64,000 bases of DNA from Clostridiales bacterium Firm_07 (GTDB lineage: Bacteria; Bacillota; Clostridia; Oscillospirales; CAG-272). The stretch covers positions 273,079 to 337,078 of the forward strand of contig LVAM01000010.1 of assembly GCA_001604005.1 (NCBI GenBank). Direction: 5' to 3'. This document shows positions 1 through 64,000 of the stretch, piece after piece; within the stretch, counting starts at the first letter, position 1, and each line of letters begins with the position of its first letter. The notes beneath the pieces were generated by a model that searched no databases, was not told the origin of the DNA, and was given only the letters and a program-made list of their open reading frames with translations. The position numbers and the translations under genes were made by a program.

Positions 1-2391
1 CACACGCCCACCTATCGCGATCGTCCCGAACTTCTTGAAGAAGATCTCAAAAACTACCGCGAAGCCGGTTGGCGCGTGATCCTTTCGGCGGAAAACGAAT
101 CCGCCGCCAAAAACGCGGCGGGGCTACTTGCCGAGCACGGCTTTTCCGTATCGCTTGCCGAAAACGGCGACGCCTTGCCCGAAAGCGGCAAGGTGCTCGT
201 CACGTGGAGCGAACAAAACGAAGGCTTTGAACTTGCCGGCGCACGCGCGGCGGTACTCTCTCTTTCCGGCAACGACGCAAACGGCGGACTTTCGATCGCC
301 GGAAAATCGCGCCACCGACAAAAGAAAAAAGATTCCCGCGCCGCCATTCTCTCCTATGCCGACTTGCAAGTGGGCGATCTCGTGGTACACGAAGCGCACG
401 GCATCGGCCGCTATATGGGGCTTGAAACTCTGACTATCGGCGGAGTGACGCGCGATTATGTCCACATACAGTACGCGGGATCCGATAAACTCTTCCTTCC
501 CTGCGACCGCCTTGACGCCGTTTCCAAATACATCGGCGCGCACCCCGACGACGGTATGGTGCGGCTTTCCCGTTTCGGCGGCGGAGAATGGAAAAAAGCC
601 AAAGAACGCGCCAAGAGCGCCGTCAAGGATATGGCAAAAGACCTCATCGCGCTTTACGCGCGCCGCGCGCGCACCGAGGGCTTTGCCTTTCCCGACTACC
701 CGGATATGCAGCGGGAATTTGACGATATGTTCCCCTTTGAAGAGACCGAGGGGCAGGAGACTGCCGAAGAAGAGATCCGCCAAGATATGATGGCAAGCGC
801 CCCGATGGATCGCTTGCTTTGCGGCGACGTCGGATTCGGAAAGACCGAAGTGGCGTTGCGCGCGGCATATATGGCGGTTCTTGCGGGGAAACAGGTGGCG
901 CTGCTTGTGCCCACCACCATTCTCGCGCTCCAACATTTTGAGACCGTCAGCGCGCGGATGCGCCCCTTTGCCGTGCGGGTGGAAATGATTTCACGTTTCC
1001 GCTCCGCGAAAGAGCAAACGCAGATCCTGCGCCGCCTCGCGCGCGGCGACGTCGACATCATCATCGGCACGCACCGTCTTGTTTCAAGCGATATCAAGTT
1101 CAAAGATCTCGGACTTCTCATCGTGGACGAGGAACAACGCTTCGGCGTGGCGCAAAAAGAAAAGATCAAAGCGGCGGCAGGCAACGTTGACGTGCTGACG
1201 CTGACCGCCACGCCCATTCCCCGCACGCTGAATATGGCAATGAGCGGCATTCGGGACATTTCCATTCTGGACGAGGCGCCCGGCGACCGACTGCCGGTGC
1301 AAACGTACGTGCTGGAAGAAGATCCCCTGATCATCGAAGAGGCGATCCGCCGCGAACTGCGGCGGGGCGGGCAGGTCTTTTACCTGCACAACAACGTGGA
1401 AAATATCAATTCCACCGCCGCCGCCATTTCACGCGCCGTTCCCGAAGCGCGCGTCACGGTGGCGCACGGGCAGATGGATAAAGAAGAATTGGAACGCATT
1501 TGGGGCGATATGCTCTCCGGCGAGATCGACATTTTGGTCAGCACCACCATCATCGAGACCGGCATCGACGTGCCGAACGCCAACACCTTGATCGTAGATA
1601 ACGCACACTGTTTGGGGCTTTCGCAATTGCATCAGATCCGCGGGCGCGTGGGGCGCTCCCCCCGCCGCGCCTATGCCTATTTCACCTATCCCGCGGGGCG
1701 GGCGCTCTCCGATATACAGCGCAAACGCCTGGAAGCCGTGCGGGAATATACCGAGTTCGGCGCGGGATTCCGCATCGCGCTGCGCGACCTTGAACTGCGC
1801 GGCGCCGGCAATCTCCTGGGCGCCGAACAACACGGGCACCTCGACGCCGTGGGCTACGATCTTTACGTGAAACTGCTGAACGAAGCCGTCCTTGAAGAAA
1901 AGGGGCAAAAAACGCCGACGCGTACCGAGTGTATCGTATCTCTCTCCTTTGACGCCTGCCTGCCCGAAAAATACGTGCGCTCGGCGGGACAACGCATCGC
2001 GCTCTACAAGCGCATCTCGCTCATCTCCACGCGCTATGACTTCGAGGATATGCGGGAGGAACTTTCGGATCGCTACGGCGATCTTCCCGCCGCCGCGGAA
2101 AATCTGTTGAAAATCGCCCTTGTCCGCTCGCTTGCCGAGCGGTGCGGGGTAACGCAATTGCGGCAGGAGGAGAACACGGTGCACATCATCTCCCCGAAAC
2201 TCGACGTCGACAAGTGGCTGACACTCTCGGCGCAATACCCCGGAAAACTGCGTATGATGCTGTCGGAAAACCCCTATATCCAATATCGACCCGAAAAAGT
2301 GCAGAAAACGCCCGAACTTCTCATCGAACTCTTTGAGCGTTATCTCGCGCTGTCTGCCGACAAAATCAACCAAGCGGAGGAAGAACAATGA
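1..2391 (+). CDS. mfd: Transcription-repair coupling factor Mfd (5' end outside window)
   Basis: Frame 1 is open from base 1 to the TGA at 2389-2391; the track start at 76 is an internal GTG. Helicase motifs are visible: GDVGFGKTEV (Walker A), LLIVDEEQRFG, LTATPIPRT, QLHQIRGRVGR. A TRCF-type C-terminal region follows. Confidence 0.95.
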   Translation, partial: HTPTYRDRPELLEEDLKNYREAGWRVILSAENESAAKNAAGLLAEHGFSVSLAENGDALPESGKVLVTWSEQNEGFELAGARAAVLSLSGNDANGGLSIAGKSRHRQKKKDSRAAILSYADLQVGDLVVHEAHGIGRYMGLETLTIGGVTRDYVHIQYAGSDKLFLPCDRLDAVSKYIGAHPDDGMVRLSRFGGGEWKKAKERAKSAVKDMAKDLIALYARRARTEGFAFPDYPDMQREFDDMFPFEETEGQETAEEEIRQDMMASAPMDRLLCGDVGFGKTEVALRAAYMAVLAGKQVALLVPTTILALQHFETVSARMRPFAVRVEMISRFRSAKEQTQILRRLARGDVDIIIGTHRLVSSDIKFKDLGLLIVDEEQRFGVAQKEKIKAAAGNVDVLTLTATPIPRTLNMAMSGIRDISILDEAPGDRLPVQTYVLEEDPLIIEEAIRRELRRGGQVFYLHNNVENINSTAAAISRAVPEARVTVAHGQMDKEELERIWGDMLSGEIDILVSTTIIETGIDVPNANTLIVDNAHCLGLSQLHQIRGRVGRSPRRAYAYFTYPAGRALSDIQRKRLEAVREYTEFGAGFRIALRDLELRGAGNLLGAEQHGHLDAVGYDLYVKLLNEAVLEEKGQKTPTRTECIVSLSFDACLPEKYVRSAGQRIALYKRISLISTRYDFEDMREELSDRYGDLPAAAENLLKIALVRSLAERCGVTQLRQEENTVHIISPKLDVDKWLTLSAQYPGKLRMMLSENPYIQYRPEKVQKTPELLIELFERYLALSADKINQAEEEQ

Positions 2392-3848
2392 AAAAAGCGT
2401 TTTTATCAATATGCCTGATCTTACTGGCTTTGTGCCTGCTCTTCTCCGGCTGTGCCGCGCGCGGCAAGATCTTTATCCGCGCGGGCAAAGAGAAAATCTC
2501 CTTTTCGGTTTATCGCCTCTATCTCTCCCGTATGAAAGGCAGTCTTGCCGCCGCGGGCGAGGAAGTCGATAACGCAAAATACTGGGCAACGTACCTGAAT
2601 ACCGACAATCTTACCACCGCAGAGTATTATGAAAATCAGGTTTTCGAGGGGCTCAAACAAATCGCCGCGGCGCTTCTTATTTATGAGGAAGAAGGCTTGC
2701 GGCTGGATAAAGAGACCGAAAAAGAGATCGAGGAGTGGATCGACGCGCTCATCGAGGATCTCGGCGAGGGATCGAAAAGCCAACTCAATTCGGTGCTCGC
2801 GGCATACGGCGCCAATATCACCACGCTCCGCGACGCGGCGCGCATCGAGGCAAAGATCGCGCAACTGAAAACCCATCTTTACGGCGAGAACGGCGAGCTT
2901 GTTTCGGACAGCGCCAAAGAAGAGTTTTATCAGGCAACGTATTTTCGCGGCAGACAAATGCTCATCTCCGCTTCCTATCACGACCACGAGAAAGACGCGG
3001 ACGGCAACACGGTTTATTTTCTGTTGGACGACGCGGGCAATCTGCTGGATCGGATCGCCTACGATACCGAAAACGGCACGCCGAGCGGTGAAATCGACCG
3101 CTTTGGCGACGCCGTTTACCGCAAGGCGGGCGGCGTTGCGTACGACACCGAAAACGGCACGCCGAGCGCGGAGAAAGCGCGGGACGACCGCGGCGATCTC
3201 ATCTATTACACGGAAGAAGGAAAGATCGCGTACGACACCGCAAAAGGTCACGCGACCGAAGAAAAAGACGCGAACGGCGACACGGTGTACCGCAAAATGA
3301 TCGTCGCCTATCTGCGCGACATCGAAAAAGCCTCCCCGCGGTATTATTACGAAACGAAAGACGGCAAAGAAGTCGAAAAGATCGTGTCGTACTCCGAAGA
3401 GGAAATGGAAAAGCGCCGTTTGGTGGCGCAAAAGATCGCCGAAGACGTCGGCGGCAACACGGCGCGTTTCCTCGCTTACGCCGAGGAATACAGCGACAGT
3501 CTTGCCTTTGACGCGAAGTATGCACCGAACGGGCTCTATTTTGCAAAAGGCGCGACAACGGGCGACAGCCTCTTTAACACGCTCTCCGCGGCGCTCTTCT
3601 CCGCGGAAGTGGGCACGGTGACCTTGCTTTCATCTGACGCGGGATACTATCTCTTGCTGCGCGAAGAACTTGACGGCGGCGCATACGCCAACAGCGAAAA
3701 CAGCGTATGGTTTGCCACTTTTTCCACACTGCTGACCGAAGCGATGCTCCAAAAACGCGCCGAGCCCTACCTTGAAAAATTGAAGATCAACGAAAAACTG
3801 AAAGAAAACGCCGACATCGCCTCGCTGGCGGCAAACGTGTCGATTTGA
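2388..3848 (+). CDS. Lipoprotein, PrsA/SurA-N-like foldase homolog with an internal repeat insertion (function uncertain)
   Basis: The ATG at 2388 overlaps the mfd stop (ATGA). It has a signal peptide with lipobox LLFSGC. The N-terminal half resembles the SurA-N/PrsA chaperone region. The C-terminal end (GTVTLLSSDAGYYLLLREE) resembles the end of a parvulin domain. A gene downstream of mfd at this position is typical for Firmicutes. Confidence 0.7.
   Translation: MKKAFLSICLILLALCLLFSGCAARGKIFIRAGKEKISFSVYRLYLSRMKGSLAAAGEEVDNAKYWATYLNTDNLTTAEYYENQVFEGLKQIAAALLIYEEEGLRLDKETEKEIEEWIDALIEDLGEGSKSQLNSVLAAYGANITTLRDAARIEAKIAQLKTHLYGENGELVSDSAKEEFYQATYFRGRQMLISASYHDHEKDADGNTVYFLLDDAGNLLDRIAYDTENGTPSGEIDRFGDAVYRKAGGVAYDTENGTPSAEKARDDRGDLIYYTEEGKIAYDTAKGHATEEKDANGDTVYRKMIVAYLRDIEKASPRYYYETKDGKEVEKIVSYSEEEMEKRRLVAQKIAEDVGGNTARFLAYAEEYSDSLAFDAKYAPNGLYFAKGATTGDSLFNTLSAALFSAEVGTVTLLSSDAGYYLLLREELDGGAYANSENSVWFATFSTLLTEAMLQKRAEPYLEKLKINEKLKENADIASLAANVSI
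3054..3300 (+). repeat. Three imperfect in-frame tandem repeats inside the lipoprotein gene
   Basis: The protein units are IAYDTENGTPSGEIDRFGDAVYRK / VAYDTENGTPSAEKARDDRGDLIYYTEEGK / IAYDTAKGHATEEKDANGDTVYRK. At the DNA level, gc(c/g)tacga(t/c)accgaaaacggcacgccgagcg recurs at about 3058 and 3138, with a diverged third copy at about 3228. Confidence 0.75.
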
Positions 3849-3869
3849 GAACAACAAGGAGAAGATCTT

Positions 3870-4589
3870 ATGCTAAACGTCACACATCTGACCAAACGCT
3901 ATGGAAAAACGCTCGGCTGCAGCGATCTTTCTTTCGATCTGCCGCGCGAGAGCATCACGGTGCTTTTGGGACCGAACGGAGCGGGAAAAAGTACGCTCCT
4001 CAAATCGGTAGCGGGGCTGTTGCGCTATGAAGGTTCGATCACGATAGACGGAAAATCCAACCGCGATCTCGCCGCCAAAAGACTGCTCGGATATATCCCG
4101 GAAATTCCCGCGCTCTATCCCAACCTCACGGTCGCGGAACATATGGAATTCATCGCGCGCGCCTATCGGCTTTCCGATTACCGTGCGCGGGCGGACGCAT
4201 TGCTTGACCGTTTCGAGTTGTCGGACAAAAAGAAAAAGTTCGGCGACGAACTCTCCAAAGGTATGCAGCAAAAACTCAACCTTTGCCTTGGACTTCTCCC
4301 CTCTCCTTCGCTGATTTTGATGGACGAGCCGATGATCGGGCTTGATCCGCACGCGATCAAAGAACTCAAAACGATGATGGAAGAACTGCGCCGCGACGGC
4401 TGTACGCTGCTCGTCTCCACCCATATCATCGACAGCGTGGATATGCTTTGGGATCGCACGCTCATTATGCAAAAGGGCAACCTTGCCGCCGACGTCACGC
4501 GCGCCTCGCTTGCCGACGCGGGCGAAACGCTGGAAGATCTCTTCTTCTCGGTGACCGAGGCAGAGGCGGGGCAAGAGGAATCGGTATGA
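3870..4589 (+). CDS. ABC transporter ATP-binding protein
   Basis: Walker A GPNGAGKST, signature-like LSKGMQQKL and Walker B LILMDEPMIGLD are present. The RBS aaggagaag lies upstream of the ATG at 3870. Confidence 0.9.
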   Translation: MLNVTHLTKRYGKTLGCSDLSFDLPRESITVLLGPNGAGKSTLLKSVAGLLRYEGSITIDGKSNRDLAAKRLLGYIPEIPALYPNLTVAEHMEFIARAYRLSDYRARADALLDRFELSDKKKKFGDELSKGMQQKLNLCLGLLPSPSLILMDEPMIGLDPHAIKELKTMMEELRRDGCTLLVSTHIIDSVDMLWDRTLIMQKGNLAADVTRASLADAGETLEDLFFSVTEAEAGQEESV

Positions 4590-6202
4590 ATTTTATCGGA
4601 TATTATTGGCGGCACAGTTTCATCAATCAGGTAAAAAAACTTTTCCGCGCCTCGATCCTGATCTTCATCGTCGTCTGCCTGATTTTCGGCGTCGTCATCG
4701 GTCTTGGCATAGGCTTTCTCGGAAGCAAACTGTCGGGAGATGACGCCGAAACGACGGAAAGCGTCGCGGAAGACGCCGCGCCGCCCGACAGCGCCACGAT
4801 CCACAACGTCATCGAACTCGGCGCGGGGGCATTGATACTGCTCTTTATCGCGCTTGCCGTGCTGACGGCAGACAAAAGCGGCGGCTCCGCGTTTCTCGGC
4901 GCCGACACCGTATTGCTCTTTACCGCGCCCATCAAGCCGCAAACCGTCCTGCTTTTCCGATTGCTGATGCAAACCGGCGCCGTGATCGCGGGAACATTTT
5001 ACATTTTCTTTCAGATTTTAAGCCTTGCGTTCCGTTCCGTCATCTCGACAGGATCGGCGTTTGCGCTCCTTGGCGCGTGGATCTTCCTGCTCGTTTACCA
5101 CAAACTTTTCTCGGTTCTCTTTTACACGTTGTCGATGACGCACCCTCGCTTCAAAAAGGCGCTTCGTCCCACGCTGTACGGCACGCTGTTACTGCTCACC
5201 GGCGCATATCTCCTTTACGCCGCGAGAAACGGATATTCCTCGGCAACGCTCTTCGGCTTTTTCAACGCGCCGCCGACGCGCTATATTCCCTTTTGGGGTT
5301 GGCTCAAAGGCGCGGCGCTTTTCGCAATGGAAGGAAAACCGCTCGCCTCGCTCCTTTCTTTCGGCGCGCTATTGCTCCTTGCCGTAGCGCTGATCATCAT
5401 GATTTGGGGATTGAAAGCCGATTTTTACGAGGACGCGGCGGCAAAGACGGCAGCGCGCGAAGCAGCACTGGAAACCGCCGCGGGCGGCACGCCCGCAAAA
5501 CGGAGGAAAGATCGCTCCGAGTCCTTGCGCCGCGACGGTTTTTCACACGGAGAGGGTGCCACGGTATATTGGCACAAAACTTTTTATAACCGCTTCCGTT
5601 TCGCGCCGCTCGGCTTTCTCACGAAAACCACCGTCACGTACTTTCTCGTGTCGCTTGTCGCTTCGCTTTTCCTGCGTTTCGGTCTCGGGCAAAAGAATTT
5701 TGCCACCGTCGCTCTGTTGCTCGGCGGTCTCGTTTTCTTCCGCGCGCTCGGCAATCCCATCGCCGGCGACGTCGAACAACCCTCCTTCTTCCTCGTGCCC
5801 GACACGGCACGGCGAAAGGTATTCTTCTCGTTTGCGGCGGGATTTTGCTCCTCGGCGCTCGATCTTCTCCCCGCTTTTCTCCTCGGCGCGATCCTCTGCG
5901 CCGCCTCGCCCCTCTCGGCGATTCTTTGGTTGCTTTTGATCCTGTCTTTGGACGTTTACGCGGACGGCGTGGGGCTTTGTATCGGGCTTGCGCTTGCCAC
6001 AGGACTCTCACAGACCGTGCGATCGCTGGTGCAGATCTGTTTTATTTATTTCGGTATGATCCCCGCGGCGGGGATCCTCGTGTGGGGATTTGCCACCGCG
6101 CATCTGACGCTCTCCGTGTTGCTTGTCGTACTCTTTCACCTCTTACTCGGCGCGCTGACGCTCTTCCTCTCTCCACGTATCATCGAAAAAGGCAAAAAGT
6201 AA
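4586..6202 (+). CDS. Polytopic membrane protein, putative ABC exporter permease partner
   Basis: The ATG at 4586 overlaps the stop of the ATPase gene (ATGA); the track start at 4448 lies inside the ATPase gene. The protein has many hydrophobic segments. It resembles the 'putative ABC exporter' family from memory only. Confidence 0.65.
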   Translation: MNFIGYYWRHSFINQVKKLFRASILIFIVVCLIFGVVIGLGIGFLGSKLSGDDAETTESVAEDAAPPDSATIHNVIELGAGALILLFIALAVLTADKSGGSAFLGADTVLLFTAPIKPQTVLLFRLLMQTGAVIAGTFYIFFQILSLAFRSVISTGSAFALLGAWIFLLVYHKLFSVLFYTLSMTHPRFKKALRPTLYGTLLLLTGAYLLYAARNGYSSATLFGFFNAPPTRYIPFWGWLKGAALFAMEGKPLASLLSFGALLLLAVALIIMIWGLKADFYEDAAAKTAAREAALETAAGGTPAKRRKDRSESLRRDGFSHGEGATVYWHKTFYNRFRFAPLGFLTKTTVTYFLVSLVASLFLRFGLGQKNFATVALLLGGLVFFRALGNPIAGDVEQPSFFLVPDTARRKVFFSFAAGFCSSALDLLPAFLLGAILCAASPLSAILWLLLILSLDVYADGVGLCIGLALATGLSQTVRSLVQICFIYFGMIPAAGILVWGFATAHLTLSVLLVVLFHLLLGALTLFLSPRIIEKGKK

Positions 6203-6243
6203 AAAAACCCCGCCAAACGCGACGCGTTTGGCGGGGGTTTTTG
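6203..6243. terminator. Bidirectional intrinsic terminator between the convergent ABC and spoIIIA operons
   Basis: The sequence aaaaaaa-CCCCGCCAAACGC-gac-GCGTTTGGCGGGG-ttttt has a perfect 13-bp stem flanked by A and T tracts. Confidence 0.85.
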
Positions 6244-6302
6244 CCTTGTTTTGTATAATTTTCTGCCTTTTCTTTTTTCGCCCTCCTCTGGTGAGCACTT
6301 TT

Positions 6303-6806
6303 TTATTTGCCCGTTACAAAAACGCGATTGGTGGAAATGTTGAGCGAAGTTGCCACAAGGTCGGTCAATATCCGCACGACGTCCGGGTCTTTTCCTCCGC
6401 GGCAAACGATGCCGACGCCCGCGACGGCGGGCGGACGCAAACTCTCGGGCAGAGCGCTGCGCGCACTGCCCGTGCCGCTCGTCACGGGATCACCGTTTTT
6501 ATCGCGCACGTAAGAAATCGAATTGCCGCGCTCCAAGGTGATGAGCACCTCAACCTGCGAAACGCCCGACACCGAAGCGCAAAGATGCGCCACCTCTTCT
6601 TCGAGCCTTTCGCGATAAGCCGTCAATTCCGATAGCGTCTGCCCGCTCTCCGCCGTTTCCGCGCTTTTGCCGCTCTCCCCCGTCGAGCGTGTGCCGAGAA
6701 TCAGCAACAGCACGCCCACCGCGGCGCAAAAGATCAGCAGGGTTTTCTTTTTGTTTTTCATCAAAAAACGCATTACGTCTCCGCCCTTTTTTTCCGACGT
6801 TCCCAT
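6303..6806 (-). CDS. spoIIIAG: Stage III sporulation protein AG
   Basis: It is the seventh gene of the spoIIIA operon. It has an N-terminal TM segment, then the SQVEVLITLE... and AGVGIVCRGG...RVFV pattern typical of SpoIIIAG. The ATG at 6806 is preceded by GGAGGTG. Confidence 0.8.
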   Translation of the reverse strand: MGTSEKKGGDVMRFLMKNKKKTLLIFCAAVGVLLLILGTRSTGESGKSAETAESGQTLSELTAYRERLEEEVAHLCASVSGVSQVEVLITLERGNSISYVRDKNGDPVTSGTGSARSALPESLRPPAVAGVGIVCRGGKDPDVVRILTDLVATSLNISTNRVFVTGK

Positions 6807-7271
6807 TTATCGCACCTCCGTTTCACACCCAAAACGCAAAGTAAGATCTTCTTCTATGGGAAGGGGATCGGAAAGAAGCGCCTTCCCCGAAAGGTAAACG
6901 CTGATCTTGGTCAAATTCCCTCCCTCTCCCGTCGACACGCACACAAGGCAATCTTCCCGCGCAATACCATATTCCCTTTCCAAAAGATCGCAAACACCGT
7001 CTTCCAAATCCCGCACCACCGCACGTCCCACCGTATCCGTATAGATCTGTTCATACGCGCTCTCCCCCGCATCCTCTTGCGGCAAAGAGAGTACATCGTT
7101 CCCTTTTTGCAAAAAAGTAAAAAAGGGCTGTACTAAGCAAAACAGCACGGCAAGTGACACCAAAATGTGAAAAGCGCGGCGCACGCCGTCTTTTTTTTCG
7201 CCCGCAAGCAAGAGTTCGGCAAGGGCGGCGGCAAGCGCAACGCCGAACAGCACAAAAATCTTTTCCCGCAT
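6807..7271 (-). CDS. spoIIIAF: Stage III sporulation protein AF
   Basis: The call rests on its position between AE and AG. It has two N-terminal TM segments (FVLFGVALAAALAELLL, ILVSLAVLFCLVQPFF). The ATG at 7271 is preceded by GGAGA; the track start at 7304 lies inside AE. Confidence 0.7.
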   Translation of the reverse strand: MREKIFVLFGVALAAALAELLLAGEKKDGVRRAFHILVSLAVLFCLVQPFFTFLQKGNDVLSLPQEDAGESAYEQIYTDTVGRAVVRDLEDGVCDLLEREYGIAREDCLVCVSTGEGGNLTKISVYLSGKALLSDPLPIEEDLTLRFGCETEVR

Positions 7272-7278
7272 ACGTCTC

Positions 7279-8430
7279 CTATCCCGCCGCGGCGCACCGC
7301 GCAAACAGCGTCAGCGAAAATAACAGCATCACGAAAAGCGAGGCGAGCACGGCAAGAAAATATCCGTAGACCGAGGCGATCTCCGCGATGAGTTTTTCTT
7401 CTCGCTCACAGCCGAGCAGTTTTGCCACAGATCCCCCGAGCATGATCGTGATGCGTGCAAAGGTGACCGAGAGAAAGGTGGGCAAAAAGAGAAAAAAGAG
7501 GACGATGATGCCGCCCGTACCCGCCGTGGCGCGCAAAAACTCCACGCTGCCCGCCACCGTGCGCAAAGTCTCGGAGATCGAGCCGCCCACCACGGGGAGA
7601 AAACTCCCCGCGGCAAAACGCGCCGCGCGCAGTGTCACCGTATCGGCGGCGCGGGCAAGCGTGGATTGCACGCCGAGCACGCCGCACAAAAGCAACATCA
7701 GGAAAGAGAGCGTCAGTGTGTAAGTGCGCTTGATCCAGTTGCCGAGCGGGCGCAGATCCACGCCGCCCGCCAGGGCGTCAAGCAACGCGAAAGTAAGCGC
7801 GATGCCCCCGACGGGGAGAAGCGTATCGGCTCCCAGCGTTTCCAGTATCGAGAGAAATGCGGAAAGCACCGTGCTGTTTGCCACCGCCGACGCCACGTTG
7901 CCGCCCATCGAAAAAAGCGTCGCCATCATCGGGATCATTGCCGCGGCAAGCGTCCCGACCGTGGTGAGAAGCAACCGCACTTTGCCGAAGATCTCCCGCA
8001 CCGTGCCAAACAGCAAAAGCGAAAGCGCAAGCGTACCGCAAAAGGAGAGCGCGTTTCCCAGCGCCGTGTTTTTGCACTCGCTCACCGCAAAGCGAAAAAC
8101 CGCGGCAAGGAGCAGTATGCCGCAAAGTTTCACGAGAAGCGACAGATTGTCCGAGAGCGCGACGCCACCGGCTTTTCCGATGGCGCCGAAGATCGCCCGC
8201 ACGCCGCTTGCCTCGCGCACGCCGCTCGCCATCTCGTCGACGTCTGCCGAGAAAAAAGAATCGGGGAGCAACTCGGCAACCTCGGGCGGCACGCTCTCCC
8301 GAAAATCGCGCAACGTATCCGCCGCTTTTGTTTCCACCTCGCTTGCCGCGCTCTCCCGCGCGGAGGCATCCAGTGGAAAAACACAGGCGAAAAGCAGAAA
8401 AAACGCGCACCATATCACCGCTTTTTTCAA
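7279..8430 (-). CDS. spoIIIAE: Stage III sporulation protein AE
   Basis: It has a signal peptide followed by a polytopic membrane region, with the size and position expected in the operon. The start codon is TTG, overlapping the AD stop; no in-frame ATG is nearby. Confidence 0.85.
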   Translation of the reverse strand: MKKAVIWCAFFLLFACVFPLDASARESAASEVETKAADTLRDFRESVPPEVAELLPDSFFSADVDEMASGVREASGVRAIFGAIGKAGGVALSDNLSLLVKLCGILLLAAVFRFAVSECKNTALGNALSFCGTLALSLLLFGTVREIFGKVRLLLTTVGTLAAAMIPMMATLFSMGGNVASAVANSTVLSAFLSILETLGADTLLPVGGIALTFALLDALAGGVDLRPLGNWIKRTYTLTLSFLMLLLCGVLGVQSTLARAADTVTLRAARFAAGSFLPVVGGSISETLRTVAGSVEFLRATAGTGGIIVLFFLFLPTFLSVTFARITIMLGGSVAKLLGCEREEKLIAEIASVYGYFLAVLASLFVMLLFSLTLFARCAAAG

Positions 8431-8810
8431 AAACTCAACAACTCCTTCGCAAGAGAGAGCACCGCTTCAAGAAGCGGCAACGAGAGAAAGAGAATTTCGG
8501 CTTTGCCGAAAAAAAGCACCCCTTCGGCGAGCGTTTCCTCTCCCAGATCCCGACAAAACGAGGCGGCAAGCTCGGCGATCATCGCCACACCGAGCGCGCG
8601 CAGGATCACTTCTGTCTGTGTCGTTTCCCCGCCGGAAAGCAGTGAGCGGATACGCGCGACGATCGGCAAAATAAGTGCCACCGAAGCGCCGATCAGCACA
8701 AGCAGCGCCGCCGTGCGGGTGGGATACGCCACGGCGGGACGAAGTTCCCGCAAAAGGAGCAGCAAGATCGCCCCGAGGATCGCCGCGCCCGCCACCGAGA
8801 CGATATTCAT
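8427..8810 (-). CDS. spoIIIAD: Stage III sporulation protein AD
   Basis: It is a 127-aa four-TM protein. ATGA overlaps the AC stop. The order AC-AD is conserved. Confidence 0.9.
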   Translation of the reverse strand: MNIVSVAGAAILGAILLLLLRELRPAVAYPTRTAALLVLIGASVALILPIVARIRSLLSGGETTQTEVILRALGVAMIAELAASFCRDLGEETLAEGVLFFGKAEILFLSLPLLEAVLSLAKELLSF

Positions 8811-9004
8811 CAGAAACCGAAAGTTTCCCGCACGGTGTCAAACAGCGTGCCGATCTCCCGCACCAGCATCAAAAAAACGACCACGATCCCCGCGATCACC
8901 ACAAGCGTGGCCTGTTCATCGCGCCCGCTTTTGGAAAGGATCTGCGCCGAGATCGCCACAAGAAGCCCCACGCCCGCCACACGTAAAATCAACGAAATGT
9001 CCAT
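8810..9004 (-). CDS. spoIIIAC: Stage III sporulation protein AC
   Basis: It is a 64-aa two-TM protein (MDISLILRVAGVGLLVAISAQILSKSGRDEQ...). The ATG is at 9004; the rest of track ORF 8810..9475 is a spurious extension. Confidence 0.9.
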   Translation of the reverse strand: MDISLILRVAGVGLLVAISAQILSKSGRDEQATLVVIAGIVVVFLMLVREIGTLFDTVRETFGF

Positions 9005-9021
9005 ATTTTCCTCACTTCTCT

Positions 9022-9513
9022 TTATATCAACAAGCAAATGACGATGCCGCCGAGAAGCGGCGGCAGAAAAAGTGCCAGTTTCTCGCGCTTGCGGCTCTCC
9101 GCACTCTCTTTTCGCACGATGCTTTCCATTTTTTCGATCGCAAGATCGCTCTTTCGGAGATCTTCGGCGCGATCGCCGCGCCCGATCTCTTCCGCCCACG
9201 AAGTCAGCGTTTCCGCCGCCGTATCGGAAAGATCCGCGCGCGCGTTCCGTACCAAATCGACAAGATCGGTTCGCGCGGCATTTGCTCCCGCACCCACAAG
9301 GAAGAGCAGTTTTTCGTCGCATTGCGACAAAATCGCGGGGATCGGCAAAGAAAACGCCGCAATCTGCGCGCGTACGTGCCGCAGGAGCGTGAGAAATCCC
9401 GCCGCCCGCGCCGCGCGCCGGCGTTCTTTCGCGGCAAGGCTTGCCCCCGCGCCGACGAGCGCGATCAGCAAACACACGGCGCCGCCGATCTTACAGATCA
9501 CGCAAAACGGCAT
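9022..9513 (-). CDS. spoIIIAB: Stage III sporulation protein AB
   Basis: It has an N-terminal TM and a C-terminal TM with a helical soluble domain between. The ATG at 9513 lies 6 nt after GGGAGG. It overlaps the end of spoIIIAA. Confidence 0.8.
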   Translation of the reverse strand: MPFCVICKIGGAVCLLIALVGAGASLAAKERRRAARAAGFLTLLRHVRAQIAAFSLPIPAILSQCDEKLLFLVGAGANAARTDLVDLVRNARADLSDTAAETLTSWAEEIGRGDRAEDLRKSDLAIEKMESIVRKESAESRKREKLALFLPPLLGGIVICLLI

Positions 9514-10405
9514 CTGCATCCTCCCTTGACCGAACGTCATACCGAAAATCAAACGCATTTTGCTTGCGGGCAAGTCCCACGTAAACGTCAAAAAGCCGCG
9601 CTTCGTGCAAGCGGCGAAAGCTCGGACGGGCAAGCAAAGACGAAAGTTTCGCCGCGTGCGCCGTGGCAAGGATCGGCACGCCGGCGTCGCCCGCTTCAAG
9701 GAGCGCGCGGGCGTCTTCTCCGTCCCCGATCTCATCGCACACGATAAGTTCCGCCGAAAGTGTGCGCGCGGCGATCTCAATGCCGCGTGCGCGGGGATAG
9801 CCCGACAAAATATCCAGCAAAAGATCAGGGGAAGACAACCCCGCGAAAAGCTCCTCTCGCGTGTCGATCAGCGCCACGCGGCGCGTCCTTGCCGCCTTGT
9901 GTGCCACGGCGCGCAAAAGCGTGGTCTTGCCGACGCCGGGCGGCGCATACAAAAGAACGCCCGCACACCCGCGTTCAAAAAGCGACACGATCTCGTCGCC
10001 CGTATCGGGCACGGGCGCGGGAAGACGAATGATCAGAGACGAAACCGAAGAAACGCCGTCGATCTCCCCGCCTCGCCCGAGCGCCGCGCGGCCGCAAACG
10101 CCGATCCGCACGCCGCCGGGAAACGCGATATATCCTTTTTTGATGGTCTCCTCGTGCGCGTAAAGCGAGTTTTGACAAAGAGACAACAACACCCGATCCA
10201 TTTCGTTTTCCGAAAGAATGGAGGAAAAAAGTAGATTTTTCCCGTCTTTCGTCACTGAAGTCGCGCGCCCCCGTCTCAGTCGTATTTCCTCCGGCGTGCC
10301 GTATTGGGCGGCGAACTCCGTCACCTCGCGCGCGAGACGCTCCGGAAAATGCGCCGTAAGCGCGGCGGGCACACTGCCCCGCACTTGATAGACGATATGC
10401 TGCAT
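9491..10405 (-). CDS. spoIIIAA: Stage III sporulation protein AA (ATPase)
   Basis: Walker A PPGVGKTTLLR and Walker B LIVCDEIG are present. The ATG at 10405 is preceded by GGAGGG; the track start at 10423 is a GTG. Confidence 0.9.
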   Translation of the reverse strand: MQHIVYQVRGSVPAALTAHFPERLAREVTEFAAQYGTPEEIRLRRGRATSVTKDGKNLLFSSILSENEMDRVLLSLCQNSLYAHEETIKKGYIAFPGGVRIGVCGRAALGRGGEIDGVSSVSSLIIRLPAPVPDTGDEIVSLFERGCAGVLLYAPPGVGKTTLLRAVAHKAARTRRVALIDTREELFAGLSSPDLLLDILSGYPRARGIEIAARTLSAELIVCDEIGDGEDARALLEAGDAGVPILATAHAAKLSSLLARPSFRRLHEARLFDVYVGLARKQNAFDFRYDVRSREDADAVLRDL

Positions 10406-10541
10406 ATCTTGTCCCTCCGTCACATTTTATGCGCGCCGACGGACAAACAGAACCGCAAACTGGTATGATATAAATTTTATTTTTTGGTTATTTTCATACT
10501 ATCAAATTGTGTTAAAATAGAGAAAACGGAGGTGTTATATA

Positions 10542-11378
10542 ATGGATAAAAGGGTTTTAACGGTACAAGATATTTCCTGCGTGGGGCAATGCTCACTGAC
10601 GGTGGCGCTGCCGATCATTTCGGCGTGCGGCATTGAAACGGCGATCCTGCCCTCGGCGGTGCTTTCCACGCACACCGCGGGATTTCACGGCTTCACGTTC
10701 CGCGATCTGACCGAGGATATCCCCGGCATCGTGGATCACTGGGAAAAAGAAAAGATCGCGTTTGATGCGATCTACACGGGATATCTCGGCAGCAAACGCC
10801 AGATCGCGCTGGTGCGCGACATTTTCAAGCGCGTGGCAAAACCCGGGTGCCAAAAGATCGTGGATCCCGCGATGGCGGACAACGGCGTGCTTTACACCGG
10901 TTTTGATGCGGCATTTGCCGCGGAAATGGCGAAACTTGCCGGCGCGGCGGATTTCGTTCTGCCCAATATTACCGAAGCCGCCCTGATGGTGGGCGAGCCC
11001 TACATCGGCGCTGGATATGACGAGGCGTATATCCGCCGTTTGATGGATAAACTGCTCTCTCTCGGCGCGGGGACCGTGGTGATGACGGGCGTGTCGTACG
11101 AAGCGGATAAACTCGGCGTTGCCATTCTCTCGAAGGGCGACAAGGAGATCTCGTACTATTTCCACGAAAGATTGCCGAAAAACTCGCACGGCACCGGGGA
11201 TATTTTCGCCTCCGCCTTTACGGGCGCGCTGATGCGCGGCAAAACGCCGCTTGAAGCCGCCGCCGTCGCCGCCGACTTTACGGTGGCGGGTATGCGCGAG
11301 ACCATCGGTGACGACACCCACTGGTACGGAACGAAATTCGAGAAAGTCCTGCCCCTGCTTGCCGCACGGTTGGCATAA
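10542..11378 (+). CDS. pdxK: Pyridoxal/pyridoxamine kinase
   Basis: It is a ribokinase-fold PdxK/PdxY-type sequence (VLTVQDISCVGQCSL..., C-terminal GTGDIFASAF). The RBS ggaggtg lies upstream. Confidence 0.85.
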   Translation: MDKRVLTVQDISCVGQCSLTVALPIISACGIETAILPSAVLSTHTAGFHGFTFRDLTEDIPGIVDHWEKEKIAFDAIYTGYLGSKRQIALVRDIFKRVAKPGCQKIVDPAMADNGVLYTGFDAAFAAEMAKLAGAADFVLPNITEAALMVGEPYIGAGYDEAYIRRLMDKLLSLGAGTVVMTGVSYEADKLGVAILSKGDKEISYYFHERLPKNSHGTGDIFASAFTGALMRGKTPLEAAAVAADFTVAGMRETIGDDTHWYGTKFEKVLPLLAARLA

Positions 11379-11388
11379 AAAAAGAATA

Positions 11389-11428
11389 TAAAAACGCCCT
11401 CCTTCAAAAGAAGGAGGGCGTTTTTTTA
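11389..11428. terminator. Bidirectional intrinsic terminator
   Basis: The sequence aaaa-ACGCCCTCCTTC-aaaa-GAAGGAGGGCGT-ttttttt lies between convergent pdxK and the SHOCT gene. Confidence 0.85.
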
Positions 11429-11429
11429 T

Positions 11430-11801
11430 TTAAAGTTCGGCGAGATATTTTGCTTTTTGAACATCATATACTCCCTGTGAAATGATGTTATCGTCGAGCA
11501 ACTGTTTTAGTTTTGTCAATTTTTCATATACATCCATATCTCGCTTTACATTGGATGCTGTAACAGGCGCCGCGACTGCATTTTTCGGTTTCAAATCTTC
11601 ATCTGTCATAAGCAACATCAAGACGCCGGCAATTCCGCTGACAAATATAAAAACGCAAACGCACGTACCAACAGTAAGTTCTTTCGCGCTTCGGGCTTTT
11701 TCTACCGTTTTGTATGCTAAAATACCGATAATTAGGGGAAAAATAAAAATCGCGTGTGCTATGCAACCAAGAACGAGAAAGAATTGAGTGGCTTTTTTCA
11801 T
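11430..11801 (-). CDS. Small membrane protein with a C-terminal SHOCT-like domain
   Basis: It has two hydrophobic segments. Its C-terminus, DVYEKLTKLKQLLDDNIISQGVYDVQKAKYL, matches the SHOCT short oligomerisation motif from memory. The gene is visibly AT-rich compared with its flanks. Confidence 0.7.
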   Translation of the reverse strand: MKKATQFFLVLGCIAHAIFIFPLIIGILAYKTVEKARSAKELTVGTCVCVFIFVSGIAGVLMLLMTDEDLKPKNAVAAPVTASNVKRDMDVYEKLTKLKQLLDDNIISQGVYDVQKAKYLAEL

Positions 11802-11830
11802 AAAAGTTTCTCCTTATAACGTTGTATTTT

Positions 11831-11848
11831 GCGTCCTTGCAAGGACGC
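11831..11848. promoter_or_regulatory. Perfect 18-bp palindrome in a divergent intergenic region (candidate operator)
   Basis: GCGTCCTTGCAAGGACGC lies 30 nt upstream of the SHOCT gene start and about 110 nt upstream of the XRE regulator gene. Confidence 0.35.
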
Positions 11849-11959
11849 TTGCATACATTATACATCTATCGTTTCATTTTGTCAACACTTATAGATGATT
11901 TTTTATATCTTTGGTTTGCGTTATGCTATTATTAAAGATGTTAAAAAAGGAGATCGTGT

Positions 11960-12289
11960 ATGAAAGGGCAATATACGGAAGTGGGCGCGCGGATTTTGCA
12001 GGCGCGGAAAATGCAGGGGTTGACGCGCGAGCGGCTTGCCGAAACAGCGGATATTTCGGTACAGTTTTTGGCGGACATCGAGCGCGGCGCGAAGAATATG
12101 ACTGTCACCACGCTCCGCAAACTCGCCACGGCCCTCTCGCTCTCCACCGATTATATCGTCAACGGCACGGCGGAGATCACAAGTGAGGAAGAAGCGGCGT
12201 GGTTGGAACTCTACAAAGCCCTGCCGCCCGAAAAACGGGCGTATGCCCTTGACATCCTGCGCGTTTTCCTGCAAGCGAGCCGCGCATAA
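11960..12289 (+). CDS. XRE-family helix-turn-helix transcriptional regulator
   Basis: The HTH_3-type motif LTRERLAETADISVQFLADIERGAKNMTVTTLRKLATAL is present. The RBS aaaggagat lies upstream. Confidence 0.85.
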   Translation: MKGQYTEVGARILQARKMQGLTRERLAETADISVQFLADIERGAKNMTVTTLRKLATALSLSTDYIVNGTAEITSEEEAAWLELYKALPPEKRAYALDILRVFLQASRA

Positions 12290-12332
12290 AAAAACACCCG
12301 CAAACGCATAGCGTTTGCGGGTGTTTTTTATT
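12288..12332. terminator. Bidirectional intrinsic terminator
   Basis: The sequence aaaaaaa-CACCCGCAAACGC-ata-GCGTTTGCGGGTG-tttttta lies between the convergent XRE gene and the GGGtGRT gene. Confidence 0.85.
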
Positions 12333-12336
12333 TTTC

Positions 12337-13350
12337 TTATTTTTTGAAACTCTCGGCAACGGCAACTGCCACCGCGACGGTCATACCGACCATCGGGTTG
12401 TTGCCGGCACCGATGAGGCCCATCATCTCGACGTGAGCGGGCACCGAAGAGGAACCGGCAAACTGCGCGTCGGAGTGCATTCTGCCCATCGTGTCGGTCA
12501 TACCGTACGAGGAAGGACCCGCCGCCATATTGTCGGGGTGCAAGGTGCGTCCCGTGCCGCCGCCCGACGCCACCGAGAAATATTTGACGCCGTTTTCCAC
12601 GCACCATTTCTTATAAGTGCCCGCCACGGGGTGTTGGAAGCGGGTGGGGTTGGTGGAGTTGCCGGTGATCGAAACGCCGACCTTCTCTTTTTTCATAATG
12701 GCAACGCCCTCCGGCACGTTGTCCGCGCCGTAGCACTTGACGTTGGCGCGCGGACCGTTCGAGAACGCCTTTTGCTCCACCACGCGCACGGTTTCGGTGT
12801 AAGGATCGAATTTGGTCTTGCAATAGGTGAAACCGTTGATGCGGGAGATGATATACGCCGCGTCTTTGCCAAGACCGTTGAGAATCACGCGCAGCGGTTT
12901 TTTACGCACTTTGTTGGCGTTGAGCGCAATTTTGATCGCGCCCTCCGCGGCGGCAAAAGACTCGTGTCCGGCAAGGAAGCAGAAGCACTCGGTCTCCTCC
13001 GAAAGGAGCATTTTGCCGAGGTTTCCGTGTCCGAGCCCCACCTTGCGGTTTTCGGCGACCGAGCCGGGGATGCAGAAACTCTGCAAACCGATACCGATGT
13101 TGGCGGCGGCGGTGGCGGCGGATTTGTCGCCGGTCTTCTCCGCCGCTTTATACGCGATCGCCGCGCCCACCGTGTACGCCCATTTCGCGTTTTCAAAGCA
13201 GATGGGTTGTGTTTCCTGTACGATGGTGTAGGGGTCTACACCGTGTGCGGCGCAAATGTCTTTGCATTCGTCGATCGAGGAGATACCGTATTCTTTCAGC
13301 GTGGCAAGAATCTTTGCCTCGCGTCTTTCATATCCTTCAAACTGTGCCAT
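12337..13350 (-). CDS. GGGtGRT-family protein (function unknown)
   Basis: It contains the eponymous motif in VASGGGTGRTLHP. The ATG at 13350 is preceded by AGGAGG. Confidence 0.85.
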   Translation of the reverse strand: MAQFEGYERREAKILATLKEYGISSIDECKDICAAHGVDPYTIVQETQPICFENAKWAYTVGAAIAYKAAEKTGDKSAATAAANIGIGLQSFCIPGSVAENRKVGLGHGNLGKMLLSEETECFCFLAGHESFAAAEGAIKIALNANKVRKKPLRVILNGLGKDAAYIISRINGFTYCKTKFDPYTETVRVVEQKAFSNGPRANVKCYGADNVPEGVAIMKKEKVGVSITGNSTNPTRFQHPVAGTYKKWCVENGVKYFSVASGGGTGRTLHPDNMAAGPSSYGMTDTMGRMHSDAQFAGSSSVPAHVEMMGLIGAGNNPMVGMTVAVAVAVAESFKK

Positions 13351-13364
13351 TTTCGCGTACCTCC

Positions 13365-14090
13365 TTATTGCTTGCGGGGGTCAATGTATTTGACCGCGCC
13401 GTCCTCCGGTTTGAAACGCCCGTAGGTGCCTTTGGCTTTTTCGTATGCTTCGTTCGGCTCCATACCTTTTTTGATAAAGTCGGTCATCTTGCCGAGCGAC
13501 ACGAATTCATAGCCGATCACTTCGTTATTTTCGTCGAGCGCCATACGGGTGCAGTATCCTTCGGTCATTTCGAGGTAGCGGACACCCTTTTCCTTGGTGC
13601 CGTACATCGTACCGACCATCGAGCGCGCGCCTTTGCCGAGGTCTTCAAGCCCCGCGCCGATCACGAGCCCGCCCTCGGAGAACGCCGATTGCGAACGGCC
13701 GTACACGATCTGCAAAAAGAGCTCGCGCATAGCGGTATTGATCGCGTCGCACACAAGGTCGGTATTGAGGGCTTCGAGAATGGTCTTGCCGGGGAGGATC
13801 TCCGCCGCCATCGCCGCGGAATGCGTCATACCCGAACAGCCGATGGTCTCGACAAGGGCTTCTTCGATCACGCCGTTTTTCACGTTGAGCGAGAGTTTGC
13901 ACGCGCCCTGTTGCGGAGCGCACCATCCCACGCCGTGCGTATAAGCGGAAATGTCGGAAATCTCTTTTGCCTGCACCCATTTCCCTTCTTCGGGAAGCGG
14001 CGCGGGACCGTGATTGCAACCCTTTTCCACCACGCACTGGTGTTCCACTTCCAAGCTGGTGGCATAGGGCTTCTTGCTGACTTGGCTCAT
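13365..14090 (-). CDS. NifU/IscU-like iron-sulfur scaffold-domain protein
   Basis: It has Cys-containing scaffold-like motifs (GWCAPQQGAC, IGCSGMTHSAAMA, LVCDAINTA). The RBS AAGGAGA lies upstream. Confidence 0.75.
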   Translation of the reverse strand: MSQVSKKPYATSLEVEHQCVVEKGCNHGPAPLPEEGKWVQAKEISDISAYTHGVGWCAPQQGACKLSLNVKNGVIEEALVETIGCSGMTHSAAMAAEILPGKTILEALNTDLVCDAINTAMRELFLQIVYGRSQSAFSEGGLVIGAGLEDLGKGARSMVGTMYGTKEKGVRYLEMTEGYCTRMALDENNEVIGYEFVSLGKMTDFIKKGMEPNEAYEKAKGTYGRFKPEDGAVKYIDPRKQ

Positions 14091-14122
14091 TTTTTATATC
14101 TCCTTTTGTTTTGTTTTCGGTC

Positions 14123-14695
14123 TTAACGAACGATCTTGCCGTACACTTCTCCGAAAGCGGCGGCGGCGTTGCACTCGTCGGTGTCGATGTGCATCGCAAG
14201 CGCAAAGCTATCCGAAACGCGCACCACCACGTCGTCAAACACGAGCGGGCGGGCGGTATCGAGTTGCACCTTGACGATCTGCTTGTCCGTGACGCCGAAC
14301 GCGGCGGCGTCCGCTTTGGTCATATGGATGTGACGCTTTGCGACGATGGTGCCCTCCGGCATCTCCATCTCGCCCGCGGGACCGACAAGTTTGAGCCCCG
14401 GCGTGCCCGCCACGTCGCCGCTCTCACGCACGGGAACGGCTTTCAGCCCGAGCGCGCGCGCGTCGGTAAAGGAAAGTTCCACCTGATCCGCTTTGCGGAA
14501 AGGCCCGAGAATGCTGACTTTCAACTCTCCCTTTGGACCGACCAGCGTAACTTTTTCCTCGCAGGCAAATTGCCCGGGCTGGCTTAAATCTTTTTTGTTA
14601 TGCAATGTTGCGTCTTTGCCGAAAAGAACGGCAAAAGTCTCGGCCGTCACGTGGATATGACGCGCCGACGTTTCCACGATGAATTGTTTTTCCAT
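14123..14695 (-). CDS. pduL: Phosphate propanoyltransferase PduL-type phosphotransacylase
   Basis: It has two PduL repeats, each with the RHIH motif (ETSARHIHVT and IVAKRHIHMT), and is about 190 aa. Confidence 0.85.
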   Translation of the reverse strand: MEKQFIVETSARHIHVTAETFAVLFGKDATLHNKKDLSQPGQFACEEKVTLVGPKGELKVSILGPFRKADQVELSFTDARALGLKAVPVRESGDVAGTPGLKLVGPAGEMEMPEGTIVAKRHIHMTKADAAAFGVTDKQIVKVQLDTARPLVFDDVVVRVSDSFALAMHIDTDECNAAAAFGEVYGKIVR

Positions 14696-14744
14696 TTTCC
14701 ATTACCTCACACAGAAAATTTGGGGAAAACCCCTCAACGGCTCC

Positions 14745-14773
14745 ATTATAACACAAAAAGCGCCGCTTGTAAA
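14745..14773 (-). promoter_or_regulatory. Sigma-A-type promoter for the pduL operon
   Basis: On the minus strand: TTTACA-17 nt-TGtTATAAT (extended -10), about 45 nt upstream of the pduL ATG. Confidence 0.6.
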
Positions 14774-14851
14774 TGAAAAAATGAAGAATTCTCCGACATA
14801 TTGCCCGCCTTTTCGGTCCAAAATAAAGAAAAAAGCAAAAGGAGAAACAAG

Positions 14852-15511
14852 ATGGAAGAAGAAAAGAGCAAAGCGGCGACGGGCGATCCTTTTTCCTGCG
14901 GCAGTATCACGGTGGGCGCGGGCGAGGAAAAATTTTTGTGCCTGTCGATCATCGGGCAGATCGAAGGGCATTATCTCCTCGGCGAGGGACAAAAATCCAC
15001 CAAATACGAACACATCATTCCGCTCCTCGTCTCGGCAGAGAAAAACGACAAAATAAGAGGCGTTTTGCTGATTCTCAACACGATGGGCGGCGACGTGGAG
15101 GCGGGGCTTGCCCTCTCGGAGCTCATCGCCTCGATGAAAAAGCCGACCGTTTCCCTGGTATTGGGCGGCGGGCACTCGATCGGCGTGCCGCTTGCCGTGG
15201 CGGCAAAGCGTTCCTTTATCGTACCAAGCGCCACGATGACCGTGCACCCCGTGCGTATCAACGGGCTCGTCATCGGCGCGCCGCAGACCTTCCGCTATTT
15301 TCGGGATATGCAGTCCCGCATCGTGGATTTCGTCTGCCGCCACGCGAAAATCAGCCCCGAAAAATTGAACGAACTGATGATGGCGCCGGACGTCATCGCC
15401 ACCGACGTCGGCTCGATCCTCTCAGGCGAGGAAGCCGTGTCGTGTGGGCTTATCGGTGCCGTTGGCGGGCTTGACGCGGCGCTTGACGCGCTGGCGGAAA
15501 TGACGAAATAA
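14852..15511 (+). CDS. ClpP-family protein, TepA-like
   Basis: It has a ClpP/crotonase-like core, and GGGHSIG and MTVHPV align with the ClpP Ser and His motifs. The ATG at 14852 follows the RBS aaaggagaa. Confidence 0.75.
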   Translation: MEEEKSKAATGDPFSCGSITVGAGEEKFLCLSIIGQIEGHYLLGEGQKSTKYEHIIPLLVSAEKNDKIRGVLLILNTMGGDVEAGLALSELIASMKKPTVSLVLGGGHSIGVPLAVAAKRSFIVPSATMTVHPVRINGLVIGAPQTFRYFRDMQSRIVDFVCRHAKISPEKLNELMMAPDVIATDVGSILSGEEAVSCGLIGAVGGLDAALDALAEMTK

Positions 15512-15548
15512 AAATACCCGCAGATCGTTTGATCTGCGGGTATTTTCA
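15509..15548. terminator. Bidirectional intrinsic terminator
   Basis: The sequence aaaa-ATACCCGCAGATC-gttt-GATCTGCGGGTAT-tttc lies between convergent genes. Confidence 0.8.
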
Positions 15549-16262
15549 GAAGCACCCCCACACCGTTGCCACGACAAGCGCGGGCAGGAGATTGGCAACG
15601 CGGATTTTCTGCTTGAAAGCGAGATTGACGCCCACCGCGAAAATGAGGACCGAGCCGACAAGCGACAGATTGTGCAGCGCGGGCGCGGGAAGAAGCGTGC
15701 CGAAGAAAAAAGCGAGCAAGGTGACGCCGCCCTGAAAGATCGCCACCGGAATGGCGGAAAAGATCGCGCCCTTGCCGTTTGCGGACGCCATCATACAGAT
15801 GATGATGCAGTCAAGCACTCCTTTTGCCACAAGCGTGGCGCTGTCGCCGGAAATACCGTCCTCGACCGAGCCGACCACCGCCATCGCACCGATGCAAACC
15901 GTGCAGGAAGCCGTGACGAACGCGCCGACAAACGAGTTGTCCGAGGCGTTGCCCGTCTTCTTTTTGAGCCACTCTCCAAAGCGCACGATGCCCGCGTCGA
16001 TGTGGAGAAGTTCCCCGACGAGCGCGCCGACGGCAAGACTGACAATCATCATCAGCGTGCCGGAAGTATCAAATCCTTCGGGCGTTGCGATCAACATTTT
16101 GGCGACCACGCCGCCCGCCGCCATCAAAAGCACCGCAATGCCCGTGACGGTGATCAGAGTCTCCCGCATCCGCTCTTGGATCAATTTGCCCGCGACAAGA
16201 CCGACAAGTCCCCCCGCGATGATCAAAACGACGTTGACAAGCGTCCCGAAACCGGGAAACAT
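15546..16262 (-). CDS. DUF554-like polytopic membrane protein
   Basis: FPGFGTLVNVVLIIAGGLVG... followed by multiple TM segments resembles the DUF554 (YqgA-like) family from memory. The ATG at 16262 follows AGAGGTG; the track start is a TTG. Confidence 0.65.
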   Translation of the reverse strand: MFPGFGTLVNVVLIIAGGLVGLVAGKLIQERMRETLITVTGIAVLLMAAGGVVAKMLIATPEGFDTSGTLMMIVSLAVGALVGELLHIDAGIVRFGEWLKKKTGNASDNSFVGAFVTASCTVCIGAMAVVGSVEDGISGDSATLVAKGVLDCIIICMMASANGKGAIFSAIPVAIFQGGVTLLAFFFGTLLPAPALHNLSLVGSVLIFAVGVNLAFKQKIRVANLLPALVVATVWGCF

Positions 16263-16328
16263 AAGCGCACCTCTTTTCAATGGACCGCGCCCCCGATACT
16301 CGGGGGCGCGGCGGTTTATTTTGCGGTT

Positions 16329-17699
16329 TTACCGCACTTTCGGCAGTTTTTCAAGCGACGCGGCGATCTCCTCGTCGGAGGGGATATAGTCGCTCATCTG
16401 CCCCTCGTGGAATTTCTGATATGCCACCATATCAAAATAACCGGTGCCGGTAAGGCCAAAGAGAATGGTTTTTTCCTCGCCGGTCTCGCGGCAGCGGATC
16501 GCCTCGTCCATCGCGACACGAATGGCGTGGCTGCTCTCGGGAGCGGGCAAAATGCCCTCCACGCGGGCAAACTCCTCGGCGGCGGCAAAAACGTCGGTTT
16601 GATGGACGGAAACCGCTTCCATATACCCGTCGTGGTAAAGTTGCGAGAGCACGGGGCTCATACCGTGATAGCGCAGACCTCCCGCGTGCGAGGGGGAGGG
16701 AATGAAGTTGCTGCCCAGCGTGTACATTTTGGCAAGCGGGCAAACTCTGCCGGTGTCGCAATAGTCGTAAGCAAACTTGCCGCGTGTGAAGCTGGGGCAG
16801 GAAGCGGGTTCGACGGCAACGATGCGATAATCCGCCTCACCCCGCAGTTTTTCGCCCATAAAGGGCGCAATGAGACCGCCGAGATTGGAGCCGCCGCCGG
16901 CACAGCCGATCACGATGTCGGGTTTGACGCCGTAGCGATCCATCGCCGCTTTGGCTTCAAGCCCGATGATCGACTGGTGGAGCATCACTTGATTGAGCAC
17001 GCTCCCCAGCACGTAGCGATACCCTTCGTTCGTCACGGCGCATTCCACCGCCTCCGAGATTGCGCAACCGAGGCTGCCCGTGGTGCCGGGGTGCTCGGCA
17101 AGGATCTTTCTGCCCACCTCGGTGGTGTCGGAAGGCGAGGGCGTGACCGACGCACCGTAAGTGCGCATCACCTCGCGGCGATAGGGCTTTTGCTCGTAAG
17201 AGCATTTCACCATAAAAACTTTGCAGTCCAGTCCCAGATACGCGCACGCCATCGAAAGCGCCGTGCCCCACTGTCCCGCGCCGGTCTCGGTCGTCACGCC
17301 GCGCAGTCCCTGCGCTTTGGCGTAATACGCCTGTGCGATGGCGGAGTTGAGTTTGTGGCTTCCGCTCGTGTTGTTGCCCTCGAATTTATAGTAAATTTTA
17401 GCGGGCGTTTGCAATTTTTTCTCCAAGCAATACGCGCGCACAAGCGGAGAGGGACGATACATTTTATAAAAATCCAAAATCTCCTGCGGAATGTCGATCA
17501 GTCGCGTGGTGTTGTCCAGTTCCTGCGCCACAAGCGCGTCGCAAAAGACCTTTCCCAAACCCGCGGCGTCCATCGGCTCACCGGTGGCGGGGTTGAGGAG
17601 CGGCGCGGGTTTTTGCTTCATATCGGCGCGCAGATTGTACCACGCGCGCGGCATCTCCTTTTCTTCCAGATAGATCTTGTACGGAATTTCCTGTGCCAT
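16329..17699 (-). CDS. trpB: TrpB-like PLP enzyme (tryptophan synthase beta chain, TrpB2 type), stand-alone
   Basis: The PLP-lysine motif SGSHKLNSA and the GCAGGGSNLGG loop are present. It is about 456 aa, the long TrpB2 form. No trpA gene is adjacent. Confidence 0.85.
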   Translation of the reverse strand: MAQEIPYKIYLEEKEMPRAWYNLRADMKQKPAPLLNPATGEPMDAAGLGKVFCDALVAQELDNTTRLIDIPQEILDFYKMYRPSPLVRAYCLEKKLQTPAKIYYKFEGNNTSGSHKLNSAIAQAYYAKAQGLRGVTTETGAGQWGTALSMACAYLGLDCKVFMVKCSYEQKPYRREVMRTYGASVTPSPSDTTEVGRKILAEHPGTTGSLGCAISEAVECAVTNEGYRYVLGSVLNQVMLHQSIIGLEAKAAMDRYGVKPDIVIGCAGGGSNLGGLIAPFMGEKLRGEADYRIVAVEPASCPSFTRGKFAYDYCDTGRVCPLAKMYTLGSNFIPSPSHAGGLRYHGMSPVLSQLYHDGYMEAVSVHQTDVFAAAEEFARVEGILPAPESSHAIRVAMDEAIRCRETGEEKTILFGLTGTGYFDMVAYQKFHEGQMSDYIPSDEEIAASLEKLPKVR

Positions 17700-17701
17700 T
17701 T

Positions 17702-17990
17702 TCTTTTCTCCTTTCGATTTGTAAAAATAAAAACTCCCGTCCCGACAAAACTGCCGGGACAGGAGAAGTTTCCTGCGGTGCCACCCTGCTTGGCGCTGTG
17801 CGCCCACTTTTCGCATACGACCATATGCCGGCTTTGATAACGGGAAAGCCGCACCGTCTCACATACTCGGGGGGAAAACCCCTTTCCGTTCGCCCTTGAA
17901 AGTCCATTCGCGTCTGACTTTTTTACCGCACTCCCACCGCCGGCGGCTCTCTTGGAAAAAAGGATCAAACGCTACTTACTCTTTCGCAAC
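17702..17990 (-). promoter_or_regulatory. T-box leader with Trp (UGG) specifier
   Basis: On the minus strand, stem I starts UUGCGAAAGAGUA and contains AGAGAG...GGUGGGAG elements. The specifier loop is GAAUGGAC, with UGG at 17904-17906. The T-box sequence is AGGGUGGCACCGC (17775-17787). The terminator is CUCCUGUCCCGGC-aguuuu-GUCGGGACGGGAG followed by UUUUUAUUUUU (17723-17765). Confidence 0.8.
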
Positions 17991-18006
17991 GGTTTGATTT
18001 TTTATC

Positions 18007-18036
18007 ATTATACGCACACTGTTCGAGCTTTGTCAA
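18007..18036 (-). promoter_or_regulatory. Sigma-A-type promoter of the T-box/trpB unit
   Basis: On the minus strand: TTGACA-18 nt-TATAAT, just upstream of the T-box stem I. Confidence 0.65.
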
Positions 18037-18062
18037 GAGGTTTTCGCAAATTTTCCCGAAAA

Positions 18063-19004
18063 TCAGCGAATTTTTTCGACGGAAAGCCCGGCAAAAAGCG
18101 CCTTTGCTTCCTCTCTTCGCCCGATCTCACTGCCCGGGCGCGATACCGTCGCCCCCGCCATCGCCGTGCCGAAAAGCAACCACTTTTCGGGCGCTTCGCC
18201 CCGTGTCGCGGCAAAAATCAGCCCCGCAAGCATCGCGTCCCCCGCCGCTTGGAGCGAACGCACCGTCACGCGCGGCGCGGGACAAAAATACGCCGCGTCG
18301 CGGAAAGCAAGATACGCGCCGCGCTCTCCCATTGAAACGCACACCGCGCCCGCCTTGCCCGACTCCGTCAGCGCCGACGCCGCCTTGACGATCTCGCCCG
18401 GCTCGGCAGGGATACCGAAGAGCGCGCAAAACTCGCTTTCGTTGGGTTTGATAAGGTCCGGCGCGGCGGCAAGAGCGGCGCCGAGTGTCTCTCCCGCCGC
18501 GTCCACCGCGATACGACAACGCGGAGCGGCGGCGCGCGCCGCCGCGATCGCGCGCGCGTAAAAATCGGGCGAAACGCCGCGCGGCAAACTGCCGGAAAGA
18601 GAAAGAAATTCGCTTTTCTCCGCCGCCGACGCGATCAAAGAAAGGAGCGCCGCCTCGTCCCGCGGCGACACTTCTCCGCCGCTTTCGTTCACCTCGGTCA
18701 TCTCGGCGTTTGTCTCGTCGAAAATCTTGACGCAGGTACGCAGTTTTCCCGAAACGGGAACGAACTCGTGCGGCATTGACTCGGCGGCAAGCGCCCTTTC
18801 AAGCAACGAAGTCTCCCCTTCCGAAAAATCAAATCCAGTGCAAAAGCTCTCTCCTCCAAGCGCGCGGTAGGCGCGCGCCACGTTGACGCCCTTGCCCGCC
18901 GCCTCGTGCACGGAAAAAACAGGGCGGTTGGTCGCGCCCTTTTTGAAATCCCGCACGAAAAGCGTGAGATCCACGCACGGATTTGCCGTGACGGTGGTCA
19001 GCAT
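18063..19004 (-). CDS. PfkB-family sugar kinase (1-phosphofructokinase-like)
   Basis: It has the ribokinase-fold motifs TANPCVDLT, GKGVNVA and the C-terminal AAGDAMLAG. The RBS AAGGAGGGGG lies upstream. Confidence 0.8.
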   Translation of the reverse strand: MLTTVTANPCVDLTLFVRDFKKGATNRPVFSVHEAAGKGVNVARAYRALGGESFCTGFDFSEGETSLLERALAAESMPHEFVPVSGKLRTCVKIFDETNAEMTEVNESGGEVSPRDEAALLSLIASAAEKSEFLSLSGSLPRGVSPDFYARAIAAARAAAPRCRIAVDAAGETLGAALAAAPDLIKPNESEFCALFGIPAEPGEIVKAASALTESGKAGAVCVSMGERGAYLAFRDAAYFCPAPRVTVRSLQAAGDAMLAGLIFAATRGEAPEKWLLFGTAMAGATVSRPGSEIGRREEAKALFAGLSVEKIR

Positions 19005-19023
19005 AAAACCCCCTCCTTACGGT

Positions 19024-19050
19024 ATAAAAAAATGCTCCTTACGGAGCATT
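19024..19050 (-). terminator. Intrinsic terminator after the tRNA cluster
   Basis: On the minus strand: AAUGCUCC-guaa-GGAGCAUU followed by UUUUUUU, directly downstream of tRNA-Gly. Confidence 0.7.
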
Positions 19051-19056
19051 TGCTTT

Positions 19057-19132
19057 TGGAGCGGATTACGGGGATCGAACCCGCCACCTCGACCTTGGCA
19101 AGGTCGCGCTCTACCAAATGAGCTAAATCCGC
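19057..19132 (-). tRNA. tRNA-Gly (anticodon GCC), CCA encoded
   Basis: The reverse complement folds as a cloverleaf: GCGGATT acceptor, anticodon arm CGACC-TTGCCAA-GGTCG, T arm GGCGGGTTCGATCCCC, 3' CCA. Confidence 0.95.
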
Positions 19133-19135
19133 GTG

Positions 19136-19211
19136 TGGTGCCTCCGGTCGGAATCGAACCAACGACACGGGGATTTTCAGTCCCCTGCTCTACCGACTGA
19201 GCTACAGAGGC
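19136..19211 (-). tRNA. tRNA-Phe (anticodon GAA), CCA encoded
   Basis: The reverse complement is GCCTCTGTAGCTCAGTCGGTAGAGC..., with anticodon arm GGGGA-CTGAAAA-TCCCC, a GGTTCGATTCC T loop and 3' CCA. Confidence 0.95.
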
Positions 19212-19216
19212 AAAAA

Positions 19217-19293
19217 TGGCGACCCGGATGGGACTCGAACCCACGACCTCTAGCGTGACAGGCTAGCGTTCTAACCAACTGAACTACCGGGCC
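19217..19293 (-). tRNA. tRNA-Asp (anticodon GTC), CCA encoded
   Basis: The reverse complement is GGCCCGGTAGTTCAGTTGGTTAGAAC..., with anticodon arm CTAGC-CTGTCAC-GCTAG, a GGTTCGAGTCC T loop and 3' CCA. Confidence 0.95.
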
Positions 19294-19334
19294 GGATCGT
19301 CACAGGTGCGATTTTTCGCACCGGCGACTTGCTT

Positions 19335-19363
19335 ATTATAGCACAGAGGCACCCTGTTGTCAA
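19335..19363 (-). promoter_or_regulatory. Consensus sigma-A promoter of the tRNA cluster
   Basis: On the minus strand: TTGACA-17 nt-TGcTATAAT, with an AT-rich stretch upstream. Confidence 0.75.
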
Positions 19364-19391
19364 CAGGTTTTGAAAAGTTTTTTGCAACTTT

Positions 19392-20279
19392 TCAAGAGCG
19401 AGGCGCGAGATCTTGGGGTGTAAAAAGATACCGCGCGCCGCAAAAATGGCAGTTGACTTCCAAAACTTCGCCCTTGCCCTCGGCTTTTTGCTCGGCAAAC
19501 AGCGTGCGCACTTCCTTCTCTCCCAGCGAACGGATCGCCGCGGCGATGCGCTCCCTGCCGCAAGAGCAACGGTACGCGACGTCAAATTCGTCGAACACGT
19601 CGAAGGGTATATCGGCAAGCGCGATCTCCGCGATCTCCTTTTTGGAAAGCCCGTGATCAAAAAGCCCCGAAATGTTGGAAAGCGACAGCGCGTTCTTTTC
19701 AAGCCGATCGATCACCGCGCCGTCGGCATAAGGCAAAAGTTGCACCAGCACGCCGCCCGCCGCGCGACAGCGCCCGTTTACGCCGACAAGCACGCCGAGC
19801 GAGAGAAGCGTGGGCGTTTGCTCACTTGCGGCGAAATACGAGGCGATGTCTTCCGCGATCTCGCCGCTGACCAGCGGCACCGTGCCGGAATAGGGTTCGC
19901 CCGCGCCGACGTCTTTCGACACCGTCAGCGTTCCCGCGCCCACCGCGCCGCCGACGTCCAGTTTGCCGTTCTCTTTGAGCGGCAGATCCGCCGCGGGGTT
20001 TTGCACGTAACCGCGCACGTTACCCATATAATCCGACACGGCGATCAGTTTTCCGAGCGCCCCGCGCCCCGTGACGGTCAGCGAGAGCGTGTCGCTCTTT
20101 TCTTTGAGTAAAGAGCCCATCAGCGACGCGCCGCCGAGCAGTCTCCCCAGCGCCGCCGTGGCGGTGGGCGCGGTGTGATGAACGTCGATGGCGGCATTGA
20201 CGATCGCCGACGATTCGAGAACGGCGAAACGCGCGCTTCCGTCGCGCGTCATACCTCTTAAAATGCTTGCGTTTTTCAT
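19392..20279 (-). CDS. hslO: Redox-regulated chaperone Hsp33
   Basis: The C-terminal zinc centre is CSCGRERI...NCHFCGARY, and the N-terminal domain is Hsp33-type. The ATG at 20279 follows AAGGAAA; the track extension overlaps the upstream gene. Confidence 0.9.
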   Translation of the reverse strand: MKNASILRGMTRDGSARFAVLESSAIVNAAIDVHHTAPTATAALGRLLGGASLMGSLLKEKSDTLSLTVTGRGALGKLIAVSDYMGNVRGYVQNPAADLPLKENGKLDVGGAVGAGTLTVSKDVGAGEPYSGTVPLVSGEIAEDIASYFAASEQTPTLLSLGVLVGVNGRCRAAGGVLVQLLPYADGAVIDRLEKNALSLSNISGLFDHGLSKKEIAEIALADIPFDVFDEFDVAYRCSCGRERIAAAIRSLGEKEVRTLFAEQKAEGKGEVLEVNCHFCGARYLFTPQDLAPRS

Positions 20280-20290
20280 ATTCGTTTCCT

Positions 20291-21046
20291 TTATTTTTTG
20301 CATCTTGCCGTAACGTACCAACGCTCGGTCGTCCCGCGCGGCGGAGTGAGATCCAAGTCGCCCCAAAACTCCACTTCGCCGAAACCCGCCGCCGCAAGCG
20401 CCGCGGAAAGCTCGCGCCGCGTCCACGCGCGCTCGGTCTGCTCCTCGTCCCGCCGCGTATATTTGCCCTTTCCGTCCGGCAAAAACACCGACAACGAAAA
20501 GCGGCAAAGGCGGCTTTGTTGATCATAATCGTTCTGCCAACCGCAAAAGGCTCCGTCCTCGTCTTCCAGTACGTATTCGCGCCCGGCGAAAACGTTGCGG
20601 AATTTATACGGCGTGTTGACGTCGAAAAGAAGCAGTCCGCCGTCGATCAGATAATTGTGGAGAAGCGAGAGCGTGCGGGAAAGGTCTTCCGCCGTGGTCA
20701 GATAATTGAAGCAATCCAGCGTGCTGACGGCGGCGTCCACCGTGCCGTAGAGTTCAAACTGCCGCATATCCTGTTCAAGAAACAAAATGCCGCTCTGCCC
20801 CGCTTCTCCCGCCCGCGCGAAAGCGCGGGAGAGCATTTCGGCGCTGCCGTCCACGCCGGTCATATCGTATCCTCTCTTCGCCAGTTCCAGCGTCATATTG
20901 CCGGTGCCGCATCCGAGATCAAGCACAAGTTCGGGGGATAGCCCCGCGCGACGGCACACGCGCTCGAAAAAGTCGGCATACGCGGCATAATCCACACCGC
21001 AAAGCAACCGATCGTAAACCACAGCCAACGCGTCATACGCCCGCAA
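20291..21046 (-). CDS. Class I SAM-dependent methyltransferase
   Basis: Motif I VLDLGCGTGNMT is present. The start codon is TTG, preceded by AAGGGGG, with no nearby in-frame ATG. Confidence 0.8.
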   Translation of the reverse strand: MRAYDALAVVYDRLLCGVDYAAYADFFERVCRRAGLSPELVLDLGCGTGNMTLELAKRGYDMTGVDGSAEMLSRAFARAGEAGQSGILFLEQDMRQFELYGTVDAAVSTLDCFNYLTTAEDLSRTLSLLHNYLIDGGLLLFDVNTPYKFRNVFAGREYVLEDEDGAFCGWQNDYDQQSRLCRFSLSVFLPDGKGKYTRRDEEQTERAWTRRELSAALAAAGFGEVEFWGDLDLTPPRGTTERWYVTARCKK

Positions 21047-21065
21047 GGCAAGTACCCCCTTTGCT

Positions 21066-22490
21066 TTATTCCTCCCTTATTGTACCGCTTTTCGGGCACG
21101 AAGTAAAGTCTTTTGCCGAAAATTCCCCGAAAAGTCTGCCGACGTCCCCCGCGCCCATCACCACCACCGTGTCCCCCGCGCGCACCGTGTCGGAGAGCTC
21201 GGCGGCGATCGTTTTCAGTGATAGCGCCGCCGCTTTTTTCCCAATTGCCGCCGCGAGACGCGCGGCACTCACTTCTCCCGTGTCGCGCTCTCTTGCCGCA
21301 AAGATCGGCGCGATCCACACGCGATCCGCCGCGCAAAGCGCGGCGGCGATCTCGGAGAGAAACGCCGCCGTGCGGGAATAAGTATGCGGCTGAAAGACCG
21401 CGAAAAGCCGCCCTTTCGTCATCGCGCGCGCGGTGCCGAGCACCGCGGCGATCTCGGCGGGGTGATGCGCGTAATCCTCAAACACCCGCGCGCCGCAAAG
21501 CGCGCCGCGCTCGGTAAAGCGGCGGTCGATGCCCCGAAAATCCGAAAGGGCGGAGACGATCACGGCGCGCGGAACACCGGAAATATCCGCCGCCGCCGCG
21601 GCGGCAAGCGCGTTGCCGATTTGATGTTCTCCCGCCGCTTTCAACGTGACGCGCCCGAAACTCTCTCCCCCGCGCGCCGGCGAAAATGAGGCGAAGCCCT
21701 CCCGAAACGAGATCTCTGTTGCCGTATATTCCCCGCCGCGCCCGAAGGTATGCACTTCTTCTCCCGCGTCGGCAAAAAGCGCGGCGTCTTCCGCTCGGCA
21801 CAACGCCGCGCCGCCGCGTGCGACGCACGCGCGGACATACGCCGCAAACGAGGATCTGACGGCGGCAAGATCCGGAAAATAATCGGTGTGATCCAGCGCG
21901 ATGTTCAACACGATCGCCAGCGTGGGAGAAAGGCAAAGAAAAGAATCGCGGTATTCACAAGCCTCAAAAACGACGTCTTCTCCCTCTCCCGCGAGATACC
22001 CGCCCCCAAAGCGCGGCATTTCGGCACCGCAAAAGGCGGTGGGGGATCGCCGTGCCGCCGCGAAGATCTCCGTGAGCATTGCGGTGACCGTGCTTTTCCC
22101 GTGACTGCCCGCCACGCCGATACGGCGGGGATACGGAGATGTCAGATAGGCAAGAAAATCGGCGCGGGAAAAAAGCGGATTGCCCGCCGCGAGAAGTGCC
22201 CGATACTCGGCGTTTTCGGGCGAGATCGCCAGGGTGAAAACGCCCGCGTCCGCCGCCGCGGCGGCTACGGCGTCCTCCCCGATGAAAACGGGGATACCCG
22301 CGCGGCGCACCCGCGCCGTGCCCGCGCTCTCGACGCTGTCCGAGCCGCTGACCGCAAATCCCCGCGCCGCGGCGGCAAGGGCAAGCGAGGACATCTGCAC
22401 GCCCCCGACGCCGATAAAACGCAATTTTTTTCTTTTCGCAAGCGCCGCGCCTATCCCGTCGGCGCCCGCGTGTGTGTTTTCAAGATACAT
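21066..22490 (-). CDS. murC: UDP-N-acetylmuramate--L-alanine ligase
   Basis: It has the Mur ligase motifs FIGVGGVQMSSLA and the VAGSHGKSTV P-loop. The ATG at 22490 follows AAGGGGG. Confidence 0.9.
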   Translation of the reverse strand: MYLENTHAGADGIGAALAKRKKLRFIGVGGVQMSSLALAAAARGFAVSGSDSVESAGTARVRRAGIPVFIGEDAVAAAAADAGVFTLAISPENAEYRALLAAGNPLFSRADFLAYLTSPYPRRIGVAGSHGKSTVTAMLTEIFAAARRSPTAFCGAEMPRFGGGYLAGEGEDVVFEACEYRDSFLCLSPTLAIVLNIALDHTDYFPDLAAVRSSFAAYVRACVARGGAALCRAEDAALFADAGEEVHTFGRGGEYTATEISFREGFASFSPARGGESFGRVTLKAAGEHQIGNALAAAAAADISGVPRAVIVSALSDFRGIDRRFTERGALCGARVFEDYAHHPAEIAAVLGTARAMTKGRLFAVFQPHTYSRTAAFLSEIAAALCAADRVWIAPIFAARERDTGEVSAARLAAAIGKKAAALSLKTIAAELSDTVRAGDTVVVMGAGDVGRLFGEFSAKDFTSCPKSGTIREE

Positions 22491-22668
22491 CGAAATACCC
22501 CCTTTTGCGGCGAAACGACGCACCGCGTGTCGAAAAATCCCGCTTTTCTTCACGCTTTGCACACAAAACCGTTGAATAGCCGCCACAAATCTTTTCTATA
22601 ATATAATAGGCGGAGCGTAACATCGTTGCCGCAATTTCTCTATAAAATATCACCGTGGAGGTAAAAAA

Positions 22669-22965
22669 ATGCAGATCACCGACATCAAAATCCGCAAACT
22701 TTTCGACGAGGGCCCTATGAAAGCAGTCGTTTCGCTCACCTTGGACAGCCAACTGGCGATCCACGATATCAAGGTGATCAACGCCCGCGAGAAACTCTTT
22801 ATCGTGATGCCGAGTCGCAAAAACCCCGACGGGACCTATCGGGACATTGTGCATCCCATCAACGCTGAATTCCGCGCTATGCTGGAAGAAGCGGTCATCG
22901 AGGCTTATCGCGAGGCGCTGGCGGCGGACCGAGAAACTCCCGCCCCCGAACCCGCCTTACCCTGA
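22669..22965 (+). CDS. spoVG: Septation/sporulation regulator SpoVG
   Basis: MQITDIKIRKL...KAVVSLTLD...IHDIKVI...LFIVMPSRK...DIVHPIN is the classic SpoVG sequence. The RBS ggaggt lies upstream. Confidence 0.95.
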   Translation: MQITDIKIRKLFDEGPMKAVVSLTLDSQLAIHDIKVINAREKLFIVMPSRKNPDGTYRDIVHPINAEFRAMLEEAVIEAYREALAADRETPAPEPALP

Positions 22966-22966
22966 T

Positions 22967-22998
22967 AAAAAACCCGATCCTTTCGGATCGGGTTTTTG
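22967..22998. terminator. Bidirectional intrinsic terminator
   Basis: The sequence aaaaaa-CCCGATCC-tttc-GGATCGGG-ttttt lies between convergent spoVG and paralog A. Confidence 0.85.
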
Positions 22999-23010
22999 TT
23001 TGCGTGATCT

Positions 23011-25251
23011 TTACTCCAACCAAATGGGGTTGCCGATGGCGACGAACTGCTCGTTGTAGAGGTCGTAGATCTCGGCGCGATAGAACGCGCGTTTTTGCAC
23101 CGAGAGCGCCACGGCTTGCGGCGCCGTTCCTTTGAAGCGCGAGACATACGCGACACCGCGATCGGAGAGAATGCGCAACTCGAAGATCGCGTTGCTCTTT
23201 GTCGTGGGCGCAAAGAAATCGTCCACGCGCAGCGTCAGTTCCATTCCCTCACGATACGGCACTTCCGAACCCATCGGGTTGCCGTCGATACACATTTGGA
23301 AACCGACGTTGCCGCAGGTGAAGTCGGCGGAGCGCATCTGTTGGAAAAGCAGATCGCCCTTGCGCGCGGTCGTGTAGAAAGTCGCCACGGCAGAATTGGT
23401 CACGCCGCCGTGTGTATCCGAACCGCAGGAAGAATACACTTTCTTGCCCGCCGCCAGGATTTTTGTCCAAATTTCATAGTTTTTCAGCGTTGCGCTGCTG
23501 TCGGGCGAAGCGTAAATGGTCTCCATAAACGTGTGCTCGCCGATATAATAATCAAGCGGATCGTCCGATACCATCATCGTTTTCGGGTGCGGATGCACGA
23601 AAATGCCGCCGAGGGAGCGCACGAACGCGGCAAGTTCCGCAAAACGCTCTTTGGTAAAATGCGGATACCCGAAAGAACCCGTCAGTTCGTCGCCGTGGAA
23701 TTGAAACTCGGGATAGTTGGCAAGCACCATCGCAAGTCCGTATTTGTGGGGGAAAAGCATATTGTAATGCACCTCGCCCATATTCAGCCGCATCGCGTTC
23801 AGCCCCTCGATAAAGGTGCCCGGCTCGGTACCCATCAGGAATCTGTCCTCGTCCCATTCCGGCAAGAAGAAGCCGCGCATTTGACGGTGATCGACGATCG
23901 CCACGAAATCCAGTTGTTTCGCGTCCATTTTGGGGATCCATTCCGCCATCGGCGTCGAACCGTCGCTGGTACCGCCGCAGGCGGTATGCACGTGCAAATC
24001 GCCGTAATAAGGGTGACGGTCGGCATACAGCGCGTCGGCCGCCGAAAAATCGGCGTTTTCGATGCCGAGCACCGTGTGGGGATCCTCGGTTTTCGTCTCC
24101 CAGTTCTCGCTGTGATTTTCGATCTTTTCCGGGACGTCGGTAGACAACATCGGATGCCGAGCCACCGTCTCGACAAACCCGCGCATGGCGCAATCCGAAA
24201 ACTGTGCGTCCTCACCCGTCCCCAAAATTTCTACCGCCGCACCACTGTTGCCGCGTGTATCGACAAACAGGCAATTGTCGGCGCGAAATGTGCTTTGGTC
24301 ATTGTGCAGATAGACTTTGAGCACAGGCTCGTTTTGTTTGCCCGCGTCCACAAAAGTCGTGTTTTCCACCGTGAAACGCATCGTCTGATCGGCACGTGCG
24401 CTGCGCGCCGAGGTGCCCATCGTCCGCATCGGCGAAAGGTTGGCAAAATACGAGTTTTTCACCACGATATCGCACGCGTTGCTGTTGGCAGGAATCTGAC
24501 ATTTGCCGTACGAAGAATCGGAAAAACCGAAAGAGGGCGCGGCGTTCACATAGCAAACACCGTCCAGCACCGCGCTTGCGGCATTGAGCATAACGGCGAA
24601 AGTGCCGTAATCATAGTCGTCGAAATCCACCACGCGCAAATTGGTGATCTCCACGCGGCGGGAAAGCGTCGCCGCCGTTTTGGCGTTATTGAAAAGATAG
24701 AGCACGTAGGCACATTTTTGATATTGCACGATATTACGGATCGCCACGAACGCCTCGCCCTCGTTGCCGTTCCGCAGGTCGCGGAAACTGATGTCGCGCG
24801 TGGTAAAGCCGTCGAAAATAATGGTTGCGGCGTTTGTTCCCACGGGCACGGCGGGTTTTCCCGTCCAATATCCGCCTTTTACCAGCGTTTCACCCGCTCC
24901 CTCGCGGAGCGGATTCAGGGCAGGCATATCTTCCCGTTTTTCGGTGGGCAGGTTGGGGTTGACGCCCGCCTTTTCACCGAGAAGCACGATCGAGCGGTCG
25001 ATCACGAACTTATCCATTTTATGCTCTCCGACCGAGAAGAGTATCACCGGCGCCTCAAAAGAATCATACGGGAGATCGCCCAGCACGACGTCCGGCGTTT
25101 CGGTTGCCGCGGCACACGCCGCGTTGACGGTGGGAAAAAGATTTTCGCCGTCCTTGACGGCGTATGTTTCGCCGCGATAGGTAAACGTATCTTTCGGCGC
25201 GTTCTGGTAATCGGAAACGACCGCGTAATAGCCTTTTGGCAGTTGTTGCAT
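23011..25251 (-). CDS. Beta-helix-like N-terminal region fused to a PHP/CehA-type metallo-phosphoesterase domain (paralog A)
   Basis: PHP-type metal ligand motifs are GDLHVHTACGGTSDG, IVDHRQM, FVHPHP and CGSDTHGG, with a C-terminal NPIWL. The N-terminal roughly 430 aa carries repeated V-x-N-x-x-F strands (VKNSYFANL, VENTTFVDAG, ADNCLFVDTR). No signal peptide is present. The ATG at 25251 follows GGAGGAG. Confidence 0.7.
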   Translation of the reverse strand: MQQLPKGYYAVVSDYQNAPKDTFTYRGETYAVKDGENLFPTVNAACAAATETPDVVLGDLPYDSFEAPVILFSVGEHKMDKFVIDRSIVLLGEKAGVNPNLPTEKREDMPALNPLREGAGETLVKGGYWTGKPAVPVGTNAATIIFDGFTTRDISFRDLRNGNEGEAFVAIRNIVQYQKCAYVLYLFNNAKTAATLSRRVEITNLRVVDFDDYDYGTFAVMLNAASAVLDGVCYVNAAPSFGFSDSSYGKCQIPANSNACDIVVKNSYFANLSPMRTMGTSARSARADQTMRFTVENTTFVDAGKQNEPVLKVYLHNDQSTFRADNCLFVDTRGNSGAAVEILGTGEDAQFSDCAMRGFVETVARHPMLSTDVPEKIENHSENWETKTEDPHTVLGIENADFSAADALYADRHPYYGDLHVHTACGGTSDGSTPMAEWIPKMDAKQLDFVAIVDHRQMRGFFLPEWDEDRFLMGTEPGTFIEGLNAMRLNMGEVHYNMLFPHKYGLAMVLANYPEFQFHGDELTGSFGYPHFTKERFAELAAFVRSLGGIFVHPHPKTMMVSDDPLDYYIGEHTFMETIYASPDSSATLKNYEIWTKILAAGKKVYSSCGSDTHGGVTNSAVATFYTTARKGDLLFQQMRSADFTCGNVGFQMCIDGNPMGSEVPYREGMELTLRVDDFFAPTTKSNAIFELRILSDRGVAYVSRFKGTAPQAVALSVQKRAFYRAEIYDLYNEQFVAIGNPIWLE

Positions 25252-25284
25252 AATTCTCCTCCTTCGGGCTCTCGCCCTTATTTG

Positions 25285-25313
25285 AGTGTAGCGCAAAAAA
25301 AACGCCGTGTCAA
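25285..25313 (-). promoter_or_regulatory. Candidate promoter of paralog A, overlapping the terminator of paralog B
   Basis: On the minus strand: TTGACA (inside the terminator hairpin)-17 nt-TACACT. Confidence 0.5.
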
Positions 25314-25332
25314 GCCGCACGGCGCTTTTTTT
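25295..25332 (-). terminator. Intrinsic terminator after paralog B
   Basis: On the minus strand: GCGCCGUG-cggcuuga-CACGGCG followed by eight U; an A tract lies on the other side. Confidence 0.75.
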
Positions 25333-25344
25333 GAAATTATTTGC

Positions 25345-27582
25345 TTATTTGTCCAGCCAAATGGGGTTTCCGTGCGCCACCAGGACGTTGTTATAGACGT
25401 CGTAAAGTTCCACACGGTAAAAAGCACGGTCTTTGACCGCCAAAGATACCGCTTGCGGCGCGGTGCCGCGGAAACGCGAGGCGTATGCCACGCCGCGGTC
25501 TGTGATGACGCGCAGTTCATACACGGCGTCCGCGCGCGTGGTGGGCGCATAGAAATCGTCCACGCGAAGCGTGAGCGTCATACCCTCGCGATACGGGATC
25601 TCGCTGCCCATCGGGTGCCCGTCGATGCACATTTTAATGCCCGCGCCGCCCAGCGCGTAATCCGCCGAGTACATCTGATCGTAAAGTGCGCGGCCGCTCC
25701 GCTCCGTCGTGTAAAACGTGGCGACCACGTCGTTGCACACGTCGCCGTGGGTATCCGAACCGCCCGACGCGTACACGCGCTTGCCAAGCGCCAAAAGATC
25801 GGTCCAAACTTCATAACTTTTGAAGGTTCTGTTGCCGTACACACTGCCCGACAGCGTTTCGATGTAGGTGTGCTCGCCGTAGTAAAAATCAAGCGGATCG
25901 TCGGAAGCAAGCAGGATCTTGGGATGCGCGTGCACCATCATACCGCCGATCGACTGCAAATAGCGCGTCAATTCCATAAAGCGTTCTTTGGTAAACTCCG
26001 GATACTCGAAAGAGCCGGTCAGTTCATCGCCGTGGAATTTGAACTCGGGGAAGTTGGCAAGCACCATCGCAAGGCTGTATTTGTGCGGAAACAGCATACA
26101 ATAATGGAGGAGATTGAAATTAAGACGCACCGCGGAGAGTCCGTGCATACGGCACCCCGGCTCGGTGCCCATCAGAAAGCGCTCCTCGCTCCACTCGGGC
26201 AAAAAGTAGCCGCGCATCTGACGGTGATCCACCACGACGGCGAAATCCAAATTTTTCTCATCCATTTTCGCCACCCACTCCGACATCGGGGTGTGTCCGT
26301 CGCTTCTGCCGCCGCAGTTGGTATGGACGTGCAGGTCGCCGCGATAAGGGTGACGACCCGCGTAAAGAGCGTCCATCGCCGCAAAGTCGGCGGCGTTTAC
26401 CGCCCTGACGGTGTGCGGATCGGCGGCGTTCGTTACCCAATCCTCGCCGCGGTTTTCGATCTCGGTCGGCACGTCGTCAAAGCACATCGGGTCGCGCTCG
26501 GTTTCAAGCGCAAATCCGCGCGTTTCGCAATTTCGGAATTGCACCGTACCGCCCGCGCCAAGCACCTTGACCGGCGCGCCCGCGTTTTCTCTCGTGTCCG
26601 CGAAAACGCAATCCGAAAAGATCAATTCGTCTTTCTCTCTGCTCAAAAAGCAGGTGATGGGAGCGGTATTCGGTTTGCCGGCATTGAGGAAAACCGTGTT
26701 TTCCACCGTAAAGGTGACCGATTGCTCGGCGCGCGCGCGCCGCGTGGAAACGCCGATATTGCTGTACGTCGCAAGGTCGGCAAAATACGAGTTTTTCAAT
26801 ATGACCTCGGCGTGCGCGGCGTTGCCGGGCACGGCGGATCGGGAAAGCGGAATGTCGGAAAGACCGAAAGGATTGCCCGCGCGCACATAGCAAATATCGT
26901 CGAGCACCGCGCGATCGGCATTGATCATCACGGCGGGATTGGCATATCCGTAATCATCGAAATCAACGACGCGCAAATGCGAGATCTCCACCTCACGGTG
27001 CAGTTCGCTCCCCGCTTTTGCGGGGACAAAGAGAAACATCATCGTGGGATTGCATTGTTCCTCGATGACGTTGCGGATCGCCACGAAACATTTGCCGCCG
27101 CTGCTCCGCAAGTCGCGGAAACTGACGTTTTTGAGCGACAGACCGTCCAGCACCACCGTGTCGATGCCCTCTCCCTGCACGCGGGGCTTGCCGAAATCAT
27201 AGGAACCGTAAAGCAGCGTCTCACGCTCCTCGGCGCGCAGCGGATTTTTTTGCGGCTCGTCTTCGCGCCGCGCGGTCGGCAAATTGGGATTGACCCCCGC
27301 CCCTTCGCCGAAGAGGTAAATCGAGCGGTCGAGCACAAAATGGTCTATGTTGTGTCTGCCCGCCGAGAAAAGCATCACCGGCGCGTCAAACGCGGTATAC
27401 GGGAGCCCGGACAGCACCTCCGTCGGTGTGTCCGCGGCGTGCGCGATCGCCTCGATGACGTTGGCAAACAAATTTTCTCCCGCGCTGACGGCGTAAGTTT
27501 CTCCCTTATAGGTAAAGGTATCCTTCGGCGCGTTTTCATAATCGGCGACAACTGCCACATAACCTTTCGGCAACTGTTTCAT
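25345..27582 (-). CDS. Beta-helix-like N-terminal region fused to a PHP/CehA-type metallo-phosphoesterase domain (paralog B)
   Basis: It has the same architecture and motifs as paralog A (GDLHVHTNCGGRSDG, VVDHRQM, VHAHP, GGSDTHGD, NPIWLD). The ATG at 27582 follows GGAGGA. Confidence 0.7.
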   Translation of the reverse strand: MKQLPKGYVAVVADYENAPKDTFTYKGETYAVSAGENLFANVIEAIAHAADTPTEVLSGLPYTAFDAPVMLFSAGRHNIDHFVLDRSIYLFGEGAGVNPNLPTARREDEPQKNPLRAEERETLLYGSYDFGKPRVQGEGIDTVVLDGLSLKNVSFRDLRSSGGKCFVAIRNVIEEQCNPTMMFLFVPAKAGSELHREVEISHLRVVDFDDYGYANPAVMINADRAVLDDICYVRAGNPFGLSDIPLSRSAVPGNAAHAEVILKNSYFADLATYSNIGVSTRRARAEQSVTFTVENTVFLNAGKPNTAPITCFLSREKDELIFSDCVFADTRENAGAPVKVLGAGGTVQFRNCETRGFALETERDPMCFDDVPTEIENRGEDWVTNAADPHTVRAVNAADFAAMDALYAGRHPYRGDLHVHTNCGGRSDGHTPMSEWVAKMDEKNLDFAVVVDHRQMRGYFLPEWSEERFLMGTEPGCRMHGLSAVRLNFNLLHYCMLFPHKYSLAMVLANFPEFKFHGDELTGSFEYPEFTKERFMELTRYLQSIGGMMVHAHPKILLASDDPLDFYYGEHTYIETLSGSVYGNRTFKSYEVWTDLLALGKRVYASGGSDTHGDVCNDVVATFYTTERSGRALYDQMYSADYALGGAGIKMCIDGHPMGSEIPYREGMTLTLRVDDFYAPTTRADAVYELRVITDRGVAYASRFRGTAPQAVSLAVKDRAFYRVELYDVYNNVLVAHGNPIWLDK

Positions 27583-27614
27583 ATCTGTCCTCCTTCGGGT
27601 CGTTACCCGCAATC

Positions 27615-27644
27615 AGTTTAGCACAAAAAGCCCCGATTTGTAAA
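27615..27644 (-). promoter_or_regulatory. Candidate promoter of paralog B
   Basis: On the minus strand: TTTACA-18 nt-TGcTAAACT. Confidence 0.5.
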
Positions 27645-27695
27645 GCGTTTTCCCGATTTTGCGTGATTTTTTGTACTTTCCTCTCCCCGCTCCAC

Positions 27696-27724
27696 TTGAA
27701 AAAAAGCGAAAGATGTTGTATAAT
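27696..27724 (+). promoter_or_regulatory. Sigma-A-type promoter of the IMPDH-like gene
   Basis: TTGAAA-17 nt-TATAAT, 30 nt upstream of the ATG. Confidence 0.65.
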
Positions 27725-27753
27725 GAGAAAAATACAGAAAAAGGAGTATGAAT

Positions 27754-29256
27754 ATGGCAACTTTTTGTCCGGAACCTTCTCATACTTTCAATGAATATCT
27801 GCTGATCCCGGGGTATTCTTCCGGCGAATGCGTGCCCGCGCGCGTGTCGCTGGTCACGCCGCTTGTGCGTTTCAAAAAAGGAGAAGAACCCGCCGTTTCG
27901 CTCAATATCCCGCTCGTTTCCGCCATTATGCAATCGGTCTCGGGCGATAAACTCGCCATCGCGCTGGCAAGAGAGGGCGGTCTTTCGTTTATTTACGGCT
28001 CGCAATCGATTGAAAGCGAAGCGGCGATGGTCGCGCGCGTCAAGAGTTACAAAGCCGGCTTTGTGCGCAGTGACTCCAATTTGCGCCCCGACAACACCCT
28101 TGCCGACGTGCTCTCTCTCAAAGAGGCGACCGGGCACTCCACCGTTGCCGTGACCGACGACGGTACGCCCGACGGTACGCTCCTTGGCATCGTGACGAGC
28201 CGCGATTACCGCGTCAGCCGTATGGAGCCGACGTTGCCGGTTTCCGCCTTTATGACGCCGCTTGAAAAACTCATCACCGCGCCGGAAGGCACCACGCTCC
28301 GCGAGGCAAACGACATCATTTGGGATCATAAACTCAATTCTCTCCCCATCGTCAACGCCGCGGGAAAACTCTGCTATTTCGTCTTCCGCAAAGACTACGA
28401 CGAGCACAAGAAAAATCCGCTGGAACTGCTTGACGAGCAAAAGCGCTACGTCGTGGGCGCGGGCATCAACACCCGCGATTACGAAACGCGCGTACCCGCG
28501 CTGATCGAGGCGGGCGCGGACGTGCTGTGCATCGACTCCTCGGAAGGGTTTTCCGAATGGCAGCAACGCACGCTCTCTTTTATCCGCAAAACTTACGGTG
28601 ATCGCGTCAAAGTCGGCGCGGGTAACGTGGTGGACGCCGAAGGTTTCCGTTTTCTTGCCGATTGCGGCGCGGATTTCGTGAAAGTGGGCATCGGCGGCGG
28701 CTCGATCTGCATCACGCGCGAGACCAAAGGCATCGGGCGCGGGCAAGCGACGGCGCTGATCGAGGTTTGCCGCGCGCGCGATGAATATTATAAGGAAACC
28801 GGCGTGTACGTGCCGGTTTGTTCAGACGGCGGCATCGTGCACGATCACCACATCACACTGGCGCTGGCAATGGGCGCGGATTTCGTGATGCTGGGCAGAT
28901 ATTTCGCTCGCTTTGACGAAAGCCCCTCGGAAAAAGTGAACGTCAACGGCACGCTGATGAAAGAATACTGGGGCGAGGGCAGCAACCGCGCCCGCAACTG
29001 GCAGCGCTACGACCTCGGCGGCAACGCCAAACTCTCCTTTGAAGAGGGCGTCGACTCTTACGTACCCTATGCCGGCAAACTGTCGGACAACGTGCAACAA
29101 AGCCTTGCCAAAGTGCGCTCCACCATGTGCAACTGCGGCGCGCTGACGATACCGGAGTTGCAGAAGAAAGCCAAACTGACGCTTGTCTCCTCGGTCAGCA
29201 TCGTGGAGGGCGGCGCGCACGACGTTGTGCTCAAAACCGCCAACAAGCCACTGTAA
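27754..29256 (+). CDS. guaB: IMP dehydrogenase family protein (IMPDH/GMPR TIM barrel with CBS pair)
   Basis: It has the catalytic-loop motif [12 protein letters not shown], the N-terminal LIPGYS...VSAIMQSV, and a CBS-like insert. The ATG at 27754 has better spacing from AAGGAG than the one at 27748. Confidence 0.8.
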
Positions 29257-29381
29257 AACAGAGAAACGCCGCGCGGAAAATCCGCGTGGCGTTTCTCGTG
29301 CCCGTCGCCGCCCTTTTTCCCCGCGCGGCGCGCAAAAGCGAACGTGCATAAACGTGCATACGCGGAATTTTGAAAAACCTC

Positions 29382-29410
29382 TTGACAAATAAAACCGCGT
29401 CTGTTATAAT
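29382..29410 (+). promoter_or_regulatory. Consensus sigma-A promoter of tRNA-Ala
   Basis: TTGACA-17 nt-TGtTATAAT, 14 nt upstream of the tRNA. Confidence 0.75.
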
Positions 29411-29424
29411 GTCCCTTGTCACGC

Positions 29425-29500
29425 GGGGCATTAGCGCAGTTGGGAGCGCACAACACTGGCAGTGTTGGGGTCAGGGGTTCGAATCCCCTATGCTCCACCA
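29425..29500 (+). tRNA. tRNA-Ala (anticodon GGC), CCA encoded
   Basis: The sequence is GGGGCATTAGCGCAGTTGGGAGCGC... The anticodon arm is CAACA-CTGGCAG-TGTTG. The G3:U70 identity pair is present. The T arm is GGGGTTCGAATCCCC, with 3' ACCA. Confidence 0.9.
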
Positions 29501-29544
29501 CAAAAAGGACGCCGACAGGCGTCCTTTTTTGGTGGTTGGGGTGA
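29476..29544 (+). repeat. Direct repeat copy 1 (tRNA-Ala T-loop to 3' end, plus terminator and 14 nt)
   Basis: The 69-nt segment GGTTCGAATCCCCTATGCTCCACCAcAAAAAGGACGCCGACAGGCGTCCTTTTTTGGTGGTTGGGGTGA recurs at 29700-29768. Confidence 0.9.
29502..29530 (+). terminator. Intrinsic terminator after tRNA-Ala
   Basis: aaaaAGGACGCC-gaca-GGCGTCCTttttt. Confidence 0.8.
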
Positions 29545-29699
29545 AGAACCCCTCTCGCGCCGCGGACGGAAAACCGCGGCGACAGGCGACCCGGGCGTTT
29601 TTGCCCGAATGAAGCAAAAAGTTTTGCTTTTCCGAAAGGCAAAACGGCGGCAACGCCGCCGAGAACGGCGTCGGTAAGCAAGCGCCCGCGTTTGCGTAC

Positions 29700-29768
29700 G
29701 GTTCAGAATCCCCTATGCTCCACCAAAAAAGGACGCCGACAGGCGTCCTTTTTTGGTGGTTGGGGTGA
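29700..29768 (+). repeat. Direct repeat copy 2 (orphan tRNA-Ala 3' fragment plus terminator copy)
   Basis: It matches copy 1 except for one inserted A (GGTTCaGAATCC) and one missing C after CCA. No 5' half of a tRNA lies upstream, so this is a fragment and not a gene. Confidence 0.9.
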
Positions 29769-29798
29769 GAATCACTCCCTCGCCGCGATCTCACGGTC

Positions 29799-31295
29799 TC
29801 ATTCTTCTTGTGCATAATAGATCGCACATTTCACGGCCTTTTCCCAACCCCTCAAAAGCGCTTTGCGCTTTTCCTCTGTCATTGCCGGCTCAAAAACCCT
29901 GCCGCATTGCCAGTTTGCGCGCACCTCGTCCTTGTTTCGCCAATACCCGACGGTAAGCCCCGCAAGATACGCCGCGCCCAGCGCCGTGGTCTCGATGCAA
30001 TTCGGGCGCTCGATACGCACGCCGGAAATATCCGATTGAAATTGCATCAAAAAGTTGTTGGCGCTGGCGCCGCCGTCCACTTTGAGAGCGGCAAGGCTCA
30101 TTCCGGATTCATCTTGCATTGCCGAGAGCAGATCGTTCGTCTGATAGGCGAGCGATTCCACCGTTGCCCTGATGAAATGATCTTTGGAAACGCCGCGGGT
30201 AAGCCCCACGATGGTGCCGCGCGCGTATTGTTGCCAATACGGCGCGCCGAGCCCCGAAAAAGCCGGCACGATATAGACGCCGCCCGTATCCTCAACGGCG
30301 TTGCAATACGCTTCGGACTGGGGCGAGGAACGGATCATACGCATTTCGTCACGCAGCCACTGGATCGCCGCGCCCGCGATGAACACGCTGCCTTCCAGCG
30401 CGTAATGCGGTCTTTCGTCGGTTCCGGCGGCAAGGGTGGTGAGCAGTCCGTTCTTTGACAGGATCTTGTTTTCTCCGGTATTCATCAGCATAAAGCCGCC
30501 GGTGCCGTATGTGCTCTTCACCGCGCCCGGCTCAAACCCGCACTGCCCGAAAAGCGCCGCCTGCTGATCTCCGGCGGCGCCGGCAATGGGGATCTCCCCA
30601 CCGAAGCGCGCGGTCGTACCGTAACGGAAACCGGACGGGTGCACCGCCGGCAACATTTCGCGCGGGATATCGAAATAGGCAAGGATCTCGTCGTCCCACG
30701 TGAGAGTGCGAATATCGAAAAGCATTGTTCTCGACGCGTTGGTATAGTCGGTGGCGTGCACGGCGCCGTTGGTGAGATTCCAGATCAACCAGGAATCCAC
30801 CGTGCCGAATTTGATCTCCCCACGCCGCGCGCGCTCACGGGAACCGGGTATATGGTTCAGTATCCACGCGATCTTGCCGGCGGAAAAATACGCGTCGGGG
30901 ATAAGACCCGTCTTCTCCCGCACCTTGTCGGTCCAGCCCTCGGCTTTCATTTTTTCGATCATATCCGAAGTGCGACGGCACTGCCAAACGATGGCGTTGT
31001 AGATCGGTTTGCCGGTGGCGACGTCCCAGAGAATGGTGGTCTCGCGTTGATTGGTGATGCCGATGGCGGCGATCTCCTCGGGCAGCGCGTCGATCTTTTG
31101 CATCGCCTCCATGGTCACGCCCATTTGCGTGGACCAGATCTCCATCGGATCGTGTTCCACCCAACCGGCTTTCGGATAGATCTGCCGAAATTCACGCTGC
31201 ACCGCGCTCTTGACCTCGCCCTTTTTGTCGAAAAGTATCGCGCGCGAACTGGTCGTTCCCTGATCCATTGCGATGATGTATTTTTTGTTTTCCAT
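29799..31295 (-). CDS. glpK: Glycerol kinase
   Basis: The FGGY kinase motifs [15 protein letters not shown] and [10 protein letters not shown] are present, and it is about 498 aa. The ATG is at 31295. Confidence 0.95.
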
Positions 31296-31335
31296 AGCGC
31301 TCCGCCTTTCCGGAAAGTATTGTCCGTATACTATC

Positions 31336-31364
31336 ATTATAACCTTCCCCGATCGAAAATTCAA
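31336..31364 (-). promoter_or_regulatory. Sigma-A-type promoter of glpK
   Basis: On the minus strand: TTGAAT-17 nt-TATAAT. Confidence 0.6.
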
Positions 31365-31381
31365 GTGCCGTTTCGCGCCTC

Positions 31382-31410
31382 TTGACGAACGCGGTTTTTC
31401 CGTTTATAAT
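31382..31410 (+). promoter_or_regulatory. Sigma-A-type promoter of the hydrolase gene
   Basis: TTGACG-17 nt-TATAAT. Confidence 0.65.
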
Positions 31411-31453
31411 GATTTTGTAAGCATTTTGCAATTCACAACCGGAGGTATGCCGT

Positions 31454-32404
31454 ATGCCGCAGTTCAAAAACTTCACGTTTCTCTCCGCAAACGGGAAAAC
31501 GAAAATCAACGTCCGCCGCTTCGATCCCGATGCCGCGCCGCGCGGGATCGTGCAGATCGCCCACGGCGTTGCCGAACATTCCGCGCGGTACGATGAATTT
31601 ATGACCTTCCTCGCCGCAAACGGTTTCGTCGCGCTTGCCAACGACCATCTCGGACACGGCAAAAGCGTGAACGACGAGAGCGAGAAAGGCTGGTTTGCCG
31701 ACAAGGGCGGTTGGGATCTTGTGGTCGGCGACGTGAAAAAACTGCACGATATGACGAAAAGCGAATATCCGGACGTTCCCTATATCCTTTTCGGACACAG
31801 TATGGGCTCATTTGTGGCGCGAACCTATCTCATTCGCTATCCGAACGATCTGAACGCGGCGGTGATCTGCGGCACGGGACAGCAATCCGCGGCGTTGGTT
31901 GGCGCGGGAAAGGCGGCGGCAAAGGCGGTCGCTTTCTGCAAGGGCTCAAAACACCGCTCGAAAATGCTCAACGGTTTGGCGTTCGGCGCATACAACAAGG
32001 AGTTTGAGCCGCGGCGCACCGACTGCGATTGGCTTTGCCGCGACGCGGAGATCGTCGATCGCTATATCGCCGATCCCGATTGCGGCTTTACCGCCACCGC
32101 CGGGCTTTTCCGCGATATGATGGGCGGGATCGCCTTTATCGGCAAGCGGGAAAATATCGAAAAAATGAACAAGTCCCTGCCCGTTTTCCTCATTTCGGGC
32201 GACAAAGACCCCGTGGGAGAAAACGGGAAAGGTCCCGCGCGCGTCGCGGAACTTTGGAAACGCGCCGGAATGCGGGACGTGTGCCTCAAACTTTATCCCG
32301 ACTGCCGCCACGAACTGATCAACGAACTGAACAAAGCGGAAGTGATGAACGATATCTTGCACTTCATTGAAAACAAAGCCTGTTTAGGCAAAGCCGAAGC
32401 ATAA
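31454..32404 (+). CDS. Alpha/beta hydrolase (lysophospholipase/monoacylglycerol lipase-like)
   Basis: It has the nucleophile elbow GHSMGS, the oxyanion-region IAHGVAEH and a C-terminal D...H (CRHE). Confidence 0.85.
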   Translation: MPQFKNFTFLSANGKTKINVRRFDPDAAPRGIVQIAHGVAEHSARYDEFMTFLAANGFVALANDHLGHGKSVNDESEKGWFADKGGWDLVVGDVKKLHDMTKSEYPDVPYILFGHSMGSFVARTYLIRYPNDLNAAVICGTGQQSAALVGAGKAAAKAVAFCKGSKHRSKMLNGLAFGAYNKEFEPRRTDCDWLCRDAEIVDRYIADPDCGFTATAGLFRDMMGGIAFIGKRENIEKMNKSLPVFLISGDKDPVGENGKGPARVAELWKRAGMRDVCLKLYPDCRHELINELNKAEVMNDILHFIENKACLGKAEA

Positions 32405-32494
32405 GAACGGCTGAAACGGCCGCAATACCCGTTGAACGATAAAACGCATCACGTTTCGGGGGTAAATAGTACTTTTTCGTTCTTTGCTCGCCGC

Positions 32495-32529
32495 AAAAGG
32501 CGTCTTTCGTTTGGAAAGACGCCTTTTTG
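32495..32529 (+). terminator. Intrinsic terminator after the hydrolase gene
   Basis: aaaaGGCGTCTTTC-gtttg-GAAAGACGCCttttt. Confidence 0.8.
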
Positions 32530-32587
32530 TGATGGCTCCCGTCTCCGCCGTTTTCAAATCCCGCGTCATCTTTTTTGCCGATATGTC

Positions 32588-32616
32588 TTGCATTCCATTT
32601 TTATTTGTATTATAAT
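32588..32616 (+). promoter_or_regulatory. Sigma-A-type promoter of the six-gene GAF-ABC/STAS/PP2C operon
   Basis: TTGCAT-17 nt-TATAAT in an AT-rich stretch. The roughly 70-nt leader contains the palindrome ATATCGATAT. Confidence 0.65.
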
Positions 32617-32691
32617 CTATACGTGATGTTCATAGATGTTTGATATGAGAAGCACATATCGATATCCAAAGCAACAAGGAGACAGACGGAT

Positions 32692-33912
32692 ATGTCGCAA
32701 GAAAATCGATTTGCAAAAGCCACTTGGCAGATTATGGAGCAACTCCTGGAAGTGGATAACCTGGAAGACGCGCTGTCGGGCAGTCTTGAAACCATTGTCA
32801 ATACACTGAACAGTGAAGCGGGCGCCATTTGGTTTCTCGACCCCAAAACCGATCGCCTTTGTCCCCTGTTTCACATCGGACCGGCGGATATCTCCGACAT
32901 CACGGTGGAAAACGGGCTTGGCATCGAGGGGCTTGTGACCAAAACCGGCAAATCGATCATCGTGGAAGACGCGGCAAACGACGCCCGCTTTGACGGCTCG
33001 GTCTTTGACGACAACGGCCTTGTGACGCAGACGATGATCTGCGTGCCGCTCAACAATCTGCACGACGTGATCGGCTGTGTGCAGATCGTCAACAAAAAAG
33101 ACGGCAAGCACTATGACAAGGAAGAATTGCAGCTGTGTGAACGTATGGCGTCTCTCGCCGCCATCACCATTGAAGAAAAAGGGCTTTTGATCGACTTCAA
33201 GGAGAAAAAAGAGACCTTGATCTCGCTCAAAGACGTCATCAAAGAGTTTCCTTCCGGCGACGGCGTGTCACGCGTGCTCAAAGGCATCAACCTTGACATA
33301 TACAAAAACGAGTTCGTGGTGGTGCTGGGCGAATCGGGCTGCGGCAAATCCACGATGATGAACATCATCGGCGGTATGGACTTTTTGACCGAAGGAACGA
33401 TTTTGGTGGAAGGCAAGGATTTTTCGCACCCCACCGATGCCGAGCTGACCGCGTTCCGCCGCAAATACGTGGGCTTTATTTTCCAATCCTACAACCTGAT
33501 GCCCAATTTGACGGCGGAAGAAAACGTACAGTTCATCGCGGATCTGGTCGATGATCCCATGCCCGCCCCGGAGGCTATCGCAAAGGTGGGTTTGGCGCAA
33601 CGCGCCGGCAATTATCCGAGCCAAATGTCGGGCGGTCAGCAACAGCGCGTTTCCATCGCCCGCGCCATCGTGAAAAAGCCCAAACTGATTTTAGCCGACG
33701 AGCCCACGGCGGCGCTTGATTATACCACCAGCATCGAGGTGCTGAAAGTGATCGAGGACATCGTCAAAAATGACGGCAGCACCGTGATGATGATCACGCA
33801 CAACCCCGAAATCGCCAAAATGGCGGACCGTGTGGTAAAGGTGCGCAACGGCAAGATCGCCAGCATCAAAAAGAATATGCACCCCCTGCACGCCGAAGAA
33901 TTGGTTTGGTGA
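32692..33912 (+). CDS. GAF domain fused to an ABC transporter ATP-binding domain (MacB/LolD-type)
   Basis: Residues about 1-165 form a GAF-like domain (AIWFLDPKTDRL...GLVTKTGKSIIVEDAANDARF...MICVPLNNLHDVIGCVQIVNKK). The ABC motifs follow: GESGCGKST (Walker A), MSGGQQQRVSIARA (signature) and LILADEPTAALD (Walker B). Confidence 0.85.
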   Translation: MSQENRFAKATWQIMEQLLEVDNLEDALSGSLETIVNTLNSEAGAIWFLDPKTDRLCPLFHIGPADISDITVENGLGIEGLVTKTGKSIIVEDAANDARFDGSVFDDNGLVTQTMICVPLNNLHDVIGCVQIVNKKDGKHYDKEELQLCERMASLAAITIEEKGLLIDFKEKKETLISLKDVIKEFPSGDGVSRVLKGINLDIYKNEFVVVLGESGCGKSTMMNIIGGMDFLTEGTILVEGKDFSHPTDAELTAFRRKYVGFIFQSYNLMPNLTAEENVQFIADLVDDPMPAPEAIAKVGLAQRAGNYPSQMSGGQQQRVSIARAIVKKPKLILADEPTAALDYTTSIEVLKVIEDIVKNDGSTVMMITHNPEIAKMADRVVKVRNGKIASIKKNMHPLHAEELVW

Positions 33913-33918
33913 TCGGCT

Positions 33919-36750
33919 ATGAAAAAAACGCAGCTGAAAGACGGACTTCGCAACATCCGGAAACAAAAAGTTTCGTTTCTTTCCATCGTCATCATCGCGA
34001 TGCTCGGCGTTACCACGTTTCTCGGTATCGACTATACGGCAACGGGTATGCGCCGCAACGGCTCTTCCCTGTATGAAAAACTGAATTACCGCGACGTCGA
34101 GGTGGTTTCCACACTGTTATTGACCAATGAGGATCTTGACAGTTTGCGCGGCGTGGCGGGCGTGACCGACGCGGAACCGGTGCGTTATGCCAATGCGAAG
34201 CTCTCCTTTGGGGAGGCACTGGAAGACGTCGACGTCGTGTCGCTGACACAGCGCATCAACCGCGTCGATCTGCGGCAGGGGCGCTTGCCCGCCGCCGAGG
34301 GCGAATGCGCCGTGGAGCCGAGCGCGGTCGAAACGCTGGGGCTTTCCGTGGGCGACCGTATCCAAGTGACGGAAGCGGATACCTCCTTTTTGAAAAACGG
34401 CGATTTCGTCATCACCGGCATCGTGGCGCATCCGGACCACATCAATTCCGTGGCGACGAAAGTGCCATATGTGATGGTAACGTACGACGCTTTCAACGAC
34501 GAAACGTTAAACGGCTGTTTTATGCGCGCCGAAACGGTCTTTGACAAACCGGCGGGCATCAACCGTTTTTCCGAAAAATACGACAAACTGACGACCGCGG
34601 TGCTGGAAGGAATTGAAGAGATCGCGCCCGCTTGCGTAAAACGGCGACAGGAAAGTTTGCAAAAACAACTCCAAGACGGCTTTGCGCAGTTGGAAACGGC
34701 AAAAGCCGCCGTGCGCGACAAGGTGCGCATCCCGTTTGAAGAGACGTTTCCCGCCGACAAGATCAGCGGGCTGATATCGTGGGCAACAGTCCGAGAAGCA
34801 GACGTTGAAGATCCCAATGAAACCGCCCGTTATTTTTGGATCACGGAAAATACCCGCGTCGATCTTTCCCATTCGCTGGAAGATTTCTTCGGTTCCATCG
34901 TTCGTTCGGAAAGCGTTCCGAAAGAGTTGTTGGTGGCTTTGTACCAAGCCACACAGCACGAAGACGCGCCGAAAACGGGCACGGAATACGACTATGACGC
35001 CATTCGCGAAGCGCTGGTTAACGCCGCCGCGCAAGCCGGCGACGGATATCGGCAACTCTCCGAGGGCTGTGCTTTGTGGGACGCCGGTCACGCGCGGTAT
35101 ATTTCCGTCACGCGCGACGGGGGACGTTGGCTGTCGTTTGGCGGAAAGGGCAACTCCAGTTTCGTACAACTTGCCGTTGCAAGCGGTAACTTTGCGAAAT
35201 TAAAAGCCACCTTTTCCCTGATGTTCGTGTTGGTGGGTGCGCTGGTCATTTTCGCCACGGTGGGCAAAATGGTGGATGAGCAGAGAAATCAGATCGGCAC
35301 CACCAAAGCATTGGGCTTTTTTAACCGCGAGATCTTCGCGAAATATCTGGGATTCGGAATGAGCGCCACCGCCATCGGCACGGTCATCGGGATCTTTGTG
35401 GCGCGTTTCGCGTTGGAGCCCTTTATGCTAAACGGCTTTAACAAATATTATTGGTTCGATCTGTCCGAATCTTCTTTGGTTCTGTCCTCCACGTTGATCG
35501 TCTCCGGAGCCGGTCTCCTGCTTTCCGCCGCGGCAGTGTGGCTTGCCTGCACGAAATTGCTGCGGCAACCCGCCGTGGTACTGATGCAACCCAAAACACC
35601 GAGCGCCAAAAAGAAAAAATCCGCGGGAAAACGCGTTTTGCCGCTGTATTCCCGCCTGATTTTGATGAATATACGCGCCGACCTCAAACGTGTCATCGTA
35701 ACGGTGGTCAGTGTGACGGGCTGTTGTGCGTTGGTGGTGATCGGCTTGACCTTGCGCGCATCCGTGAAAGGCAGCGTTACCAGACAATACAGCGAAATCG
35801 TTGACTATGACGTCTGCGTGCATTACGATCCCGCCGCGTCGGAAAATACATCAAACGACATACAAACCGTCCTCCAAGAGGCCGGCACGGAATTTACCGC
35901 CGTGTACAGTGCGAATGCCGTTTTTCAAATCGACGATCTGCAAAGCGCGGAGCTGTTTTGCGGCGATATCAAAGAGATCAGCGCCTTTCAACATCTGAAC
36001 GACAGAAATACGGGCGATCCGATCAAACCCACCAATCGCGGCGTACTGTTGCAACGCCGTTTTGCCGAAACGTACGGTCTGGACGAGGGCCACACCTTTG
36101 ATCTCTCGTTAAACGGCACCAAGACAGCCACCGTGCGTGTGGCGGGCGTATTTGAAAACTTTATCGGCCGTTCGATCGTGATGAGCAACGAATACTTTGA
36201 AACGGTATTTGGCGAAACGCCCGTCCCCAACGCTTTCCTTGTGCGCCTCGGCAATGCCGACGCCGACCGACTGCAAAAAGATCTGCAAGCGGTAAACGGC
36301 TATGAAAACATCGCCCGCGCCGATAGCGATCGCTCCATCATCGAAACTTCCACCTCGATGATCGACATCGTGGTGATGCTCTTCATCTTTATGGCGGCGG
36401 TGATGGCGGGCGTGGTACAGTTGAACCTGACGAACATGTACATTTCTCAAAAGAAACGGGAACTGACCATTATGCGCATCAACGGTTTTACGGTGCGCGA
36501 GGTCGTGGGATACGTCTTGCGCGAGACCGTGGTGACCACGGTGGCTGGCATTGTGCTCGGAGTCGGTGCCGGCGCAGGCGTCGCGTATCGCATTATACGC
36601 ACCCTGGAACAGCCTTTCCTGCAATTTGACCGGCGCGTCAGTATCGTCGCCTGGATCGCGGGCGTCGTCATCACGATTCTCTTTACGACGATCGTCAACG
36701 CGATCTGTCTGCGGAAAGTCAAACGCCTGAAACTGATCGATATGGCGTAA
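33919..36750 (+). CDS. ABC transporter permease with two FtsX-type modules and two large extracytoplasmic domains
   Basis: It is 943 aa. An N-terminal TM (FLSIVIIAMLGVTTFLGI) is followed by a long soluble region of about 380 aa, a TM bundle, a second soluble region and a C-terminal TM bundle. This is the typical duplicated FtsX/MacB-like layout. The start is 6 nt after the ATPase stop. Confidence 0.8.
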   Translation: MKKTQLKDGLRNIRKQKVSFLSIVIIAMLGVTTFLGIDYTATGMRRNGSSLYEKLNYRDVEVVSTLLLTNEDLDSLRGVAGVTDAEPVRYANAKLSFGEALEDVDVVSLTQRINRVDLRQGRLPAAEGECAVEPSAVETLGLSVGDRIQVTEADTSFLKNGDFVITGIVAHPDHINSVATKVPYVMVTYDAFNDETLNGCFMRAETVFDKPAGINRFSEKYDKLTTAVLEGIEEIAPACVKRRQESLQKQLQDGFAQLETAKAAVRDKVRIPFEETFPADKISGLISWATVREADVEDPNETARYFWITENTRVDLSHSLEDFFGSIVRSESVPKELLVALYQATQHEDAPKTGTEYDYDAIREALVNAAAQAGDGYRQLSEGCALWDAGHARYISVTRDGGRWLSFGGKGNSSFVQLAVASGNFAKLKATFSLMFVLVGALVIFATVGKMVDEQRNQIGTTKALGFFNREIFAKYLGFGMSATAIGTVIGIFVARFALEPFMLNGFNKYYWFDLSESSLVLSSTLIVSGAGLLLSAAAVWLACTKLLRQPAVVLMQPKTPSAKKKKSAGKRVLPLYSRLILMNIRADLKRVIVTVVSVTGCCALVVIGLTLRASVKGSVTRQYSEIVDYDVCVHYDPAASENTSNDIQTVLQEAGTEFTAVYSANAVFQIDDLQSAELFCGDIKEISAFQHLNDRNTGDPIKPTNRGVLLQRRFAETYGLDEGHTFDLSLNGTKTATVRVAGVFENFIGRSIVMSNEYFETVFGETPVPNAFLVRLGNADADRLQKDLQAVNGYENIARADSDRSIIETSTSMIDIVVMLFIFMAAVMAGVVQLNLTNMYISQKKRELTIMRINGFTVREVVGYVLRETVVTTVAGIVLGVGAGAGVAYRIIRTLEQPFLQFDRRVSIVAWIAGVVITILFTTIVNAICLRKVKRLKLIDMA

Positions 36751-36837
36751 AACACACGGGCAAAAGACAAAAACATCTCCGGAGCGAACGGAGAAACAAA
36801 ATACACTTTACATTACTTTTCAAAGGAGAAAACGAAA

Positions 36838-37134
36838 ATGACCATCAACAAAACGAAAAACGGAACCGAGCTTTTACTTGCCCTTGAAGGACGGCTGGAC
36901 ACGCTGACCGCGCCGGATTTGGAAAAAGAGCTCAAAACGTCTCTTGACGAAGTGACTTCGCTGACACTGGATCTTGATAAGTTGGAATACATTTCTTCCG
37001 CGGGTCTTCGCGTACTGCTTTCCGCGCAGAAAACGATGAGTATGCAAGGGGAAATGAAAGTTTGCCACGTGAACGAAACCGTGATGGAAATTTTCGAGGT
37101 CACGGGATTTTCGGATATTTTGAACATTGCGTAA
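36838..37134 (+). CDS. STAS-domain protein (anti-sigma-factor antagonist family), paralog 1
   Basis: It is 98 aa and SpoIIAA/RsbV-like: LEGRLDTLTAP...LDLDKLEYISSAGLRVLL, with a Ser in the phosphorylatable position. Confidence 0.9.
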   Translation: MTINKTKNGTELLLALEGRLDTLTAPDLEKELKTSLDEVTSLTLDLDKLEYISSAGLRVLLSAQKTMSMQGEMKVCHVNETVMEIFEVTGFSDILNIA

Positions 37135-37166
37135 ATCGACACAATATTTTTGAAAGAGAGGATCTT

Positions 37167-37775
37167 ATGATGAAATCAGCAATCATTACCGTAACCAGCG
37201 AAGGAAGCGGCTTCAACGAAGCCCTGATGATGACCGAAGCGCTTGGGACCGAACGCGGACTTGCAAGAAAAAGCCTTTTGCACCTGCGTTTGCTTTCGGA
37301 AGAACTCTTCGGTTTGCTGCGCGGCATTGCCGGCAAGGTGGAGGCAAGTTATTGGCTTGAAGTCGAAGAAAAGCGTTTTGAGCTCCATATGAAATCGGAC
37401 GTCAAACTGACCACGGAAATGCGGGATCAGTTCCTTGCCGCTTCTTCCAGCGGCAAAAACGAGGCGTCGAAAAGTTTTATGGGTAAGATCCGCGTGATGA
37501 TCGCCAACGTGTTGCTCTCCGCGAAAGAAGCGTTGCCTTACGCGCTCATCAATACCGCCGCCGCATATCCGATGGGCGGAATGGCAGGAGAGAGCGCCTC
37601 CGTCTGGTCAATGGCGTTTTACAAAGAAGAGATCCAAAAGCACATCAAAGACAGCGCGGAAGCGTCGGAGGCGTGGGACGAACTGGAAAAATCCATCGTC
37701 GCCAACATCGCCGACGACGTCAAGGTCAAGATCGCGGGCAAAAACGTCGAAATCACCGTGTGCAAAGCGTTTTGA
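37167..37775 (+). CDS. Hypothetical 202-aa protein, possibly a degenerate SpoIIAB/RsbW-like GHKL fold
   Basis: The ATG at 37167 follows the RBS agagagg; the track start at 37062 lies inside the STAS gene. It has no TM segment and no N, G1 or G2 ATP-binding boxes. LRLLSEELFGLLRGI and the C-terminal DDVKVKIAGKNVEITVCKAF resemble the first helix and last strands of anti-sigma kinases, from memory only. Confidence 0.55.
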   Translation: MMKSAIITVTSEGSGFNEALMMTEALGTERGLARKSLLHLRLLSEELFGLLRGIAGKVEASYWLEVEEKRFELHMKSDVKLTTEMRDQFLAASSSGKNEASKSFMGKIRVMIANVLLSAKEALPYALINTAAAYPMGGMAGESASVWSMAFYKEEIQKHIKDSAEASEAWDELEKSIVANIADDVKVKIAGKNVEITVCKAF

Positions 37776-37811
37776 GCGCATTGAACATCACTTTTTCAAA
37801 GGAGAGTCATT

Positions 37812-38108
37812 ATGACCATCAACAAAACGAAAAACGGAAATGAGCTTCTGCTTTCTCTTGAAGGACGGCTGGACACGCTGACCGCGCCGGAACTGGAAAA
37901 AGAATTCGGAGCGTCTCTTGCCGGCGTCACTTCGCTGGTATTGGATTTTGAAAAATTGGAGTACATCTCTTCCGCGGGTCTGCGCGTGCTGCTTTCCGCG
38001 CAGAAAGTGATGAACGCGCAAGGGCAAATGAAAGTTTGCCACGTAAACGAAACCGTGATGGAAATTTTCGAGGTCACGGGTTTTTCCGACATTCTGACCA
38101 TCGAATAA
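37812..38108 (+). CDS. STAS-domain protein, paralog 2
   Basis: It is 98 aa, with 81/98 residues identical to paralog 1 by hand alignment. It has the same EYISSAGLRVLL motif. Confidence 0.9.
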   Translation: MTINKTKNGNELLLSLEGRLDTLTAPELEKEFGASLAGVTSLVLDFEKLEYISSAGLRVLLSAQKVMNAQGQMKVCHVNETVMEIFEVTGFSDILTIE

Positions 38109-38119
38109 GGGAACGACCG

Positions 38120-39589
38120 ATGAAAGAAAAACTGCGTTCCCTCTTTTATAAACTGCGCGTTCGGCTCACCGCGGACGAAATGTTCCACGAGACGGAGGTG
38201 CAGGCAAACCGACTGGGCGCGCTGATCCTTTTGTGCAGCGGCATCATTCTCGTGCTGATCCTCGCACTGACCGCGATGGGCGTGTTTCTTCTGCCGCTCA
38301 GTTCGGTTTTTTCGCCCACGATCCAAGCGATCGTGGAGATCATCATACTGCTGATCGTCTGCCACGCCGTGAAATGCGACGCCTGGTGGTTAAAGCACCT
38401 TTTGATGATCGGTCTTGTGTTCGTATATGCGCGTCTGGATTGTATGTTGACGCACAAAGCGGCGATCTTAATGGTGTTGCCGGTGGTATTCAGCAGCCGC
38501 TATTTTTCGCGACGGCTGACGGTTTTTACGTCGATCCTTTCCACCGTGGTATTCTTCTTTTCCGCCGCGTGGGGCGCCACGCACGGTCTCATCAACCTCA
38601 ACATCGTCACCTTCCCCGCCGGCACGGTGATGATCGCGACGGGCGGCTTTTTGGGTGAGGCGATCCAAAACGCGGGGGCAAGCGATAAAATGCTTGTGAC
38701 CAACACCCTGATTTTCGATTATCTGCCCAAGTGGTTGATGTTTTCCATCACGTCGATCATCAGTTGCAACATCGCGCGCCGCGGACGGGAAATGGTGGTC
38801 ACACAGCACGATAAGGACGTCAAGAGCGCCCGTATCGAATCCGAACTGAATCTTGCCACCCGCATTCAAGCGGATATGCTCCCCAACATCTACCCTGCCT
38901 TTCCGGATCGAAAAGAGTTTGACATCTATGCCACGATGGATCCGGCAAAAGAGGTCGGCGGCGATTTTTACGACTTTTTCCTGATTGACCCCGATCATCT
39001 CTGTATGGTGATGGCGGACGTGTCGGGCAAGGGTGTTCCCGCGGCGCTCTTTATGATGGCTTCCAAGATCATTCTTGCCAACAATGCGATGATGGGCAAG
39101 AGCCCCGCGCAGATCCTTTCCGATACCAACGCCGCGATCTGTTCCAACAACCGCGAGGAGATGTTCGTCACGGTGTGGCTGGGCATATTGGAAATCTCCA
39201 CGGGCAAATTGACCGCCGCCAACGCCGGGCACGAATATCCCGTTATCAAGCGTTCCGACGGCGGGTTTGAACTCTTCAAAGACAAGCACGGTTTTGTGAT
39301 CGGCGGTATGAGCGGCGTCCGATACAAGGAATACGAACTGACGCTGACACCGGGATCCAAAATCTTTGTCTACACCGACGGCGTGCCCGAGGCCACCGAT
39401 TCCGCGGGCAGTATGTTCGGCACCGACGCTATGTTGGCGGCGCTGAACAAAGATCCCGCGGCGGAACCGGAACGAATACTCAAAAACGTGCGGGGCGCCG
39501 TTGACGAGTTTGTCAAACAAGCGGAGCAATTTGACGATCTGACGATGCTTTGTATGGAATATAAGGCACTTTCCGATACGGAGCAATAA
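38120..39589 (+). CDS. Membrane-anchored PP2C-family (SpoIIE/RsbU-type) serine phosphatase
   Basis: The N-terminal roughly 240 aa carries about 6-7 hydrophobic segments. The C-terminal PPM domain has the motifs VGGDFYDF, VMADVSGKGVPAAL, VYTDGVPEA and FDDLTMLCMEY. The ATG is at 38120. Confidence 0.85.
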   Translation: MKEKLRSLFYKLRVRLTADEMFHETEVQANRLGALILLCSGIILVLILALTAMGVFLLPLSSVFSPTIQAIVEIIILLIVCHAVKCDAWWLKHLLMIGLVFVYARLDCMLTHKAAILMVLPVVFSSRYFSRRLTVFTSILSTVVFFFSAAWGATHGLINLNIVTFPAGTVMIATGGFLGEAIQNAGASDKMLVTNTLIFDYLPKWLMFSITSIISCNIARRGREMVVTQHDKDVKSARIESELNLATRIQADMLPNIYPAFPDRKEFDIYATMDPAKEVGGDFYDFFLIDPDHLCMVMADVSGKGVPAALFMMASKIILANNAMMGKSPAQILSDTNAAICSNNREEMFVTVWLGILEISTGKLTAANAGHEYPVIKRSDGGFELFKDKHGFVIGGMSGVRYKEYELTLTPGSKIFVYTDGVPEATDSAGSMFGTDAMLAALNKDPAAEPERILKNVRGAVDEFVKQAEQFDDLTMLCMEYKALSDTEQ

Positions 39590-39605
39590 GATTTTTGAAT
39601 CGAAT

Positions 39606-39650
39606 GAAAAAACACGCCGCAAACCTTTCGGTTTGCGGCGTGTTTTGTTT
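39606..39650. terminator. Bidirectional intrinsic terminator closing the six-gene operon
   Basis: aaaaaACACGCCGCAAACC-tttc-GGTTTGCGGCGTGTtttgtttatttt. Confidence 0.85.
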
Positions 39651-41298
39651 ATTTTCCGCAATGCGCGGCGATCATCGCGTTGATCTTTTCACGGATCGCG
39701 ATATGCGCCTTGGCGCTTCTCGGATAGGTATAAAAATCCAAAACGCCTTCCTTGTGCAGGAAATCCAGCACTTTTTCTCTGCCGATGTATTTTTCAAGAG
39801 TTTTCAGCGCGCGATAATCGTACATCGCCTCGCCCAGCGCCTCGGCGCGGTTGGACATCAGGCACCCGCCTTTTGTGGGATACACGATGAAACTGTCGCC
39901 GCTGTAAAAGCCGCGCCCGCCGGCGGTCTCAAAATAAGGATCCAGTTCCCGCAGGGAGAAGAAAGTATTGTAAAAATTGAAACCCCAGTGAAGAAATCCG
40001 TCAACGCCCGCTTCGTAGAGCCCGAAACCGAGCACCCTGGTGCGTTGCAAGGGCATATCGAACATTCTGCCCGTGTAATACGCGTTGTTGGCACCGCAAT
40101 AATAGACAAATACGTTTTCGGGTTTTCGGCTCCGAAATTCCCTTTCGTACGCTTTGATGGAGGGGACGGGGATATCGACCACGCCCCGCTCGTAAAACGA
40201 ATAGTTACTCAACGCGTCAAGCGTGGGAAAATCGCCGATCAGACCTTTGACCAAATGATAAAGTTTGGTATAGGTTTCCAAATGATCCTCGTGCGGCTCG
40301 TCGGTCAGGTGGAAAAACACTCTTTTTGCCAAACCTTTTTCGGTCAAAAAGCGGCAGAGTTGCGGCAGGAGTGCGGTGAGGAACGCCGCATATTCCGGAC
40401 AAAGCGAAGAGGTTTCCCAACCGAAAATCCTCTTTTCTCCCTCGGGGGTCGAGGCGATGATCTTCGGACAAGCCTTGCCGCCCCATTGCGTAAAGAGGTG
40501 GCTCATCTCGAAATAGCGGATCCCGTGCGCTTCGGCAAAATCCAAAAAGCGGTCGAGTTTGGTAAAATCAAACGTATACGCGCCGTCCTCAAACCGGACG
40601 CCGATCAGTTGTGCCGTTCTGCGCTCCCCGCCGACATAGGTGTCCAGCGGAGGGGTGAAAAGCGGCGTATACAGCAGCGTGTTGCCGGAACGCAAAAAGG
40701 CATCGAGATAACCGGCGAAGACCTCGTAAAACGCGTCGCCGAAGAGTTCCACGTTGTGCTTTGCCTCGATGGCGTCATAGTGCATCCAGGTGGTGAAATA
40801 GAAATCGCTGTCCGCGATCTTTTCGGGGATCACCGTGAGCGCGTATTGCGCCTCGCCAACGTTTTGTCCCTCTTTGTCGAAAATCGTCAGTCGGATCTCG
40901 TGTTTGCCGGGCGCGACGTTGTCGGTATCGACCGTAAACCAGAGTGACTGCCATTTTTGCAAAGCGAAAATGAGATACCCCGTATCCACGGGACGGAGCA
41001 GTTCCGGATACATTCCTTTATCGACGCCGTAAGAATAATCGTCCACCTGCGGCGGCAGATTGTCGGCGGGCATACACAGTACTTCCCGAACGCGGAGTTT
41101 GTCGCCGAAATCGCTTTCGATTTTCAGCGTATATCCAAACACGTGTTGGAAGTTGTCCGCGGGATTATAAACGGCAAGTTGAAAATGCGCCGTTTCGCCC
41201 GACAGCACGGTTTTGGCGCTCTCCGTGCCCTGCGGCTCGGTCAGGGGAAAGACTTTTTCAAGCGAATGCAGTGTTTTCAGTGTCAGCATATTCGGCAT
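39649..41298 (-). CDS. DUF4091-like protein (putative glycoside hydrolase-like, function unknown)
   Basis: The N-terminal pattern LTLKTLHSLEKVFP...GETAHFQLAVYN and the overall size resemble the DUF4091 family from memory. The ATG at 41298 has better spacing from AAGGAGA than the one at 41304. Confidence 0.6.
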   Translation of the reverse strand: MPNMLTLKTLHSLEKVFPLTEPQGTESAKTVLSGETAHFQLAVYNPADNFQHVFGYTLKIESDFGDKLRVREVLCMPADNLPPQVDDYSYGVDKGMYPELLRPVDTGYLIFALQKWQSLWFTVDTDNVAPGKHEIRLTIFDKEGQNVGEAQYALTVIPEKIADSDFYFTTWMHYDAIEAKHNVELFGDAFYEVFAGYLDAFLRSGNTLLYTPLFTPPLDTYVGGERRTAQLIGVRFEDGAYTFDFTKLDRFLDFAEAHGIRYFEMSHLFTQWGGKACPKIIASTPEGEKRIFGWETSSLCPEYAAFLTALLPQLCRFLTEKGLAKRVFFHLTDEPHEDHLETYTKLYHLVKGLIGDFPTLDALSNYSFYERGVVDIPVPSIKAYEREFRSRKPENVFVYYCGANNAYYTGRMFDMPLQRTRVLGFGLYEAGVDGFLHWGFNFYNTFFSLRELDPYFETAGGRGFYSGDSFIVYPTKGGCLMSNRAEALGEAMYDYRALKTLEKYIGREKVLDFLHKEGVLDFYTYPRSAKAHIAIREKINAMIAAHCGK

Positions 41299-41325
41299 AA
41301 CCATTCTCCTTTGATATATGTAGTG

Positions 41326-41997
41326 TTAAAACGGCGAAAGTTCGTTTTCGTTCAACTTGGCGGCAAGCGCCGCGACGTCGGGGCACACTTCCCGCGCGCC
41401 TGCGGCAAAAAGCGCCTCGGCGCTCCGGAAACCGTAAGAAACGAAAATACCGTCCACGCCGGAAGCGGCGGCGGTGGCGACGTCCACTTCGGAATCCCCC
41501 ACGTACGCGGTGCGCGAAAGGGGAACGCAAAGCGTGCGGCAGATCTCAAAGACGCCGTCCGGCGCGGGCTTGACGGGAACGCCTTCGATCTGTCCCCGCG
41601 CAAGATCGAAAAGATCTCCGAAATATCGTTTTGCGAGAGAAATCACGGCACTGTCCTGTTTGTTGGAGAGCACGGCGGTCTTGACGCCGCGCGTGCGCAG
41701 GGCGTGAAGGAGGTCCGCCACACCGTTAAACGGGCGCGTTTTCTCGGCAGAGTGCGTGGCATAATAGGCAACATAAGCGTCAAACACGCGGGAAATCGTT
41801 TCCTTGTCGGTGCCCTTTTTCACCGCGCGCTCGATCAGTTTGTGCGGTCCGTTGCCGACAAAGCGGCAGATCGCCTCTTTCTCGTGCGTCGGCATTCCGA
41901 AAACCCGCAAAGTTTCGTTGACGGCGTCGGTCAGATCGTCCAGGGTGTCAAGCACCGTGCCGTCCATATCAAAGATCACAAGATCATATTTTCTCAT
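41326..41997 (-). CDS. HAD-IA hydrolase (phosphoglycolate phosphatase-like)
   Basis: Motif I VIFDMDGTVLDT and motif IV YVGDSEVD are present. ATGA overlaps the upstream Cof gene. Confidence 0.85.
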   Translation of the reverse strand: MRKYDLVIFDMDGTVLDTLDDLTDAVNETLRVFGMPTHEKEAICRFVGNGPHKLIERAVKKGTDKETISRVFDAYVAYYATHSAEKTRPFNGVADLLHALRTRGVKTAVLSNKQDSAVISLAKRYFGDLFDLARGQIEGVPVKPAPDGVFEICRTLCVPLSRTAYVGDSEVDVATAAASGVDGIFVSYGFRSAEALFAAGAREVCPDVAALAAKLNENELSPF

Positions 41998-42833
41998 TTG
42001 CGTTTCCTTTGAAGCGTCCCCGCCTCGATCGCTTCGATCACGTCGGCGATCACGCCGCCGTCGCAATCGCAAAACACGGCGTCGGCAGTCTCTTTAACGA
42101 TGGGCAAAGCGTTTTGCGGCGCCGCCGAAAGATCGGCTGCAGATAACATCGAGAGATCGTTTTCGTAATCGCCGCAAGCCACGATCTTGCGCGTCGGCAT
42201 ATCGAGATAGCGGCGAAGTTTTTGAAGACCGCTCCCTTTGGAGCCACCGGGCAGTTCGGCTTCCAACATATCCGATGACGAAGTTGTCTGCTCAACGGCG
42301 TCGCCGAAACGCTCGGCGATCACCTGCCGCAATGTGACAAGACGCGCGTGATCGGCGCGAAAAACCACCTTGTATAGGTCATCATAGCGCCATTTTTCGA
42401 TTGGCAGAGTCTCAATAGACCCCGCGTCATAGATCGTCACGTCCTCCACAAGACACCCGACGACCGCCGTCACGCGCAAAGAATACGGCGTGGACGCGCG
42501 AATCATAACATCGGGGAAATCCGTGACGACAAGAGACAGTAGTTCCCGCGCGACGTCGGCGGGCATAAACTCCTCCTCGAGTGCTTTGTTTTTTGAAAAA
42601 TCATAAAGATACGCGCCGTTGGAAAGCACGGCGGGCACGTTGCAAAGCGCGGCCGGCTCGCCGAGCGTTTTGCGCAGATTGAGGTGGACCCGCCCCGTAT
42701 TGAAGGTAAAAATACCGCCGCCCGCGACAAAGCGCCGCACCGCTTCTATATTGCGCGGAACGGGTTTTACGGCGCGCGAGAGAAAGGTGCCGTCAAGATC
42801 GGTCATCAGAATGTATTTGGAAAAATCGCTCAT
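41994..42833 (-). CDS. Cof-type HAD-IIB phosphatase
   Basis: Motif I LMTDLDGTFL and the C-terminal ACGDYENDLSML are present. Confidence 0.85.
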   Translation of the reverse strand: MSDFSKYILMTDLDGTFLSRAVKPVPRNIEAVRRFVAGGGIFTFNTGRVHLNLRKTLGEPAALCNVPAVLSNGAYLYDFSKNKALEEEFMPADVARELLSLVVTDFPDVMIRASTPYSLRVTAVVGCLVEDVTIYDAGSIETLPIEKWRYDDLYKVVFRADHARLVTLRQVIAERFGDAVEQTTSSSDMLEAELPGGSKGSGLQKLRRYLDMPTRKIVACGDYENDLSMLSAADLSAAPQNALPIVKETADAVFCDCDGGVIADVIEAIEAGTLQRKRK

Positions 42834-43774
42834 AGGTTTTCCTTTCGGAGCAAGGTCAAAATTTTTTCAAAATCAGGCGGTAACGGTGCGAAAAACGTCA
42901 TTTTTTCGCCGCTTGTCGGGTGCAGAAAAGAAAGCTCGCCGGCGTGCAGGCATTGCCCGTGAAAGAGCGCGCGGTGGCGCGCCTCAAACGCCGTGCCGTT
43001 TCCGCCGTACACGGGATCGCCAAGCAGCGGGTGCCCGAGAGAAGCGAGATGCACGCGGATCTGATGCGTGCGTCCGGTTTCAAGGCGGCAGGAAAGGTAC
43101 GTAAAGCGGGAAAAACGTTCCAGCACCGTATAGTGCGTCACCGCCTCTCTCCCCTCGCCCGCGCGCGCGATCGCCATTTTTTTGCGGTCTGTCGGGTGGC
43201 GGGCGATCGGTTTTGCGATCGTCCCCGCGTCGTCTTTAAGATTTCCGAGTGCCACGGCGCTGTATACCCGACTGACGGTGTGCGTTTTCAGTTGTTCCGA
43301 GAGGGAAAGATGCGCCTTATCGTTTTTGGCGACTACCAAAAGCCCGCTGGTGTCCTTGTCGATGCGGTGCACGATCCCCGGTCGCACCACGCCCCCGATG
43401 CCGGAAAGCGATGCGCCGCAATGGTAAAGCAGCGCGTTGACCAGCGTGCCGGACGTGTTCCCTGCGGCGGGGTGCACCACCATACCCGCGGGCTTATTGA
43501 TAACGGCAACGTCGTCGTCTTCAAACACGACGTCAAGCGGGATATTTTCGGGTTGCGCCGCGTCTTCTTCGGGCGGCGGCAGGAGCACTTCAATTTGCTC
43601 ATATCCCCGCAAGCGGTAGTTTTTTTCGGTGGTTTTTCCATCCACCGTGATCTTCCCCGCAAGGATCAATCGCTCCGCCGCGGCGCGGGAGAGTTCGCTG
43701 TTGTCGGAAAGGTATTTATCCAACCGCGCGCCCGCGTCCGATTCCTTTGCCGTAAACCGCAAAATCGTATCCAT
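42830..43774 (-). CDS. rluD: RluA-family 23S rRNA pseudouridine synthase (RluD-like)
   Basis: It has an N-terminal S4 domain (RLDKYL...SRAAAERLI) and the catalytic motif HRIDKDTSGLLVVAK. Confidence 0.9.
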   Translation of the reverse strand: MDTILRFTAKESDAGARLDKYLSDNSELSRAAAERLILAGKITVDGKTTEKNYRLRGYEQIEVLLPPPEEDAAQPENIPLDVVFEDDDVAVINKPAGMVVHPAAGNTSGTLVNALLYHCGASLSGIGGVVRPGIVHRIDKDTSGLLVVAKNDKAHLSLSEQLKTHTVSRVYSAVALGNLKDDAGTIAKPIARHPTDRKKMAIARAGEGREAVTHYTVLERFSRFTYLSCRLETGRTHQIRVHLASLGHPLLGDPVYGGNGTAFEARHRALFHGQCLHAGELSFLHPTSGEKMTFFAPLPPDFEKILTLLRKENL

Positions 43775-44253
43775 TATGCAATCTCTTTCGGCGTTTTGTC
43801 GCCGTCACCGATGTGCAAAATCAGGTCGATCGCAAAGAGGATCGCCCCCACGCACACCGCCGCGTCCGCGATATTGAACACCCACACCCAAACGGGGATA
43901 AAGCAAAAATCAATAAAATCCACGACGAAACCGCGCGCGATGCGGTCGATCATATTGCCGACGCCGCCGCCGATCACCAGCGCGAGCGCAATGCGGGAAA
44001 GGCGCGTTTCGGCAAAGCGGAAAAGATAATACCCCACCGCGCCGATCCCGACGACGGAAAGGACGAGAAAGACCCAACGGTGGTTTGCAAGAAGCCCGAA
44101 AGCCATTCCCTCGTTTTCCACGTAGGTAAAGTTCAGAACGCGCGGGATCAGCGCGATCGCGTCTCCATAGAGATATGCCGTGATCAGCGCTTTGCTGATC
44201 TGATCGACGGCGACGACGCCGAGCGCGATCAGGATCGGGATCCATATCCACAT
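43774..44253 (-). CDS. lspA: Lipoprotein signal peptidase II
   Basis: The motifs YVENEGMAFGL and FNIADAAVCVG are present, with four TM segments. The ATG at 44253 follows AAGGAGA. Confidence 0.9.
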   Translation of the reverse strand: MWIWIPILIALGVVAVDQISKALITAYLYGDAIALIPRVLNFTYVENEGMAFGLLANHRWVFLVLSVVGIGAVGYYLFRFAETRLSRIALALVIGGGVGNMIDRIARGFVVDFIDFCFIPVWVWVFNIADAAVCVGAILFAIDLILHIGDGDKTPKEIA

Positions 44254-44272
44254 AGGTATCTCCTTTCCGAAA

Positions 44273-44306
44273 GCGCGGCAAATGCCGAAAACGGCATTTG
44301 CCGCGC
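44273..44306 (-). terminator. GC-rich hairpin after ileS (probable terminator/attenuator, short U tract)
   Basis: On the minus strand: GCGCGGCAAAUGCCG-uuuu-CGGCAUUUGCCGCGC followed by UUUC only. Confidence 0.5.
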
Positions 44307-44312
44307 GATGCT

Positions 44313-47111
44313 TTATTTTATGAGAGAAAGGACCGAGCGGCAGCGCGGGCAAAGGCATCCGCCCTCGTCATCGTGCCACGCGTCTTTCGTATAGTTCCAG
44401 CAACGGTCGCATTTCTCGCCTTCGGCGCTCTCCACAAGGACCGAGACGGGCGCTCCCTCCTCGGTGTAAGCTTCGGCGGGCGCGCTGCCCGTTGAGAGTT
44501 CCACCTGCGACACGATCATCACGGTGGGAAGAAGCGCGGCAAATCCGGCAAGGAAGTTCGCCGTGTCCGCGTCGCCCGCAAAGATCGTCACCTTTGCGTC
44601 AAGCGATTTGCCGATCCGCTTGTCGGCGCGCGCACCTTCCAGCGCCTTCATCACGGTCTCGCGGAGCGCAAACAGTTTTGCCCAACGCGCGGTGAGCGCC
44701 GTATCCGAGAGCGCCGCGTCAAACTGCGGCAACGGGTTGAGAAACACACTCTCGCCGACGTCGCCCGCGGCGCGCGGGATCGCTTGCCAAATCTCCTCGG
44801 CGGTAAAGGCGAGGAGCGGCGCGAGCAGGCGCGTCATCGCGTGGATGATCCGATACATCGCGCTTTGCGCGCTACGGCGCGCGGCGGAAGTCGGTGCCTC
44901 GGCATAAAGGCGGTCTTTCGTGATATCAATATACAGTTTGGAGAGATCCACCGTGCAAAAATCGTTGATGGCGTGATAGATGATATGGAAGGCGTATTCG
45001 TCATACGCGCGGCGACATTCGCCGACAAGATCGTTCATCGCCGACACGATATAGCGGTCGATTTCTTCCATTTTTTCAAAAGGAACAAGATCGCGGTCGG
45101 GCTCGAAATCATAAAGATCTGCAAGCAGGAAACGCGCCGTGTTGCGGATCTTGCGATACGCGTCCGAGAGTTGGCGGAAGATGGCGTCCGATGCGCGCAC
45201 GTCCACCTGATAATCGCTGGAAGCCACCCACAAGCGCACCAGATCCGCGCCGTATTTGGAGATCATCTCTTCGGGCGCGACCGAGTTGCCGAGCGATTTG
45301 TGCATCGCTTTGCCCTCTCCGTCCACCACCCAGCCGTGCGTCAGCACGGTTTTGAAGGGTGCGCCCTCGCCTTTCGCGCCCACGGCGGTCAAGAGCGAGG
45401 ATTGGAACCACCCGCGATACTGATCGGCGCCTTCCAGATACATATCCGCGGGAAACGGCATTTCCTCACCGTCTAACACCACAAAATGGCTCGAACCAGA
45501 ATCGAACCAACCGTCCAGCGTGTTGGTCTCGATGGTAAATTTACCGCCGCCGCAGTGGGGGCAGGCAAAGCCCTTCGGCAAAATCTCCTCGACGGGCGTT
45601 TCGTACCAGGCGTTGGAGCCTTTTGCGGCAAAGAGCGCCGAAACGGCGTTGATGGATTCCTCGTTGCAAACGGGTTTGCCGCAATTCTCACAGTAAAAGA
45701 CCGGAATCGGCAAGCCCCAGTGCCGCTGACGCGAAATACACCAGTCGGCGCGCTCGCGCACCATGGATTTGATGCGCTCTCCGCCCCATTCGGGGAGCCA
45801 GGTCACCGCGTCGCACGCCTTGGCGGCGTCCTCTTTGAAGGCTTCCACCGAGCAGAACCACTGCGGCGTGGCGCGGAAGATGATGGGCGATTTACAGCGC
45901 CAGCAGTGCGGATATTCGTGCGAGATCTCCTCGAAAGCGAACAGCGAGCCGCTTTCTTTCATATCGGCAAAGATCGCCTCGTTGGATTCGGCATAATACA
46001 TTCCCGCGTATTTGCCGGCGTCGGCGGTCTGATAGCCGTGGTCGTCCACGGGGACCACGATCTCCATATTGTAGCGGCGGCAGGTCTGATAGTCCTCCGC
46101 GCCAAAGCCCGGTGCCGTATGGACGCAACCGGTGCCGCTGTCCATCGTAACGTAGTCGGCGTTAAGGAGCAAAGATTCCCGATCAAGGAAGGGGTGCTCC
46201 GCCGTCATAAACTCGAAATCTTTTCCTTTGAGCGTGGCAAGCACCGCGTAATTTTCCACTTTGCCCATCTGCATCGTGCGATCGAGCAGAGCTTTTGCCA
46301 CAATGTAGTTTTCTTCGCCCGCGCGCACCACCACGTAGTCCTCCACGGGGTTGAGCGCAATGGCAAGGTTACCCGGAAGTGTCCAGATCGTGGTCGTCCA
46401 GATAATGAAATACGTCTTATTCAGATCCGCGATGCCCGCAAGTTTGCCTTGATCGTTCTTGACGCGGAACTTGACGTACACCGAGGTGCAGGGATCGGTC
46501 GCGTACTCGATCTCGGCTTCCGCCAGAGCGGTCTCGTCCTTCGGGCACCAATAAACGGGTTTGAGCCCCTTGTAAATATAGCCTTTGCGGTACATTTCGC
46601 CGAAGACTTTGACCTCGCGCGCCTCAAACGCGGGGGACATCGTGAGATACGGATGCTCGAAATCGCCGCTGACGCCGAGACGCTTAAATTGTCCCATCTG
46701 CACGTCGACGAAATGTTGTGCAAAATCGCGGCACGCCGAACGGAATTCGGGGATCGTCATTTTCTTGCGGTCGATCTTGTTCTTCTTGATAATGGCGCTC
46801 TCGATGGGCATACCGTGGTTATCCCAACCGGGCACGTACGGCACGCGATACCCCATCATCGTGCGGGATTTGTTGATGAAATCTTTGAGGATCTTGTTCA
46901 TCGCCGTGCCCATATGGATATTGCCGTTGGAGAAAGGGGGGCCGTCGTGCAAGACGAAGGTCGGTTTGCCTGCCGCCGCCGTTTGCATTTTCTCGTAAAG
47001 CCCCAACTCCTGCCAGTAAGAAAGCATTTCCGGCTCGCGTTTGGGCAGTTCCGCGCGCATCGCGAAAGAAGTCCGCGGTAGATTGAGAGACGCACTGTAA
47101 TCTTTTGCCAT
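44313..47111 (-). CDS. ileS: Isoleucine--tRNA ligase
   Basis: It has class I motifs (the PPFSNGNIHMGTAMNK HIGH region and a KMSKS-like GKAMHKSLGN) and a C-terminal zinc knuckle CDRCWNY...CPRC. The ATG at 47111 follows AGGAG. Confidence 0.95.
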   Translation of the reverse strand: MAKDYSASLNLPRTSFAMRAELPKREPEMLSYWQELGLYEKMQTAAAGKPTFVLHDGPPFSNGNIHMGTAMNKILKDFINKSRTMMGYRVPYVPGWDNHGMPIESAIIKKNKIDRKKMTIPEFRSACRDFAQHFVDVQMGQFKRLGVSGDFEHPYLTMSPAFEAREVKVFGEMYRKGYIYKGLKPVYWCPKDETALAEAEIEYATDPCTSVYVKFRVKNDQGKLAGIADLNKTYFIIWTTTIWTLPGNLAIALNPVEDYVVVRAGEENYIVAKALLDRTMQMGKVENYAVLATLKGKDFEFMTAEHPFLDRESLLLNADYVTMDSGTGCVHTAPGFGAEDYQTCRRYNMEIVVPVDDHGYQTADAGKYAGMYYAESNEAIFADMKESGSLFAFEEISHEYPHCWRCKSPIIFRATPQWFCSVEAFKEDAAKACDAVTWLPEWGGERIKSMVRERADWCISRQRHWGLPIPVFYCENCGKPVCNEESINAVSALFAAKGSNAWYETPVEEILPKGFACPHCGGGKFTIETNTLDGWFDSGSSHFVVLDGEEMPFPADMYLEGADQYRGWFQSSLLTAVGAKGEGAPFKTVLTHGWVVDGEGKAMHKSLGNSVAPEEMISKYGADLVRLWVASSDYQVDVRASDAIFRQLSDAYRKIRNTARFLLADLYDFEPDRDLVPFEKMEEIDRYIVSAMNDLVGECRRAYDEYAFHIIYHAINDFCTVDLSKLYIDITKDRLYAEAPTSAARRSAQSAMYRIIHAMTRLLAPLLAFTAEEIWQAIPRAAGDVGESVFLNPLPQFDAALSDTALTARWAKLFALRETVMKALEGARADKRIGKSLDAKVTIFAGDADTANFLAGFAALLPTVMIVSQVELSTGSAPAEAYTEEGAPVSVLVESAEGEKCDRCWNYTKDAWHDDEGGCLCPRCRSVLSLIK

Positions 47112-47137
47112 AGTCTTTTGCTCCTGTGATTGCTTAT

Positions 47138-47923
47138 TCAAATATGTTGATCGGCAAGCAGGCGATACCGCCCCTTGCGCGTTTGATCCGAAACGTCGCG
47201 CACGGTGAATTTTCCAACGCCGGAGATCACGATGACCGTGCCCGGGACGACGCGATAGTCGCCGCGCTCTTCGGTCTCATAGTCGATCTCGATCTTTCCC
47301 GCCGCAAAAAGTTCCTTTGCCCTCTCACGCGAGAGGTGCGCCAGCGCGGCGACCACCGCGTCGGCACGGGGGGAAGGCACCGTGTCGCTGATATGTTTAT
47401 AGCGTTTTCCGCCGTCAAAATCGGGCGGCAAAGCGATGCGGGATACCCGCACGGCGTCATTTGCCACGCGAGAGAGGTTTTCTTCCAAAAACGCGGCGAT
47501 CTCCGCGCCGCAAAAGGTGACGGCGCGAAAAGGCGAGAGTAGAGCCACGTCGCCCAACGCGTCGCGCGAGAGCCCCGAATGGAGCAGCGCGCCGAGAAAA
47601 TCGCGGTGCGAAAGTTCGCGGTAACCGCTCCCTTCGATCGACAAAGAGATCGTACTCTCGGCAAAAGCGTCCGAGAGCGGTTCCGCGCGGCACGGCTCGT
47701 CCATATCCGCGAAATACGGCGGGAGACAATACACCCGCTTGCGCTCCGCGGCGGCATATCCGCCCCAAAACAAATATCTTTCCCCTTCGCCCGCAAAGCG
47801 GCGCCGGATCAACATCTCCTCACGCGGTGTCAGAAACTTGCCGTATACGATCTCGCCGCGCTCGGCGCGGCGCAAGAGATCCTCGGCGCGCGCGAAAAGC
47901 AACGCTTCGCTCTCCTCGATCAT
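47138..47923 (-). CDS. ylmH: YlmH-like RNA-binding S4-domain protein
   Basis: The call rests on its position after ylmG, its size, and a C-terminal S4-like region (RADAVVAALAHLSRERAKELFAAGKIEIDY). The ATG at 47923 overlaps the ylmG stop. Confidence 0.75.
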   Translation of the reverse strand: MIEESEALLFARAEDLLRRAERGEIVYGKFLTPREEMLIRRRFAGEGERYLFWGGYAAAERKRVYCLPPYFADMDEPCRAEPLSDAFAESTISLSIEGSGYRELSHRDFLGALLHSGLSRDALGDVALLSPFRAVTFCGAEIAAFLEENLSRVANDAVRVSRIALPPDFDGGKRYKHISDTVPSPRADAVVAALAHLSRERAKELFAAGKIEIDYETEERGDYRVVPGTVIVISGVGKFTVRDVSDQTRKGRYRLLADQHI

Positions 47924-48201
47924 CACGTAAAGATCCCCAACAGCACTTGCAGGATCATCAGGAGAAAATACGCCGCGATGAAAGAAACGTCGATCGGAAA
48001 ATCGCGGAACCACCCGAGGCGGTCGAAAAGCGCGCGGATCGGCGCGATGATCGGCTCGGTGACCATTTGAACGAAAAGCAGAAAGGGGTTATCCTCGCTG
48101 ATCGGAAACCAGGAAAGAATGGCGCGGAGCAGCATACAGCCTTGTAAGATCAGCAAAAGCGCGCGTCCCGTGCCGATCACGATCGATGCAAACAGCCCCA
48201 T
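47923..48201 (-). CDS. ylmG: YggT/YlmG family membrane protein
   Basis: It is 92 aa with two TM segments and the motif RAILSWFP...FLLFVQMVTEPIIAPIR. Confidence 0.85.
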   Translation of the reverse strand: MGLFASIVIGTGRALLLILQGCMLLRAILSWFPISEDNPFLLFVQMVTEPIIAPIRALFDRLGWFRDFPIDVSFIAAYFLLMILQVLLGIFT

Positions 48202-48242
48202 TTGCCCTCTCTCCTCTCGTCAAATCGTTCTTTGAAAGAGCG

Positions 48243-48686
48243 TCATTCCTGCTCTTCTTCGCTGTCCTCTTCGTCCTCGCCCACAACTTCACCGCTGCGG
48301 GGAGAGAGCACCAACGTGGTTTTGGTGACGCGGCGCAGTTCGCCGCCCAACACGTGTACCGCGCCCAGCAGAAAATCAATAAGGCGCAGTGCTCCTTCGC
48401 GTTCCAGAGCGCCGATATCCATCACCACGGTGTAGCCGTCCACAAGTTCGTCGGCGATGGCAGGGCCGTCCTGATAGTTGCGGGGTTTGATGACCTTGAC
48501 CATATTGACGCCCGCGCCGCTGTTCGCGTTCTTCTTCGCGGGCAGAGCGGCGACCGGCTTTTCCTCTTCATAGTCGTCAAGGATGCCGTCGACGTCTTCT
48601 TTTTCATTTTCGTAAAAATCGTTTTCGTAAGAGTCGTCAAACGCGCCGTAATCGGTTTTCGGTTTCTTGGCAAAGGGATTTTTCAT
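48243..48686 (-). CDS. sepF: Cell division protein SepF
   Basis: It has an acidic linker followed by the conserved C-terminal domain (VIKPRNYQDGPAIADELVDGYTVVMDI...RLIDFLLGAVHVLGGELRRV). Confidence 0.9.
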   Translation of the reverse strand: MKNPFAKKPKTDYGAFDDSYENDFYENEKEDVDGILDDYEEEKPVAALPAKKNANSGAGVNMVKVIKPRNYQDGPAIADELVDGYTVVMDIGALEREGALRLIDFLLGAVHVLGGELRRVTKTTLVLSPRSGEVVGEDEEDSEEEQE

Positions 48687-48704
48687 CGTATGTATCCTCC
48701 GTTT

Positions 48705-49394
48705 TCAATTTGTTTCGCTTTGAAAAAGTCTGCGCCCCACGCGCACCATATCGGCTCCCGCCGCGACCGCGGCGGTAAAACTTTCCGACATACCCATTGA
48801 GAAAAGCGGCTTTTCTTTGATGCCGAGAGCGGAGAAGATCTCTTCCCCGCATTGCCGCACGCCGGCAAAATACGCGGTATACGCGGCGTCACTCTCAAAG
48901 CGCGGACCCATCGTCATAAAACCGCAAAGCCGCAGATGCGACATTTGGAGAATCGCGCGGCAAAGCGCGGGGGCGTCTTCCGGAAAGACGCCGGTTTTGG
49001 AAGATTCGCGCGCGCCGTTGATCTCCACCAACACGTCGATCACGCGGTCGTGTTCCGCCGCGCGCCGCTCGATCTCGGCGGCAAGCCGCAACGAATCCAC
49101 CGAATGGATCATATCCACCTTGTCCGCGATATATTTGACCTTGTTTGTTTGCAGTGTACCGATAAAATGCACGCGCGGACGGTATTTGGCGTAGATCGCC
49201 TCTCGGTCAAGCAACTGTTGCACGCGGTTTTCGCCCACCTCGTCGATGCCTGCTTCAAGCAGCGCCGTCAATTCTTCCGCGTCGGCGTATTTGACGGCGG
49301 CAATCAGGCGCACGTTCTCTTTCTTCGCCTTCTCTGCCGCGCGCCCGATCTCGGCGCGCACCGCCGCCACGTTTTCTCGTATCAGTTCCGTCAT
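48705..49394 (-). CDS. ylmE: YggS/YlmE-family PLP homeostasis protein
   Basis: It is an alanine-racemase-fold N-terminal domain protein, with LIAAVKYA (PLP Lys), HFIGTLQTNKV and SMGMSESF. Confidence 0.9.
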   Translation of the reverse strand: MTELIRENVAAVRAEIGRAAEKAKKENVRLIAAVKYADAEELTALLEAGIDEVGENRVQQLLDREAIYAKYRPRVHFIGTLQTNKVKYIADKVDMIHSVDSLRLAAEIERRAAEHDRVIDVLVEINGARESSKTGVFPEDAPALCRAILQMSHLRLCGFMTMGPRFESDAAYTAYFAGVRQCGEEIFSALGIKEKPLFSMGMSESFTAAVAAGADMVRVGRRLFQSETN

Positions 49395-50587
49395 TCGGAA
49401 ACCACCTTGCCTTCGTTTAATCTTCGATTGCCGAACACGATCGTGTCGCCCGTTGCCAAATATCCTTCGCGGTCGTCCGGAAAAACCAAACAAACGCCGT
49501 TTTCACGGTACAGAACGTCGATCTCCCGAAAAGCGGCTTTCCCCGCTTGGTCAATAAAGACGCCCTCTTTCCCGTCTTTAGCGCAGATCGCGCTTTCGGG
49601 CACCACGATGCCGGAGAGCGTGCGGCGTTCCACCGTGACGTTGACGCGCCGCGCCGATCCGGTCTTTGCGGCATCGGTGCCGCGAAAAACGAGCAACGCG
49701 TCGGCGCCGTTCTCGGAGAGCGCGACGCGATCCAACAAAAGCGCGGTGCTTTCTTTACCTATCCGCACGGGATAGGAAGATCCGACCGTAAAGGTGTTGC
49801 ACTCGTCCGCGGCAAGCGGCACGACCAGATAAAAAACGTCGGAACAGATCAATTTGCCGACCGCGCCCGGCAATACGTTCTCGCCGTCAAGCAACGCGGC
49901 GAAACTCTCGGGCGTCAGCGCCGTTGCCGCGGCGGTTCCGAAAAAGGCTTCCCAGCCGTCGATCTCCCGGAAAAACGTTCCCGTGGCGGGCGCGCGTACC
50001 GGCATCGGTTCACCCTCAAAACGCACCAGCGCCGTGAGTTGCGCGCGCAAATCGTCCGCATACGCGCGCGCCGCCGCGCGCGCGTCGGTATCGTTCAGGC
50101 TCCCCGCGGCAAGAGCGGCGGCAAGAGTTTGCCGATCCGCGTCGTCCGCAAGATCGGACGAAAGCAAAGAGGCATAGGAAAGACGATACCCCGCCTGCCA
50201 ACCGGTCGGATCGGCAAGCGCCGATTCAAGCGCCTCGATTTTGGCATACAGCGCCGCCGCCTTTTCTCTCTTGCCGCCCTCGCTGTCGCCGTAAACTTCC
50301 GCCACCGTGTCGTCCTTTGCGACCGCGGCGCCGTCGGCGCACAAGTACGCGACAGGACCGTCGTTGACGGTCGTCAAGATCTCTTCATCGCGGAAAAGAT
50401 AGCCGGTACAGCGCACCGTGTCGGTAAAAATATCCTCGCGCGCGCTCACGCGCCGAAGCGACGCGCGACCGCGCGCCGCTTCGACGAAGATCATCGACAA
50501 AAGGAGCGTTGCCAAAAGTACCGCAAAAAAGGCGGAAAAAGCCAGCGCGCGACCGCTTTGTCGCTTCGGTACCGCGTCTCTCGGCAT
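49391..50587 (-). CDS. Membrane-anchored HlyD-like (barrel-sandwich/coiled-coil) protein, function unknown
   Basis: It has an N-terminal TM (ALAFSAFFAVLLATLLLSMIF), followed by regions predicted to be beta-rich and coiled-coil. The assignment is weak. ATGA overlaps ylmE. Confidence 0.5.
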   Translation of the reverse strand: MPRDAVPKRQSGRALAFSAFFAVLLATLLLSMIFVEAARGRASLRRVSAREDIFTDTVRCTGYLFRDEEILTTVNDGPVAYLCADGAAVAKDDTVAEVYGDSEGGKREKAAALYAKIEALESALADPTGWQAGYRLSYASLLSSDLADDADRQTLAAALAAGSLNDTDARAAARAYADDLRAQLTALVRFEGEPMPVRAPATGTFFREIDGWEAFFGTAAATALTPESFAALLDGENVLPGAVGKLICSDVFYLVVPLAADECNTFTVGSSYPVRIGKESTALLLDRVALSENGADALLVFRGTDAAKTGSARRVNVTVERRTLSGIVVPESAICAKDGKEGVFIDQAGKAAFREIDVLYRENGVCLVFPDDREGYLATGDTIVFGNRRLNEGKVVSE

Positions 50588-50626
50588 ATCCCGCCCCTCC
50601 TTGATTTTGCAATTTATAGTTTATAC

Positions 50627-50635
50627 ATTATACCA
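50627..50635 (-). promoter_or_regulatory. Candidate extended -10 element (TGgTATAAT) overlapping the miaA stop
   Basis: On the minus strand, ATGGTATAATG lies about 35 nt upstream of the HlyD-like gene start. There is no good -35 element. Confidence 0.35.
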
Positions 50636-51599
50636 TATTTTCATCACTCGCGCATAAAGATAGCGCCGTGTTTACAATTTCTTCAAAATTTCGCACTCGT
50701 TTGCCGTCATCGACAAACATTCTGCGCACGTAGGGCTTTGCCGAAAACCAAGTGATCTGCCGTTTGGCATAGCGGCGCGTGGCGGTTTTCAGATCTTCGA
50801 TCGCCGCCTCACGCGTAAGTCTGCCGTCAAGATAAGGGAGCAGTTCCTTGTAACCGATCGCCGCCGCCGCGGTGGCGGAGCGTCGGAAAACGCCCGCCGC
50901 GGCAAGGCGGCGCGTTTCCTCTTCAAGACCTGCCGCCAACATCTCCTCCACACGGCGCTCGATGCGCGCGTAAAGCAAATCGCGATTTTGCCAGAAAAGA
51001 CCGACAACGGCGGCCTTATAGCGCGGTGGAAAATCGAGCGACCGACGATCCCACTCGGATTTGGGGACACCCGTCGACAGATAGATTTCGAGCGCGCGGA
51101 TCACGCGGCGACGGTTATGCGGATGGATGACGGCGGCGCTTTCCGCGTCTGCCGCCGCGAGGCGCGCGTGGAGCGCCTCCTCGCCTTCTCTCTCCGCAAA
51201 TGCCGAGAGTTCGGCGTGCATTTCGGGCGACGGAGGCGGCGTTTCCATATCGCCGCCCCGCAAAAAGGCGTCGAGATAGAGCCCCGTTCCCCCGCAAAGG
51301 ATCGGCAGTTTTCCACGCGATACAATGTCCGAAACGGCGTCGTTTGCCATTTTGACGTAATCGTTTACCGAACAATTCTCCTCCGGCAACAGCACGTCAA
51401 AAAGATGGTGCGGCACGCCCTGTCGCTCCGCGGCGGTGGGTTTGGCCGTGCCGATGTCCATACCGCGGTAAAGCTGCATCGAGTCACAGCAAACGATCTC
51501 GCCGCCACATCGTTTGGCAAGTTCCACCGCCAGTGCGGTCTTGCCGGAGGCAGTCGGTCCCACCACGGCGAAAATTGCCGGATTTTGCGCGTTTGTCAT
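50628..51599 (-). CDS. miaA: tRNA dimethylallyltransferase
   Basis: It has the P-loop GPTASGKT and the motif DSMQLYRGMDIGTAKP. The ATG is at 51599; the track extension is spurious. Confidence 0.9.
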   Translation of the reverse strand: MTNAQNPAIFAVVGPTASGKTALAVELAKRCGGEIVCCDSMQLYRGMDIGTAKPTAAERQGVPHHLFDVLLPEENCSVNDYVKMANDAVSDIVSRGKLPILCGGTGLYLDAFLRGGDMETPPPSPEMHAELSAFAEREGEEALHARLAAADAESAAVIHPHNRRRVIRALEIYLSTGVPKSEWDRRSLDFPPRYKAAVVGLFWQNRDLLYARIERRVEEMLAAGLEEETRRLAAAGVFRRSATAAAAIGYKELLPYLDGRLTREAAIEDLKTATRRYAKRQITWFSAKPYVRRMFVDDGKRVRNFEEIVNTALSLCASDENMV

Positions 51600-51853
51600 C
51601 ACAAATACCCCGAAACGGTATGCAAAAACGGCACTGCGTCGACAGACAAAAATTTCGAAGCGATCGCCGCGCCGTTTCCACTTTTGAAGAAGATCCACCA
51701 CACGGCAAGCAATACCGCGATCACAACGACCACCGTGACCACGATTTTCAACACCTTGCCGAGCAGACGCAGGGCAAAATAGATCGCCAGCGCGCCGACC
51801 AGCGCGGCAAACACCGTACAGGCGATCTTCCATAATATTTCGATCCAAACCAT
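51599..51853 (-). CDS. Small hydrophobic protein (84 aa, 2-3 TM), unknown function
   Basis: The ATG follows AAGGAGAGAG. Its stop overlaps the miaA start (ATGA). Coding status is inferred from the RBS, the coupling and the hydrophobic pattern only. Confidence 0.55.
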   Translation of the reverse strand: MVWIEILWKIACTVFAALVGALAIYFALRLLGKVLKIVVTVVVVIAVLLAVWWIFFKSGNGAAIASKFLSVDAVPFLHTVSGYL

Positions 51854-51913
51854 ATCTCTCTCCTTGCGGAAAAACCGTTTTTGAGTGTTTTCACCGAACG
51901 ATACGGTGAAACG

Positions 51914-52993
51914 TCATTCGATCAGCATCGCGTCGCCGAAGGAAAAGAAACGGTATTCCTTTTCGACCGCCACGCGGTAAGCGTTCAGCATCTTTTCGCG
52001 GTCATAAAACGCGGAAACCAACATCAGCAGCGTGCTTTCGGGCAGATGGAAGTTGGTGATGAGCGCGTCGACCGCGCGAAAACGATACCCGGGATAAATG
52101 AAAATACCCGTGTCACACGCGAGCGGATGTACCACGCCGGCCTCGTCGGCGGCGCTCTCCAAAGTCCGACAGGAGGTAGTACCCACGGCAATCACCCTGC
52201 CGCCCGCCGCGCGGCGGGCGTTGATGAGATCGGCACTCTCCTTTGTCACCGTGATAAACTCGGTATGCATACGGTGCTCGTCCACGCGCTCTTCTTTCAC
52301 GGGGCGAAAAGTGCCGAGCCCCACGTGGAGCATCACCGGCGCGATCGCCACGCCCTTTTCCTCCACTTTTCGGAGCAGATCTTTTGTAAAATGCAGCCCC
52401 GCCGTCGGCGCCGCCGCGGAGCCCTCCTCGCGGGCGTAAACCGTCTGATATCGCGTACCGTCCGCCAACTTCTCGGTGATATAGGGCGGCAGGGGCATAA
52501 GACCTATGCGGTGCAAAATGTCATAAACGTTGGCAAAGCGCGCCTCGTCAAAAGAAAAGCGCACCAGGCGGTTGCCCTCTTCCACGATCTCCAAAACTTC
52601 CGCCGTCAACATTCCGTCGCCGAACGAGAGGCGCACGCCGGGCTTTACCCGCTTGCCGGGACGCACCAGCGTTTCCCAAACTTTATCTCCGCGCTGACGC
52701 AGGAGCAAAAGCTCCACCGCCGCCTCGCTCTTTCCTTCCACACAACCGAAAAGCCGCGCCGGGATCACTTTGGAGTCGTTGATGACCAACACGTCGCCGG
52801 GCAGAAGATAATCCAAAATATCATAAAAATGACGGTGCTCGATCTCGCCGCTCGCGCGGTCGATCACCATCAGCTTTGAGCTGTCGCGCGGCTCGGCGGG
52901 GTGCTGTGCGATCCGATCTTTCGGAAGATCGTAAAAGAAATCCGCCGTTTTCAGGTCGGTGGGTATCGGTGTGTTGCGGATCGTATTTTCCAT
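51914..52993 (-). CDS. queA: S-adenosylmethionine:tRNA ribosyltransferase-isomerase
   Basis: FFYDLPKDRIAQHP, VLVINDSKVIPARL and the C-terminal YRFFSFGDAMLI are present. The ATG is at 52993; the long track extension is spurious. Confidence 0.95.
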   Translation of the reverse strand: MENTIRNTPIPTDLKTADFFYDLPKDRIAQHPAEPRDSSKLMVIDRASGEIEHRHFYDILDYLLPGDVLVINDSKVIPARLFGCVEGKSEAAVELLLLRQRGDKVWETLVRPGKRVKPGVRLSFGDGMLTAEVLEIVEEGNRLVRFSFDEARFANVYDILHRIGLMPLPPYITEKLADGTRYQTVYAREEGSAAAPTAGLHFTKDLLRKVEEKGVAIAPVMLHVGLGTFRPVKEERVDEHRMHTEFITVTKESADLINARRAAGGRVIAVGTTSCRTLESAADEAGVVHPLACDTGIFIYPGYRFRAVDALITNFHLPESTLLMLVSAFYDREKMLNAYRVAVEKEYRFFSFGDAMLIE

Positions 52994-53038
52994 AAAAATC
53001 CTTTCGAGATCCTTCCCGCGAAATGTTTGGGCAAATCG

Positions 53039-53067
53039 TTGACAAAGCGGAAAGGTTGTGCTATGAT
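53039..53067 (+). promoter_or_regulatory. Sigma-A-type promoter of the lysine riboswitch/dapAB unit
   Basis: TTGACA-17 nt-TGcTATGAT. Confidence 0.7.
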
Positions 53068-53100
53068 GAAGGGGACGAAAAGTCCGAAAAAACATAATAT

Positions 53101-53345
53101 GAAGATAGAGGCGCACTATGCGACCTCGCGGGGATAGGCGCCGTTGCCGTTTGTATCTCCGACGGGAGCGCACGGTGCCGAAGCGAGCGTCCGCGGCGGG
53201 CGTTTTTGCTGGTTTCGCGGCGCATAACCGCGCAACTGTCATCTTTTTTGATGGAGAACTATCTGTATGTTGGGGGTGGAAACCGTGCATTTCTGCTCTT
53301 ATTATAGTACAACTACGGCCGGTTTTCAACCGCTTTTTTTATTTT
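53101..53345 (+). promoter_or_regulatory. Lysine riboswitch (L box) leader
   Basis: Conserved L-box blocks are visible: AGAGGCGC, GGTGCCGAAG and AACTGTCA...GATGGAGAACTATC. A putative terminator helix ending in a T-rich tract (53333-53345) follows, upstream of dapA. Confidence 0.75.
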
Positions 53346-53392
53346 CTCCGTTTTTGCACCCACTCTCATTTGCGAAAGAAAGGATTTTTGAG

Positions 53393-54289
53393 ATGAGCAA
53401 ATTGAAACCCACTGTTTTTGAAGGCGCGGCGACCGCGCTGATCACGCCCTTCGCGAACGGTAAAATTGATTTTGACAGTATGGATCGCCTGATCGACGCG
53501 CAGATCGCGGCAGGCATCGACGCGCTGGTCATCGCCGGCACGACCGGAGAGGGCTCTACCCTCTCGCATGAGGAGCACTGCGCGGTGCTCGCGCGCGCGG
53601 TCGAAAAAGTCGCGCACCGCGTGCCGGTCATCGCGGGAACGGGCAGCAACGACACCGCGTACGGCATCGAACTCTCGCGCTATGCCTGCGAGGTAGGCTG
53701 CGACGCGCTGTTGCTCGTCACGCCCTATTACAACAAGGCGACGCCGAAAGGTCTTGTCCAAAACTTTCTCGCCGTTGCCGACGCGACCGACAAACCGATC
53801 GTTCTCTATAACGTTCCCTCCCGCACGGGCGTCAACATTTCTTTGCCGGTTTATAAGGAACTTGCCAAGCACGAGCGTATCGTGGCGGTGAAAGAAGCGT
53901 CGGGCAACCTGTCCGCTATTGCCGAACTGATCGCGGAATGCGGCGATGCGCTTGACGTATATTCCGGCAACGACGATCAGATCGTACCGATTATGGCTCT
54001 GGGCGGCAAAGGCGTGATCTCGGTCTTCTCCGGTATTATGCCCCGCGAAACGCACGAACTTGCCGCCGCGTGCCTTGCCGGCGATTTCAAAACCGGCGCC
54101 GAAATGCAGCTGCGATACCTGAAACTGATGAACGCACTCTTTATGGAAGTCAATCCCGTGCCCGTGAAAGCCGCTTCCGCCTTGATGGGACTTTGCACCG
54201 AGGAGATCCGTCTGCCGCTGTGCGAGATGGAAAGCGAGCACCTTGAAAAACTGAAAGCGGTGCTTCGCGCGTACGGTCTTTTGCGCTGA
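53393..54289 (+). CDS. dapA: 4-hydroxy-tetrahydrodipicolinate synthase
   Basis: IAGTTGEGSTL, YNVPSRTG and the Schiff-base region VAVKEASG are present. Confidence 0.95.
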   Translation: MSKLKPTVFEGAATALITPFANGKIDFDSMDRLIDAQIAAGIDALVIAGTTGEGSTLSHEEHCAVLARAVEKVAHRVPVIAGTGSNDTAYGIELSRYACEVGCDALLLVTPYYNKATPKGLVQNFLAVADATDKPIVLYNVPSRTGVNISLPVYKELAKHERIVAVKEASGNLSAIAELIAECGDALDVYSGNDDQIVPIMALGGKGVISVFSGIMPRETHELAAACLAGDFKTGAEMQLRYLKLMNALFMEVNPVPVKAASALMGLCTEEIRLPLCEMESEHLEKLKAVLRAYGLLR

Positions 54290-54315
54290 AAACGAACAAT
54301 TGAAAGGAAGAAAAA

Positions 54316-55065
54316 ATGGCTGATATTTTGCTTTGCGGTTGCGGTGGCAGAATGGGCAAGGCTCTTGCCGCCGCCGCGGCGCGCTCGGGCGACCGGATCG
54401 TAGCGGGCGTGGACATAGCGCCGACGGAGGGCGGACCTTTCCCCGTCTATGCCTTTCCCGCCGAGTTTTGCGGCAAAGCCGACGTCGTCGTGGATTTTTC
54501 ACACCACAGCGCGCTCGGCGCGATATTGCAATACGCACTTACGCACAGAACACCCGCCGTCATCGCCACTACGGGGCACTCGGAAGAGGAACTTGATCTC
54601 CTGCGGCGCGCCGCCGAGAAAATACCGATCTTTTATTCGCGCAATATGTCGCTCGGCGTCAACCTGCTCATCTCGCTTTGCCGCCGCGCGGCAAGCACGT
54701 TGGGCGAGGATTTTGACGTGGAGATCGTCGAAAAGCATCATAATCAGAAATTAGACGCCCCCAGCGGCACGGCGTTGATGATCGCGGACGCGCTGTCGGA
54801 AGGAGAAAATCGTCCGTACGTTTACGACCGCCACGCCGAGCGGCGCGTGCGGGAACGGGGCGAGATCGGGATCCACTCGGTGCGCGGCGGCACGATCGTG
54901 GGCGAACACGACGTGATCTTTGCCGGCAAGGACGAGGTGCTGACGCTTTCGCACAGCGCCGCCTCGCGCGAAGTTTTCGCCACCGGCGCATTGCGCGCGG
55001 TACACTTTCTCGCGGACAAACCCGCCGGGCTGTACTCGATGCAAGATCTTGTGGATTCGCTTTGA
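54316..55065 (+). CDS. dapB: 4-hydroxy-tetrahydrodipicolinate reductase
   Basis: It has the N-terminal GCGGRMG dinucleotide fold and the motif EKHHNQKLDAPSGTA. Confidence 0.95.
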   Translation: MADILLCGCGGRMGKALAAAAARSGDRIVAGVDIAPTEGGPFPVYAFPAEFCGKADVVVDFSHHSALGAILQYALTHRTPAVIATTGHSEEELDLLRRAAEKIPIFYSRNMSLGVNLLISLCRRAASTLGEDFDVEIVEKHHNQKLDAPSGTALMIADALSEGENRPYVYDRHAERRVRERGEIGIHSVRGGTIVGEHDVIFAGKDEVLTLSHSAASREVFATGALRAVHFLADKPAGLYSMQDLVDSL

Positions 55066-55081
55066 AAATGCGCCCTGCCAC

Positions 55082-55110
55082 TTGACAAACGGCGGGGCGC
55101 GTGGTATGAT
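55082..55110 (+). promoter_or_regulatory. Consensus sigma-A promoter of the TPP riboswitch/thiT unit
   Basis: TTGACA-17 nt-TGgTATGAT. Confidence 0.75.
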
Positions 55111-55114
55111 ATAG

Positions 55115-55252
55115 GAAAATCGGGGGTGCTGCTTGGCGGCTGAGACGGACACACGTCCGAACCCTTACACCTGATACGGATAATGCCGTCGTAGGGAAGA
55201 TGAAATATTTCGTTTCACCGACCGCGCGGAGCATATCCGCGCGGTTTTTTTC
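55115..55252 (+). promoter_or_regulatory. TPP (THI-box) riboswitch with terminator
   Basis: The aptamer blocks GGGGTGC...CTGAGA...ACCCTT..ACCTGATACGGATAATGCCGTCGTAGGGA are visible. The terminator is ACCGCGCGGA-gcata-TCCGCGCGGT followed by TTTTTT (55221-55251). Confidence 0.85.
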
Positions 55253-55263
55253 GGAGGCACTTT

Positions 55264-56112
55264 ATGAAAGAACAAAAAACGAAAATCTCCAAAACCAAAA
55301 CTTTGGTAGAGAGCGCGCTTCTTGTCGCCCTTTCCACCGTGCTTGGACTTTTCCCGCTTTTGCAAATGCCCTACGGCGGCTCGGTCACCTTGGCGGCGAT
55401 GCTGCCGATCTGCATCGCGGCATACCGCCACGGGCTTCTTTGGGGATTTGGATCGGGGCTTGTTTACGGTGTCGTCCAACAACTGCTGGGGCTGAAAAAC
55501 CTCTCGTATTTCTCCACTTGGCAATCGATCCTTGCCGTCATTTTGCTCGATTATCTCCTTGCTTTTGCGGCGGCGGGGCTTGGCGGCATCTTCCGCAACC
55601 GTGTCAAACGGCAAAATGCCGCGCTGTCTCTCGGCGCGCTCACGGCGCTGACGGTACGTTACGTTTTGCATACCGTGTCGGGGGCGACGGTTTGGGCGGG
55701 GCTTTCGATCCCCACCGGCGCGGCACTGATTTACTCCGTCATCTACAACGCGACCTATATGATCCCCGAAACACTTGTCACGGTGCTTGCGGCATATTAT
55801 CTCGGTTCGGTGCTGGACTTCCGCCGCGCATTGCCGGTGCGTATGGCGCAAGGCAACGGGCAATCGCAAAAAAAGGCCGACGCCCTCTTCGCCGCCGCCT
55901 GGTTGCTCGTGACGGGTGCGGGCGTTGCCGACGTTGTGCTGCTTGCGGCGCATATCCAAAACGCGGAAGACGGCACCTTTGCTTTTGCCGCGCTTGCCGT
56001 TCCTTTTCTCGGCAGTTTCTGGATGGCGATCGCCATCGTCAGCTCCCTCGCGCTGATCGGCGCGTGCGTACTCCTTTTGATCCGACAAAAAATCTTGAAA
56101 AAAACGGCGTAA
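55264..56112 (+). CDS. thiT: Thiamine transporter ThiT-like ECF S component with a C-terminal extension
   Basis: It lies directly behind the TPP riboswitch. The N-terminal roughly 190 aa resembles ThiT (LVESALLVALSTVLG..., GGSVTLAAMLPI..., YNATYMIPE). An extra region of about 90 aa carries 2-3 further hydrophobic segments. Confidence 0.75.
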   Translation: MKEQKTKISKTKTLVESALLVALSTVLGLFPLLQMPYGGSVTLAAMLPICIAAYRHGLLWGFGSGLVYGVVQQLLGLKNLSYFSTWQSILAVILLDYLLAFAAAGLGGIFRNRVKRQNAALSLGALTALTVRYVLHTVSGATVWAGLSIPTGAALIYSVIYNATYMIPETLVTVLAAYYLGSVLDFRRALPVRMAQGNGQSQKKADALFAAAWLLVTGAGVADVVLLAAHIQNAEDGTFAFAALAVPFLGSFWMAIAIVSSLALIGACVLLLIRQKILKKTA

Positions 56113-56126
56113 TCCCAAAACACGCC

Positions 56127-56166
56127 GAAAAGGCGGCTCCCCCGATCGGGGGAGCCGCCTTTTTGT
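56127..56166. terminator. Bidirectional intrinsic terminator
   Basis: aaaaGGCGGCTCCCCCGATCGGGGGAGCCGCCttttt lies between convergent thiT and pgsA. Confidence 0.85.
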
Positions 56167-56814
56167 TTACCAGTCGGTGGAGATGAATTTCCAACCGCCC
56201 TTGATGTAATTTGCCCCCGACCATACCGTGAAAAGGAGCATCAGCGCCACCGTGAAGCACGAGAGCGGATAGATCCCCGCAAGCGGGAAATCGTCGGTGA
56301 AAAGACCGATGAGCGCGAAAATGAGGGGCTCGATGAAGAGCGTGCAGATCGACACGATCTGGCACACGGTTTTGATCTTGCCGAGCATATTGGCGGCGAC
56401 AACCTTGCCGCTTGCGTTGACAAGCACGAGCCGAAGCGAAGTGATGGCAAGTTCGCGGAAGATGACAAGCAATACCGCCGCGAAAAAGACGATCCTGAAA
56501 AAGAGAGGATAGGAAACGCCGTACCACGCGGGATTCTGCATTCTGAAAAGGAGTGCCATCATCGTGCCGATCACCATAAACTTGTCGGCGACGGGATCCA
56601 TAAACTTGCCGAAATTGGTGATGAGGTTGCGCGCGCGGGCGATCTTTCCGTCCAGCATATCGGTCAGCGAGGTAAAGATAAAAAGTACGAGTCCCACACC
56701 GTAAGCGATCTGCCACGGAATCAGTGACACGGGCAGCAGCAAAAAGACCGTCATCACAGGGACAAGGCAGAGCCGCCACATCGTCAGTTTGTTGGGTAAA
56801 TTCATTTTCGTCAT
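56167..56814 (-). CDS. pgsA: CDP-diacylglycerol--glycerol-3-phosphate 3-phosphatidyltransferase
   Basis: The CDP-alcohol phosphotransferase motif DMLDGKIARARNLITNFGKFMDPVADK is present. The ATG at 56814 follows GGAGG and overlaps the rimO stop. Confidence 0.9.
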   Translation of the reverse strand: MTKMNLPNKLTMWRLCLVPVMTVFLLLPVSLIPWQIAYGVGLVLFIFTSLTDMLDGKIARARNLITNFGKFMDPVADKFMVIGTMMALLFRMQNPAWYGVSYPLFFRIVFFAAVLLVIFRELAITSLRLVLVNASGKVVAANMLGKIKTVCQIVSICTLFIEPLIFALIGLFTDDFPLAGIYPLSCFTVALMLLFTVWSGANYIKGGWKFISTDW

Positions 56815-58166
56815 TGCGCGCCTCCGTTCAAAATGGCAGTGCCGTACAGGTCATAATCAAGGACTTCCGTAACTTTGACAGCCACGAAAGAGCCGGGCGC
56901 CACCCGATATTTGGATTTGAAATATACTTTGCCGTCGATCTCCGGCGCGTCCGCCGCCGAGCGCCCGTAATGTGCCTCGCTGACGGGATCGTATCCTTCG
57001 GTCAACACCGTTATGGTCTTTCCTACTTTTTCGGCGTTCGCCGCCGCGTTGATCTCCATTTGCGCCTTCATCAAAATGTCGGCGCGGTCGATCTTCGTTT
57101 GCTCCTCGATCTGCTCCGGAAGCCGCGCGGCGGGTGTGCCTTCTTCCGCCGAATAGGGAAAAACGCCGAGTCGGTCAAATTTGGTCTCTTCGGCGAAACG
57201 GCACAGTTCCTCGAAATCTTCCTCGGTCTCACCGGGAAAACCGGTGATAAAGGTGGTGCGAAGCACGACGCCCGGTATCTCCCGACGGAGTTTGGCGATC
57301 ACCCCACGGATCATCGCGCCGTCGCCGTGGCGGTTCATTGCCCGCAGAACTCGGTCGGAAATGTGTTGGAGCGGAATGTCGATATATTTGACCACGCGGT
57401 CATTGTCCCGTATCTCGGCGATCAATTCGTCGGTGATCTTGTCGGGATAGCAGTAAAGCAATCGGAACCACGGGATCGAAGTTTCGCGCGTCAAGCGGCG
57501 CAAAAGTTCGGCAAGACGGTAGGAACCGTAAAGATCCTCGCCGTAGCGCGTGATGTCCTGCGCCACCAGCGTAAGTTCTTTGACGCCAAGCGCTTCGAGA
57601 TCCTTTGCTTCTTTTATGAGATCTTCGATGGGACGACTGCGAAAACGGCCGCGGATCATCGGTATGGCGCAATACGTACAGCGATTGTCGCACCCTTCGG
57701 CAATTTTCAGATACGCCGCAAATTCCGGCGTGGTAAGTATGCGGTCGCCGCCGAGACGCACCGTGTTTTTATCCTCAAACGAAGCGTATTTCGGGATCTT
57801 TTTATCGGAAAGGCGTTTTTCCACGCTCCTCACGGCTTCCACAATGTGATGGATACTGCCCACGCCGAGAAGTGCGTCCACTTCCGGCATTTCGGCAAAA
57901 ACCTCTTCCCGATACCGTTCGGCAAGACAGCCCGTGACGATGATGGCGCGGAGTTTGGCGTGCTCTTTGAGCCAAGCAATATCCAAAATGTTGTCGATCG
58001 CCTCTTTTTTGGCGCTCTCGATAAAAGCGCAGGTGTTGATGACGACGATATCCGCCTCTGTCTCCTCGGGCGTGATCTCGTATCCCGCCGCCGACAATTC
58101 GTGCAACATCACTTCGGTGTCCAGTTGATTCTTCGGGCAACCGAGCGATACAAAACCGATCTTCAT
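56811..58166 (-). CDS. rimO: Ribosomal protein S12 methylthiotransferase
   Basis: It has the N-terminal MKIGFVSLGCPKNQLD, the radical-SAM CDNRCTYCAIP motif and a C-terminal TRAM-like domain. The ATG is at 58166. Confidence 0.95.
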   Translation of the reverse strand: MKIGFVSLGCPKNQLDTEVMLHELSAAGYEITPEETEADIVVINTCAFIESAKKEAIDNILDIAWLKEHAKLRAIIVTGCLAERYREEVFAEMPEVDALLGVGSIHHIVEAVRSVEKRLSDKKIPKYASFEDKNTVRLGGDRILTTPEFAAYLKIAEGCDNRCTYCAIPMIRGRFRSRPIEDLIKEAKDLEALGVKELTLVAQDITRYGEDLYGSYRLAELLRRLTRETSIPWFRLLYCYPDKITDELIAEIRDNDRVVKYIDIPLQHISDRVLRAMNRHGDGAMIRGVIAKLRREIPGVVLRTTFITGFPGETEEDFEELCRFAEETKFDRLGVFPYSAEEGTPAARLPEQIEEQTKIDRADILMKAQMEINAAANAEKVGKTITVLTEGYDPVSEAHYGRSAADAPEIDGKVYFKSKYRVAPGSFVAVKVTEVLDYDLYGTAILNGGAQ

Positions 58167-58197
58167 AGTTCTCGCCTTTCTGTAAACACTACGTATA

Positions 58198-58226
58198 TCA
58201 TAACACACGAAAAATCGCTTGTCAAG
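58198..58226 (-). promoter_or_regulatory. Sigma-A-type promoter of rimO-pgsA
   Basis: On the minus strand: TTGACA-17 nt-TGtTATGAT. Confidence 0.7.
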
Positions 58227-58315
58227 CGCGTGAGCGCGCGTGGGCGCGACTTTTGAGGACGGCGGCGCGATCGCCGCCGCGCGGGGCGGGCTTGACGGGA
58301 AAACGGGGAGAGGCA

Positions 58316-59191
58316 ATGTCGGCAAAAACACGTTTCCGCATACGGACAAGATATCTTTTATGGCTGCTTTTCTCGGCGGGGTTTTTGATTTTGCCCCTGC
58401 CGCTTGCCGCATCGCTGCCACTCTTTCCCGCCGCCGTATCGTTGATCGCCTTTGTGCTTGTCTTTCTTGCCTTTCGCCTGCCGCCACTGCTCGTCAGCGC
58501 GAAAAAGGCGGCGGACGGTGCGCGTTTTTCGCGCTTTTCTCTGCTTTTCGTATTGCTTTTCGATCTCGCTTACGCCGCCTTTCGTCTTCTTCTCGGCGTG
58601 CGCACGCGCTCTCTCTGGTTTTGCGCCGAAGCGGTCTATTACGCCGTACAGGCGGCGTTTCGCACGGGACTTGCGGAAGATGAGCGCGCCGCGCGAGGAA
58701 AAGAAGAACCCGCGGGCGCCGCGCTCCTTGCGTGGCAAACGTACAGACAAGGCGGCGAAATTCTCTTTTTCCTCTCGACCGTGATGGGCGGCATCGTGAT
58801 CCTTGTATTGCGGGAAGAGCGCACGCACCCGTATCCGAACGCCGTCGTCATCGCCGCCGTGCTGTGGGCGGCAACGCGCGCGTTTTTGACGCTCTTCTCG
58901 CTCCTGCGTTTGGGCAAAAAGGGGCATACCGTGCTCTCTTTTTCCAAACTTCTCTCCTTTGACACCACGCTCCTCTCGCTTTTCTCCCTGCAAGTCACGC
59001 TGCTTTCCCGCTTTGGCGCGGGGGTGCGCCATCGGCAAACCCTCAATCTTCTGTGCGGCGGCGCCGTGGTTTTTCTCTCGCTTCTCCTCAGCGTAACATC
59101 GCGCATACGCGGCGCCTCGATGGTGCGGCGCATATCGGGCAAGTGTGCCGAAACGAAAAAGGAATCCCACAGCGGGGATCCCTTTAACTGA
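58316..59191 (+). CDS. Hypothetical polytopic membrane protein
   Basis: The ATG at 58316 follows GGGGAGAGG. It has about 6-7 hydrophobic segments and no recognisable motif. Confidence 0.55.
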   Translation: MSAKTRFRIRTRYLLWLLFSAGFLILPLPLAASLPLFPAAVSLIAFVLVFLAFRLPPLLVSAKKAADGARFSRFSLLFVLLFDLAYAAFRLLLGVRTRSLWFCAEAVYYAVQAAFRTGLAEDERAARGKEEPAGAALLAWQTYRQGGEILFFLSTVMGGIVILVLREERTHPYPNAVVIAAVLWAATRAFLTLFSLLRLGKKGHTVLSFSKLLSFDTTLLSLFSLQVTLLSRFGAGVRHRQTLNLLCGGAVVFLSLLLSVTSRIRGASMVRRISGKCAETKKESHSGDPFN

Positions 59192-59211
59192 TCGAGATCG
59201 CACGGCGCGCG

Positions 59212-60213
59212 TCAGGCGCGGGGCACGAAACCGAGTTTTTTCTGCACTTTGGAAAGCGTGCGGCGCGCGACGTACGCCGCCTCGTCCGCTCCCTTTTTCA
59301 TCTGCGCTTCGAGATAGGCCTTGTCGGCAAGCAGTTCGCCGAAGCGCGTGCGCACGGGGGTGAGCGCGTCGGCGGTCACTTCCCCGACGGCGGCTTTGAA
59401 ATCGCCGTACCCTTTCCCCGCAAACTCGCGCTCGATCTCTTCCATCGTCTTACCCGTAAAGCAGGCGTAGATCGTCATCAAGTTGTTGATGCCGTCCTTG
59501 CCCTCGGCAAAGCGAACCACCGTGTCGGAGTCGGTCACGGCGCGGCGGAATTTGCGAATGATCGTGTCGCGATCGTCCAGAATATACACCACCGCATTGG
59601 GGTTTTCGTCGGATTTGCTCATCTTTTTGGCGGGCTCGGCAAGCGACATAATCTTTTTGCCGTTCTCCGCGATCATCGGCTGCGGCACGGTAAACGTGCC
59701 GGGGAAAACCTGATTGAAGCGCTCGGCAACGTCGCGGCAGAGTTCGACGTGCTGTTTTTGATCCACGCCGACCGGCACGACGTCAGTCTGATAAAGCAGA
59801 ATGTCGGAAGCCATCAGCACGGGATAAGTGAAAAGCCCGGCGTTGATATTGTCGGCGTGCCTCGCGCTCTTGTCCTTGAACTGCGTCATACGGGAAAGCT
59901 CCCCGAACATCGTAAAACAGTTGAGAATCCACGCAAGTTCCGCGTGCGCGGGGACGTGAGACTGCACGTAGAGTGTATTCTTGTCGGGATCAAGCCCGCA
60001 CGCGATGTAGAGCGCCAGCGTCTCGAACGTGCGGCGGCGCAATTCCGCGGGCTCTTGCCGCACGGTGATCGCGTGTTCGTCCACCACACAATAAAAGCAC
60101 TTATAGGCTTCGCTGTACGCGGAAAAATTCCGCAGAGCGCCGAGATAGTTGCCGATGGTGAGATTGCCGCTGGGCTGAACGCCCGAAAAACACACTTTTT
60201 GATCGTTGAGCAT
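59212..60213 (-). CDS. trpS: Tryptophan--tRNA ligase
   Basis: FSGVQPSGNLTIGNYLGA (HIGH region) and KMSKSD are present. The ATG at 60213 follows GAAAGG; the track start is a TTG. Confidence 0.95.
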   Translation of the reverse strand: MLNDQKVCFSGVQPSGNLTIGNYLGALRNFSAYSEAYKCFYCVVDEHAITVRQEPAELRRRTFETLALYIACGLDPDKNTLYVQSHVPAHAELAWILNCFTMFGELSRMTQFKDKSARHADNINAGLFTYPVLMASDILLYQTDVVPVGVDQKQHVELCRDVAERFNQVFPGTFTVPQPMIAENGKKIMSLAEPAKKMSKSDENPNAVVYILDDRDTIIRKFRRAVTDSDTVVRFAEGKDGINNLMTIYACFTGKTMEEIEREFAGKGYGDFKAAVGEVTADALTPVRTRFGELLADKAYLEAQMKKGADEAAYVARRTLSKVQKKLGFVPRA

Positions 60214-60217
60214 CGTA

Positions 60218-61438
60218 TCATTCCTTTCGGGCAAGCCGTGCGCGAAGCAATTTGCCGAGCCGCGCGATGCCCTCTTTGATATTGTCGTCTGTGGGGGTGG
60301 AATAATTGAGCCGGAACGAGCAACAGGGCTTTTCCGGCCACGCCGAAAAGGTGTTTCCCGGCACCACCGCCACTTTTTCCCGCATTGCCGCCGCCGCGAA
60401 ATCCAGCGCGTCCTCTCCCTTGGGCATCGTGCAATACAGGAAAAGTCCCCCTTCGGGGTGCGTTACCTCGATTTCGGCGGGAAAATGACGGGCGATCTCT
60501 TCCGACATCAACGCACACTTGCGCCGATAGATCGCTTGGATATCCCGAATGTGCCCGTCAAGATCGCACTCGGTCATATAGCGGTAGCAAAGCATCTGAA
60601 AGAAAAGATTGCTGTGCACGTCTTCGCACTGCTTGCCGGTCGCCATTTTTGTCATCAGCGGCGCGGGCGCCGACACGAAACCGACGCGCATACCCGCCGA
60701 GAGGATCTTGGAAAACGAAGAACAGTATATGACATTTCCCTCGGTATCCATACTTTTGATGGTGGGAATATCTTTACCGGCAAAACGCAACTCGCCGTAA
60801 GGATCGTCCTCCAAAATGATGAGGCCGCGCCGTTGGGCGATTTCCAGAACCCGGCGGCGCTTTTCAAGACTCATCGTGCGACCGCTCGGATTTTGAAAAT
60901 TGGGGATCAGATAAAGCAGTTTCACGCGCGGATCGGCGTCAAGCGCCGCTTCAAGCGCCGCGGGCGAGAGCCCGTCCTCCTCGGTCTCGATCCCGCACGG
61001 GATCGCGCCCAGCGACCGGAAAGCGTTGAGCGCGCCGATAAAGGTCGGCTCCTCCGAAAGCACCGTATCGCCGCGATTGCACAGTACGCGCGCGGCAAGT
61101 TCAATGCCCTGTTGTCCCCCCGAAACGATCATCACTTCATCGTCAAAGGCGTCGCCCCGCGCGCGGGACTTTCCGATGCCGCGCCGCGCAAGGAGCCACT
61201 CCGAGAGCGCCGCGCGAAGCGGCGCATACCCTTCGGTGATGCCGTATTGCAGGGCGGCGGCACTCTCGTGCGCGAAAATATCGGCGGCAAGGCGGGAAAG
61301 TTCCTGTGCCGGAAAAGACTCCGCGGCGGGATTCCCCGCCGCAAAAGAGATCATATCGGGGTCCGAGAGACTTTTGAAGATCTCACGAATGGCGGAGGGT
61401 TTGAGCGCCGCCATATTTTCCGAAAAACGGTATTCCAT
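60218..61438 (-). CDS. PLP-dependent aminotransferase (class I/II fold)
   Basis: KPSAIREIF, AAGNPA and the PLP-lysine motif SFSKILSAGMRVG are present. Confidence 0.85.
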   Translation of the reverse strand: MEYRFSENMAALKPSAIREIFKSLSDPDMISFAAGNPAAESFPAQELSRLAADIFAHESAAALQYGITEGYAPLRAALSEWLLARRGIGKSRARGDAFDDEVMIVSGGQQGIELAARVLCNRGDTVLSEEPTFIGALNAFRSLGAIPCGIETEEDGLSPAALEAALDADPRVKLLYLIPNFQNPSGRTMSLEKRRRVLEIAQRRGLIILEDDPYGELRFAGKDIPTIKSMDTEGNVIYCSSFSKILSAGMRVGFVSAPAPLMTKMATGKQCEDVHSNLFFQMLCYRYMTECDLDGHIRDIQAIYRRKCALMSEEIARHFPAEIEVTHPEGGLFLYCTMPKGEDALDFAAAAMREKVAVVPGNTFSAWPEKPCCSFRLNYSTPTDDNIKEGIARLGKLLRARLARKE

Positions 61439-61442
61439 AAAA

Positions 61443-62663
61443 TCAGCGCAAAACCACCTTGCGGTAGTTTTTCTTACCGCGCCGCAAAAGTTTCCCTTCG
61501 GCAAACTCCGACGCCGCAAAGACTTTTTTCACATCGGTCACCTTTTCGCCGTCCACCGTGGCGCCGCCCTGTTCCACCGTGCGGCGCGCCTCGGATTTGG
61601 AGGCGACAAGCCCGCTTTTCGCAAACAGCGAAAGCACGTCGATCACGCCGTCGGTAAAGTCGGCGGCGGAAAGTTCCACCACCGGCGCGTCGGCGCTGTC
61701 TCCCGCGCCGAAAAGGGCGCGCGCGGCGTCTTCGGCTTTTTTCGCCTCTTCTTCGCCGTGCACGAGTTTGGTCAGTTCAAACGCGAGAATTTCTTTGGCA
61801 CGGTTGAGCTGCTCGCCCTGCCACTTGTCCATCTCGTTGATCTCGTCCAGCGGCAAAAACGTCAGCATACGAATGCATTTGAGCACGTCGGCGTCTCCGA
61901 CGTTGCGCCAATATTGATAAAAATCGAAAGGCGACGTCTTGTTCGGATCCAGCCACACGGCGCCATTTGCCGTTTTTCCCATTTTTTTGCCCTCGGAGTT
62001 GAGAAGCAAGGTGATGGTCATCGCATAGGCGTCTTTGCCGAGTTTCTTGCGGATCAGTTCGGTGCCGCCCAGCATATTCGACCACTGGTCGTCCCCGCCG
62101 AACTGCATATTGCAACCGTACTTTTGGTAGAGGTAGTAAAAGTCGTAGGACTGCATAATCATATAGTTGAATTCCAGGAACGAGAGCCCTTTTTCCATGC
62201 GCTGTTTGTAGCACTCCGCCGCCAGCATTTTGTTGACCGAAAAACAGGCGCCCACTTCGCGCAGCAGCGAAACGTAATTGAGATCAAGCAGCCAGTCGGC
62301 ATTGTTGACCATCAGGGCTTTGCCCTCGCCGAAGTCGATAAAGCGTTCCATTTGGCGCTTGAAACATTCGCAGTTATGGCGTATGGTCTCGGGCGTCATC
62401 ACGGCGCGCAGGTCGCTCCTGCCCGAAGGGTCTCCGATATGTCCCGTGCCGCCGCCCACCAACACGATGGGGCGGTTGCCCGCCATTTGCAGCCGTTTCA
62501 TCAGGCAAAGCGCCATAAAGTGTCCCACGTGAAGCGAATCCGCCGTCGGATCGAACCCGATATAAAAGGTGGCTTTGCCGTTGTTGACGAGTTCCCGAAT
62601 TTCACTTTCATCGGTCACCTGCGCGATCAGCCCGCGCGCCACCAATTCTTCATAGATTTGCAT
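61443..62663 (-). CDS. tyrS: Tyrosine--tRNA ligase
   Basis: [14 protein letters not shown] (HIGH), KMGKT (KMSKS) and a C-terminal S4 domain are present. The RBS AAGGAG lies upstream. Confidence 0.95.
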
Positions 62664-62684
62664 ATTGCAAGAGCTCCTTGTGTC

Positions 62685-63569
62685 TTATTTGATCGAAAGT
62701 AATTGTCTGCCGAGATCGACGGTGTAGCGCAGCCACGTGGGACGCAGTTCGTCGGGAATCCCCAAAACGCACGCCTCATAGGCAAAATCGTTTTCGTATC
62801 CGATCTCTTTGAGCGCGCGCACCACGTCTGCCCAATTCACGTCGCCGAAATAGGGGAAAAGGTGCTCGTCCGCGCCTTTGAGAGCGTGGTTGTCGTTGAT
62901 GTGCGTGCAATAGAGGTGTTTCTTGCCGATGGCGCGCACGGCGGCGGCGGGATTGATGCCGCTGATGTTGGCGTGCCCGGTATCCAGGCAAATGCCCACC
63001 GCGGGATCGTTGATGGTCTCCACCAAGTCGATCAGTTCATAAATGTCGCCGCCGCAATATCTGCGGTGTTTGCGACCGAAATCCACCATATTTTCCACGG
63101 CAAGGCAGATACCCGCCTTCTTTGCCGCCTCGATGTAAGGCGCGAGATACGCGATGCAGGCGTCGCGGTTCTCTTTCTCCGAATACAGCGGCAGCCGCGA
63201 GAGGTTGTAAGGGTGCATCACCATATATTTCGCACCGAGCCGACGCGCCGCCTCGATACAGCGGAAGAGCATCTCGAAATGCTCCTCGCGGCGAGGATAG
63301 GAAAGATCGTCCCATTGCGTGCCCGCCAGCACGTCTCCGTGCGTTTGATGGACGGGAAGCCCCGCCTCCTCGGCGGCGGCGCAAAGCTCATCCACGCCCT
63401 TTTCCCAATCGTCCCGCAAAAGATAGCGTTTGTCGGAGCAATATTGCCACAAGCCGACGTCCAGCGCGTCAAAACCCGCGTCTCTCATTTCGGTAAAACT
63501 TTCTCTTGCGGTCATAAAAGAACCGTCGGAACGAATATAAGCGATACCGTGTGAAGCGGAAAGATACAT
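62685..63569 (-). CDS. Sugar phosphate isomerase/epimerase (xylose isomerase-like TIM barrel)
   Basis: AP-endonuclease-2/TIM-barrel-type motifs are present (MVMHPYN, LAVENM, CLDTGHANI, THINDN). The ATG at 63569 follows GAAGGGGG. Confidence 0.75.
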   Translation of the reverse strand: MYLSASHGIAYIRSDGSFMTARESFTEMRDAGFDALDVGLWQYCSDKRYLLRDDWEKGVDELCAAAEEAGLPVHQTHGDVLAGTQWDDLSYPRREEHFEMLFRCIEAARRLGAKYMVMHPYNLSRLPLYSEKENRDACIAYLAPYIEAAKKAGICLAVENMVDFGRKHRRYCGGDIYELIDLVETINDPAVGICLDTGHANISGINPAAAVRAIGKKHLYCTHINDNHALKGADEHLFPYFGDVNWADVVRALKEIGYENDFAYEACVLGIPDELRPTWLRYTVDLGRQLLSIK

Positions 63570-63616
63570 AAAAACCCCCTTCTTTGCCTTTCGGCAAGAT
63601 GTATTCATACATAATC

Positions 63617-63645
63617 AGTATACCATTTTTTTCTATGGATTGCAA
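63617..63645 (-). promoter_or_regulatory. Sigma-A-type promoter of the isomerase-tyrS-aminotransferase-trpS operon
   Basis: On the minus strand: TTGCAA-17 nt-TGgTATACT. Confidence 0.6.
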
Positions 63646-63690
63646 GCGTTTTCCGGAAAAATCAACCGCTCCGAAATCTTTTCCGTTCTC

Positions 63691-63719
63691 TTGACTTTTG
63701 TCCGTAAATGGGTTACAAT
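63691..63719 (+). promoter_or_regulatory. Sigma-A-type promoter of the DUF1292 gene
   Basis: TTGACT-17 nt-TACAAT. Confidence 0.6.
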
Positions 63720-63743
63720 ATTCTTGTAAGTGAGGTGACGTAT

Positions 63744-64000
63744 ATGGATAATCAGGAAAACGAAGTTGAGATCTACACTCTCCAAGACGAAGAGGGCACG
63801 GAACACGAGTTTGAGTTGATCGGCACTTGCGAAAAAAACGGCGTTCGCTATTACGCTCTGATCCCCGCCGAGGAGAACGACAAAGACGATGAGTTCTGCG
63901 AATATGTGATCCTCAAAGGCGTTCCGGAAGACGACGGGAGCGAAAGCCTCGTTTCGATCGACGACGACGATGAATTTGACGACGTCGCCGACTATTTCGA
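63744..64000 (+). CDS. DUF1292-like small acidic protein (3' end outside window)
   Basis: It is not in the ORF track because no stop lies in the window. The ATG at 63744 follows GAGGTGA. The translation is MDNQENEVEIYTLQDEEGTEHEFELIGTCEKNGVRYYALIPAEEND..., a typical DUF1292 pattern from memory. Confidence 0.75.
   Translation, partial: MDNQENEVEIYTLQDEEGTEHEFELIGTCEKNGVRYYALIPAEENDKDDEFCEYVILKGVPEDDGSESLVSIDDDDEFDDVADYF

Follow-up and report, generated by a model that had tools for sequence, protein, structure and literature searches.

Two neighbouring minus-strand genes, termed paralog A (P0002) and paralog B (P0001), lie in the window, the whole 64,000-nt stretch of contig LVAM01000010.1 from Clostridiales bacterium Firm_07 that was analysed (Table 1). 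The full ORFs extend over 23011..25320(-) for A and 25345..27612(-) for B in the ORF list, and the starts were set at the ATG following the ribosome-binding site (RBS), in agreement with the N-termini of homologs. The first-pass annotation had described genes of 746 and 745 aa with the same architecture, which was borne out by the ORFs and by BLASTP, in which the two products aligned from end to end at 59% identity (2 gaps, E = 0). Its hand count of 43 identical residues among the first 62 proved exact, and the common NPIW ending was recovered as GNPIWLE and GNPIWLDK at the C-termini of the two paralogs. Neither protein carries a signal peptide, as had been proposed, since both N-termini are free of hydrophobic segments and the Kyte-Doolittle mean over 19 residues nowhere exceeds 1.5; A and B are cytoplasmic. 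A 1508-aa antisense ORF was rejected as the alternative coding strand, as this frame stays open because TTA, CTA and TCA codons are missing.

Table 1. Genes, domains and putative expression signals of the paralogous pair, in window coordinates.
Feature	Position	Strand	Description
Paralog A (P0002)	23011..25251	(-)	746 aa; beta-helix + PHP/CehA-McbA-like metallohydrolase + beta-sandwich
Paralog B (P0001)	25345..27582	(-)	745 aa; beta-helix + PHP/CehA-McbA-like metallohydrolase + beta-sandwich
A residues 1-385	24097..25251	(-)	beta-helix domain, 52% identical to that of B
A residues 386-746	23014..24096	(-)	PHP module + beta-sandwich, 67% identical to that of B
B residues 1-385	26428..27582	(-)	conserved N-terminal cap (1-75) + right-handed beta-helix body
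B residues 386-745	25348..26427	(-)	linker, PHP barrel (~411-640), C-terminal beta-sandwich (~641-745)
Promoter-like site of A	25285..25313	(-)	TTGACA-17-TACACT; candidate by position only
Promoter-like site of B	27615..27644	(-)	TTTACA-18-TAAACT, TG extension; candidate by position only
Shared leader/RBS of A	25257..25268	(-)	CCCGAAGGAGGA
Shared leader/RBS of B	27588..27599	(-)	CCCGAAGGAGGA
Intrinsic terminator of A	22966..22997	(-)	dG -20.8 kcal/mol, z -7.5
Intrinsic terminator of B	25295..25325	(-)	GC stem, 8-nt loop, T8; dG -22.5 kcal/mol, z -4.4

Separate expression signals had been suggested for each gene. The strong hairpins downstream of B and A support a terminator of its own for both, and the -35 element of A, which had been located inside the terminator hairpin of B, was placed in the hairpin loop. 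An A-run flanks the terminator of B, so bidirectional action is possible. The leader said to be common to both genes was found as CCCGAAGGAGGA ahead of each ATG. The promoters stand less firmly: a promoter-like site is present 33-34 nt upstream of either ATG, but the number of such sites across the region (4 observed versus 3.0 ± 1.4 in shuffles) is no higher than expected, and it is therefore by position that those of A and B are put forward.

The periodic strand pattern of the N-terminal ~430 aa had been read as a right-handed beta-helix, and this fold was upheld by AF2 modelling and Foldseek, although the domain ends near residue 365-385 rather than 430. Full-length B was modelled with a pLDDT of 95.2 and a pTM of 0.92, the N-domain by itself (residues 1-385) with a pLDDT of 91.6, and DSSP assigned regular short strands to residues 122-364 of the AF2 model, giving the stacked three-sheet coils of this fold. 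The Foldseek matches of the N-domain are all beta-helix proteins, including PL6 lyases, AlgE4, pectin methylesterase and phage depolymerases, and are generic in nature (E >= 3e-3, TM <= 0.5, identity 8-14%). No Pfam match was obtained for the beta-helix domain of A and B; PF13229 was weakly matched by 11 of 40 family members, A and B not among them, and none of the 40 matched a CAZy-family Pfam model (PL1/3/6/9, GH28, CE8, GH91), which together with the Foldseek results places the domain outside these CAZy beta-helix families. The beta-helix body is the variable, least conserved part of the proteins (conservation 0.42-0.54), with a few conserved polar residues (D146, D157, R159, N171, R196, R204, D329 and R331).

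The C-terminal module is conserved to a much higher degree, at 0.70 versus 0.42-0.54 for the beta-helix body, with 112 positions conserved at >=90% in contrast to 47. The PHP-type motifs noticed in the first-pass annotation (HVHT, DG, DH, HxHP and GSDTHG) are all present, as H418/H420 (HVHT), D428 (SDG), D452/H453 (VDH), H551/H553 (HxHP) and D610/H612 (GSDTHG), and D416, H418, H420, D428, D452, H453, E474, H493, H551, H553, D610 and H612 are invariant in 119 homologs; the linker residues D388 and H390 are invariant as well. By sequence order the nine-ligand trinuclear site (HxH, D, H, E, H, H, DxH; here H418, H420, D428, H453, E474, H493, H551/H553, D610 and H612) is complete and invariant in the 119 sequences, the ligands follow one another as in PHP enzymes, and motifs I and II align to TM0559. 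A distorted (beta/alpha)7 barrel is supported by the AF2 model (pLDDT 95) and by Foldseek, which matched the barrel with a probability of 1.00 to 3e38, 7ug9, the Pol III PHP domain, EndoQ, 2yb1 and 2anu, the best structural match of the module being 3e38 (E 8.7e-7).

The 3E38 (BVU_3505) group, which includes the phosphodiesterases Sb-PDE and No-PDE, has the same two-domain layout of PHP barrel and beta-sandwich and the same ligand order, and the invariant residues map in order onto its alpha, beta and gamma ligand sets (PMC11656708). No sequence-level match to 3e38 was obtained even at E <= 10, and PDB sequence searches with B, a full-length profile and a C-terminal profile returned nothing significant. 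Different from this group, the proteins described here carry, in addition to the N-terminal beta-helix, two insertions that are peculiar to them and strongly conserved (residues 451-475 and 501-525). The gathering threshold of PF02811 was not reached (A 14.4 and B 12.8 versus 26.4 bits), the match spanning motif I only. The sole curated model matched significantly was NF038032 (CehA_McbA_metalo), with E 6.5e-22 and 78.3 bits for B and E 5.6e-19 and 68.7 bits for A; it covers the PHP barrel and beta-sandwich of relatives (positions 3-315 of 315), and the match in A and B lies mainly in model positions 85-315. As A and B score below its cut-off of 80 bits while the relatives P0100 (83.6) and P0158 (100.8) exceed it, the window proteins are borderline outliers of the domain family.

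A and B belong to an uncharacterised family, named FAM here, which is limited to Clostridia of the gut and rumen, where ~45 uncultured species have 1-4 copies apiece. No homolog has an assigned activity, and no description of the family was found in literature searches. None of the outcomes that the first-pass annotation had named as refuting it was encountered. An exhaustive HMM search gave 613 matches, among which the FAM beta-helix occurred solely together with the PHP module, truncated products aside. The PHP module also occurs apart from the FAM beta-helix: it stands alone in ~35 representatives, 15 of which bear a signal peptide or lipobox and include lipoproteins, and it forms the C-terminus of ~49 large secreted proteins together with dockerin, SLH, GH39 or other beta-helix regions. 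Among 16 relatives of large or medium size that bear the module, 10 gave no Pfam match at all, and no hidden PHP module was found in the large secreted neighbour proteins of cluster c16. A tblastn search of 72,556 plasmids returned no match, and a scan of 2.9 million viral contigs no relative. A phage tailspike or prophage depolymerase was rejected because of the lack of any relative in viral contigs, the neighbours being chromosomal metabolic genes.

FAM genes repeatedly lie next to genes for hexuronate/KDG catabolism, glycoside hydrolases and AraC regulators. In 7 other species, a divergent KDG kinase gene lies upstream of every tandem array, and UxuA-Eda-KdgK is present in 2 of the 7. An operon of the order AraC, GH4, LplA-like binding protein, FAM, UxaB, UxaA and UxaC, with the AraC gene set apart and gaps of 13-121 nt, was found at four loci, one of which represents the 614-member cluster P0100, the most abundant FAM member. 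Neighbours in other clades comprise GH123/ROK/SIS/SulP, GH20, GH36, GH127 and BNR_2 as well as a DHDPS-type aldolase, FucI and FGGY, so that different clades have different contexts (uronate genes, GalNAc with SulP, and others). About half of the loci in these saccharolytic genomes contain no recurrent sugar gene within +/-3 genes, and loci that are syntenic do not count as independent. For the stand-alone relatives P0157, P0176 and P0160 the contexts are short or, an adjacent AraC gene aside, uninformative. The uronic-acid/pectin-type loci in related genomes suggest that FAM may be a new kind of carbohydrate-processing enzyme.

With roughly even odds (about 0.5), A and B act as metal-dependent hydrolases on acidic oligosaccharides taken up by the cell, releasing an ester-type group. 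We infer that catalysis resides in the C-terminal module, in which a beta-sandwich follows a PHP barrel that would be a diverged member of the CehA/McbA type and would have its trinuclear metal site complete. If the mechanism resembles that of characterised PHP enzymes, a water molecule bridging the alpha and beta metals would attack the ester-type centre and the gamma metal would stabilise the leaving group. The beta-helix, rigidly fused to the PHP module, most likely serves as an extended binding platform, which may set the oligosaccharide specificity of each paralog. The substrates are most likely imported acidic oligosaccharides, namely uronate-containing chains of the pectin or glycosaminoglycan type, from which the enzyme would strip a substituent (phosphate, sulfate, methyl or acetyl ester) or in which it would cleave a linkage. 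Uronates set free in this way could be converted to KDG via UxaC/UxaB/UxaA or UxuA and be processed further by KdgK and Eda.

The bond attacked was considered in one joint estimate, in which a glycosidic, lyase-type or other cleavage is a tentative possibility, a carboxyl ester a slightly weaker one, a phospho mono- or diester slightly weaker again, and a sulfate ester improbable. To our knowledge, all well-characterised PHP enzymes are phosphoester hydrolases, and pectin, as far as we know, contains no phosphate, so chemistry and context point in different directions. PHP precedent favours phosphoesters (PMC11656708). It may tentatively be suggested that the CehA/McbA-like PHP module represents a new carbohydrate-active class, the first PHP-fold trinuclear-metal enzyme acting on glycans, for instance as a carbohydrate esterase, a sulfatase or a lyase, with oligosaccharides of pectin or glycosaminoglycans as substrates. 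Such a class would operate in gut Clostridia both in the cytoplasm with a dedicated beta-helix and at the cell surface or in the cellulosome with other modules, and paralogs such as A and B would serve different substrates.

The beta-helix could instead be the catalytic domain and act on polyuronates, whether as a new glycoside hydrolase, a polysaccharide lyase or an epimerase, with the PHP part providing an auxiliary activity or a structural metal site. The fold is shared over FAM residues ~60-365 with beta-helix carbohydrate-active enzymes (PL6 alginate lyase/chondroitinase B, AlgE4 C5-epimerase, CE8, PL9 and GH28) and with phage depolymerases; nearly all the Foldseek matches act on uronate polymers, substrates that fit the genomic tie of FAM to uronate catabolism and its hexuronate gene neighbours, and the beta-helix does have a few conserved polar residues. 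This reading is nevertheless unlikely, given the weakness of these matches, the poor conservation of the helix body and the lack of any CAZy-family Pfam match in the 40 members; the catalytic motifs of those enzymes were not found in FAM, where E values were 3e-3 or worse. Furthermore, the PHP module keeps all nine ligands and stands alone in many proteins, while the beta-helix without it is seen only in truncated products.

The first-pass annotation had suggested that the proteins may be intracellular phosphodiesterases acting on a sugar-phosphate polymer, for which teichoic acid or capsule fragments come into consideration, or on nucleotide-sugars. The completeness of the trinuclear site and the PHP precedent agree with this, the sole characterised 3E38 relatives being specific phosphodiesterases; in addition, a GDPD-family phosphodiesterase gene adjoins the FAM copy at one locus (L001), and the secreted or surface-anchored relatives could attack wall polymers. 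However, teichoic-acid, capsule and nucleotide-sugar genes showed no recurrence among 243 neighbours, the recurrent partners being uronate catabolism genes and glycoside hydrolases, and the association with dockerin and GH39 suggests glycans of plant or host origin, most of which contain no phosphodiesters, making these substrates improbable.

Activity on nucleic acids or nucleotides, of the type of RNase AM/TrpH, pAp phosphatase, Pol X or Pol III PHP exonucleases or EndoQ, is very unlikely. Such proteins are found among the Foldseek matches of the PHP barrel, and RNase AM/TrpH and the Cv1693-type 3',5'-nucleoside bisphosphate phosphatases have the barrel and metal-ligand motifs in common with FAM (7ug9, 9etk, 2yb1), but the weak NCBIfam matches to nucleoside bisphosphate phosphatase and PolX (E 0.004-0.1) span motif I only, which is also the only part where FAM aligns by sequence to those enzymes, and their partner domains and context differ. 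No nucleic-acid-binding domain was found, the beta-helix, glycoside hydrolase, dockerin and SLH partners and the sugar-gene contexts are at odds with such a role, and the housekeeping context holds for the window pair rather than for the family as a whole. Hydrolysis of xenobiotic or small-molecule esters or carbamates unrelated to glycans, as by CehA and McbA, is similarly far-fetched, since, despite NF038032 being the best curated model, A and B fall below its cut-off, no match occurs in the plasmids where plasmid-borne catabolic genes would sit, and its name-giving enzymes, carbaryl hydrolases by the model name, differ from beta-helix-fused cytoplasmic proteins of gut and rumen anaerobes with 1-4 paralogs beside sugar genes.

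Gut and rumen Oscillospirales-type Clostridia are abundant and uncultured. If the proposed hydrolase function on acidic oligosaccharides is true and the PHP module acts on glycans, an unrecognised catalytic fold would be added to their glycan-degrading toolkit and an unannotated step would be filled in the operons with which they use hexuronates and pectin, and possibly host glycans. A function would also become available for about 600 related clusters, including 'hypothetical' dockerin-bearing (cellulosome-type) and S-layer-anchored proteins; if FAM were an ordinary phosphatase, a new domain fusion is all that the finding would amount to. With this family it can be tested how a conserved catalytic module acquires new specificities when its beta-helix platform is swapped or diverges.

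The family comprises deep and distinct paralog clades with conserved order within arrays, which by analogy resembles the diversification of carbohydrate-active enzymes. The question whether the pair is always tandem was answered in the negative, as single copies are found at most family loci, and the neighbours of the window pair are the housekeeping genes murC, spoVG, guaB and glpK. In the NJ tree A and B group as sisters, and they arose by a duplication of their own, separate from the older three-clade arrays elsewhere. In the 67 nt 5' of the ATGs, 34 of 67 positions are identical between A and B without gaps, far above the 17 ± 3.4 of shuffles, indicating that the duplication carried promoter and leader. 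A separate tandem duplication would thus have given rise to A and B with these elements copied along, and the divergence since then would have fallen mostly on the beta-helix, which is 52% identical between the two compared with 67% for the PHP module and beta-sandwich.

The uncharacterised family of A and B, here called FAM, joins an N-terminal beta-helix to a C-terminal module consisting of a PHP barrel and a beta-sandwich. Pfam returned only PHP motif I for A and B, below threshold; in NCBIfam both proteins significantly matched NF038032, the CehA/McbA family metallohydrolase domain (A 68.7 bits, B 78.3 bits, both under its cut-off of 80 bits). Both fold families are already known, and A and B are borderline outliers of this existing domain model. 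In the AlphaFold2 model of B from 119 homologs (pLDDT 95.2, pTM 0.92), Foldseek recognised a PHP fold in the C-terminal half; 3e38 (BVU_3505), which shares the layout of PHP barrel and beta-sandwich, was the top match, followed by RNase AM, the PHP domains of Pol III, EndoQ, Cv1693 and TM0559. The N-terminal half matched right-handed beta-helices. Residues 1-385 modelled separately (pLDDT 91.6) found generic beta-helix matches only (E >= 3e-3, TM <= 0.5), namely phage depolymerases, AlgE4 epimerase, PL6 lyases, pectin methylesterase, PL9 and GH28, and therefore the N-domain is a beta-helix outside any known family. The first-pass annotation, which gave this fold to roughly the first 430 residues, was right on the fold but made it slightly too long, the helix running to about residue 365 and the barrel of the PHP module beginning at about 411.

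The PHP-type metal ligands it had named are among the residues invariant in 119 full-length homologs, which are D416, H418, H420, D428, D452, H453, E474, H493, H551, H553, D610 and H612. Taken in order, these residues correspond to the metal ligands of the trinuclear site in PHP proteins of the 3E38/Sb-PDE group (alpha, H-x-H and D; beta, H and H; a bridging E; gamma, D, H and H), whose characterised members are specific phosphodiesterases only (PMC11656708). Motifs I and II also align to TM0559, and the ligand geometry of the putative trinuclear site is a prediction based solely on the fold and the order of the motifs.

An exhaustive HMM search of 1.84 billion representatives yielded 613 matches, 173 of them below 1e-30, with the full layout in only about ten representatives. 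Apart from truncated products holding the beta-helix alone, the FAM beta-helix was found only with the PHP module. The module itself occurs alone in cytoplasmic proteins of about 330-420 aa (one beside an AraC gene at locus L055), in lipoproteins of about 390 aa, and C-terminally in signal-peptide proteins of 1000-2400 aa, and its partners include dockerin (P0179), SLH (P0165), GH39 (P0160) and other beta-helix regions (P0156, P0150). NF038032 spans it end to end in stand-alone and large relatives, some of which exceed the cut-off. Family conservation is 0.70 in the module, peaking at 0.88-0.89 at residues 451-475 and 501-525, against 0.42-0.54 in the beta-helix body and 0.67-0.70 in the first 75 residues; the identity between A and B (module 67%, beta-helix 52%) parallels this trend. 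The conserved, autonomous and ligand-complete module is the predicted catalytic unit of FAM, and the variable, family-specific beta-helix would most likely supply substrate binding and specificity. A catalytic beta-helix, of which the enzymes among the N-domain matches might be reminiscent, is less supported.

Many of the large secreted proteins (P0167, P0169, P0174, P0179, P0184, P0190, P0194, P0210, P0213) carry an N-terminal C-x-x-C ... W-T/Q-x-L motif just past the signal peptide, and Pfam recognised nothing in their remainder. In P0150 (2202 aa), a dockerin is immediately followed by a complete FAM unit beginning at FAM residue 3, which may reflect either a genuine cellulosomal fusion or the merging of neighbouring genes during gene calling.

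Among 243 genes, taken three either side of FAM and including syntenic loci that are not independent, the recurrent neighbours were PfkB kinases, AraC regulators, xylose-isomerase-like TIM barrels, ROK, SIS, SulP, GH123, GH4, GH20, UxaA/B/C, UxuA and KDPG aldolase. At every tandem array, in seven other species, a PfkB gene lies immediately upstream and divergent; it encodes 2-dehydro-3-deoxygluconokinase (E 1e-181 to the kinase half of a KDPG-aldolase/kinase model), and the upstream run is UxuA-Eda-KdgK in two species. P0100, the most abundant member (90% cluster of 614 sequences), sits in a galacturonide-type operon, AraC / GH4 - lipoprotein binding protein - FAM - UxaB - UxaA - UxaC, with gaps of 13-121 nt, an arrangement common to three further species. 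In one clade, SulP-FAM is convergent to nitroreductase-SIS-ROK-GH123, and other copies adjoin GH20, GH36, GH127, an AraA-like isomerase, or a BNR_2 - DHDPS-type aldolase - FucI - FGGY block. The strength of this evidence lies in the operon-embedded and divergent-promoter arrangements; A and B themselves are flanked by housekeeping genes in the window.

From its gene contexts and fusion partners, the module would belong to glycan breakdown, the clearest tie being to hexuronate (pectin and glucuronate) catabolism. The general reading, with a catalytic PHP module, a beta-helix for specificity and a role in glycan breakdown, has a probability of about 0.5. PHP precedent lies in phospho mono- or diesters. 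The nearest curated family, NF038032, takes its name from carbamate and ester hydrolases, and pectic substrates bear methyl and acetyl esters but are not known to carry phosphate. Within the general reading, chemistry of another kind and, closely behind it, a carboxyl ester are the likelier options for the bond attacked, each well below even odds; a phosphoester is slightly less likely, and a sulfate ester, which would fit the SulP/GalNAc clade, improbable. A phosphodiesterase for wall polymers or nucleotide-sugars, which would agree with the PHP precedent, is less supported by these contexts, as is a nucleic-acid phosphoesterase, despite RNase AM and Pol III among the structural matches. A xenobiotic hydrolase, recalling the name of NF038032, is likewise less supported. 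A literature search found nothing on the fusion or the dedicated beta-helix, nor on the restricted lineage, paralog arrays or link to uronate catabolism; if the module is indeed a glycan-active PHP enzyme, it would be of high interest.

FAM homologs among the matches listed (at least 120) were all full-length (734-780 aa, 43-59% identity), and none of these bore a functional name, the labels being 'hypothetical' or 'right-handed parallel beta-helix repeat-containing'. With one genome per GTDB species, FAM occurred at 55 loci in about 45 uncultured Clostridia, with 1-4 copies per MAG, the hosts being labelled Oscillospiraceae, Acutalibacteraceae or 'Eubacteriales', plus a few labelled Lachnospiraceae, and originating from human, ruminant and digester samples; no relatives were found on viral contigs or plasmids. 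The genes are not always tandem, as had been asked, most loci holding a single copy, and the seven array-bearing species have two to three adjacent copies plus one more nearby. In a neighbour-joining tree, the copies at array positions 1, 2 and 3 fall into three old clades whose order is kept, while A and B are sisters; thus the window pair is an independent, fairly old duplication. Locus L005, syntenic with the window (FAM by spoVG and murC), has one copy, and an independent metagenome contig of 10.7 kb also carries both A and B.

A and B are 59% identical end to end with two gaps only. The first-pass count of 43 identities in the first 62 residues is exact, GNPIWL closes both proteins, and both lack a signal peptide, as claimed, and also a membrane segment. 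Of the separate promoters and terminators proposed, the latter are seen as a strong hairpin and T-run after each gene (-22.5 and -20.8 kcal/mol). A sigma-70-like site lies at equal distance upstream of each ATG, with a common leader, CCCGAAGGAGGA, between it and the ATG region, and the -35 of A does fall within the terminator of B, in the hairpin loop. Sigma-70-like sites were not above chance in a scan of the whole region, so the promoters are candidates by position and conservation between the copies. The 67 nt before the ATGs are identical at 34 positions, ungapped, versus 17 +/- 3.4 in shuffles, and therefore the duplicated unit took in promoter and leader. The terminator between B and A could stop transcription from both directions.

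Features of the window and of a homologous locus
Feature	Position	Strand	Remarks
A	23011-25251	-	746 aa; ATG after strong RBS, agreeing with homologs' N-termini
B	25345-27582	-	745 aa; ATG after strong RBS, agreeing with homologs' N-termini
Terminator between B and A	25295-25336		A-run before stem, T-run after
Antisense ORF	23095-27621	+	1508 aa; rejected as gene
tRNA-Gly/Phe/Asp cluster	19057-19293	-	flanks wider neighbourhood
tRNA-Ala, lone	29425-29500	+	flanks wider neighbourhood
Second tandem duplication	36838-39589	+	
98-aa ORFs	36838-37134, 37812-38108	+	very similar
GH123 homolog	39649-41304	-	12 kb from A/B
Xylose-isomerase-like TIM-barrel homolog	62685-63608	-	35 kb away
AraC-linked block, locus L056	13146-18646		between FAM copies; also L007, L021

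The antisense ORF, codon-aligned over both genes and the spacer, is a codon-bias by-product. It exists because the 1491 sense codons of A and B contain zero TTA, CTA and TCA, against about 6.9 predicted by the other genes of the window (P about 1e-3).

In L056, the AraC-linked block encodes BNR_2 (sialidase-fold), a DHDPS/NanA-type aldolase, an L-fucose/D-arabinose isomerase-like protein and an FGGY kinase, which together could break down a 3-deoxy-ulosonic acid, for example Kdo. A DtxR/MntR-type metal-dependent repressor gene lies directly downstream of the position-3 clade FAM at 7 loci (L007, L011, L020, L029, L035, L037, L056), two of which have CNNM/CBS metal-transport-like genes; this adjacency may be mere synteny or a hint of Mn dependence.

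The families of the window's GH123 and TIM-barrel homologs lie directly beside FAM in other genomes. The 98-aa ORFs (MTINKTKNG.ELLL.LEGRLDTLTAP.LEKE...), each overlapped by a larger downstream ORF, the starts of which also resemble one another, look by eye like anti-sigma-antagonist (STAS) proteins.

Follow-up and report, generated by a model that had tools for sequence, protein, structure and literature searches.

A GAF-ABC ATPase fusion with an FtsX-type permease and partner-switching genes in Clostridia: a probable signal-gated type VII ABC system

The stretch of DNA analyzed here is 64 kb long and is called the window below. It contains an apparent operon of six genes, which encode, in this order, an ABC ATPase carrying a GAF domain (GAF-ABC), an FtsX permease with eight transmembrane segments, a STAS protein, the protein unk202, a second STAS protein, and a membrane PP2C phosphatase. 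GAF-ABC is gene 1 of the operon. The features are as follows.

32588..32616, + strand: putative promoter, TTGCAT-17 nt-TATAAT, read from the sequence as a consensus match, in the 287-bp gap 5' of the operon
32676..32682, + strand: ribosome-binding site AAGGAGA, read from the sequence, with the ATG 9 nt further on
32692..33912, + strand: GAF-ABC ATPase gene, ATG start, 406 aa (open reading frame; Pfam GAF and ABC_tran; AlphaFold2)
32758..33174, + strand: GAF domain, residues 23-161 (Pfam GAF_2)
33001..33027, + strand: GAF lid, V104-F-D-D-N-G-L-V-T112, standing where VDxxTGFxT of cyclic-nucleotide GAFs would be
33217..33909, + strand: ABC nucleotide-binding domain (NBD), residues 176-406, all catalytic motifs intact, MacB-type matches
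33919..36750, + strand: duplicated FtsX-type permease, 943 aa (Pfam FtsX in two stretches, E 4.3e-24; hydropathy)
36838..37134, + strand: STAS protein 1, 98 aa, anti-sigma-factor-antagonist type (Pfam STAS, E 4e-16)
37167..37775, + strand: unk202, novel soluble protein, 202 aa, recurring beside STAS genes
37812..38108, + strand: STAS protein 2, 98 aa (Pfam and NCBIfam), 83.5% identical to STAS 1 (tblastn)
38120..39589, + strand: membrane-anchored PP2C (SpoIIE-type) Ser phosphatase, 489 aa (Pfam SpoIIE, E 1.5e-48)
39609..39655, + strand: intrinsic terminator-like hairpin, 17-bp stem and then a T-run, 20 nt past the phosphatase stop

No other strong terminator was found on the + strand from 32692 to 39700. 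Apart from this one strong terminator, the sites found in the promoter and terminator scans were no commoner than in shuffled controls. The promoter-like site was absent from the list of the consensus scan because its -35 hexamer matches at 3 of 6 positions only. No family was matched in an Rfam search of the 5' UTR, and we therefore think that no riboswitch is present there.

In the 406-aa protein, three Pfam models of the GAF superfamily (PF13185, PF01590, and PF13492 were used) scored above their cut-offs, namely GAF_2 with 50.8 bits against 28.6, GAF with 41.9 against 22.4, and GAF_3 with 33.4 against 27. The GAF_2 match at residues 23-161 is significant (E 2.6e-13) and bears out the initial annotation, in which an N-terminal GAF domain had been claimed. 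The complete ABC cassette that it had described in the same frame was also found, with all of the motifs quoted there and with an ABC_tran match at residues 196-340 (E 3.8e-34). That is, Walker A (GESGCGKST, 213-221), the Q-loop (Q265), the signature (MSGGQ, 312-316), Walker B with the catalytic Glu (LILADE, 332-337), the D-loop (ALD), and the H-loop (H370) can all be read in the sequence. The structure prediction that it had suggested, made here with AlphaFold2, gave a confident two-domain model of the full-length protein, GAF and then NBD (mean pLDDT 87.4, pTM 0.80). In the predicted secondary structure, a helix (3-19) precedes the GAF domain, and the last GAF helix (143-163) is followed by a linker (164-175) and the NBD. 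The pLDDT of the GAF modelled alone was 85.

The GAF-ABC fusion is real and is not an artefact of assembly or gene calling. In each of three homologue searches, 120 of the 120 matches listed consisted of GAF and ABC_tran and were 404-415 aa long. Among the matches listed, about 360 protein clusters in three Clostridia clades possess the fusion, all with generic names, and of the 80 best species-representative genomes, 79 encode residues 1-406 as a single frame. Carriers of the fusion are common among the Clostridia of rumen and gut. The ABC motifs are invariant throughout the family, as is the C-terminal tail of the NBD (N395-x-H-P...W406). In the GAF domain, W12, E42, G44, W47, R55, G63, G75, G77, G80, V82, D97, R99, T112, C117, G128, N134, and C149 are invariant in all three clades. 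Within the window's clade the identity of the GAF domain is 81-87% and that of the permease only 31-58%, and we therefore consider the GAF domain to be under strong constraint.

How frequent the fusion is had been left open in the initial annotation. The architecture proved to be abundant, yet it came without functional characterization in the names and literature searched. That is, the source-given names of the homologues included no functional characterization of GAF-ABC, and the literature searched, mostly outside subscription journals, gave nothing relevant on GAF with ABC, MacB, or FtsX, or on partner switching with FtsX. A scan of metagenome contigs with a cross-clade alignment was keyed on the ABC-generic peptides LGESGCGK and GF[IV]FQ[SA]YN and added no neighbourhood statistics; 77 of its 80 loci were ordinary ABC ATPases, matching from about residue 110 or 170 on.

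A MacB/LolD type had been assigned to the ATPase, and the best structures for the NBD agree with this assignment. The first was the MacB NBD (5lj9), with E 4.5e-57 by sequence and a TM score of 0.91 and 44% identity by fold, followed by LolD (MJ0796/LolD type), BceA, HrtA, YbbA, YtrE, and FtsE. The permease, whose start codon lies 6 nt past the ATPase stop, has eight predicted transmembrane segments and extracytoplasmic domains at about 42-424 and 617-805 (hydropathy). An FtsX-type permease is found 3' of the ATPase in nearly all related loci, and the permeases of relatives reach 1472 aa, with coiled-coil ectodomains. Pfam gave no MacB_PCD match to the window permease at E <=0.01, and the matches in relatives were weak or faint.

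Judged from these matches, the GAF-ABC and FtsX pair is a type VII ABC system (the MacB/LolCDE/FtsEX class). As in MacB, LolCDE, FtsEX, BceAB, YbbAP, HrtBA, and YtrEF, an NBD is accompanied by a permease with FtsX domains, and a large extracytoplasmic domain is predicted between TM1 and TM2 of each permease repeat. In contrast to these systems, the window permease is one fused chain of eight predicted transmembrane segments, and no gene for a MacA-like adaptor or a hydrolase partner was noted adjoining the pair. Five named orthologues were rejected on the basis of NCBIfam scores far below the equivalog or subfamily cut-offs: MacB (205.6 bits, cut-off 966), DevA (202.5, cut-off 295.8), LolD (185, cut-off 307.75), FtsE (171.8, cut-off 264.85), and YbbA (150.7, cut-off 336). 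By these models, GAF-ABC is a relative and not a member of MacB, LolD, FtsE, DevA, and YbbA.

CmpC is an ABC ATPase with a built-in regulatory domain, which concerns nitrate (PMC13287603). GAF-ABC shares with CmpC, MetN, ModC, MalK, and OpuA/OpuC (CBS) the principle of a ligand sensor fused to the NBD and controlling NBD closure. MetN and ModC show trans-inhibition, and the CBS domains of OpuA/OpuC respond to ionic strength and c-di-AMP. The regulatory domains of MetN, ModC, MalK, OpuA/OpuC, and CmpC are found at the C terminus of importer ATPases and differ in fold, whereas the sensor considered here is N-terminal, is a GAF domain, and belongs to a type VII system. The ATPases of MacB, LolCDE, FtsEX, BceAB, YbbAP, HrtBA, and YtrEF are not known to have an N-terminal sensor domain.

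Because a Foldseek search with the full-length model returned NBD matches only, the GAF domain was modelled separately. With the GAF alone, rank 1 was 5w10, an entry named as the complex of the Lcd1 GAF with cAMP (TM score 0.72). A total of 446 PDB chains were found at E <=0.001, and all of the 50 listed were GAF domains or had the GAF fold (TM scores 0.65-0.81). The ligand classes of GAF domains were not clearly set apart in this search, since cAMP-binding, PtsP, Nlh2, fRMsr, and haem GAFs lay between E 1e-11 and 1e-8. By sequence, 19 of 21 PDB matches were GAFs of cyclic-nucleotide phosphodiesterases or of the cyclase CyaB2. The best was again 5w10 (E 1.1e-12) from Lcd1, a Leptospira diguanylate cyclase with a cAMP-binding GAF, and PDE5, PDE6, PDE2, PDE10, and CyaB2 came next. 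On these sequence grounds, the GAF domain of the family probably belongs to the branch that binds cAMP or cGMP.

Among solved structures, the window GAF is closest, by sequence and fold, to these cyclic-nucleotide GAFs (Lcd1, PDE5/PDE2/PDE6/PDE10, and CyaB2). It shares with them the GIxGxV turn, DxRF, the TxxxxCxP strand, and a variant of the NKFDE motif (N-K...Y/F...D/E-L), as well as a position N-terminal to the effector, to which it is joined via its last helix. It differs from them in that the effector is an ABC ATPase, not a cyclase, phosphodiesterase, or diguanylate cyclase, in that there is one GAF and not a tandem pair, and in that the lid of the window's clade reads VFDDNGL where they have VDxxTGF. 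The NKFDE motif consists of N286, K287, F295, D299, and E300 of PDE5 (PMC11977230). The corresponding residues of the window GAF are N134, K135, Y141 (for F), E145 (for D), and L146 (for E). The Asp position is D in most of the family and E145 in the window. The cAMP-binding Lcd1 has N-R-F-D-L and thus also ends in L.

The lid reads VDQITGYKT in PDE5 and VDEKTGFET in Lcd1, and the nucleotide-contact motif of the lid helix, VDxxTGxxT, found no match in the window GAF. In the window's clade D is changed to F105, T to the variable residue 108, and F to L110; F105 and a variable residue 108 were found in 82 of 82 loci of the clade. Outside this clade the lid is D..[T/S]G[F/Y], except for a single lineage with D..SNF. 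The cyclase-linked relatives thus have the lid residues of PDE5 and Lcd1, as in sister-clade GAFs that read VDEETGF; of two relatives with the lid retained, one adjoins a PAS-cyclase gene (P0271) and one lies in a CHASE2-cyclase operon (P0448). In CyaB2, the lid-helix residues D356 and N359 contact cAMP (PMC4411481); we placed the window lid against them by match ranges and shared motifs, not by a printed alignment. The lid is also the least confident part of the AlphaFold2 model, with pLDDT <50 at 102-107.

The remaining four genes of the operon were missed in the initial annotation, that is, the novel protein unk202, the PP2C phosphatase, and two STAS proteins predicted to be phosphorylatable. 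The NCBIfam model ant_ant_sig gave 72.9 bits with STAS 1 (cut-off 53.45) and 72.9-75.5 bits with the two window STAS proteins. STAS 1 has a predicted phosphorylatable Ser pair within YISSAGLR, and this motif with S53/S54 is kept without exception in the 62 STAS proteins from such neighbourhoods. The PP2C phosphatase has about 4-5 N-terminal transmembrane segments (hydropathy). No Pfam, NCBIfam, or PDB match was found for unk202, and its homologues adjoin STAS genes in about 17 related loci, with three STAS-unk202 repeats at one of them (L029). The N-terminal 47 residues of unk202 resemble the start of neighbouring HATPase_c_2 kinases (hhalign probability 80.7%). We did not adopt the view that unk202 is a pseudokinase, since hhalign aligned these 47 N-terminal columns only; from this partial N-terminal similarity, unk202 may stand in for a HATPase_c_2 kinase. 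Such a kinase was not detected in the 64-kb window by the family HMM (E up to 10), and many related loci have one. The window also lacks a class III cyclase, and its operon has no sigma factor gene or other obvious output. The operon partners point to partner-switching control beside, or instead of, a small ligand.

Class III cyclases were found in relatives. Among 12 loci looked up outside the window's clade, 7 have such a cyclase within 8 kb on the same strand. Four of the 7 are PAS-cyclases, whose genes lie upstream or downstream of the pair or abut it directly, and three are CHASE2-cyclases, so that these sister-lineage loci show two cyclase architectures and several gene orders. Two of the cyclase-bearing clusters contain stand-alone cNMP_binding proteins. 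In the window's clade, a cyclase lies within 10 kb in only 1 of 80 loci. The specificity residues of the cyclases were E-G and E-D in the PAS types and K-T in the CHASE2 types, and because they are mixed in this way the ligand cannot be named. Some PAS-cyclases have the Glu-Gly pair as in the guanylyl cyclase Cya2. Candidate Clostridial guanylyl cyclases are thus a further lead from the locus.

Partner-switching genes are enriched about 12-fold beside the pair in the window's clade. In the 80 species genomes of this clade, STAS genes numbered 0.219 per kb at distances of up to 1 kb from the pair and 0.018 per kb at 7.5-10 kb, and 60 of 62 STAS genes were on the strand of the pair. Of the 33 loci with at least 5 kb available on both sides, 22 had a partner-switching gene no more than 5 kb away. 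The arrangements differed in more than 20 ways, and a STAS gene followed by the pair was the commonest one containing such a gene (11 loci). No partner-switching gene was in view in 28 of 80 clade loci, some of which have short flanks, and 3 of the 12 sister loci looked up have neither cyclase nor partner-switching genes. Such genes abound in these genomes, and a few would therefore be expected beside the pair by chance.

At two related loci (L178 and L086), STAS, PP2C, kinase, PAS-cyclase, GAF-ABC, and FtsX genes are all on one strand. The combination of membrane PP2C, HATPase_c_2 kinase, STAS protein, and nucleotide cyclase, with no sigma factor, is like that of SiaABCD of P. aeruginosa and of further partner-switching systems that are sigma-independent. 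In SiaABCD, the PP2C SiaA, the kinase SiaB, and the STAS protein SiaC control the diguanylate cyclase SiaD (PMC8256260). In contrast to SiaABCD, the cyclase in relatives is of class III (cAMP or cGMP) and not of the GGDEF type, the presumed downstream effector is the GAF-ABC/FtsX pair, and the window operon has neither kinase nor cyclase. The window PP2C matched the SiaA model weakly (47.6 bits, cut-off 700).

Since GAF-ABC is common in Clostridia and stands beside signalling genes, it is probably part of a signal-gated transporter. The initial annotation had called it ligand-gated. For the family this is well supported, with cAMP- or cGMP-binding GAFs as the nearest ones and class III cyclases in 7 of 12 sister-lineage clusters, but for the window gene, whose lid is changed clade-wide and whose 64-kb window has no cyclase, it is less certain. 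On balance, we favour the explanation that the pair is a signal-gated type VII ABC machine which was ancestrally gated by a cyclic nucleotide, and that the window copy may be gated via STAS phosphorylation or may still bind a cyclic nucleotide.

The domain identities, catalytic motifs, operon layout, family size, and neighbourhood statistics given above are observations; how many subunits take part, whether gating is allosteric, which ligand is bound, and which way the signal flows are what we infer. The machine may be pictured as follows. Two GAF-ABC ATPases would dock on a single duplicated FtsX permease of eight transmembrane segments. The GAF domain would be the allosteric input, coupled to the NBD by its C-terminal helix, which is the usual output of GAF domains, and would set the ease of NBD closure and ATP hydrolysis. 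Closure of the NBDs would gate the motions that the permease passes on to its extracytoplasmic domains, which are large and evolve fast. The family would be tied to cyclic-nucleotide signalling by its cAMP/cGMP-branch GAF and by the class III cyclase in the clusters of the sister clades, and also to a Ser-phosphorylation partner-switching module of membrane PP2C, STAS protein, and kinase or unk202. Gene order suggests the GAF-ATPase or the cyclase as the target of the partner switching. Since the window operon has only a partner-switching input and the lid has diverged, the window copy would be gated by STAS phosphorylation. The route may be direct, with a STAS protein or unk202 binding to the GAF-ATPase, or indirect, via a cyclase encoded elsewhere in the genome.

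An alternative is that the GAF domain of the window's clade has lost nucleotide binding altogether, and that unphosphorylated STAS protein or unk202 docks on the GAF-ATPase as an on/off switch, the membrane PP2C being the real sensor. The diverged lid in 82 of 82 clade loci, with the former Thr position variable, fits this idea, as do the absence of a cyclase nearby in the window, the many loci in which a STAS gene stands immediately 5' of GAF-ABC and shares its strand, and the presence of two STAS proteins, unk202, and PP2C in an operon without a sigma factor or other obvious output. By analogy, the MlaB-MlaF pair may serve as a precedent. MlaB is a STAS protein bound to the ABC ATPase MlaF, but it lacks phospho-regulation, and the Mla system is of another type than FtsX. 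As in MlaFB, a small STAS gene shares an operon with an ABC ATPase gene, but the window STAS proteins fit the anti-sigma-antagonist family and not the MlaB model (21-23 bits, NCBIfam cut-off 90), and the pair is FtsX-type. Against the idea, the pocket floor (E42, G44, W47, R55, G77-x-x-G80, D97, R99, T112, and N134) is invariant, the cyclase-linked clades included, which argues for a shared ligand site. Furthermore, STAS genes also adjoin the pair in relatives whose lid is intact, and STAS adjacency is therefore independent of the loss of the lid. We regard such docking without nucleotide as unlikely, although it deserves serious weight.

The GAF domain might also sense a transported compound in the cytoplasm or some other metabolite, as a feedback on the pump like that of the C-terminal domains of MetN and ModC. 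A sensor of a cytoplasmic substrate would be less natural here, since the substrates of type VII systems generally lie outside the cytoplasm. Known GAF domains bind many ligands, such as haem, bilins, and formate (PMC4411481), the Foldseek scores of the PtsP, Nlh2, and fRMsr GAFs are near that of the top match, and the altered lid of the clade could mean a new ligand. But the sequence searches retrieved cyclic-nucleotide GAFs almost exclusively, and the clusters of relatives hold cyclases and cNMP_binding proteins. Such metabolite sensing is improbable in our opinion.

We give slight credence to a reversed flow of signal, in which the FtsX/ABC complex is the sensor and the GAF domain relays the state of the transporter to the partner-switching proteins or a cyclase. 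A precedent may be seen, by analogy, in the type VII transporters of the BceAB group, which signal their own activity to a kinase (BceS); BceA ranks among the structures nearest to the NBD. The large and variable ectodomains of the permeases would suit a sensing surface, and no other output is apparent in the window operon. However, the clustered PP2Cs and cyclases bear sensors of their own (transmembrane segments, HAMP, dCache, PAS, and CHASE2), and we therefore consider them to be inputs rather than outputs; known GAF domains, moreover, take in signals and do not send them. Finally, nothing was found in favour of two genes having been joined by frameshift or misassembly, or of a relic in decay, and both can practically be dismissed, as about 360 clusters (90% identity) have the same 404-415-aa architecture, at least 79 species genomes have the fusion gene, the GAF domain is conserved as much as the NBD, and the catalytic motifs are intact.

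Returning to the signal-gated machine, we put forward with considerable reserve an undescribed signalling chain of gut and rumen Clostridia as a possible course of events. An extracellular cue would act on the membrane PP2C or on a CHASE2- or PAS-cyclase, this would lead to STAS phosphorylation and to cAMP, possibly cGMP, and the nucleotide bound to the GAF domain would gate the ATPase. The window's clade would be a derived form, in which a STAS protein or unk202 replaces the nucleotide as the direct gate. If true, this would be the first type VII 'mechanotransmission' ABC machine with a second messenger as its gate.

Type VII ABC systems (MacB, LolCDE, FtsEX, and BceAB) serve in antibiotic and toxin efflux, lipoprotein sorting, cell-wall hydrolase activation, and peptide-antibiotic resistance, and how they are switched on and off post-translationally is largely unknown. 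In Firmicutes, few effectors of cAMP and cGMP have been described, and cGMP signalling is rare in bacteria. As a further lead, unk202 represents a new family of 202-aa proteins that pair with STAS proteins. The GAF-ABC family is large and strongly conserved and is found in abundant rumen and gut Oscillospirales, cultured strains among them; cultured carriers are Pseudoflavonifractor phocaeensis, Anaeromassilibacillus sp. An200, and Ruminococcus sp. JL13D9. It offers a testable case in which an ABC motor may be gated by a second messenger or a phospho-switch.

The GAF-ABC gene of the window and the genes behind the permease that adjoins it are arranged as follows.

32692-33912, plus strand: GAF-ABC, ATG start, 406 residues
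36838-37134, plus strand: STAS1, first gene after the permease
37167-37775, plus strand: unk202, unannotated protein of 202 residues
37812-38108, plus strand: STAS2, protein 83.5% identical to STAS1
38120-39589, plus strand: PP2C/SpoIIE phosphatase with 4-5 N-terminal transmembrane (TM) segments

The gaps between the operon genes are 6-87 nt. By sequence match, a promoter-like TTGCAT-17-TATAAT site and an AAGGAGA ribosome-binding site lie upstream of GAF-ABC, and the sole strong plus-strand terminator (39609-39655), with a stem of 17 bp and a T-run after it, is found just 3' of the phosphatase gene. We read GAF-ABC, permease, STAS1, unk202, STAS2 and PP2C as a single six-gene operon. Its leader holds no riboswitch, and the 64-kb window contains neither a HATPase_c_2 kinase nor a class III cyclase. 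That STAS1 and STAS2 are so alike points to a recent tandem duplication that included the unk202 gene. Rfam also placed in the window, unrelated to GAF-ABC, a lysine riboswitch (53098-53269, plus), a TPP riboswitch (55112-55215, plus), a three-tRNA cluster (19060-19293, minus) and a single tRNA (29425-29497, plus).

The initial annotation had described an N-terminal GAF domain fused to a complete, in-frame ABC cassette, and both halves of this description were borne out. Pfam assigned residues 23-161 to GAF_2 (E 2.6e-13; 50.8 bits against a cut-off of 28.6), with the GAF and GAF_3 models likewise above cut-off, and residues 196-340 to ABC_tran (E 3.8e-34). None of the catalytic motifs is impaired: Walker A (213-221), Q265, MSGGQ (312-316), the Walker B motif (332-337), which includes the catalytic Glu, and H370. 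AlphaFold2 with 59 homologues gave a confident two-domain model of the full-length protein (pLDDT 87.4, pTM 0.80), and the GAF modelled by itself reached a pLDDT of 85. In each of three homologue searches, all 120 of the matches listed carried GAF plus ABC_tran at 404-415 residues, and residues 1-406 lie in one frame in 79 of the 80 best species-representative genomes. Thus the fusion is real, and the chance that it is an artefact is negligible.

The fusion occurs in three clades, all within Clostridia, under names such as "ATP-binding cassette domain-containing protein". The window's clade (74-87% identity to the window protein) consists of rumen metagenome-assembled genomes, labelled Oscillospiraceae, Ruminococcaceae or Saccharofermentans, and a single complete genome, that of Ruminococcus sp. 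JL13D9. A second group (56-67%) comes from rumen and gut metagenomes. The third (about 53-55%) comes from gut Oscillospiraceae, including the cultured Pseudoflavonifractor phocaeensis and Anaeromassilibacillus sp. An200, and its individual clusters are present on up to 194 contigs. When the GAF part alone was compared with 1.84 billion representative proteins, 73 matches fell below 1e-30; about half were N-terminal single-GAF family members or fragments, and the remainder were multi-GAF sensor proteins at 23-34% identity. Because the many relatives bear generic names and the literature searched holds no description of a GAF-ABC ATPase, the architecture is abundant yet uncharacterised. Neither of the two objections foreseen in the initial annotation holds: the GAF match is significant, and the architecture, though abundant, has no functional description in the literature searched.

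The nucleotide-binding domain (NBD; 176-406) is nearest to that of E. coli MacB, both by sequence (E 4.5e-57) and by fold (44% identity, TM 0.91), and the next matches are MJ0796, LolD, BceA, HrtA, YbbA, YtrE and FtsE. Orthology to MacB, LolD, FtsE, DevA or YbbA was rejected, since the NCBIfam scores lie well below the cut-offs. By these sequence criteria the NBD is a relative of all five and an orthologue of none. The permease (943 residues) begins 6 nt 3' of GAF-ABC. Pfam matches FtsX twice in it, and eight TM segments are predicted, with ectodomains spanning about 42-424 and 617-805. It corresponds to two MacB/LolCE-type permease units fused into a pseudo-dimer, and two ATPase copies would be expected per permease. 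Across the genomes of the window's clade the ATPase is 74-87% identical but the adjoining permease only 31-58%, meaning that the cytoplasmic control and motor unit stays constant while the outward-facing part changes. Permease length at these loci (L001-L080) ranges from about 840 to 1472 residues, with coiled-coil-like ectodomains in some lineages and tandem permease genes at some loci, e.g. L002, L008, L013 and L027. One library protein, P0170 (621 residues), joins GAF, ABC and a 4-TM FtsX unit in one chain, a MacB-like fusion with degenerate ABC motifs (Walker A GEDNCGKSA, signature QISISEQQ, Walker B IIAEEP).

Outside the window's clade, the surroundings of 12 distinct family members were looked up. 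At seven of these loci a class III nucleotide cyclase is encoded on the same strand, no more than 8 kb away. It is a PAS-cyclase at four, with four gene orders, and a CHASE2-cyclase at three, with one conserved operon. The PAS-cyclase loci are these.

L092, 7670-8998: PAS-cyclase abutting the ATPase gene, 2-nt gap
L086, 6089-7423: PAS-cyclase two genes upstream; two cNMP_binding proteins, STAS, SpoIIE-kinase fusion
L088, 15086-16489: PAS-cyclase downstream of the permease; two cNMP_binding proteins
L178, 14220-15611: PAS-cyclase in the order STAS, GAF-ABC, FtsX, AP_endonuc_2, PAS-cyclase, SpoIIE, kinase

Stand-alone cNMP_binding proteins thus adjoin two of the four. The CHASE2 operon runs GAF-ABC, FtsX, metallo-beta-lactamase-fold protein, FecR-like or unknown protein, CHASE2-cyclase and surface protein (NHL/SLH or choline-binding), and hints that the product is secreted or belongs to the envelope. 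These gut Oscillospiraceae loci (L093-L096 and L179, around proteins P0448, P0398 and P0474) have a divergent LytTR two-component pair upstream and, except in L179, a carboxylate-reductase-like enzyme (AMP-binding, PP-binding, NAD_binding_4) before GAF-ABC. The lineage of L090 (6449-10248) and L091 has the permease upstream of GAF-ABC; genes for a serine recombinase and a ToxN toxin next to its pair suggest that the context is mobile.

Since the same pair is accompanied by cyclases of two unrelated architectures, and in several gene orders, there is strong evidence that the pair is functionally linked to cAMP or cGMP. The PAS-cyclases have Glu at the Lys specificity position, and at the second specificity position Gly in three lineages and Asp in one; E-G is also what the guanylyl cyclase Cya2 carries (PMC4215837). 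The CHASE2-cyclases have K-T, the adenylyl type. Because these residues are mixed (E-G, E-D, K-T), we rejected naming the nucleotide from them. The PAS-linked cyclases of rumen and gut Clostridia are, by these residues, candidate bacterial guanylyl cyclases.

By sequence, the GAF itself is nearest to the cyclic-nucleotide type. Nineteen of its 21 PDB sequence matches are GAFs of cyclic-nucleotide phosphodiesterases or CyaB2 cyclase, led by Lcd1 of Leptospira (5w10, E 1.1e-12; a cAMP complex per Foldseek) and including PDE5 GAF-A (6e-12), PDE6, PDE2, PDE10 and CyaB2 (4.7e-10). The Lcd1-cAMP structure is also the top fold match (TM 0.72), by Foldseek, which separates GAF classes poorly. The NKFDE motif, described as a hallmark of GAFs that bind cyclic nucleotides (PMC11977230, PMC4411481), corresponds to N134, K135, Y141, E145 (Asp in most of the family) and L146, the same form as N-R-F-D-L in cAMP-binding Lcd1. 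The pocket floor (E42, G44, W47, R55, G77/G80, D97, R99, T112, N134) is invariant in all clades.

The lid (104-112) reads V/F-D-E-x-T/S-G-F-x-T in every cyclase-linked relative, in agreement with VDQITGYKT of PDE5 and VDEKTGFET of Lcd1. The window's clade instead has V-F-D-D-x-G/D-L-x-T there, at each of its 82 loci (x = N, S, Y, G, D or Q). In CyaB2, D356 and N359 of the lid helix contact cAMP (PMC4411481); judged from the match ranges, they probably map to F105 and N108 of the window protein. The lid is the lowest-confidence part of the AlphaFold2 model. The weaker match of the window protein to PDE5 GAF-A (6e-12 versus 1.2e-18 for a cyclase-linked relative) is consistent with lid divergence. 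Given a diverged lid beside an invariant pocket floor, the window's GAF may have altered nucleotide binding, another ligand, or a role as docking surface.

In the 80 species genomes of the window's clade, a cyclase lies near the pair at only one locus, about 10 kb off. Partner-switching genes, by contrast, are concentrated at the pair: STAS density is 0.219 per kb within 1 kb versus 0.018 at 7.5-10 kb, and 60 of the 62 within 5 kb share the strand of the pair. Of the 33 loci with 5 kb or more of flank on either side, 22 have a partner-switching gene within 5 kb, and the arrangements number more than 20 (e.g. STAS then pair; STAS-kinase-PP2C then pair; pair then STAS-PP2C). In Ruminococcus sp. 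JL13D9, STAS, HATPase_c_2 kinase, HAMP-PP2C, GAF-ABC and FtsX are consecutive. All 62 neighbouring STAS proteins keep both serines of YISSAGLR and are thus genuine phospho-switch proteins. Across the family's neighbourhoods, unusual partner-switching fusions also occur (L075 6140-7354, minus; L081 2951-4717 and 4734-6812; L088 2430-3968): a MatE-like membrane domain with a HATPase_c_2 kinase, SpoIIE phosphatase with HATPase_c_2, and STAS with APH and HATPase_c_2.

The unk202 family (about 175-220 residues, unannotated) adjoins STAS genes in the window and at L029, L031, L047, L041 and L067; L029 (15042-17383) carries the run STAS-unk-STAS-unk-STAS-unk-STAS-PP2C. It conserves N-terminal LRLRLLAEEM, central SGKNxAAKGFMG and C-terminal WDELEKSI...VEM, and has no match in Pfam, NCBIfam or PDB. 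Resemblance to HATPase_c_2 kinases is limited to the first 47 residues, and the kinase Asn box is missing. The unk202 protein may be a new partner that binds STAS.

The ligand-gated transporter proposed in the initial annotation gains support for the family from the cyclic-nucleotide-type GAF and the cyclases beside seven of twelve sister-clade members, and is less sure for the window's copy, with its diverged lid and no cyclase in the window. It is unlikely, though to be taken seriously, that STAS or unk202 docks directly and nucleotide binding was lost in the window's clade; the lid and the STAS genes fit this, and the invariant pocket floor does not readily do so. The STAS protein MlaB on the ABC ATPase MlaF is a known precedent. 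We think it improbable that the GAF senses a metabolite or substrate, which the lid would allow and the PDB matches speak against. A reversed, BceAB-like signal flow seems to us very improbable; BceA is among the NBD matches, but the cyclases beside the pair carry sensor domains of their own, as inputs would.

We lean slightly towards a signal-gated type VII ABC machine with GAF input, ancestral cyclic-nucleotide gating and PP2C/STAS control. Through the GAF, NBD closure would be controlled allosterically, the family would ancestrally have been gated by a cyclic nucleotide from the cluster-encoded cyclase, and a PP2C/STAS partner switch would govern the whole system, by a logic like that of SiaABCD, in which STAS controls a nucleotide cyclase. 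In the window's operon, the membrane PP2C would set the phospho-state of STAS1 and STAS2, and this state would be the signal that counts, acting directly on the GAF-ATPase, possibly via unk202, or via a cyclase encoded elsewhere.

ABC ATPases with regulatory domains are already known (MetN, ModC, OpuA-CBS, CmpC). The single parts are all known: cyclic-nucleotide GAFs, MacB-type ATPases, ABC regulatory domains, STAS on an ATPase and STAS on a cyclase. Undescribed in the literature searched is their combination: a type VII ATPase with a GAF at its N-terminus, in gene clusters with class III cyclases and partner-switching proteins.
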